NCBI GenBank assembly: GCA_048886185.1
Contig: JBHLKY010000005.1
Coordinates: 60,001 to 92,000, forward strand
Source: Candidatus Hermodarchaeota archaeon
GTDB lineage: Archaea; Asgardarchaeota; Heimdallarchaeia; Hodarchaeales; Hodarchaeaceae
Direction of reading: 5' to 3'
DNA: 32,000 nt
Shown in pieces: positions 1-32,000 of the stretch. A program made the position numbers and the translations under genes. Under the pieces are notes generated by a model. The model did not search any database. It was not told the origin of the DNA and saw only the letters and a program-made list of their open reading frames with translations. Every line of letters starts with the position of its first letter. The first letter of the stretch is position 1.

Positions 1-988
1 CTTTTTTCTGTGCATCCGCAGTTAGAAATGTGTGACCTACCTTAATGCGGTCAATAACAGCAGGTGGAGAGAGTACATTTTCAAGAATAAGAGAACATTC
101 AACATTAGCAATTACACGAATTAATTTAGGATATTCATTAAGCATGAATTTAGCTAAAATAACGCCTGTAATATCCGCGAGAAGAATCCTTCCCTTTTCA
201 TCAACTATTACGGCACGGTCGCCGTCTCCATCGAATCCTACCCCGAAATCAGCATTCTCTGACGTAACCTTCTTTGAGAGGAAACTCAGTGATTCTTGGT
301 TTGGTTCTGAGCTTCGATTCGGAAATGTTGGATCGACTTCGCAGAATAAAGGAATAACATCCAAACCTATGCCTTGGAGAATTTTAGGCGCAGAAAGACA
401 TGAAGCTCCATTACCACAATCAACAACAACCTTTAATTTTTTCTCTAAAGCGAATTTGGAAGTAAGGAATTCATGATATTCCTTCTTAAGATTAGTTATT
501 GTCATTTGGCCTACTTTATTCCACGTAGGTTTGATAAACTCCCCATTAAGAAAAATTTCACAAATTTTCATATTTTCTTCTTCTGAGAAACCTACTCCTG
601 AACCATAATAAAATTTCACACCATTCCACTCTGGAGGTAAATGAGAGGCTGTAATGAAGGCTGTGGCAAAAGCGTTTCTTTTCCAAGCTGTGAACATACA
701 CGCACCAAATTGAAGCGGTTCACCTGAAAATTCGATATTAACACCTGTAGCCATCACTCCTGCCGCAAATGCATGGGCTAATAGCGAACTTGTTTGGCGA
801 ATATCATATGCAACAAAGATAAATTCATCTACTAATTCTTGCTTGAGGTGTAAAAAGGTTCCAAATGCTAAACCAATACGAAAGAGGGTTTGGGGTGTTA
901 TTTCCTCATTAAAAATACCTCTTACATCATAAGCTCTGAATATATGTTTTATACCTTCATAATTTGTTGGATGGGGCAATTTTTTCAC
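1..988 (-). CDS. Phosphohexomutase (phosphomannomutase/phosphoglucomutase family), 3' end truncated by window edge
   Basis: Not in the ORF track. Manual minus-strand translation from GTG at 988 gives IFRAYDVRG, the phosphoserine loop ITASHLPPEWNGVKF, VVDCGNGA, PTFPNRSSEP and the metal loop GFDGDGDR. Confidence 0.93.
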   Translation of the reverse strand, partial: MKKLPHPTNYEGIKHIFRAYDVRGIFNEEITPQTLFRIGLAFGTFLHLKQELVDEFIFVAYDIRQTSSLLAHAFAAGVMATGVNIEFSGEPLQFGACMFTAWKRNAFATAFITASHLPPEWNGVKFYYGSGVGFSEEENMKICEIFLNGEFIKPTWNKVGQMTITNLKKEYHEFLTSKFALEKKLKVVVDCGNGASCLSAPKILQGIGLDVIPLFCEVDPTFPNRSSEPNQESLSFLSKKVTSENADFGVGFDGDGDRAVIVDEKGRILLADITGVILAKFMLNEYPKLIRVIANVECSLILENVLSPPAVIDRIKVGHTFLTADAQKK

Positions 989-1002
989 CTTTGGTATTAT
1001 GA

Positions 1003-1377
1003 TCAATAAAAGAGCTCACCCATCTTGGCAATCTCTTTTTGTACCTCTACTGGATCATCGTCTTTCAAATAACAGAGAAAATAGTATTTATTCTTACAGA
1101 TTTGGATCACAAGTGATCCATAACCCTTTGGACTTGATAAACACCAATAGTTCGGATAAGCATTAATAACTGAGTTATATTTGACTCCAGCAACACGAGT
1201 GGAAGGAGGGAATGTAACCCATTCTGATAATAGGTAATATCCATCAACAAGATTTTGCTTTCCTGCTTGAGGGAAAGCCCCTTGATGATAGAATATATTT
1301 CCATAGGGATCAAGAATAATAAAACCAGTAATGATGTGTTTATTAAAAAGTTTATTTAAAATACTACGATAAGGCAT
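1003..1377 (-). CDS. Profilin-like protein (Asgard profilin)
   Basis: 124 aa. The order of elements matches my recollection of Asgard profilins: N-terminal helix, GFIILDPYGNIFY strand-turn-strand, PSTRVAGVKY, GYGSLVIQ, YYFLCY, and C-terminal helix PVEVQKEIAKMGELF. Confidence 0.78.
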   Translation of the reverse strand: MPYRSILNKLFNKHIITGFIILDPYGNIFYHQGAFPQAGKQNLVDGYYLLSEWVTFPPSTRVAGVKYNSVINAYPNYWCLSSPKGYGSLVIQICKNKYYFLCYLKDDDPVEVQKEIAKMGELFY

Positions 1378-1693
1378 ACCTTCAACTCTTAAATACGTCT
1401 ATTTTGTTCTTTATTTTATTAGAACTGTTCTTTATCTTTCTTTTTGCTTAAGTATATTCCGAATATTATTCTTATTGATATTTGGTTTTAATGATGATGG
1501 AGATAATTTAGAAGAGACTTAATATTGTAATTTCAGAAATCATCTTCTTAATCTTAACATAATTCTTGATTATATTGTTGATCGAAACTTTTTTCTGATA
1601 TCAAAAAAGAAAAATTAATGACATGATTCCTTTTTTATCTGAATTAGGCACAAATTCAGATATTTATATAGAGATCTAGGATCAATTAAACTC

Positions 1694-3034
1694 ATGAAAC
1701 CCTCTAAGAATAATACAGAAGTTATGGTCGAATGTCCTGGTTGCCAGAAGATGGTTCCTATAACCCAGTTCTGTATCTTATGTGGTTTCAACATGAATGC
1801 TACTAAATTCGAAAATCTTAATCAACAAAGATTGGTATCATGCCCACACTGCAAAAAAAATGTCCCAAATACAGTCTTTTGTATATCTTGCGGAAAAAAA
1901 ATAGATTCTAAATCACAGGCTCAAGAAATAGAGACTTCTGAAACAGAAAAATGTCCATTGTGTCGTAAAGAGGTTCCCTCTGATCACAATTTCTGCCATC
2001 TATGTGGAGCTAGACTGAAAAAGAAAATAATGAATGGACAAGATGAGAATGTACTTTGTAATAGGTGTTGGAAACCTAATCCCACTGGTACAGATTATTG
2101 TATTCATTGTGGAGCAAATCGTCAAGTTAAACGTTCAAAACTACTAATGGAACCCTTTGAAGGATTTCAATTAGACCTCTCACACTTTTTTCAGCCTGTT
2201 TCTGTTCCTCTCTCCACTCTCAGACAAACTCTTATTTCATCAAAGGATTTCCCATTAAAGAGTACTATTTCATATTCTAAATATTTTGGTGTTACTAAAA
2301 CGCGAAAAGCATCAAGTCTGTTCCGAAATCTTGGAGGATTTGATAGAACTAACATGATACATTATTTTGGAACAATGATCTTAATTCTTTTAATCTATAT
2401 TTTCTGGTTTCAAGGCCGTTATGGTGTTCTTGTAGAACAATATAATCCTGTTAACGATGGAATCTTGGCTATTTTCTTTGGAGGTGTGTATTTGACATCA
2501 TTGTTGATGATACCTCTATGGTTATCAACATTCATGGTGTACAGAAATACTGGATATAGACTGAATTACAGATTGGATTCATCTCGTATTTTTATCACAA
2601 TAATTTTCAATCTTCTTTGGATTATTTTTCCCTTTTTTGGTCCTATAATACTGCAATTGGGCGATTTTAAAGATCCTCAAGAACATGTTGTTGCAAATAA
2701 ATCTTTCATTCGAGGTATTGCATGGGGATCTGTATTAACTATCAATTTCACTTTGATTTTAGCTCTTATGAATCTTTTTACAATCGGTTTCCCTGGTTTA
2801 TTTACTGGATTTTTATTCCAAGATAGTTCAATTAAAATTCACCTATTAACAAGTTATTTTGGTGCAACATGGATCTCTCTTATCATTCTTCTTCCATTTG
2901 GAGACTATTTCGATAAGGTTATTAAACGCTGGAATCAAGTAGGTTATCTAATTTTACTTGCGATTGGTTTACTTTTGTTAACACATTCATTCAATTTGAT
3001 GGGATTATTAAACCAGAATATATATCGAGTATAA
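1694..3034 (+). CDS. Multi-zinc-ribbon protein fused to an M50/site-2-protease-like membrane domain lacking catalytic motifs
   Basis: Eight CxxC motifs in the first 140 aa (four double-zinc-ribbon-type units) and about 6 hydrophobic segments in the C-terminal half. GIAWGSVLTIN and LLPFGDYFDKVIKRWN resemble the M50 motifs GxIAxAGPxxN and NLLPxxPLDGxxxxxW. Confidence 0.7.
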   Translation: MKPSKNNTEVMVECPGCQKMVPITQFCILCGFNMNATKFENLNQQRLVSCPHCKKNVPNTVFCISCGKKIDSKSQAQEIETSETEKCPLCRKEVPSDHNFCHLCGARLKKKIMNGQDENVLCNRCWKPNPTGTDYCIHCGANRQVKRSKLLMEPFEGFQLDLSHFFQPVSVPLSTLRQTLISSKDFPLKSTISYSKYFGVTKTRKASSLFRNLGGFDRTNMIHYFGTMILILLIYIFWFQGRYGVLVEQYNPVNDGILAIFFGGVYLTSLLMIPLWLSTFMVYRNTGYRLNYRLDSSRIFITIIFNLLWIIFPFFGPIILQLGDFKDPQEHVVANKSFIRGIAWGSVLTINFTLILALMNLFTIGFPGLFTGFLFQDSSIKIHLLTSYFGATWISLIILLPFGDYFDKVIKRWNQVGYLILLAIGLLLLTHSFNLMGLLNQNIYRV

Positions 3035-3185
3035 TATATTAAAATAAAAAATAAACATCAAAACTTACTTAATAATATGTGTTTATTATGAAAATTATTC
3101 CTTATATCTTCAGTTACGATTTACTTTTATTTTTCGATTATTGATACTAATTGGTATCTTTCTGTTATTTTGAGGAATCTAAACG

Positions 3186-4196
3186 ATGTCTAACGATCCA
3201 ATAAAGATATCTGTAGTTGGTACAGGTAGAATGGGCTATTATCATGCCCGTTTATTATCACGTTTGGGATACTTGGACTCTATTGTTGATTCTAATCCTG
3301 AAACTGCTGAAGCTGTTGGCCAGCAATTTGGAACTCCTTGGTTCTCTAGCATAGAGTCGATGATCGAAAAACAGGTTCCTAATGGTATAATCATTGCAGT
3401 GCCAACGGAAAAACATCCCAGTGTTGCAGCTGATGTGATTAAATACATTCCAGATCTAAAAGCTTTGTTGATAGAGAAACCTATTGCACCTTCAGTAGCT
3501 CAAGCAATCGATTTGAAGACAACGTTAACTAAATCAAAAGCTAAAGTTATCATAGGTCACATCGAAGTTTTCAATCCAATAGTTAAGCGAATAGGGGAAA
3601 TTTTAAGTAAAGAGAATTTGATTGGAATCCCACGTACAGTTCTTTTTCAACGTCGAGGAGCTGTAGCGGAAACTCGTATTGAATCCATTGGTGACGTGTA
3701 TGGGGATATAGGAGTACATGATTTTGATATCGCGCTTAGATTATTTATTAAGGGCAAAATAAAACTCTTTTCTACTGCAGTAAAACTTAATGGTCTAGCA
3801 AATTCGAGTATAATTGTGCTTTCTTCGGAAGAGAAAGAATGCAATGTAACATTCCTTATGAGTCGCGAATATGCTGGAAAATTACGAACAATTGATATTG
3901 AAGGAACAAGAGCTACTCTTTGTGCAAATCTTTTAACCCAAATGCTTGAAATGCGTAGTCTTGAGATTGCTCGGGGAGATAAAGATGTTTCTGCTATCAG
4001 CATTCCTTTCTCTAATGGGGAACAAATTAAGGTCTATGGTGAGCCCTTACTGCATGAAATTTGGAATTTCGTTGATTGTATCCAGGATAAAGCTAATCCT
4101 ATTGTATCTATTGAAGATGGAATTAATGTACTAAGAATTGTAGAAGCTGCACGAAAGAGTATAGAAAAAAGCAGCGTTATACACCTAGAAGTTTAG
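3186..4196 (+). CDS. Gfo/Idh/MocA family NAD(P)-dependent oxidoreductase (similar type to nucleotide-sugar 3-dehydrogenases)
   Basis: VVGTGRMG Rossmann motif, LIEKPIA, DIGVHDFD. SD-like GAGGA upstream of the ATG. Confidence 0.92.
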   Translation: MSNDPIKISVVGTGRMGYYHARLLSRLGYLDSIVDSNPETAEAVGQQFGTPWFSSIESMIEKQVPNGIIIAVPTEKHPSVAADVIKYIPDLKALLIEKPIAPSVAQAIDLKTTLTKSKAKVIIGHIEVFNPIVKRIGEILSKENLIGIPRTVLFQRRGAVAETRIESIGDVYGDIGVHDFDIALRLFIKGKIKLFSTAVKLNGLANSSIIVLSSEEKECNVTFLMSREYAGKLRTIDIEGTRATLCANLLTQMLEMRSLEIARGDKDVSAISIPFSNGEQIKVYGEPLLHEIWNFVDCIQDKANPIVSIEDGINVLRIVEAARKSIEKSSVIHLEV

Positions 4197-4197
4197 A

Positions 4198-6594
4198 TTA
4201 GAAAGAATCATAAATTTTCTCAATAATGAGAAACCATGCTGATATTTTAAGTTCCAATTCATCGTAAATTGGAAAAGGATAGAACTTCAAATGATGTTGC
4301 GTACCTTGATCATCCTCGAGAATAGATTCAAAAATATTCTCATCTAGATTTTTCTGATAAATTAAGTCTCTGAATTGATCTGTTAATCCAACTTCTTGGA
4401 AGGGGTGGAAATTAAGGATATTGATGGTCTTTAAATCTAATATCTCTGTAAACTTCAGAAATTCTTGAGCACTTTTATTATATGCAATAACTCGCCCCAA
4501 ATTATCAACCTTTAACCATCCTAATGGTAAATTAGCAACTAAAGTTTCATATTCTTGTGTTACTTCCCGAAGATATTTTTCTATTCTTTTCTGTTCAGTT
4601 AAATCAGCGACTGTTACTACAGCACCAGCTACTTTATCGTCTACCATTAGTGGAACAGACCTAACTGAGGCCTTAACTTCATCTCCTTGTGCTGTTATAT
4701 AAGTCAATAAAAGGTAATCTTCACTTTTTTTTCCCTCCATCCTATCTTGAGTAAGTTCATTAACTCGTGCATGCTCATATTGAGGGAAAAGATCGAAAAT
4801 GCTTTTTCCAATAAGTGTGTGCTTTTTATAACCAAGCATCTTCTTTAATCTAGGATTTGCTGAAGTTATTTTTAAATTTCGGTCATATGTGTACAGTCCA
4901 TCAGTCATTGAATCAATGATTGATTCTAGAAATTCCTTGGTTGAATGGAGTTCTTTTTCCCTTAATTTCTCCTCTGTAATATCACGAATAAATCCATAGG
5001 TTTCTGTTACATTCCCATTTTCATCCTTAATAGCAGCTGCAGTCACACGGGCTGAAACTTTATTCCCAGAGCGGTGATAGAATTCTAGTTCGTAAGTATC
5101 TTCTGTTTCTTCTTTTGCTAGACGTTGTTGTGTTTTCAATTGTAAAAGATCAGCACTTTTGGGAGTAACAAAATCCAATACAGACACTCCTATCATTTCA
5201 TGAGGACTGTATCCTAATAATTGAGCTACACTATCATTTACATATATGGTATTTTCATTTGTGATATCCGTAATCCAAACTCCAATTGCTGCTTGCTCAA
5301 TGAGGGTTTGAAAGCGTTGTGCATAAGATCTGGTTTCCTCCTCGGCCATTTTCTTTGCTGTAACATCACGAATCACTTTAGCAATACGGTAACCTTTAGA
5401 ATGTTCAATGATAAACAAAGTAACCTCAAGAATGCGAATAGACTTATCATTAACGTTTTTTATACAAAACTCGAGGAATTTAGGGGATTTTACTCTATCA
5501 GGGCTCATAAATTGTTTAATATCATCAACAATCTTTGAAAATGGTTCAGATTTTTCAACAGAAAAGGTAGTATTCTTTGGTGGCTCTAATTGTTTAAGAA
5601 TTTCCCAAATAGATTGACCCAGGGTATCTTCGGCTGAAAAACCAGTAATTGTTGTTGCAGAAGGATTCCAATCTAAGATGGTACCTTCTTGATCTATGAT
5701 AATTATGCCTTCAATTGATCCCTCGACAATTTTCCTATGTTTTTCTTCAGAATCAATCAGAGCTTGTTGAGTTTTTACTTGTTGAGTTATATCACGAGCG
5801 ATGGCTTGAATACCAGTTACTATATTGGTTTTTTTGCCAAATATTGGTCGAGCTGTGATATCTAAATGTAAAATTTGTTGATATTTTGTTAGGGAGCGAA
5901 GCATCCTACTTTCGGTATTTCCCCTACAGATAGAGTGAAGCATCTCTTGCCATTTATCATAATCATCTTGATAAGCTAAATTTTTTACTGTAAGATTATG
6001 ACTCTCTTCATGAGTATACCCATAGATCGATAAGAAATTTCTATTTGTTTCCTGTAAATCTCCTTTAGAGTCAAAAATAAATATCAATCCTGCAGAATTT
6101 TCAAATAGATCACGATAACGTGATTCAGATTTTTGCAATTCTTTTTGAAGCCAATAACGATCTATTGTCTGTCGAATTGAAGTTGCCATCAGGCTAAAGT
6201 ATCCAGGTTGAACTCTCTTTATGAAATAACCACTTGCACCGAGCTGTAAAGCTTCAGATGCAATCTCTTCAGAACCTTGTCCTGTAACAAAAATAACAGG
6301 AGTATCAATATTCATAGCTGTAAACTTTCGCATGAGGTGAATACCGTCAGACGGGAAAGTCTTTCCCTGTATTTGGATTGTCCCAGGTAGACGATGATCA
6401 CAAAGGATACAGTCAAATGTGTCAGATTCAAGTGTTTCTATTGCTTCATTTGCAGACAAAGCTGGAGTAATTTTGAACCCTGGATCTACATCTTGAAACT
6501 TTTTAACTAGAAGCCGAATGAACCATTCATCATCATCAATCGCAAGAATTTTGGCATCTTTCAAGGTTTTCTTAACATGAGGTCGTGTTGCCAT
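4198..6594 (-). CDS. Response-regulator receiver domain plus five PAS domains, no kinase or other output domain
   Basis: REC: ILAIDDD, ILCDHRLPG (phosphoacceptor D), VIFVTGQGSEEIASEALQLGASGYFIK. PAS starts: YRDLFENS, HRKIVEGSIEG, FQTLIEQAAIG, LESIIDSMTDG, YETLVANLPLG. The first four end in ARDIT/IRDVT/IRDIT/VADLT. Confidence 0.92.
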   Translation of the reverse strand: MATRPHVKKTLKDAKILAIDDDEWFIRLLVKKFQDVDPGFKITPALSANEAIETLESDTFDCILCDHRLPGTIQIQGKTFPSDGIHLMRKFTAMNIDTPVIFVTGQGSEEIASEALQLGASGYFIKRVQPGYFSLMATSIRQTIDRYWLQKELQKSESRYRDLFENSAGLIFIFDSKGDLQETNRNFLSIYGYTHEESHNLTVKNLAYQDDYDKWQEMLHSICRGNTESRMLRSLTKYQQILHLDITARPIFGKKTNIVTGIQAIARDITQQVKTQQALIDSEEKHRKIVEGSIEGIIIIDQEGTILDWNPSATTITGFSAEDTLGQSIWEILKQLEPPKNTTFSVEKSEPFSKIVDDIKQFMSPDRVKSPKFLEFCIKNVNDKSIRILEVTLFIIEHSKGYRIAKVIRDVTAKKMAEEETRSYAQRFQTLIEQAAIGVWITDITNENTIYVNDSVAQLLGYSPHEMIGVSVLDFVTPKSADLLQLKTQQRLAKEETEDTYELEFYHRSGNKVSARVTAAAIKDENGNVTETYGFIRDITEEKLREKELHSTKEFLESIIDSMTDGLYTYDRNLKITSANPRLKKMLGYKKHTLIGKSIFDLFPQYEHARVNELTQDRMEGKKSEDYLLLTYITAQGDEVKASVRSVPLMVDDKVAGAVVTVADLTEQKRIEKYLREVTQEYETLVANLPLGWLKVDNLGRVIAYNKSAQEFLKFTEILDLKTINILNFHPFQEVGLTDQFRDLIYQKNLDENIFESILEDDQGTQHHLKFYPFPIYDELELKISAWFLIIEKIYDSF

Positions 6595-6919
6595 GCGTAC
6601 TTACCTTCATTTCCATTTTCATTCAATGAAGTAAAATTTACAATAATTAAATTGATTTATTCTAGTTGAAGTGTAAGTTAATTCAAGAATGTTTGTAGAG
6701 GTGTTGTTTTTAGTAGCTTTGATCGAGGTTATGTATCTTTCGTGTTACTTCTTTTTCCAACCCTTTAGAATTAAACTACAGGATTGCTTTTAGTATTTTT
6801 CAGAAGCTGGGAAGAGGTTTCTAATTATAAATTTATCCATACATCAAAAAATTATTATAAATAACTTTGGTTGAAACTGTAATATAAACAACAGAGGTAT
6901 AATTCAGACAAATAACCTT

Positions 6920-9481
6920 ATGGCTACATCTAGTCTAATCTTCATTGGAATGAGGAGACATTCTTTGAATTTGTTAATCAATATATATCAAACCACATTG
7001 AATGAGCTGAAGGATTATCAAATTACTCAAATCAAGAAGAAAAACAAATTAATTCTTTTTTATCATAATCTCTTGAAAAGAACAATTTTTTTTGCCTTTT
7101 ATTCGAATAATTTAAGACAAAATATTCCCTCAAATACAGAGGGGACGACTACTTTGCATTCAAAAGATATTTTTTACAATTTGATTGAATTATCCCCCTT
7201 TAGTATGATTGCGGATATTTTCTTTCCATTAAATTCTGAAATAGTAGAATTATTCAAAAGAGAAAGAAAAGAATTCATTAATATTGCCTTGAGAAAATTA
7301 ATTCAGAATTTCTCATGGGAATTATCTCAAAATGATGATTCAGAAGAAAGTAAACAAATAATAACCCCAGGAATATTTGAACTTCTATATCATAAAAAAA
7401 AGATACAAAATCATGGAGTCGTATATACACCTTATCATCTTGCACATTGGATTGTTAAAATTAGTTTACAGCGCCATTTAGCGAAGGTCCTTAAATTATC
7501 AAATTTTTCTATTGACAATATTTCGAGATTAAATTCTGAAAAGAAACATGTACTTAAGGATTATATTTCAAAAATACACATATTAGATATCTCTGTAGGC
7601 TGTGGTGCTTTCTTCCTAGCATCTTTAAAGTGCCTTCTGACATTATTTAATCATCTTTCTTCAGAAGAAGGAAATTCATTTACTAACATGAAGAAAATAT
7701 TGTTGAATAATCTTTTTGGAGTAGATATTGATGAAAAAGCTCTTAATGTATGTAGGATTCAGATATATTTTCTATTACTTCAAGAAAAACCTCTTCTAGA
7801 ATTTAGTAAAATAGTAGAAATTATAAATAATCTTAATCTAAAAACTGGAAATTCATTAGTAGGATTCATCTCAAACCCGGATAGAGAAAATATCTTTGAT
7901 AAAGATGGGTACAATGACCTTTTATTTCAAAAAATAACTTATGAGAATAATGATAAACATAGGTATGTACAAGAAAAGGGCATATTTCACTGGTTTTTAG
8001 AATTTCCAAAGGTATTCAAAGCATCTGAAAACTCTGGATTCGATATAATTATTGGAAATCCTCCATATATTGGATATCGCTATATAAGTAAATCAGTAAA
8101 ACATATTTTAAAACATTTCTATCCTCGAATTTATACGGGATTGAATGATTACTATTATTATTTTATTTGGAGATCTAAGCAACTATTAGCTCCGAATGGA
8201 GATAGTGCTTTGATTGTTGCTAGATATTTTTTAGAGGCTAGATATGCACATAAATTAAGATCACAACTCTTCGGTTCCAACTTTGTTGATGTAATCATTG
8301 ATTTTAGGGAATTTAAAATCTTTTCAAAAGGAATTAACACAGTAATCCTTTTCCTTAACAATACTAGTAAGTTTAATCAAAGATGTCGTATGTTGATTTT
8401 AAAACAATATAAAATACCTTTACAGTCGCTACTTCAGAATTTGGAGATTATCTTGGAGACTCTCTCCCCAAGATCAAATCATATTTTCCATAGCTTTTGG
8501 ATTAATAACGCTGAAGTTAAAAATGATAAATTATTATTTGTTTCTCCTGCTTTAAGAACTATAATTACTAAAATTGACAATCAAAGCATATCTTTAGAGA
8601 AAGTATGTGATATTGGGACAGGGTATCATTCAGGAAAAGATATGATTTTCTCACCGCTCATCAAAGAGAAAGAGGGAGAATTGACCGCGATAATTACTCA
8701 CAAAGGTAAAAAACTCTATTTCCCTTTGGAAAAAGAAATTGTCAAAGAAATAGTGAAAACACAGGATATTTTACCATTTACAATCACATGGAGTAGCAAA
8801 TTTGTTATACTAGCCAGACGGGGTCTTAATATCAATGAATTTCCGTTAACAAAAAAATATTTAGAACAATTTCAGGATATTTTAATAGAACGATATGAGG
8901 TGAAAAAGAAACTCGCAAAATGGTACGAAATCGCCCAAGTTCGCAATTTCAAGCTTTTTAATGCGAAACTGAAGATATTTTGTCCTTATAGGGCTCGTAC
9001 CCCAAGATTTGCTATTGATAGGAATAAAAGGTTCAGTTCAATAGATTGTACCTCACTTGTACTTAAGAAATCTAGTTCATTGAATATTTATTATATCTTA
9101 GGTGTTCTAAATTCTGAATTAATAGAATATTACCTTTATGCTATAGCAAAGAAGATAGATGCTCGGAAAATTGAGCTATATCCTAAAACAATATCTAAAA
9201 TACCTCTAAAAATCCCCCAAAAAAAGAGAGATATTATACTTGCTGATAAAATAGCAGGCAATACGCTAAAGATAATAAAAATTCTAGAATCTCAAAACTT
9301 CACTTCAAAACAACACCAATTATTGATAAAATATGGCAAAAAGGGATTTGCTATGATTTATAGTGGGAGAAAGGAATTAAATAAACTAATAGATACAAAT
9401 GATATCTTAGTTTACCAGCTTTATGGAGTAGATTCTCAGAAAGAAGTCTTGAAGAGAGAAATCGTTCATCCACCAGCCTAA
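6920..9481 (+). CDS. Amino-DNA methyltransferase, Eco57I/TaqI-like (gamma class) with C-terminal target recognition domain
   Basis: GVVYTP, ILDISVGCGAF (motif I), LFGVDID, NLKTGNSL, FHWFLEFP, FDIIIGNPPY (motif IV). TaqI-like C-terminal region ending YYILGVLNS...VYQLYG. Exact start uncertain. Confidence 0.9.
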   Translation: MATSSLIFIGMRRHSLNLLINIYQTTLNELKDYQITQIKKKNKLILFYHNLLKRTIFFAFYSNNLRQNIPSNTEGTTTLHSKDIFYNLIELSPFSMIADIFFPLNSEIVELFKRERKEFINIALRKLIQNFSWELSQNDDSEESKQIITPGIFELLYHKKKIQNHGVVYTPYHLAHWIVKISLQRHLAKVLKLSNFSIDNISRLNSEKKHVLKDYISKIHILDISVGCGAFFLASLKCLLTLFNHLSSEEGNSFTNMKKILLNNLFGVDIDEKALNVCRIQIYFLLLQEKPLLEFSKIVEIINNLNLKTGNSLVGFISNPDRENIFDKDGYNDLLFQKITYENNDKHRYVQEKGIFHWFLEFPKVFKASENSGFDIIIGNPPYIGYRYISKSVKHILKHFYPRIYTGLNDYYYYFIWRSKQLLAPNGDSALIVARYFLEARYAHKLRSQLFGSNFVDVIIDFREFKIFSKGINTVILFLNNTSKFNQRCRMLILKQYKIPLQSLLQNLEIILETLSPRSNHIFHSFWINNAEVKNDKLLFVSPALRTIITKIDNQSISLEKVCDIGTGYHSGKDMIFSPLIKEKEGELTAIITHKGKKLYFPLEKEIVKEIVKTQDILPFTITWSSKFVILARRGLNINEFPLTKKYLEQFQDILIERYEVKKKLAKWYEIAQVRNFKLFNAKLKIFCPYRARTPRFAIDRNKRFSSIDCTSLVLKKSSSLNIYYILGVLNSELIEYYLYAIAKKIDARKIELYPKTISKIPLKIPQKKRDIILADKIAGNTLKIIKILESQNFTSKQHQLLIKYGKKGFAMIYSGRKELNKLIDTNDILVYQLYGVDSQKEVLKREIVHPPA

Positions 9482-9497
9482 TTTAAAGGAGCCACCA

Positions 9498-10988
9498 ATA
9501 ATACTCGAAAAAGTAAATGAACTTTCTATAAAGCGGCAAAGGGGAATTTACAAAACTCCTTACAAGACTGCTCTTCATATGGTGGATTTGGTTCTTCCTT
9601 TTATAACTAAGGAATCAAAAATTCTAGAACCAAGTGCTGGAGATGGAATATTCATTCAAGCGCTCATTACTCGAGGAGTTAACCCTTCTCAAATTACAGC
9701 ACACGATATTAATAAGGATAAAATTCTAGATTTAAGCAAATTAAATGTTCAAACAAAATGTACTGACACATTACTCGATGATTATCCATTAAAGGATATT
9801 ATAATTGGCAATCCACCTTATAAAAGTCGTAGAGAAAGCCACTATATGAAAAACCATCAAGAGGAGCTAAAGGGAAAATATGGGTTTATAGGTTTGTATA
9901 ATCTCTATTCTCTTTTCATTGTGAATGCAATTCAGCATTTAAAAGAAGATGGAGTTTTATGTTTCATCGTGGAAGATGCATTCTTTACAAATCGATATTA
10001 TTATCGTTTTCGAGAGTTTATTTTAAATAATTGTAAGATTTTACAGATTAAGCTTGCTCCATGGAAACTTTTCCACTCAAGTAGAGCAGATGTTCGAACT
10101 GCAATACTATTATTCAAGAAGAAAAAAACTGGATTATTCATAAGAGAGAAAATGTTAGGAGAGGATAGACAACACTATATGCGTCTTATTGATCGCTTGA
10201 CAAGTGAAAAAGAATATTTAAAACCATCCAAAATACAGATAGTACCTCAAATCGAATATCGAAAGATGCCAGATTTGAAATTTTTTGTTGGAGTACCAAA
10301 ATCAATTATTCGACTGGTTCAGAGTCCACCAGCAAGATTTGGTGATATCGCTAAGGGGGGGACTGGCATTTCAACTGGTAATGATAAGAAATATTTAAAA
10401 AGGGCAGAAGAGGTAGAAAATGATCCCTCATGGGTAGGATTCTATAAATCGGGCCAACGTACTCCTTATTATTATAAAACGCCATATTATATTGAGAAAA
10501 ACTATCACAAAAATGTTAGTGCTGATCCTAAGAATTTTCTTATCAGGAATGAGCAATTTTATTTCCAAAAAGGAATTACCTGCAGTAGTGCTGGGAGAAA
10601 ATTTTCTGCTGCTTATTTACCGGAAGGAAACCTATTTGGAGTTAATGCGAACTTCTTTTTCGATAATGAAGCAGATTTATATTATTCCTTGGGATTCCTG
10701 AATAGTAAACTTGTACAATATTTAGCTAGAAAAGTAATAAATCGTTCAAATATAATAGCAACGAGCTTTATCAAAGAAATACCTTTCATTGAACCATCAG
10801 ATGATCAAAAAAAGGAAGTCACAGCTATTGTTAGGGCTATAGTGACATCACTTATGGATGATCTAAACTTTGATTTTTCTACTGGAGCTGAAAGAATTGA
10901 CAAGATAATTTTTGACTTGTATGAGATATCAAATAAAAGAAAAGAAGAAATACTAGATTTTTGTGACAAAATTCTGGATCTAGTATGA
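9498..10988 (+). CDS. Second amino-DNA methyltransferase (TaqI-like M plus TRD); start probably upstream of the first ATG at 9579
   Basis: ILEPSAGDGIF, IIIGNPPY, YYSLGFLNS. The frame is open from 9453 and encodes KRQRGIYKTP just before ATG 9579. AAGGAG lies 6 nt before an in-frame ATA at 9498. Confidence 0.88.
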   Translation: MILEKVNELSIKRQRGIYKTPYKTALHMVDLVLPFITKESKILEPSAGDGIFIQALITRGVNPSQITAHDINKDKILDLSKLNVQTKCTDTLLDDYPLKDIIIGNPPYKSRRESHYMKNHQEELKGKYGFIGLYNLYSLFIVNAIQHLKEDGVLCFIVEDAFFTNRYYYRFREFILNNCKILQIKLAPWKLFHSSRADVRTAILLFKKKKTGLFIREKMLGEDRQHYMRLIDRLTSEKEYLKPSKIQIVPQIEYRKMPDLKFFVGVPKSIIRLVQSPPARFGDIAKGGTGISTGNDKKYLKRAEEVENDPSWVGFYKSGQRTPYYYKTPYYIEKNYHKNVSADPKNFLIRNEQFYFQKGITCSSAGRKFSAAYLPEGNLFGVNANFFFDNEADLYYSLGFLNSKLVQYLARKVINRSNIIATSFIKEIPFIEPSDDQKKEVTAIVRAIVTSLMDDLNFDFSTGAERIDKIIFDLYEISNKRKEEILDFCDKILDLV

Positions 10989-11015
10989 AATAATAATCAT
11001 TTCGAACTTTGGAAG

Positions 11016-11264
11016 CTAGATCTTGAAAACTTCGTCTCCAGGTCTTACTCGTTCCGAGACTTTAAGACCAATTTTCTGACCTGCTGATGCAGAGTCAATA
11101 TCTGCTCGATCAATTTGCATAGATTCAACTGTCATCTCAAAATCAGTGGTCGAGCCCTTAATAGCTATATTATCCCCCTTGGATATTGATCCAGAAGTAA
11201 TATCCAAGACAGCAACACTTATTTTGGAATAGAAGTTTTCTATTGTCCCAATTTTCTCTGGCAT
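11016..11264 (-). CDS. Stand-alone translation-factor domain II-like / U32 peptidase C-terminal-like beta-barrel protein
   Basis: 82 aa: IGTIENFYSKISVAVL, GDNIAIKG, VESMQID, AGQKIGLKV, RVRPGDEVF. GGAGG upstream. Confidence 0.8.
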   Translation of the reverse strand: MPEKIGTIENFYSKISVAVLDITSGSISKGDNIAIKGSTTDFEMTVESMQIDRADIDSASAGQKIGLKVSERVRPGDEVFKI

Positions 11265-11527
11265 ATCATAAGTCCTCCGTATTTTTCAGACTTGCTACTT
11301 TGTGGAAGAAAGATGTTCATAAAGCTTTTGGTGTACTTGCACTTCTAAAGTCCAATAATTTGGTTAATAATATCTTTTTTTTTTAGAAGAATTTCAAAAC
11401 CCATTTTATGTTTGTCCCAGAAAATCTAAATATATGAGAGAATAGAACTACTTAAACCATTTAATACTAAAAATCCTTTGTGACTAATAATTTTCTTAAA
11501 TATTTAGATGTTAAATGTGTGTGTTCA

Positions 11528-12244
11528 ATGTTTGGAGTTCTTCTTTTACATTCTTTTGGATCTACGAAAATAGAATTTCAAGAATTTGTCGATTACTTGG
11601 AAGGGCAAGGATTTCGGACAATTGTTCCTAGCATACCTGGTTATGGCTCATTTCCAAAAGATCTTGAAAATTTTACATATAAAGAATGGCTTAAAGCTTC
11701 TGAAAATGCTCTGAAAGAACTAAATTGCCAAGTCACTTTCATTATTGGACAGACTACAGGTGCACCACTTGCTCTTTCTTTGGCTGCTAAACACCCTGAA
11801 ATATTAGGAATTGTCACGATTTCAGGTATTATTAATTTACCAAGATGGTCCATGCTTTATAGACCTTTTATAAAATATAGACCTAGTCTAATTAAATGGG
11901 AGAGTCTAAGTTCTAGAGTAATACCATTTTATAATGAAAAAATTGGAACAAAAACTTATCAATTCAAAAATGTTCCTCATAAAAGCTTAAATGAGATTTT
12001 TAGGTTAATTCAACATACTAGGAGAATCCTTCATAAAGTGATCCAGCCAATATATGTTTTTCATCCAAGCACGGCAAGAGAACTCGATGCTCATTACATC
12101 TTCGAGGAAGTATCCTCAAATAAGAAGAAATTGAAGTTTATAGAAAAAGGGGGGCCAATAATGTCTATTGATCTATCACGATGGATAATCTTTCAAGAAA
12201 CAACTCATTTCTTATGGAACTGTATAAATCTTTACCAAATGTAA
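11528..12244 (+). CDS. Alpha/beta hydrolase-fold protein (carboxylesterase-like) with degenerate active site
   Basis: VLLLHSF, PSIPGYG, YKEWLK, IGQTTGA at the nucleophile elbow, QPIYVFH. ORF track starts at 11480; ATG 11528 (MFGVLLLH) fits the fold start better. Confidence 0.8.
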   Translation: MFGVLLLHSFGSTKIEFQEFVDYLEGQGFRTIVPSIPGYGSFPKDLENFTYKEWLKASENALKELNCQVTFIIGQTTGAPLALSLAAKHPEILGIVTISGIINLPRWSMLYRPFIKYRPSLIKWESLSSRVIPFYNEKIGTKTYQFKNVPHKSLNEIFRLIQHTRRILHKVIQPIYVFHPSTARELDAHYIFEEVSSNKKKLKFIEKGGPIMSIDLSRWIIFQETTHFLWNCINLYQM

Positions 12245-12245
12245 T

Positions 12246-13295
12246 TCACAAGCGTCTTAAAATTCTCGCAAGGAAGTGGCGCTTCGGAATTTCCTTCTCA
12301 GGCAGTTTAAGCCTTTTAGAGGTTAAAACATAGTCATTTAGTAGTGTTTTAATATCTAGGGATTCTAATTCTTCGGCCTGAGATATTAAAATCTCCTCTG
12401 TGATCCTTTTCTTAAGGGATTCTCCTAAATCCTCGAGAACTATTTCTTTCATACCAAAAAAGCTTGTGTAAAATTCAGAATTCAAAGCTAATTCAACATA
12501 GGGAGCATCAATAGAGAGAAAATATTCTTCTCCATGAACAAATGATAAGCTTTGAATGGTATTTGTACCAAAAACTAAGCTTTTAGGTTTAGCATCAAAT
12601 AATGACATTAAAAAGGAAATAATTATAGCAAGATATCCTGCCAAAACAACAGGATCCTTTTCTACATGAAAATCAAGAGGGATTTCCCCGCCACTCATGT
12701 GAGAAACGAGTGCCCAACCTTTAGGTGATAGAGGACGAGTTAATTCGGGTTGTTTCCGTAGATAGTAGTGTAGAAATAGAAGGTCTTCGAATGAAAGCAT
12801 AGAAAAGTTACTAGCACCCTTACCAACTATTTTACTGATGTCCTGACTATAACCATCTGAAATATCAATAATAATGTTTTGCCATATAGACTCAAAATAA
12901 TCTCTTGATTCTTCATCAGGTAATTCCGTGATACATTGAGCATATAACATAGCAGCTTGCCCAACAAGAACAGCACTCATGATTTCTTGTACTTCATGAG
13001 CAATACCCCCATGTGCATTAATTAGTTTCATTGTTGTACTGGGATCACTCATAATAAGAAAGAATTTATTCTCTAAGGAGACAACAAAAACTTCTGATGG
13101 GCGAAAACCAGCGCGTTTTTTTACATCAAAGTTGATCTGAGCAATTCCATGTTGGCCAAATAATTCCTCCCCAATTTGAGCAAGTGCAGTTAGAAAATTG
13201 GTGACAATAGTAAGAAATTCATTGTCTGGGTTCCCAAATGTCCACCTTACGTCCTTAGTTTCAACAAAAAGAGCCCAATTTGGGTCAACTTGCAT
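12246..13295 (-). CDS. Hypothetical protein with two putative longin-like domains
   Basis: Two segments with strand-hairpin/helix/strand pattern: IVTNFLTALAQIGEELFG...IAQINF...VFVVSLENKFFLIMSD and VLAGYLAIIISFLMSLFD...LVFG...LSFVHGEEYFLSID. Strong SD AAGGAGG 6 nt before the ATG. Confidence 0.6.
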   Translation of the reverse strand: MQVDPNWALFVETKDVRWTFGNPDNEFLTIVTNFLTALAQIGEELFGQHGIAQINFDVKKRAGFRPSEVFVVSLENKFFLIMSDPSTTMKLINAHGGIAHEVQEIMSAVLVGQAAMLYAQCITELPDEESRDYFESIWQNIIIDISDGYSQDISKIVGKGASNFSMLSFEDLLFLHYYLRKQPELTRPLSPKGWALVSHMSGGEIPLDFHVEKDPVVLAGYLAIIISFLMSLFDAKPKSLVFGTNTIQSLSFVHGEEYFLSIDAPYVELALNSEFYTSFFGMKEIVLEDLGESLKKRITEEILISQAEELESLDIKTLLNDYVLTSKRLKLPEKEIPKRHFLARILRRL

Positions 13296-13452
13296 TAGAA
13301 TCCTCCTTAATGAATATAATTTCTTTCCTGCGAGGGGCTAGGGGTAACTTTTTTAGTCTTTCTTAAGAGCTGTTTCAGTACTTTATTTAATTTTATCATA
13401 AAAAGCAATATTACAATTACTTTACTAGAAAGGCCATAATGGTGAAATAAAT

Positions 13453-14616
13453 ATGATATCAGATCAAGTAAAAGTATTAAAAGGCTCTCCAACAATGAGT
13501 TTTCTCTCCATGGCTAAGCAGAGGGAACTAGAAGGTCACCATATTATCCATCTTTCGATAGGGCAACCAGATTTCCAACCCCTTGAACCAATAATTAAAA
13601 CTACAATAGAAGCTATTGATGAGGGGAAAACGAGTTATACAGTCAGCTCTGGTATCCCTGAATTGCGTCAAGCAATTGGACATCTTTATCAAGAAGATTA
13701 TGGAGTGTCAATTAATCCTAATGATGAAATAAAAATTACTTCAGGTGGAAAGCATGGAGTTTTCGCGACATTTTATACTGTGCTAAATCGAGGAGATCAG
13801 ATAATCATTCCTGAACCATATTGGGTAAGCTATCCTGACATAGCACAACTTGCTGGTGCAAATTTCATTCCCATTCCAATGACACCTGATTTCTCATTAA
13901 ACCAAGATAAAATAATAACAGCCTTGTCTGATAAGAGGACAAAAGCTATTTTAATTAATTCTCCAAACAATCCCTCCTCTCATGTTCTGACATCAGAGGA
14001 GATCAGATTTCTCAGAGACATTGTAGAAGATTATGACATATTTGTTATAAGTGATGAGATTTACAGTGATTATCTCTTTATTGATGCACCAGCTCGTACT
14101 CTTTTAACAGAATTCGACGATTGGCGCCAAAATATCATTGTAATAAATGGATTTGCAAAAACCTATAGTATGACAGGTTATCGATTGGGTTGGACCATCT
14201 CTAATCCCGAAATTGCGAAAGGAATTCTTAAAATAATTCAAGCAACGACTACTTGCCCTACGAACTTTTGTCAATGGGCAGGTGTAACAGCATTGAAAGA
14301 AAGGGCACAAGCAAGGGAGGTAATAAAGAATCTATTTCCTAAACGAAGAGATATTTTATTTGAGGAAGTTCAAAGAACAGAGGGGATCACTCTCCAATCA
14401 GTCGATGGGGCTTTCTATGGCTTTGTGAAATATGACTTCACAGATAAACCTTCTGAAACTGTTGCAATAGATTTGTTAATGAATGCAAATGTATCAGTTA
14501 TTCCTGGCTCTGCGTTTGGAAACTCAGCAGAGGGTTACCTCCGTATAACCTTCTCACGCTCTATACAAGAAATTCAAGAGGCATTTCAACGCATTAGAAT
14601 ATTTTTGGGCCAATAA
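13453..14616 (+). CDS. PLP-dependent class I/II aminotransferase (aspartate aminotransferase-like)
   Basis: LSIGQPDF, YTVSSGIPELR, INSPNNPS, ISDEIY, GFAKTYSMTGYRLGW (PLP lysine), PGSAFG, YLRITF. Confidence 0.95.
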   Translation: MISDQVKVLKGSPTMSFLSMAKQRELEGHHIIHLSIGQPDFQPLEPIIKTTIEAIDEGKTSYTVSSGIPELRQAIGHLYQEDYGVSINPNDEIKITSGGKHGVFATFYTVLNRGDQIIIPEPYWVSYPDIAQLAGANFIPIPMTPDFSLNQDKIITALSDKRTKAILINSPNNPSSHVLTSEEIRFLRDIVEDYDIFVISDEIYSDYLFIDAPARTLLTEFDDWRQNIIVINGFAKTYSMTGYRLGWTISNPEIAKGILKIIQATTTCPTNFCQWAGVTALKERAQAREVIKNLFPKRRDILFEEVQRTEGITLQSVDGAFYGFVKYDFTDKPSETVAIDLLMNANVSVIPGSAFGNSAEGYLRITFSRSIQEIQEAFQRIRIFLGQ

Positions 14617-14635
14617 ATCTCAGAGGAAATATATT

Positions 14636-15667
14636 TTGAAAGTTGAGTTACTAACAACTGAAGATGTTAGAGCTTTTCTTATGATGCACAACTTATCTGC
14701 AGCTTTGGGAACCGCACTAGAATTACACCTCTTTTGGCATTTAGAAGAGTTACCCTTGAGTCTTGAAGACATTTCTAAGAAATACCAAATTCCATTAGAT
14801 CGTTGTCGTTATTGGCTTGAATTATTAGTGGAAATCAATCTTTTGGAAAAACAAGATAAAAAATATATTCCGTCTTATGTCGCACGTTCAGCCATATTAG
14901 AAAGATATAATCCTGATTCATGGTCATTTATTGCACAGGAAACTGTTCGGTATCTCACTGGATATAATCTAACTACGCATATTTCTCATCCAAAATCAGT
15001 TTTGGTAGCACAAGCACAACAACCATATAATTGGTTTAAGCAAATGGAAGAAAATATAGATTATGCACGACGATTCACGCGAGTATTATATGACTTACAT
15101 TACTCTCTGGGTGAAAAATTAGCTCAAACTCTTGAGATGAGTGGTGTAAAGCGACTGATGGATGTAGGGGGAGGTTCAGGAGTTATTTCATTAGCTTTGC
15201 TGAAAAAAAATCCTAATTTAACAGCTGTTGTTATTGATATCCCAAAAGTTTGTGTTGTAGGCAGAGAAATTGCATCTGAAACTTCAGTGGCAGATCGAAT
15301 TGAATATCGAGCTTTAGATTTTAACCAAGATGAACTTCCAAAAGGTTTTGATATGGTTTTGGAATGTGATGCTGGAGGTTACGATAAAACTTTACTACGT
15401 AAAATATATAATTCACTGAACAGAGGAGGCCATCTAGTAACTGTAACTAATATAGATTTAGATAGTGATTGGCTTTATTCACATCCATTAGAAAAAGTAT
15501 CTTTTCCAAGATTAATTAAATTATTCCAATCAACATTAGAAGCCCCTAAACTTACACTTAAAACGATAACCGACGTTTTTAATCGCCTTCATCACATAGG
15601 GTTTCATCCTGTTACAAAAACGACATTAGAAGATGAAACTTTGATTATCAAAGCCCAAAAACCATAA
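14636..15667 (+). CDS. SAM-dependent O-methyltransferase (class 2, N-terminal dimerisation/wHTH domain)
   Basis: ALELHLFWHL...LSLEDIS N-terminal domain, LMDVGGGSG, VVIDIPKV, LNRGGHLV. TTG start with GAGGA upstream. Confidence 0.88.
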   Translation: MKVELLTTEDVRAFLMMHNLSAALGTALELHLFWHLEELPLSLEDISKKYQIPLDRCRYWLELLVEINLLEKQDKKYIPSYVARSAILERYNPDSWSFIAQETVRYLTGYNLTTHISHPKSVLVAQAQQPYNWFKQMEENIDYARRFTRVLYDLHYSLGEKLAQTLEMSGVKRLMDVGGGSGVISLALLKKNPNLTAVVIDIPKVCVVGREIASETSVADRIEYRALDFNQDELPKGFDMVLECDAGGYDKTLLRKIYNSLNRGGHLVTVTNIDLDSDWLYSHPLEKVSFPRLIKLFQSTLEAPKLTLKTITDVFNRLHHIGFHPVTKTTLEDETLIIKAQKP

Positions 15668-15726
15668 ACATAAAAGAAGTAGAAATAACATTAGTAAGGA
15701 CATTTCTTCTTTACTGTTATCCATAC

Positions 15727-16269
15727 ATGAAAATTAAGTTTAAGAGAATAATCTTGATACATCCCAATCAAATAATATTTGTCAGTTTATACTCAAAAAA
15801 GAAAAGATGTGTTACTCAGGTGAAAAAAAAGCAAGACATCCTTGAAGGCACAATGAATTACTGGAAAAGGAAAGCTAACTGTGCTAGATCAACAGCTTGC
15901 GGTATTTTAGAGTATTACGGAAAGAATTCCTTATCAGATCCATTTTATAAGGGAATGCTTCCAATGGGTGGTGGTTTGGGAGAAGGATTAGTCTGTGGAG
16001 CTGTTATAGGTTCTCTAGTCGCAACTAGTTTAGTTCTTGTTGAAAGTGGATTAAACGATGAAATGACATCAAAACAAATAAAAAAGTGGAAACAAGAATT
16101 TATTCAAAAATTTGAAAGCTTAAACTGTTTTGATTTAATTAATGAGTTTAGAAACGCAGAAGGTAAAGTCGATCTTAAAATGCCTGGTAGACGAGAAAAA
16201 TGCACGGAAATTGTGGCTTCAGCGGTTACCATTGCAAAACAGGTGATAGATTTTCCAACAGAACAATAA
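15727..16269 (+). CDS. C_GCAxxG_C_C family putative redox protein
   Basis: NCARS, GGGLGEGLVCGAVIG, NCFDL, KCTEIV. The real start is probably downstream of 15727 (about 15810-15855). Confidence 0.85.
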   Translation: MKIKFKRIILIHPNQIIFVSLYSKKKRCVTQVKKKQDILEGTMNYWKRKANCARSTACGILEYYGKNSLSDPFYKGMLPMGGGLGEGLVCGAVIGSLVATSLVLVESGLNDEMTSKQIKKWKQEFIQKFESLNCFDLINEFRNAEGKVDLKMPGRREKCTEIVASAVTIAKQVIDFPTEQ

Positions 16270-16287
16270 TTAATGATTTATTAAATT

Positions 16288-17265
16288 TTAAGAAGGGGAT
16301 GGTTCAAGAATTATCCAACCTATAACCCGTAAATATGTGAGATTCTCAACAAAATAACTCTGAATCTCATTAGAAAACGAGGCTAAGGGTGCTATTTCGA
16401 TACCTTTTTCTAACTTCATCAGCATTGATTGTACTGCATTTAAATGTCTAGTATTCAACATCAAACCTTTATCTACAAGTGTAAATATCTGATCACTGAA
16501 ATCTTTTTCTAGCAATGAGTTGGGAATGTTATCGCAGAGCTTAATGAAAGCTGAAATAATGTTTCGGTAAGCCTGATCTGCATCAACTAAGAATGGAACT
16601 AAATCGTTTGGATTGAAAATTGTTTGAGCTTTTTCAAAACAATTCTTTGCCTTCATAATCTCTTCTTGGATATCTTGAGGTATTTCTAGTGGTGATGGAT
16701 CACGAGATTCTTTAAGGGGATAGTATGAATTAATAACCTGTTGTATAATGTCTAGAGTTTTTAGAAAGATTTCAAGGTTATTTTTGGTATCTTTTTGTTC
16801 ATTAACGCGATTTATAATCTTTTCTAATTTTTCTTTTTCATTCTTCAGCTTATTACTAGCATTCTTTGTTTCAGTCTGTTTTTGTTTAAATTCTAAAGCT
16901 TTCTTTTCTTGTTCTCTCTTTTCATCTTTCAAAGCTTGAATTTTTGAGTCGATTACACTTCGCTGTGAACTTATTTGAGCAAGTTGCTGTTCTAAAGTAC
17001 TAATTTTTTCACGTAATTCATTAATTTCGTTTTCTAAATACGTATTGGTTTGAATAAGTTGTGAAATATCAATCACTTTGGTTATGTCGTCTTTCGTTAT
17101 TTTTGTAACCTTTTCATTAAGAAAAATAAGACGATCTGATAATGCAGATTCTTGACTGGATAATTCATTTAGTTTCTGGGATAATTCAACTTTGAGTTGT
17201 AGATGGGTTTCAGTCTCTCGTCTTAATTCTTCATCAAGATTCAGAATTTTATCAACATATGACAA
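16288..17265 (-). CDS. Long coiled-coil protein with C-terminal helical globular domain
   Basis: About 175 aa of E/K/L/Q heptad-like sequence followed by a non-repetitive helical domain. Confidence 0.75.
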   Translation of the reverse strand: MSYVDKILNLDEELRRETETHLQLKVELSQKLNELSSQESALSDRLIFLNEKVTKITKDDITKVIDISQLIQTNTYLENEINELREKISTLEQQLAQISSQRSVIDSKIQALKDEKREQEKKALEFKQKQTETKNASNKLKNEKEKLEKIINRVNEQKDTKNNLEIFLKTLDIIQQVINSYYPLKESRDPSPLEIPQDIQEEIMKAKNCFEKAQTIFNPNDLVPFLVDADQAYRNIISAFIKLCDNIPNSLLEKDFSDQIFTLVDKGLMLNTRHLNAVQSMLMKLEKGIEIAPLASFSNEIQSYFVENLTYLRVIGWIILEPSPS

Positions 17266-17275
17266 TGAAAATACC

Positions 17276-17830
17276 TTATCCTTGTTGATGGATCAAGTTA
17301 CGTAATTCTTCAATCTCATTGGTGAGAATCTGAAGCTCATCCTGGGCTGATTGAATTTCTTGGGAAATTAGGTCTAATTCACTTAATTCAGACTCATCAA
17401 AATTAGATATAGCATCGGAATGGGAGATGAGTGACGAGATTTCCTGTTGATATTGATTCTCTAATATTTTCTGTTCTTTAATATGGTTAGAAATCTCACT
17501 AATTGATTTTTCAACATTTAATTTCGTTGATTGGAGGTGAAAGAGGATTTGTTGTTTCTCTTGTATTAATTTATTGAGCTCTTCTGGATCCTGTATTGCA
17601 TCGTCAAAGTCTTGTTTTACGACATTAAGTTCGGGATGTGAAGCAAAAAAATCTTCTATCTCATTATTGAGACTAGTTACTATTTTTTGTTTTTCATCAA
17701 TTTTTCTGGATAGAATTCCTCTGATTCGACGATTTTTGGTTAATCTCTGGTCAAATTCTTCTTTCTTTTCTTGATAAAGCTTTTCAAGCTCATTTTCGGA
17801 TAATTGAGACAAATTCTCTCTAGTCTGCAA
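17276..17830 (-). CDS. Coiled-coil protein
   Basis: 184 aa, E/Q/L/I/K-rich heptad pattern. TTG start with AAGGGG upstream; 10-nt gap to the next coiled-coil gene. Confidence 0.72.
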   Translation of the reverse strand: MQTRENLSQLSENELEKLYQEKKEEFDQRLTKNRRIRGILSRKIDEKQKIVTSLNNEIEDFFASHPELNVVKQDFDDAIQDPEELNKLIQEKQQILFHLQSTKLNVEKSISEISNHIKEQKILENQYQQEISSLISHSDAISNFDESELSELDLISQEIQSAQDELQILTNEIEELRNLIHQQG

Positions 17831-17988
17831 CTGTTTCCCCTTTACTTCAAATTAGGTAATTCTTTTCTATTGTTTCTATAATCTTTTTCCTTATTTAATT
17901 GTTTTTTGAATTTTCTTATATATTTAAGAACTATTACTTAGAAATATGATAATAACTATAAAATTGTTGATTAATCAGTGGATTACCA

Positions 17989-18228
17989 ATGAATCAAGAA
18001 ATAATATTTTTTCATTCATTAATTTGCACGCGATGCCTCAGAGTACGACGAATAGTAAATAAAATCCAAAAAAACCATCCTGAATTGGATATTAAAAAAG
18101 TTGGATCGGTTACTAAGTTTTTAAAACGAGAATTACGAACTCTACCAGCACTCAAAGTTGGTAGAACTGTTCTTTATGGAAAAGAAATTACAGAATTGCG
18201 AATATTAACTGAATTGGGATTAGAGTAA
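17989..18228 (+). CDS. Small thioredoxin/glutaredoxin-like protein
   Basis: 79 aa, FFHSLICTRC (CxxC after the first strand), LRTLPALKVG (cis-Pro region). Confidence 0.75.
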   Translation: MNQEIIFFHSLICTRCLRVRRIVNKIQKNHPELDIKKVGSVTKFLKRELRTLPALKVGRTVLYGKEITELRILTELGLE

Positions 18229-18235
18229 TGCCATA

Positions 18236-19381
18236 TCAAGTTTTCATTAGCTCATCTATTACCAATAGTAGCTGTTTAAGATGAGATTTAGTAGTAAGAG
18301 GCATAATAACAAACCGAAGGCACCCATTCACAATAGATGTTGTCCATCCTAGCCTCCATAATCTTTTATGTAACTCTAAAACAGTGATATCAGAGTCTAC
18401 TGGAGTTTGGACTCCAAGTATATTAATTATCGGATTAATAGGGATTATAAATCCTCGTTGTCTTAATTCTTTAGCAAAGAAATGAGTATTTTTTATACAA
18501 GACTCTATTATATTTTGAAATCCTTTGAAACCTATTCTTTCCCATAATGAAGCGAATGCAATTGTAGAAGCACCTGATCTAGTTCCCGTGAGAGTTATTT
18601 GTTTAGGATTTTTCGCTAAATATGGTAATGTGAATTGTATAGCTTTTGGAAAATCCTTGTCACGCCATAACAATCCCCCTCCAGGAATTGGTACACGGCC
18701 CATTTTATGAATATCTACAGTAATGGATACAATTGACTGCAATTCAAAAGATAAATAGAATTTAGTATTAATTTTAGAAAGAAAGGGAAAAATCAGTCCA
18801 CCAAATGCCGCATCAACATGTAAATTCAAGTTGTGATCCAAGCAAATACCATTAAGCTCTTTCAATGGATCAATGGTTCCAAAAGCAGTGGTACCAGCCA
18901 CTCCTATGACAGCAATGGTGTTCCTCGTAACATTATTAACCACTGCATCAAGATCTATTTGATATTGAGGTGTTGTGGGAACTTTAAGGAGTTTTAGCTG
19001 CAATAAATCAGCTGCTTTATCAATAGAGACGTGGACAGATTCAGGAGCAATAATTTCTGGTCTTTGAAGTTTTGATTTCTGATTATTACGTATAGCCCAA
19101 AGGGCTGTAACATTAGCTTCTGATCCCCCAGAGAGAATAACTCCCGTCCCAGAGGAAGGAAGTTGAAATAAGCTACCTAAAATTGTAATAACTTGACCCT
19201 CTACATCCTTTGCACCAGGAAATAATGCAGGGTCACCCAAATTCTTGTCTAAATTATTATGAAAAACTTTCAGTGCATACGGATCGGCTTCACAATTCAT
19301 AGAGCTTAGAATCCGTCCCTCAGAATAAGAGAAGTCTTTTTTTAGCCTATCTTCTACTTTAAATAATTCATTGCTATTCAA
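18236..19381 (-). CDS. mfnA: Archaeal group II PLP decarboxylase (tyrosine/aspartate decarboxylase, MfnA type)
   Basis: ILSSM, NLGDPALFPG, SGGSEAN, GTTAFGTIDP, HVDAAFGG, DIHKMG (PLP lysine), TGTRSGA. Confidence 0.88.
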   Translation of the reverse strand: MNSNELFKVEDRLKKDFSYSEGRILSSMNCEADPYALKVFHNNLDKNLGDPALFPGAKDVEGQVITILGSLFQLPSSGTGVILSGGSEANVTALWAIRNNQKSKLQRPEIIAPESVHVSIDKAADLLQLKLLKVPTTPQYQIDLDAVVNNVTRNTIAVIGVAGTTAFGTIDPLKELNGICLDHNLNLHVDAAFGGLIFPFLSKINTKFYLSFELQSIVSITVDIHKMGRVPIPGGGLLWRDKDFPKAIQFTLPYLAKNPKQITLTGTRSGASTIAFASLWERIGFKGFQNIIESCIKNTHFFAKELRQRGFIIPINPIINILGVQTPVDSDITVLELHKRLWRLGWTTSIVNGCLRFVIMPLTTKSHLKQLLLVIDELMKT

Positions 19382-19532
19382 GAGTGATTCTGCTTCCAGA
19401 AAAATGAAATATTATCCATGTCATTCAATTTCTGTTTTGTAAAAAAGGTTATGTGGCAAGAATGTATGCACAAGTAAAAACATTGTAAACTGGAAATATT
19501 TGCAGAGAAGATCATAAAGGAAATATATAGTA

Positions 19533-20723
19533 ATGAGACGCATAAAGTCTTCCTCATCGCAATTAATTATATTATTATTAGCGCGAATAGCTTTTGATCT
19601 TGACTTTCAAAGCATCACATTATATTTCAGTACCTTGAGTGAGTCATATAATGTTCAAATTTGGCTTATGGGGTTCCTTGTATCAGTATATTCGATTTCA
19701 ATTCTTTTAAGTCCAATCTTTGGTAATTTGTCTGACCAATATGGAAGGAAACGATTTCTAACAATTGGTTTAATCTTATTTGGGATAAGTTCTTGGTTTA
19801 TGGTCATTACTCAAAATTGGTTTCAAATCATTTTAGCGCGAGCTTTTACGGGACTATCTTCGGCAATTTTCTTACCTTCTCTGCTAGCACAGTTAGGGGA
19901 TAACTATTCTTATGAAAAGAGATCACGAGCAATGGGACTCGTTCGATTATCATGGCCAATTACCTTCATATTTGGAGTACCGTTAGTAGGTTATTCAATT
20001 GAGCATTTAAATTGGCGTATTCCATTTATCATCCTTGGATTTCTTGCAGTAATTACTTGTGTACTAATAATCTTCATGGATTCTCCAATAAGTGAGATTT
20101 CTAATCAACCAACAATGAAAAAGAGTATCGATTTATTCAAGACGGTTCTATTAAACCGAAATGCGCTTTCAGGGTTACTATTAACGTTCTTTGCGGTGGG
20201 TGCCATTCAGGGTATTTTTGCTTTTTTTCCTGTTTGGATGGAAACTACATTTCAAATAGAAGAGACATATATAGGTATAGTTCTTTCGTTCATGGGAATT
20301 GGGACACTATTTGGTACCCTTCTGGCAACTTGGTTTGGAGACAAGATTGGCCCCAAGCAATGTTCGATATCGGGTTTAATAGTAGCTGCTTGCTGTATGG
20401 TATTGTTATCCAACTTTTCATTCAATATTTCTTTTGTAATTGTCTGGTTAATACTCTTAGGGACAGCATTCGATTTTTCTATGACTGAAGTTCCTGTCCT
20501 TCTCACTCAAGTATCTTCAGGCTCGAAGGGGACAGTTTTATCATTCAATCAAGCTCTGAATGCAGGAGCATCGGCACTTGGCTCAGCTTTAAGTGGAATA
20601 ATATGGATTAGTTTTGGTTATGGAACAATTGGGGTATTATTTGCGATCACTGCTTTCACAGGGGCATTAATTGGTTATTTTAATATTAAGGTTGTTCCAG
20701 AACAATCTTTCGAGAGAAATTAG
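19533..20723 (+). CDS. MFS transporter
   Basis: About 12 hydrophobic segments; motif A GNLSDQYGRK and FGDKIGPK; ARAFTGL. Confidence 0.93.
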   Translation: MRRIKSSSSQLIILLLARIAFDLDFQSITLYFSTLSESYNVQIWLMGFLVSVYSISILLSPIFGNLSDQYGRKRFLTIGLILFGISSWFMVITQNWFQIILARAFTGLSSAIFLPSLLAQLGDNYSYEKRSRAMGLVRLSWPITFIFGVPLVGYSIEHLNWRIPFIILGFLAVITCVLIIFMDSPISEISNQPTMKKSIDLFKTVLLNRNALSGLLLTFFAVGAIQGIFAFFPVWMETTFQIEETYIGIVLSFMGIGTLFGTLLATWFGDKIGPKQCSISGLIVAACCMVLLSNFSFNISFVIVWLILLGTAFDFSMTEVPVLLTQVSSGSKGTVLSFNQALNAGASALGSALSGIIWISFGYGTIGVLFAITAFTGALIGYFNIKVVPEQSFERN

Positions 20724-21733
20724 TCCTCAATCTCCTCAATCTCCCCGTAACACTGAGATTTAGCAAAAAGAATGCCGATCAAATGACGAGGAGCTTGAAT
20801 ATCATGGTCAACTCGTAGATGATAGATGACGTTCTTAAAATCATCAAGTGAAACATCCTCATCAATTTTAAGTTCCCCATACACAGTTAAGTCAACCATC
20901 TGTTCAGTATCAAGGAAATATTCAAAGAAAGAACGAGTAAGATGGACATCAGAGTCAAAACTTTTTTGAACGACCCGAGGAAGACGATCACCTCTATATT
21001 TCTCAATCTTGGAACAATCTTTAGCTTTTTTGACAAGATGTAAATAGAGATGGGAAGGAACCCAGATGCGTTCAATATGTTCAATTTTTTGGATTTTCTT
21101 GAAAGTATCCCGTGTAATATCTGGTCCTAATAGGAGATTCTTAACCCCAATGATATTGATCTCCTCATCACCAAGATTTCTTAATTCCTCTTCATCAAGT
21201 TCCAGAGAATCAATATTACTTATTGTATTACCATTTTCACCTATAGAGGTATATCGATACCTTGCTAAAACACGATTAATCAATTCAGCAACACTAATCC
21301 CATTCCTCTTTGCAATTCTACTGATGTCCTTATATAAGCGAGAGTCTAAACCACGAATACCAATGACTTTTTCAGACTTAGAGATTTCAATATCTTGAGG
21401 AAGAGGGGGAACTGGGGGAAGAGGGGGAAGAGGTGGAGTGGAAAGATTATGAGGACGAGGTAATCGAGGGTGAATTCTTTCATCTATATCCTCATCTGAA
21501 TTATCAATATCTTCATCATCAAGACTTTCGTTAGGGGGAGAAGACCAGTTAAATAAGAAATCTTCTTCAGAATCCTGATCGTTGCTTTTCTTCGATTTTT
21601 TACGCTGATTTTCCATTATCATCACGATAAATATGAGATCTCTCATGTTCTTCAATGATTTTTTTTGCCATAATAATATAAGAAGAGGGATCAAAGTGGT
21701 TTGATTCCCGTACATTATTTTTAACCTGTTCAA
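20720..21733 (-). CDS. Hypothetical protein: acidic and polyproline N-terminus, RHH-like segment, duplicated C-terminal unit
   Basis: ESLDDEDIDNSDEDIDE, PPLPPLPPVPPLP, VIGIRGLDSRLYKDISRIAKRNGISVAELINRVL. Repeated units LLLGPDITRDTF...IWVPSHL and LKIDEDVSLDDF...IQAPRHL. ATG at 21616 (MENQRK) is a more plausible start than TTG 21733. Confidence 0.7.
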   Translation of the reverse strand: MNRLKIMYGNQTTLIPLLILLWQKKSLKNMRDLIFIVMIMENQRKKSKKSNDQDSEEDFLFNWSSPPNESLDDEDIDNSDEDIDERIHPRLPRPHNLSTPPLPPLPPVPPLPQDIEISKSEKVIGIRGLDSRLYKDISRIAKRNGISVAELINRVLARYRYTSIGENGNTISNIDSLELDEEELRNLGDEEINIIGVKNLLLGPDITRDTFKKIQKIEHIERIWVPSHLYLHLVKKAKDCSKIEKYRGDRLPRVVQKSFDSDVHLTRSFFEYFLDTEQMVDLTVYGELKIDEDVSLDDFKNVIYHLRVDHDIQAPRHLIGILFAKSQCYGEIEEIED

Positions 21734-21778
21734 TTAAATAATTACACATGAGAGTGCCCCAGAAGATTTTTTAAAGTC

Positions 21779-21817
21779 ATGTTATCATATGTTAACAAAT
21801 GTTATATATAGTTTTCG
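21779..21817 (-). promoter_or_regulatory. Putative BRE/TATA promoter overlapped by three ATGTTA direct repeats at 10-bp period
   Basis: ATGTTA at 21779, 21789 and 21799. The minus strand reads CGAAAAC-TATATATAA (21817-21802), which is BRE plus TATA-like. Confidence 0.55.
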
Positions 21818-21895
21818 ATTCAGAACAACTAACAACAAGTAACTGCAAAGTACTCAAATTTTCAGAAAATAACAACTATTCACCCTTAAAAATGC

Positions 21896-21936
21896 ATTCC
21901 CCCAAAGCTCTCACTTATTAGATGTAAGATAATTTC
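21896..21936. repeat. Intergenic copy of a ~40-nt direct repeat (partner at 22870-22909 inside the kinase gene)
   Basis: attcccccaaagctctcacttattagatgtaagataatttc versus attccccaaagctctcccttattagatgtaagataatttc: one substitution and one extra C. Confidence 0.92.
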
Positions 21937-22088
21937 ATTTAATGCCTCCTTATGAAGATTCGTTTAATAAAAACCTTATTTTTATCTGATTTACTTTGAG
22001 AAGCCGTAGATTAAGTAGTTTAGCTTCTAATACTGTAGAAGTAGGTTTTTCATTGTTAGTAGAAGGTATTAACTAACTTCTAAGATGT

Positions 22089-22493
22089 CTAAAGTTTCCC
22101 AAATAGTTTAAAAATGAATTCTTCTAGGTTTTTGGAGATACCTGATGGTTTTTTGAATTCATTCTCGTGAGGGCAATAATCATCTGTAATCATTCGATGT
22201 TCTATCATATCCCAAATAAAAGGATAGAATTGACAACCTTCAGGTCGAATTTCATATATGATGCATAATCCGTGTTGATCAAGAAAGTAACATTGGGTCT
22301 TTTGATCAGTCTGTTTATTTCTTAGTGCTTTATATCCGTCATTATTGATAACAACAAATTCTTTAGCAGGGATTGACATCATTGTGACGATTCTATGAAT
22401 ATCTTTCTTTGTTAAAAGCATCTCTGTCTCATTGCAACAGTGATGACATTTATATTTCAGACAAATTTCTCCATCAACATTTTTCCTACCCAT
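22089..22493 (-). CDS. YkgJ/UPF0153 family cysteine-cluster (putative Fe-S or Zn) protein
   Basis: CLKYKCHHCC, CYFL, CIIYEIRPEGCQFYPF, YCP. Confidence 0.9.
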   Translation of the reverse strand: MGRKNVDGEICLKYKCHHCCNETEMLLTKKDIHRIVTMMSIPAKEFVVINNDGYKALRNKQTDQKTQCYFLDQHGLCIIYEIRPEGCQFYPFIWDMIEHRMITDDYCPHENEFKKPSGISKNLEEFIFKLFGKL

Positions 22494-22544
22494 TGGTCTT
22501 ATCTCTTATTCAGTAAACTGTTACTTTACGTAAAATTATATCTA

Positions 22545-23318
22545 TTAAGTATACAAAATAAACCCTGGTGAAGATAAACTATTATCAAGGTATGTATCAA
22601 CTGTTTCAGCTAATTCAGCAAGATTGTCTTTGAGTAGCGTGAATATCAGTGCCAATTGATATTTAAAAGCTTTTTTTGCTCGTGGGTCTGCTAAAATGTT
22701 AACAATGTTCAAAATACTTTTGTAATTCTCGAGTAGACGTTTTTCGGTGATCAGTCCAGTTAATTTTTTTATCGCTTGTTCCAAACCCTGCTTTGAATCC
22801 TTTATCCATGGATAATATAAGCACAGTTCGCTGCCAGTTATGTCTCTTGAGAAGCAGTTCTCGAAATCTATTCCCCAAAGCTCTCCCTTATTAGATGTAA
22901 GATAATTTCCTCCATGACGATCAAGTGCTCCAATCCAAGCTTCAAATACAAAGAGATCTAGAATATCTGTTTCTTTGATTGATGTCGATGTGCTGCCAAG
23001 AGAAACAGCTAATTCCTCAGCTCTTTCTACCCATTCTTGCAATAAACCGAGTGAATAGCCTCTCCTAGAAATAATTGATTGTGGAATGCGGATTCCAAGC
23101 TCAGATGCTAATGTTGAAACAATGTATTCTCGAATCAACTTATTGAGAGTTAATTTTTTCCATAACCAAATCCGATCATCATTGTCAATGAAAAATTGTG
23201 ATTGATCTTGGAAATTTGAACCCCTAATCTCTTTTGAGAATGAAGTCTGAAAGAGTATAATTGCCTCTTTTTGGTGCCGTGGATAGAGTTCTATCTCTAA
23301 GTGATTGGAATTTTTCAT
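22545..23318 (-). CDS. HipA-like / PI3-PI4-kinase-like atypical kinase
   Basis: RGSN (Gly-loop equivalent), WLWKK, REYIVSTLASELGIRIP, catalytic FEAWIGALDRHGGNYL, Mg-binding WGIDFENCF. GGTGA SD. Confidence 0.85.
   Translation of the reverse strand: MKNSNHLEIELYPRHQKEAIILFQTSFSKEIRGSNFQDQSQFFIDNDDRIWLWKKLTLNKLIREYIVSTLASELGIRIPQSIISRRGYSLGLLQEWVERAEELAVSLGSTSTSIKETDILDLFVFEAWIGALDRHGGNYLTSNKGELWGIDFENCFSRDITGSELCLYYPWIKDSKQGLEQAIKKLTGLITEKRLLENYKSILNIVNILADPRAKKAFKYQLALIFTLLKDNLAELAETVDTYLDNSLSSPGFILYT
22870..22909. repeat. Coding copy of the ~40-nt direct repeat (encodes NYLTSNKGELWG of the kinase)
   Basis: Direct sequence comparison with 21896-21936. Confidence 0.92.
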
Positions 23319-23323
23319 TAAAT

Positions 23324-23363
23324 TTCACCATACGAGCGTGTATTTGGTGAATGGATTCTTCAT
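23324..23363 (-). promoter_or_regulatory. SD-occluding hairpin and 12-codon uORF upstream of the kinase
   Basis: TTCACCA (23324-23330) and TGGTGAA (23345-23351) form an inverted repeat with an inner TAC/GTA pair. uORF ATG 23363 to TGA 23325 (MKNPFTKYTLVW); its stop lies within the GGTGA SD. Confidence 0.5.
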
Positions 23364-23488
23364 TTCGCCTTAAGACCACAATTCTCACATCTCTTACAAG
23401 CTATAGGGACAGCTAGGATTTTAGAAAGGAGACTTGGGTTAAATTACTCAATTTACGTTCTTTTACAGTTGATTTTTGATTTTTTCTA

Positions 23489-24502
23489 GTGAAATTATCC
23501 GCTAGGTCAGAAGATAAGTACAAATTGGTTTTTCTCTTACAAACTTCGATCATAGATTTTTGGTCATCATCAGTCAAAAACTTTTTATTATCAAATGGAG
23601 CCAGAGAGAGTGTGATCCATATAGATACAAGGAAACTCCCAAGATCTGTTCCTCTTTTAGTGGCTTTTATTGGAGTAATTATTACTATTATTTTATCGTT
23701 TGTCATGAATAACTTCTTTATTTCTCAAAGCATTAACCTTCTAATTGGGTGGATTTTTCTTTTATCTATGATAGTTTTTGTGATATTGTATTTTTTTTCT
23801 CGCTTTCTCTTGAAAAATTCTCAAATAAGAATAAACAAAGAAATTGCCGAATTTTATTATCCTTTAATGAATAATCCATTATTAGGTGCTTCTGAGGTTC
23901 ATGAGTATGCTAAACAACTTGATAATGCATTCAAAGGACTTGATTCCTGGACTAATTTAACAGAAAACGAATATATTCATTGGGCTGAAACTAAAACTAA
24001 GTTAAACCAATACAAAGAAGCTCGTAAGCTGATTGAAAAAGCCCTCTACATAAATCCAAAGAATAATAGAGCATTTTGGAAATTACTCTACAATTTAAGA
24101 TTCTTAGAGAAGGAAGTCCTTGCTATCAAATATTTAGATATCTTTTCTGAGATAATTCAAGATCCTGGAATTAAAAATTTTCTTAAAGCTCTAATATATG
24201 AATCACGATATCCTAGTGAAGCTAGAATTTTCCATGAACTAAGTAGACACGAAGGTATCAACATTAAATCACAAGACCAATTAAAGTTAAATGATTATCT
24301 AGAGAGCCTTTTCTCCACATTTAATAATCCAGAATTATTAGCAAAACATAAGGAGATATTTATTAACAACTTAGGAAATTATTGGGATTTTCTTACTAAT
24401 CTGTTCCCTAAGACCACTATTCTGGAGATCTATTACCTTCTTGAAAAAATACAGGAGAAATACGGTAAAGAATGGCTCGGAAGTAAACAACGATTCTCAT
24501 AA
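23489..24502 (+). CDS. Membrane-anchored TPR-like protein
   Basis: Two hydrophobic helices (about aa 52-103), then TPR-like YKEARKLIEKALYINPKNNRAF. GTG start. Confidence 0.75.
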   Translation: MKLSARSEDKYKLVFLLQTSIIDFWSSSVKNFLLSNGARESVIHIDTRKLPRSVPLLVAFIGVIITIILSFVMNNFFISQSINLLIGWIFLLSMIVFVILYFFSRFLLKNSQIRINKEIAEFYYPLMNNPLLGASEVHEYAKQLDNAFKGLDSWTNLTENEYIHWAETKTKLNQYKEARKLIEKALYINPKNNRAFWKLLYNLRFLEKEVLAIKYLDIFSEIIQDPGIKNFLKALIYESRYPSEARIFHELSRHEGINIKSQDQLKLNDYLESLFSTFNNPELLAKHKEIFINNLGNYWDFLTNLFPKTTILEIYYLLEKIQEKYGKEWLGSKQRFS

Positions 24503-24556
24503 CAGTATATTAATTAGATTTGGAAGAAAAACTGAAGAGATCGTAGAGAAGTGTCA

Positions 24557-25120
24557 CTATTCTTTTCGGATTCGTTTTCTACCAAATAAATCAGTATCCT
24601 TAATTTCTAAATCTTCATTCTGTTGTACATATTGGTGTTGTTCAAATTTATTGAGAGCTTCTTCAAACTCCCCAAGGTTTTGCTTAAGTGTTTCAAATCC
24701 TTTTATAAATCTTAAAGAGAGACCAAGGACAAAACTCGCATATTGAATTTCAGAACCACCAATCCGTGTATTCAATTCATGCCCCAGTTGCATTTTGATG
24801 AATGAAATTGCTTGTCTACCTTCGATTGTGTCCCTTTTTTCTAAATAATGGTAAAGTAAACCTCCAAAATTATAACCCCACATTTTTGCTATATCATCTT
24901 CAGAACCTCCAACCAACAAGATAGTATTCTTTGCTGCTTCATATGTCTGGTCAAATTGTTCAATGATACCACTTGCTAACTCATTGGAAATTTTAAGGTG
25001 AGCTTTTAATTGAGAGACCTTTTTAGCAAGTTGTGTAATTTCTTCTTTCCCAGCTTCAGAATACATCTTTTCTAAATGCTCTGAAGTGATTCTTTCACGA
25101 GATTCTTGAGTGGGACACAT
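24557..25120 (-). CDS. Hypothetical helical protein
   Basis: 187-aa ORF with natural composition; GAGGTAA upstream of the ATG; no recognised motif. Confidence 0.7.
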   Translation of the reverse strand: MCPTQESRERITSEHLEKMYSEAGKEEITQLAKKVSQLKAHLKISNELASGIIEQFDQTYEAAKNTILLVGGSEDDIAKMWGYNFGGLLYHYLEKRDTIEGRQAISFIKMQLGHELNTRIGGSEIQYASFVLGLSLRFIKGFETLKQNLGEFEEALNKFEQHQYVQQNEDLEIKDTDLFGRKRIRKE

Positions 25121-25288
25121 AATCTCATTACCTCGTTAAATTTCACATATATTTTGATACTATTTTCCCCTTATTAGCTTTATAAAATTAAATACTAATT
25201 TGTATTTCATAATACACTTATTTAAAACTACTGATATTGAATAAAGAATGAGTTGAAAGTTTTAATAACAATATTTCAGGAGAATAAA

Positions 25289-25574
25289 ATGGAAAGGAGG
25301 AGAGCTAGGCCAACCAATGAAAGAATTAAAACTAAAATTAATCCTAGGAAAGCAAGAAGATCGTGCTCACCTTCAAACAGAGAGAGGTTATTCTTCATAT
25401 CTGCGAGAATTACAGAAAAATGATGATCATTTTTCCTTTAATCCATGCGACTTCCCATTGTTGCTGCTAAAATTGGGACAACGGTTGAAATATTCACTCC
25501 AATGGTTGTTCGATTTGATATGGATTGATGCTCATCTACGAGATCTTCCATCAAGTTTATATGAAATTTATTGA
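25289..25574 (+). pseudogene. Possible decayed gene (weak GT4 glycosyltransferase-like fragment) or small ORF(s)
   Basis: Three short overlapping + frames. One reads FFL*SMRLPIVAAKIGTTVEIF, similar to GT4 lEAMaxGxPvVAsxvGgxxE with the Glu codon replaced by TAA. A 44-aa Arg-rich ORF (25289-25423) follows GGAG. Confidence 0.28.
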
Positions 25575-25744
25575 TATAGTACAAATATTAACCTGAAGAG
25601 TCTATTAATTCAGCTTATTAGCTACCTTTCAATACTTAAATCTTTTTTCTGTTAATTTAAGATCAACTCCCCATATATGTAGTTTTTCATGCTTTTTAAC
25701 CGATAGTGATAAGAATAATCAATTTGAATGGCATTTAACTCGAA

Positions 25745-26824
25745 ATGGTGATCAATAAAATGCCTTATGAAGTAAATGAAACATTTCTAGCAAAATTGGT
25801 AACAACCCCCAGAGCCACAGGTTACGAATTAACAGCTCAGCGAGGAATAAAAGAGTATCTTAAAAAGAAAGTAGATAAAATATATGGGGATCGTGTTGGG
25901 AATCTCTACGCTGTTCTCAATCCCGATAGTCCTTTTAAAATCATGTTAGCTGGACATATTGATCAAATTGGCTTTCAAATAACTCATATTGATAAAAATG
26001 GTTATTTATGGTTTTTACCCCTTGGGGGTTTCGATGTTACTACATTACCAGGGAAAAGAGTGAAAGTCAATGGAGAAAAGGGGATTATTCCTGGTCTTAT
26101 AGGAAAGAAAGCTATTCATCTAATGAAACCTGAAGAAAGGAAAAAAGCACCTGAAATGGAAAAATTATTCATTGATATTGGTTGTACTACTAAAGAAGAA
26201 GCCAAAAAAAAGGTTGATATAGGAGACTTTGCTGTTTTTGACTATGGATTTCAAAAGCTTGGAGACCACAACTTTGTGGTCGCAGCTGGTTTTGATGATG
26301 CTATTGGTGCATTTATTGTTGCTGAAGTTATGAAAGAATTGTCAAAAAACAAAGAATTTTATGCTGGAGTTTATGGAGTATCTACAGTTCAAGAAGAGAT
26401 AGGCTTACGAGGAGCAGTTGTAGCTGCTAGGGCTATACAACCTCAGATTGGTATTGCATTTGATGTTGGTCATGCAGCAGACTCACCTGAAATTAAGAAA
26501 AAATTAGTAGGTGATACTAAACTCGGTAGCGGGCCGATAATCGTAAGAGGACCAAATATTAATCCTATACTATACCAAAGATTGATTGATATTGCAGAGA
26601 ATAATAAAATACCTTACCAAAAGAAAGCTTGGCATCGAGGAACTGGAACTGATGCTAATGCCATCCAACTAACAGGAGCAGCAACAGCTTTAATTGCGAT
26701 TCCTAATCGATACATGCATACTGCTTCAGAAGTCATCAGCCTTGATGATGTGAAAAATATTGTAACATTAACCGTTGAATTCATAAGATCCGTGATTGAG
26801 GCAGATACTTTCATTCCGCTATGA
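25745..26824 (+). CDS. M42 family (TET-like) aminopeptidase
   Basis: GHIDQIG, FLPLGG, LFIDIG, GFDD, QEEIGLRGA, AFDV, GTGTDA, RYMHTASE. Confidence 0.93.
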   Translation: MVINKMPYEVNETFLAKLVTTPRATGYELTAQRGIKEYLKKKVDKIYGDRVGNLYAVLNPDSPFKIMLAGHIDQIGFQITHIDKNGYLWFLPLGGFDVTTLPGKRVKVNGEKGIIPGLIGKKAIHLMKPEERKKAPEMEKLFIDIGCTTKEEAKKKVDIGDFAVFDYGFQKLGDHNFVVAAGFDDAIGAFIVAEVMKELSKNKEFYAGVYGVSTVQEEIGLRGAVVAARAIQPQIGIAFDVGHAADSPEIKKKLVGDTKLGSGPIIVRGPNINPILYQRLIDIAENNKIPYQKKAWHRGTGTDANAIQLTGAATALIAIPNRYMHTASEVISLDDVKNIVTLTVEFIRSVIEADTFIPL

Positions 26825-26847
26825 GGAAAGAAAACCATTTAAAGCTC

Positions 26848-28356
26848 TTAAAATCCATAGAGTTTGGAATATTTCTCCTCTAAGTAGTTAATGAAATATT
26901 TTGGATTTATCTCTTCACCAGTTATTTTTTTAATGAGTTCAGGGGGATCATAAAGATTAACTGAAGAATGTACATTTTCAATTAACCAATCTATAATTGG
27001 TTTAAGTTCACCTTTCCGTATGAGGTCTTTATAATCTGTAATTTCTTTAGCCATTTGGGCCAATATTTGCGTATTATAGATATTACCCATTGTATATGAG
27101 GGGAAATAACTAAAACTGCCTCCTGACCAATGAATGTCTTGTAATACACCTTCAGAGTCATTTTCAATGTTTACGCCTAAATATTCTTTGTATTTTGAGT
27201 TCCACAATTCAGGAAGCTGATCTGTTGTTATTTTCCCAGATAATAGATCACGTTCAATTTCAAAACGAATAATTATGTGTAAACCATAAGTTACCTCATC
27301 TGCAGTAACCCGAATTTTAGAAGGTTTAACCTCATTGATTGCATGAACAAAAGGATCTAATTCAACCTCAGAGAAAATATCTCCAGTCATCTTTTTAAGT
27401 TGAGGAAGGTAAAACTCCCAAAATTCAAGGCTCCTACCAATAAGATTTTCGATGAATCGAGATTGAGATTCATGAATTCCATACGAGGCACTTTCTCCAA
27501 CAAATTGGTATTTGTATTTCTGTAAAAGATTTTGCTCGTACAAACCGTGACCAGCTTCATGAAGTACCGAATAAAAAGAATCAGAGAAATTTTCTTCATA
27601 ATAATGAGTAGTAATTCGGACATCGTCAAAATAACCTGTAGTGAATGGATGTTCAGTTTCATCTATTCTACCCCTTTCCAGGTCATAATGAACTAATTCC
27701 GCTATATTTTTGGACAATTTCTTTTGTATGCCAATAGGACAGTTTCGTTTAATGAGAGAGAGGTCTGGTTGTTTAGGGGATTTTACACATTTCTGAATAA
27801 TTGGTATTAGTCCCTCTTTTAGTTCATCAAACAATATTGTAAATTGAGATGAATTCATTCCAGGCTCATATTTTTCAACAAGAGCATCAAAAGGCTCCTT
27901 ATCTGGGTTTAGATAAAAAGCTTTCTTCTTCGTTAAATCGAGAATTTTATCAAGTTCAGGTTTGAATAATAAATAATTAGAGTCTTTTTTGGCTTTTTTC
28001 CAAGCAGCTATTGAGATTGGTATCTGTTTAGCTATGCTTTCCACTAGTTCCTTAGGAACCTTTGACTCCATCTTATGTTTCCGTTCTATCAGATAGATCT
28101 CCCTTTTCTCCTCTTCACTGAGAGAAGAATACTTTGGATGGTTTTTTATTTCTTTCACTAGTTCTCCTATCTTTGGATTCGCGATACGGCCATGTTTTAA
28201 TGACGCTATCATTGCTAGTTCTTCAGCACGCTGGTCGACTCCTTTTGTTGGCATATATGTCTCAAAATCCCAATCAAGGATGTATTCTATCTGTTGAAGT
28301 ACAAAATAATCATGAATCTCTTCTAGAAGATTATCGAAAGCATTTTGTATATCCAT
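26848..28356 (-). CDS. M32 family carboxypeptidase (Taq-type)
   Basis: HPF, DVRITT, HEAGH (HExxH), HESQ, IRVTADE, QDIHW, FPSY. Confidence 0.96.
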   Translation of the reverse strand: MDIQNAFDNLLEEIHDYFVLQQIEYILDWDFETYMPTKGVDQRAEELAMIASLKHGRIANPKIGELVKEIKNHPKYSSLSEEEKREIYLIERKHKMESKVPKELVESIAKQIPISIAAWKKAKKDSNYLLFKPELDKILDLTKKKAFYLNPDKEPFDALVEKYEPGMNSSQFTILFDELKEGLIPIIQKCVKSPKQPDLSLIKRNCPIGIQKKLSKNIAELVHYDLERGRIDETEHPFTTGYFDDVRITTHYYEENFSDSFYSVLHEAGHGLYEQNLLQKYKYQFVGESASYGIHESQSRFIENLIGRSLEFWEFYLPQLKKMTGDIFSEVELDPFVHAINEVKPSKIRVTADEVTYGLHIIIRFEIERDLLSGKITTDQLPELWNSKYKEYLGVNIENDSEGVLQDIHWSGGSFSYFPSYTMGNIYNTQILAQMAKEITDYKDLIRKGELKPIIDWLIENVHSSVNLYDPPELIKKITGEEINPKYFINYLEEKYSKLYGF

Positions 28357-28780
28357 TTAAAAAAACCTCAAACGAAATAATTTTCTATGAACAGATTTTT
28401 ACTTCTTCTGAAGATTATAAAAATTGGATTCAACAAATAAAACAAGTTTATTTTGTTGATAGATTTTAAATTAATGTTTCTTAAGTATTTAACACCTAAT
28501 GATTTATATAAATCTATTTTACAAAATTATAACTCTGAACTCATGATTTCAATAATATACATTTCACAATATACCCTGAATCTCCAAAGAATGGTTTGCT
28601 TGTTTGTAATTGAATATATCATTCATCATATATTAATTGGAAATATGTTTAATATCTATATGAACTACTAACCAATCCTCCTGAAAAATAATATAATATT
28701 ATAGCTAAAAGATGCTTTTAAATAGAACAAGATTCAAACTTAGTGAAAAAGTGCCATTTTTTTAATGAAGATGTCTACCT

Positions 28781-29968
28781 ATGGAAAATAATGAATGTTA
28801 CATTCTGAAATTGAAATGTACAAGTTGTAAAAAAGAATTTGATTGTAGTGAAAAACATACAGTGTGTGAATCTTGTGGGAAAGTTCTTTTTTCAATCTAT
28901 GACCTTGAAAAGGCGAAAGAACATCTAACAAAAGAAAGAATCCATAATCGAAGAAGTTACAATATATGGCGTTTACATGAAATTATGCCTGTAATTAACC
29001 ATAAGTTTCGTCTTACTTTAGGAGAGGGATGGACTCCACTAGTACATTTAAAGAATTCAGGAGAAAAATATGGGTTAAAGAATTTATTCCTTAAAGATGA
29101 AGGCCAAAATCCAACAGGAACATTCAAGAGTCGTGGGTTATGTGCTGCCGTATCCAAAGGCATTGAATTAGGAATCCAAAATTTCGCAATTCCAACTGCT
29201 GGAAATGCCGGTGCTGCTTTATCGGCTTATACATCATACATCAGAGTAAAATCACATATTTTTATGCCAGAAGATACTCCACAATTAATACAAAATCTGG
29301 TTGTAGCTCTAGGAGGTAATTTAGAAATTGTATCAGGCCTCATCACTGATGTTGCAGCCCGATGTACGCTTGCTGTAAACCAAAATAACTGGTTTGATGT
29401 CTCTACCCTAAAGGAACCTTATAGAGTTGAGGGAAAAAAAACCATGGCTTTCGAGGTTGTTGAGCAGCTTGATTGGAATATTCCTGATGTAATTGTATAT
29501 CCGACTGGAGGAGGAACAGGGATTGTAGGAATGTGGAAAGCTTTTGACGAATTAGAAGCCATCGGATTAATTGGATCAGATCGGCCAAGAATGGTAACTG
29601 TTCAATCATCAGGTTGTGCTCCTATTGTGAAAGCGTTTCAACAAAGACAAAAGAAAGCTGTTTACTGGGAAGAAGCTCAAACACTAGCGCCTGGTTTACG
29701 TATTCCTAAAGCAGTAGGGGACTATTTAATATTGAAAGCTATTTATGAATCAAAAGGTACTGCTGTTGCTATCAATGATGAAGATATTCTAACAGCAATG
29801 AAGACCCTCGCGTATACAGAGGGGATTCTACAGTCACCAGAGGGAGCAGCTACATATGCTGTGGTTCAAAAATTATTGGATTCGGGATTTGTTACCCCAT
29901 CTGAATCTATTATTCTATTCGGTACTGGATCAGGTTTTATTTATCCAGAATTATGGAATATTATCTAA
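28781..29968 (+). CDS. thrC: Threonine synthase
   Basis: N-terminal CxxC...CxxC, TLGEGWTPL, KDEGQNPTGTFKSRG (PLP lysine), TAGNAG, EGKKT, PTGGGTG, SPEGAA. Confidence 0.88.
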   Translation: MENNECYILKLKCTSCKKEFDCSEKHTVCESCGKVLFSIYDLEKAKEHLTKERIHNRRSYNIWRLHEIMPVINHKFRLTLGEGWTPLVHLKNSGEKYGLKNLFLKDEGQNPTGTFKSRGLCAAVSKGIELGIQNFAIPTAGNAGAALSAYTSYIRVKSHIFMPEDTPQLIQNLVVALGGNLEIVSGLITDVAARCTLAVNQNNWFDVSTLKEPYRVEGKKTMAFEVVEQLDWNIPDVIVYPTGGGTGIVGMWKAFDELEAIGLIGSDRPRMVTVQSSGCAPIVKAFQQRQKKAVYWEEAQTLAPGLRIPKAVGDYLILKAIYESKGTAVAINDEDILTAMKTLAYTEGILQSPEGAATYAVVQKLLDSGFVTPSESIILFGTGSGFIYPELWNII

Positions 29969-30067
29969 TCAATGAAAAATGATAAAGTTTTTCTGAAGGG
30001 GGATTAACATCTAATAAAAAGAATAGAAATTATAAAAACAACAGAAATAAAGAATTTTGACTGTTTT

Positions 30068-31357
30068 TTGGTGAAAAAAATGAATAAGGTAAGTATGAGT
30101 TCACTAGTAATATTTGGTGTACTAATAACTCTAAATCTTCTCAATCCAGTTAATGCCTCAGTTCAACTAGATATTCCAACTGAAGAAGAATATGTTTCTG
30201 GAACCATTACTAATCTCTTTTCAAATATGAGTTATGTGTGGATTCATACAAATGAAACCTCTCTACTATCTTTAATGATGTATAATGAGATCTACAATGT
30301 AGCACCTTTTTACCCGTTTTTTGGTCAATCTTTTAACGTAGCAAATGAATCATTCTTTGTTGGAACGGTAATAACAGGATTTGAATTATATCAAGATAGC
30401 AACTACAACAATATTCTTGATTCTAAAGAAGAATTAAGATATTATATTGCACTTAATGGATCTACTGGATTTTTACTACCACATGTAGAACGTAGCGTAA
30501 CTCGTACAGAACGAACTTATAAATGGAAAGTTGGATATTCGAATGTAGATGGATTTCTCTTTCCAGATTTAGATCTCACAAGAAATAAGAAAACAATTAT
30601 TGCGAATGTTAACCTCTCATATTCATTTAAGATTAACAGTAATTATTCTGAACTGAAATTAGCAATTGAAATGGGAGCTTGGGATGTCTATGAATATACA
30701 TTTAATTCCCAACCTCCCCCAGAAGAATTACGCTTACAAGATATTGACCTTACTAATTACAGTCTTTCAATATTATTTGGTACTACAGTTAGTAGTGAGA
30801 ATCCTATATCAATAACTTTAACAAATGAAACTACAGGTTTTTCTGACGCTACAATCATGGTAAATGATATTCCCATCTTCCAATCACTATTCAAGGACAC
30901 ATATGACCTCGGACTAGTCATATCCACTCACTCAGCCATAGCTATACCTGCAACTCCAGAAACACTTTATGATGAACAAGTGCTTTCTTGGCGTACCCCT
31001 CAGGAACTTTATACTTGGTGGGGATCATTCTTCTCGTCAATGAGTGATCTGACAATAATTCCTGCATTAGGAATTGAAGAAGTATCATTTTTATACAGAA
31101 TTTGTTATCCTATCTGGAATGGTGAACCATTCAGCCATGATCCAAGATATCGAGCACTTTTCAATGGTGTAATTTCTCCAAGACCAACACAGACTGATCA
31201 ACCGACTTCAGAACCAGAATCTAGTAGTGAATTAAGTGGGGAATCCAGTACTTTCTCTTCAACACCAATGATTCAAAGTACACCAAGCTTTCTAATTTCA
31301 AGCGTCCTTGTAATGGTTATTCTTGTCCCATGCTTAAGAAAGAAAAGCAAACTTTAA
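30068..31357 (+). CDS. Secreted/cell-surface protein with Ser/Thr-rich linker and C-terminal CTERM-like anchor
   Basis: N-terminal signal (basic residues, hydrophobic stretch, PVNA), many N-x-S/T sequons, linker PTQTDQPTSEPESSSELSGESST, then TPSF, hydrophobic helix and RKKSK. Confidence 0.82.
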   Translation: MVKKMNKVSMSSLVIFGVLITLNLLNPVNASVQLDIPTEEEYVSGTITNLFSNMSYVWIHTNETSLLSLMMYNEIYNVAPFYPFFGQSFNVANESFFVGTVITGFELYQDSNYNNILDSKEELRYYIALNGSTGFLLPHVERSVTRTERTYKWKVGYSNVDGFLFPDLDLTRNKKTIIANVNLSYSFKINSNYSELKLAIEMGAWDVYEYTFNSQPPPEELRLQDIDLTNYSLSILFGTTVSSENPISITLTNETTGFSDATIMVNDIPIFQSLFKDTYDLGLVISTHSAIAIPATPETLYDEQVLSWRTPQELYTWWGSFFSSMSDLTIIPALGIEEVSFLYRICYPIWNGEPFSHDPRYRALFNGVISPRPTQTDQPTSEPESSSELSGESSTFSSTPMIQSTPSFLISSVLVMVILVPCLRKKSKL

Positions 31358-31466
31358 TCAATTTTTTTCTCTTTTTATTCTAAAAAATTAATCAGATTTC
31401 AATCTTGTTCTTTCATAAAATTGGATATTGAGGTTCTAAACTTTTCTACAAATACTCAAGACCTTT

Positions 31467-31533
31467 AAAAGCTTAAAGCTTTTTTATTTCAGAATTTCGA
31501 AATTTTGAAATCTTTTTAAATAGGGATATCCCT
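31467..31533. promoter_or_regulatory. Cluster of palindromes around a TATA-like box upstream of the wHTH regulator
   Basis: AAAAGCT-TAA-AGCTTTT (31467-31483); ATTTCAGAATTTCGAAATTTTGAAAT (31486-31511, one mismatched pair); TTTTTAAATA (31513-31522); AGGGATATCCCT (31522-31533). Confidence 0.65.
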
Positions 31534-31556
31534 TAAGCTAAACTGAAGGAAATGTA

Positions 31557-32000
31557 ATGAGATCTTCTTTTGGTACAACTGATATATCAATTAATGCTTT
31601 AAGAGCCCAACTTTTTGATATATTTGCTAAATATTATGAAGAATACGGAATTCCAGGCCTCTGTGGCTGGATAGATACGTTGTTCCTTTTTGAAACACGA
31701 GACCCACATGGCCATCATTGGACACAAAGGTCAATTTCAAAACGATTAACTGAGCTTTTTCCGAATGGTAAATACCCAACCTCGATCTCTTCTATTAATC
31801 GAGCAATAAAGATAAATGAAAAATATGGTACTGTCTTAAAGGAGGGAACACATAATACTGGATATACATATACGGCGACAACAGGAACAGAAATGATTAC
31901 AAAAATTTTTGAAGGATTCATTGAGAAAACTAATGTCTGTATAAATGATTTACACCTACTCCTGATAAAATGTCAAGAATCAGATATGAATTTGAAAAAA
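31557..32000 (+). CDS. GbsR/MarR-like winged-helix transcriptional regulator, 3' end truncated by window edge
   Basis: Not in the ORF track. Manual translation: MRSSFG...LFDIFAKYYEEYGIPGLCGWI...WTQRSISKRL...TSISSINRAIKINEKYGTV...TGYTY. Open to the window end; GAAGGA upstream. Confidence 0.72.
   Translation, partial: MRSSFGTTDISINALRAQLFDIFAKYYEEYGIPGLCGWIDTLFLFETRDPHGHHWTQRSISKRLTELFPNGKYPTSISSINRAIKINEKYGTVLKEGTHNTGYTYTATTGTEMITKIFEGFIEKTNVCINDLHLLLIKCQESDMNLKK

Follow-up and report, generated by a model that had tools for sequence, protein, structure and literature searches.

An intergenic stretch of about 41 nt in the genome of a Candidatus Hermodarchaeota archaeon was found to be a near-identical copy of catalytic-loop codons from a kinase gene on the same strand, 973 bp away. 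This intergenic copy (copy A) is probably templated filler DNA, left at the junction of a lineage-specific deletion by template switching or microhomology-mediated repair. Comparison with related genomes established that genes were lost, that the copy sits at the left breakpoint, which sequence was its donor (copy B), in which direction copying went and that the copy is restricted to this lineage. The window analyzed is the whole stretch of 32,000 nucleotides (assembly GCA_048886185.1, contig JBHLKY010000005.1, positions 60,001 to 92,000), and all positions are numbered from its first letter.

The repeat pair and its support in the assembly

The repeat pair and the genes next to it are as follows.

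21896 to 21936 (core 21900-21936, possible extension to 21890), minus strand: copy A, the intergenic copy of the kinase catalytic-loop codons, from repeat search, shuffles and BLAST
22870 to 22909 (BLAST extension to 22864), minus strand: copy B, the donor within the kinase ORF, from repeat search, ORF and orthologues
22545 to 23318, minus strand: 257-aa PI3/PI4-kinase-like or HipA_2-like kinase, from the ORF and sub-threshold Pfam matches
22089 to 22493, minus strand: 134-aa CxxCxxCC (PF03692, YkgJ-like) protein, from Pfam, a conserved partner downstream of the kinase

The core match, 21900-21936 against 22873-22909, has the same orientation and 36 of 37 identical nt, with one mismatch. With an ATT and a C5/C4 run added it becomes 21896-21936 against 22870-22909, 41 against 40 nt with one 1-nt indel. 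BLAST extended the pair to 21890-21936 against 22864-22909 (43/47). Copy B encodes NYLTSNKGELWG, which lies between the DRH and IDF motifs. Copy A lies between the YkgJ-like gene and a 49-aa ORF (21600-21749, minus strand). In the kinase frame it reads NYLTSNK-stop-ELWG, a G-to-T change making the TGA, and it has one additional C/G in a homopolymer run compared to copy B. No kinase likeness was found around copy A at the DNA or protein level. No tRNAs were predicted in the window.

A sequence-only reading of the window had described a coding segment of 40-41 nt between the DRH and IDF motifs that recurs in the same orientation with one substitution and one indel, and this was confirmed at 21896-21936 and 22870-22909, copy B being inside the 257-aa kinase ORF. 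It had also held that the similarity stops abruptly on both sides. This was the case on the ykgJ side, while on the other side the similarity may fade over about 6 more nt. Its view that the match is beyond chance within 32 kb agreed with the shuffles, as none of 100 dinucleotide-shuffled windows contained a pair of matches at three or fewer mismatches. Copies A and B were the sole such pair in the whole assembly of 4.84 Mb (35% GC, 96% complete). Genome-wide, local short repeats amounted to about 28 pairs in the 4.84 Mb once scaffold-gap artefacts were set aside, so copies A and B are not part of a pervasive repeat family.

Coverage across both copies was taken from Logan contigs (k=31) of four runs, X1, X2, X3 and X4. 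The stretch was found in one study only, of sediment metagenomes, and none of the runs listed for it is recorded as RNA. The runs and a second MAG belong to this study and are probably the source samples, and they show that the assembly is correct rather than representing an independent population. In X1, X2 and X4 a single contig each spanned 21400-23400, free of joints and with 0-1 differences, while the contigs of X3 covered it in pieces. A minor haplotype in X3, with four SNPs at 21829-21882, merges into a shared unitig holding copy A. Another haplotype has six SNPs in the 5' half of the kinase gene and keeps both copies. The second NCBI MAG and further Logan contigs were identical over 20000-25200. 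Copies A and B are real DNA and have reached fixation in the population sampled, with two strain variants among their carriers.

An assembly or scaffolding artefact as the source of copy A can be set aside with near certainty. The genome does contain at least 17 scaffolding artefacts in the form of exact 77-nt duplicates spaced 177 nt. There are no Ns at the locus of copy A, however, and at 23 nt the longest exact word common to both copies falls short of k=31 and is therefore too short to confuse the assembly graph. Contigs of several runs and the second MAG hold both copies in identical form, and two haplotypes share them. Of the third alternative in the earlier reading, a micro-duplication or an assembly artefact, the first half was essentially right and the second half fell to these contigs and the MAG.

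The 77-nt direct duplicates, for example C5:170281-170534, were seen at a minimum of 17 sites. The assembly has 3400 Ns in total, and at the C40 site that was checked Ns lie between the 77-nt copies. These duplicates have the appearance of products of scaffolding, k=77 overlaps on either side of 100-N gaps, and not of biological repeats. The SNPs of the strain variants were strongly clustered. The X3 minor haplotype has 4 in 54 nt (21829-21882) and 12 in 131 nt (23232-23362), and a contig of SRR30758829 has 6 in 105 nt (23042-23146). Between the clusters 1.35 kb were identical, as were about 22 kb leftwards. The clusters look like short recombination imports from a donor lineage diverged by 6-9%.

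Slippage or single-strand annealing between direct repeats of 37-41 nt can produce deletions, and the pair was considered as a recombination substrate or a programmed excision site, where a 973-bp circle or deletion would switch the kinase off. In the recombinant the kinase would end after NYLTSNK or a little further on, and ykgJ and the 3' half of the kinase gene would be gone. No contig in the four runs joined across the repeats, contigs being prone to drop rare variants. There is no integrase or reverse transcriptase nearby and the relatives are without such repeats. Excision at this pair is extremely unlikely.

The pair resembles a diversity-generating retroelement (DGR) in being a near-identical direct repeat of which the 3' half of a gene has one copy and nearby non-coding DNA the other. 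It differs in that the repeat is only 41-47 nt and that the sole substitution does not fall on a template adenine of the coding strand. A search of the 96%-complete genome for a reverse transcriptase (PF00078) was negative, and the earlier reading had noted no cas, reverse transcriptase or integrase gene in the window. DGR-like or other reverse transcriptase-mediated copying was rejected on the missing enzyme and the single non-adenine difference.

The kinase gene and its YkgJ-like partner

The kinase scored below the Pfam cut-offs, with 23.2 bits for HipA_2 (cut-off 27) and 22 for PI3_PI4_kinase (cut-off 27.1). Its NCBIfam matches were likewise sub-threshold only (SCO1664 family, 21 bits against 172). 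The YkgJ-like gene, the 49-aa ORF and the proline-rich protein beyond it had no NCBIfam match. Orthologues of the kinase (55-60% amino acid identity) and of the YkgJ-like protein (55-67%) were present in at least seven genomes of the genus, and the upstream neighbors of the pair are likewise conserved in the genus. The kinase orthologues sit in MAGs labelled Candidatus Hodarchaeota or Promethearchaeota (Asgard archaea). No close kinase paralogue was found anywhere in the genome. The ORFs upstream of the kinase matched no Pfam family at E <= 0.01, and hence no HTH was detected there.

The earlier reading had called the kinase HipA-type. A HipA-type toxin was not supported, given the HipA_2 match below its gathering score, the vertical inheritance and the stable neighbors. 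In place of the features of a HipA-type toxin module a sub-threshold kinase was found next to a CxxCxxCC protein, with no adjacent HTH antitoxin. From its distribution the gene seems to be chromosomal and inherited vertically, rather than a mobile toxin. The conserved CxxCxxCC partner, the vertical inheritance and the lack of an adjacent HTH antitoxin all argue against a HipBA-type toxin module.

A second, distant pair of a kinase and a CxxCxxCC protein was seen in convergent orientation at C14:49412-51529. It consists of a 378-aa kinase-like protein (DPDRNAGNYL...IWGIDYE) and a 316-aa CxxCxxCC-type protein. Together with the conservation of the pair across the genus this suggests a functional partnership of kinase and CxxCxxCC protein rather than a toxin-antitoxin module. 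In three relatives (G012, G018 and YT5_056; loci L007, L010 and L011) the gap between kinase and ykgJ is about 1.27 kb, compared to about 50 nt elsewhere. This spacing indicates that something is inserted between the two genes in these genomes.

Gene loss and anatomy of the junction

Gene order was compared with G010, a complete genome from the same genus. There the order is p187, TPR, kinase, ykgJ, a gene for a 352-aa protein, a gene for a 277-aa ArsR-type protein, the 49-aa ORF, the proline-rich protein, a histidine kinase and an MFS gene, followed by five more genes matching the upstream genes of the window in order. The 352-aa protein is secreted and acidic and the 277-aa protein is a membrane protein with an ArsR-type HTH. 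The run from kinase through ykgJ and the 352-aa gene to the ArsR-type gene was also present in G017. The window genome is collinear with G010 on both sides and is without the 352-aa and ArsR-type genes, a missing stretch of about 1.98 kb as measured on G010. In tblastn searches of the 96%-complete assembly no homologue of the 352-aa protein was found, and the ArsR-type protein had only distant matches (28-36% identity). The closest relatives have 67-70% DNA identity in the surrounding coding DNA. As reconstructed from these genomes, the comparison shows an ancestral order of kinase, ykgJ-like, 352-aa, ArsR-type, 49-aa ORF and proline-rich genes, from which about 2 kb was lost in this lineage.

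The features at and beyond the junction are as follows.

21939 to 22088, minus strand: intergenic DNA from ykgJ to the next gene, kept, from alignment to G010 and G017
21918 to 21938, minus strand: start codon of the lost gene (21938-21936), opening an accidental six-codon micro-ORF, MKLSYI-stop, from sequence and alignment
21830 to 21895, no strand: junction segment, with the right breakpoint somewhere inside
21795 to 21815, minus strand: BRE/TATA-like promoter of the 49-aa ORF, CGAAAAC and then a TATA run, conserved in G003 and G010
21600 to 21749, minus strand: 49-aa ORF, the first gene past the junction, conserved in relatives
20720 to 21616, minus strand: 298-aa proline-rich protein, collinear with G010 and G017

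The minus orientation of the promoter is presumed from general knowledge of archaeal promoters. The 49-aa ORF overlaps the start of the 298-aa protein, which has a PPLPPLPP stretch and an acidic N-terminus. The two are conserved as a pair in G003, G010 and G017, with 66-78% for the larger protein, and neither belongs to a Pfam or NCBIfam family. Between the proline-rich and MFS genes G010 has a gene for a 467-aa histidine-kinase-like membrane protein (L024:2189-3592). The window genome is without it (at about 20720), and its proline-rich and MFS genes overlap by 4 nt there. Going by gene order, the absence of this gene is another indel in the same neighborhood.

On the left side of the junction, 21939-22088 (minus strand) aligns over 139-145 nt, with 73-74% identity, to the DNA between ykgJ and the 352-aa gene in G010 and G017. 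This is above the 67-70% of the surrounding coding DNA. The stretch holds a promoter-like AT-rich box and an AAGGAGG Shine-Dalgarno sequence (21945-21951), and the homology also takes in the ATG with which the lost gene began. The 352-aa gene and the kinase of G008 are on different contigs, and the homologue of 21945-22030 lies directly upstream of the 352-aa gene. Since it travels with that gene, the stretch is the 5' region of the 352-aa gene itself. Homology to relatives reaches the ATG, and copy A starts at the G of this retained ATG (21936). By the alignment, the deletion has its left breakpoint either at the start codon of the lost 352-aa gene or past it. The strong Shine-Dalgarno sequence and six-codon micro-ORF are thus an orphaned translation start running into copy A.

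An inverted repeat at 22010-22050 (CTTCTA...TAGAAG; outer GAAGC...GCTTC) comes shortly after the end of the ykgJ-like gene. Its sequence is conserved in G010 and G017, though neither in G003 nor in G008. A terminator is one possible role, and a place in the regulatory region of the lost gene another.

On the right side, copy A is followed by about 45-66 nt with no detectable homologue, after which homology resumes from about 21845 downwards, with the BRE/TATA region of the 49-aa ORF in G003 and G010. Against the lost region in G010 and in G017, the 3' end of the ArsR-type gene included, the segment 21830-21895 showed no homology above shuffles; 129 of 300 and 191 of 300 shuffles scored as well as the real alignments. 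It also had no match to the regions upstream of the 49-aa ORF in relatives, where local alignment of the upstream region was convincing over the promoter only.

At the left joint the shared sequence is a single nt (G), or 3 nt with one mismatch if ATG is set against AGG. The 5' codons of the lost gene in G010 and G017 matched the kinase segment at 11 of 14 nt (MAFFT), a suggestive match that was left out of the argument as a post hoc choice within AT-rich sequence. A second templated piece, 21886-21899 against 22108-22121 in the 3' end of ykgJ (13/14), overlaps copy A by ATTC. It was rejected as being at chance level, with 102 of 200 shuffles equal to it.

Origin and meaning of the intergenic copy

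The orthologous kinases match copy B at 35-39 of 46 nt and keep the segment as coding sequence, so copy B is the ancestral copy. Copy A matches its own kinase at 43 of 47 nt and the orthologous kinases at 32-35 of 46. Being closer to its own kinase than to the orthologues, copy A was copied from copy B in this lineage, after its divergence from every sampled relative. In seven relatives (4.9-20.5 kb searched in each) the genome's own catalytic-loop 46-mer had no second copy, the best second match being 13 nt or less. The earlier reading had proposed checking whether orthologous loci keep the intergenic copy co-varying with the kinase codons, and none of the seven loci has one.

That reading had listed as one alternative a plus-strand sRNA antisense to the kinase mRNA, acting as an RNA antitoxin or guide-like regulator. 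Such a trans-antisense sRNA, as hypothesized, would run from about 21835 to a T5 run near 21980, about 150 nt, and its 41-nt core would pair with the catalytic-loop codons and repress or destabilize the kinase mRNA. The near-perfect duplex of 41 nt would be thermodynamically strong, and the TATA run at 21803-21811 is roughly symmetric and could fire both ways, with the T5 run downstream on the plus strand. The seven orthologous loci, however, have no copy despite their conserved kinase-ykgJ pair. The only TATA box nearby has its BRE-like CGAAAAC on the minus-strand side, and the promoter is conserved with the 49-aa ORF in G003 and G010, which would orient the TATA for that ORF. Predicted folding of the plus strand (MFE -10.4 kcal/mol, z = +0.54) was no better than that of shuffles, nor was folding of the minus strand (z = +0.76). 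Rfam at gathering thresholds gave no match in the window. The kinase, being under the HipA_2 gathering score and vertically inherited with stable neighbors, is unlike a toxin-antitoxin module. Copy A is exactly at the gene-loss breakpoint, which explains its position without any function. A functional antisense RNA at this locus is accordingly rated as very unlikely.

The likeness to trans- or cis-encoded antisense RNA antitoxins (type I/III-like) and to HipBA-type modules is that the mRNA of a HipA-like or PI3/4K-like kinase has a complementary sequence close by. HipA toxins are neutralized by the HipB protein and not by an RNA. Copy A differs from such systems in having neither conservation nor structure and no promoter evidence, and the kinase is paired with a CxxCxxCC protein in synteny across the genus. 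A templated insertion may by accident have created a newborn trans-antisense RNA through divergent firing of the TATA of the 49-aa ORF, for which the probability is similarly very low. If true, this would be a case of a trans-antisense RNA observed as it arises, in an Asgard archaeon, with its 41-nt core pairing with the kinase mRNA.

Another origin for copy A would be a 973-bp tandem duplication followed by an independent illegitimate deletion, or the last piece of a decayed kinase paralogue. The hypothesized duplicated unit would comprise the 3' part of the kinase gene, ykgJ and the intergenic DNA up to the ATG. The left junction, with the ATG joined to the start of the copy B sequence, is the joint expected of such a tandem duplication, and the one substitution and one indel could reflect age. 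The duplication needs two independent illegitimate events instead of one, and the paralogue three. No leftover similarity to the kinase or ykgJ was found in DNA or protein beyond the 47 nt on either side. Nor does the ykgJ side leave room for a paralogue, homology to relatives running up to the ATG there, and the genome has no other close member of this kinase. This origin is unlikely. A tandem duplication with a nested deletion would give the same left joint and direct orientation, and by sequence alone is indistinguishable from a one-step event; it differs in needing two events and in that no trace of the rest of the duplicated unit is present.

Templated filler at the deletion junction is the reading that we consider probable. 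Copy A is at a breakpoint (the left joint), has a nearby ancestral donor and is absent from unrearranged relatives. Of the earlier suggestion of a recombination or integration scar bracketing the ykgJ gene and the 3' half of the kinase gene, the recombination scar comes closest, as the junction of a deletion of about 2 kb. The integration does not, the kinase-ykgJ pair being ancestral and syntenic.

In the proposed event about 2 kb would have been lost, from just past the ATG of the 352-aa gene through the ArsR-type gene. A free 3' end, either a stalled nascent strand or a resected break end, would have paired with the kinase gene on the same strand, about 1 kb back, and copied 41-47 nt of it. 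It would then have jumped ahead and resumed past the ArsR-type gene, across the deletion. This would be a single event of the MMBIR, template-switch or synthesis-dependent MMEJ class of templated insertion. In a two-step variant with the same product, the 973-bp tandem duplication would have come first and most of the second copy would then have been removed by a nested deletion. The one substitution and the one homopolymer indel of copy A could be copying errors or later drift. With its in-frame stop and no partner in relatives, copy A probably needs no function.

Insertions templated from nearby sequence at rearrangement junctions, often imperfect and with zero to a few nt of microhomology, are an outcome of template switching (PMC8421209; PMC7954356). 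Copy A resembles the filler of MMBIR, FoSTeS and synthesis-dependent MMEJ in being a short copy of nearby sequence from the same chromosome at a deletion junction. It is likewise imperfect (PMC8421209; PMC7954356), and any microhomology at the left joint would be at most a few nt. In yeast MMBIR insertions the template is typically 100 bp or less away (PMC8421209), whereas here it is 973 bp away. This mechanistic comparison draws on eukaryotic literature, while the host is an uncultured Asgard archaeon and the evidence is comparative rather than before and after the event.

A further local repeat was seen in the same genome. On C48, 4611-4677 and 6858-6924 are 89.6% identical over 67 nt in the same orientation, 2.2 kb apart. 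The source corresponds to residues 1001-1022 of a 1275-aa ORF, and the copy is in a stretch with no long ORF and has abrupt ends. From these features the C48 copy may be a second templated-insertion scar, which hints that templated copying recurs in this genome.

Read as a scar, copy A would be an ordinary, neutral mutation of little biological weight. This reading removes a false lead, that of an RNA antitoxin for a HipA-like kinase, and explains why a perfect Shine-Dalgarno sequence precedes a six-codon micro-ORF. It would have modest value as a new documented example of a known process in Hodarchaeota, a group close to eukaryotes.
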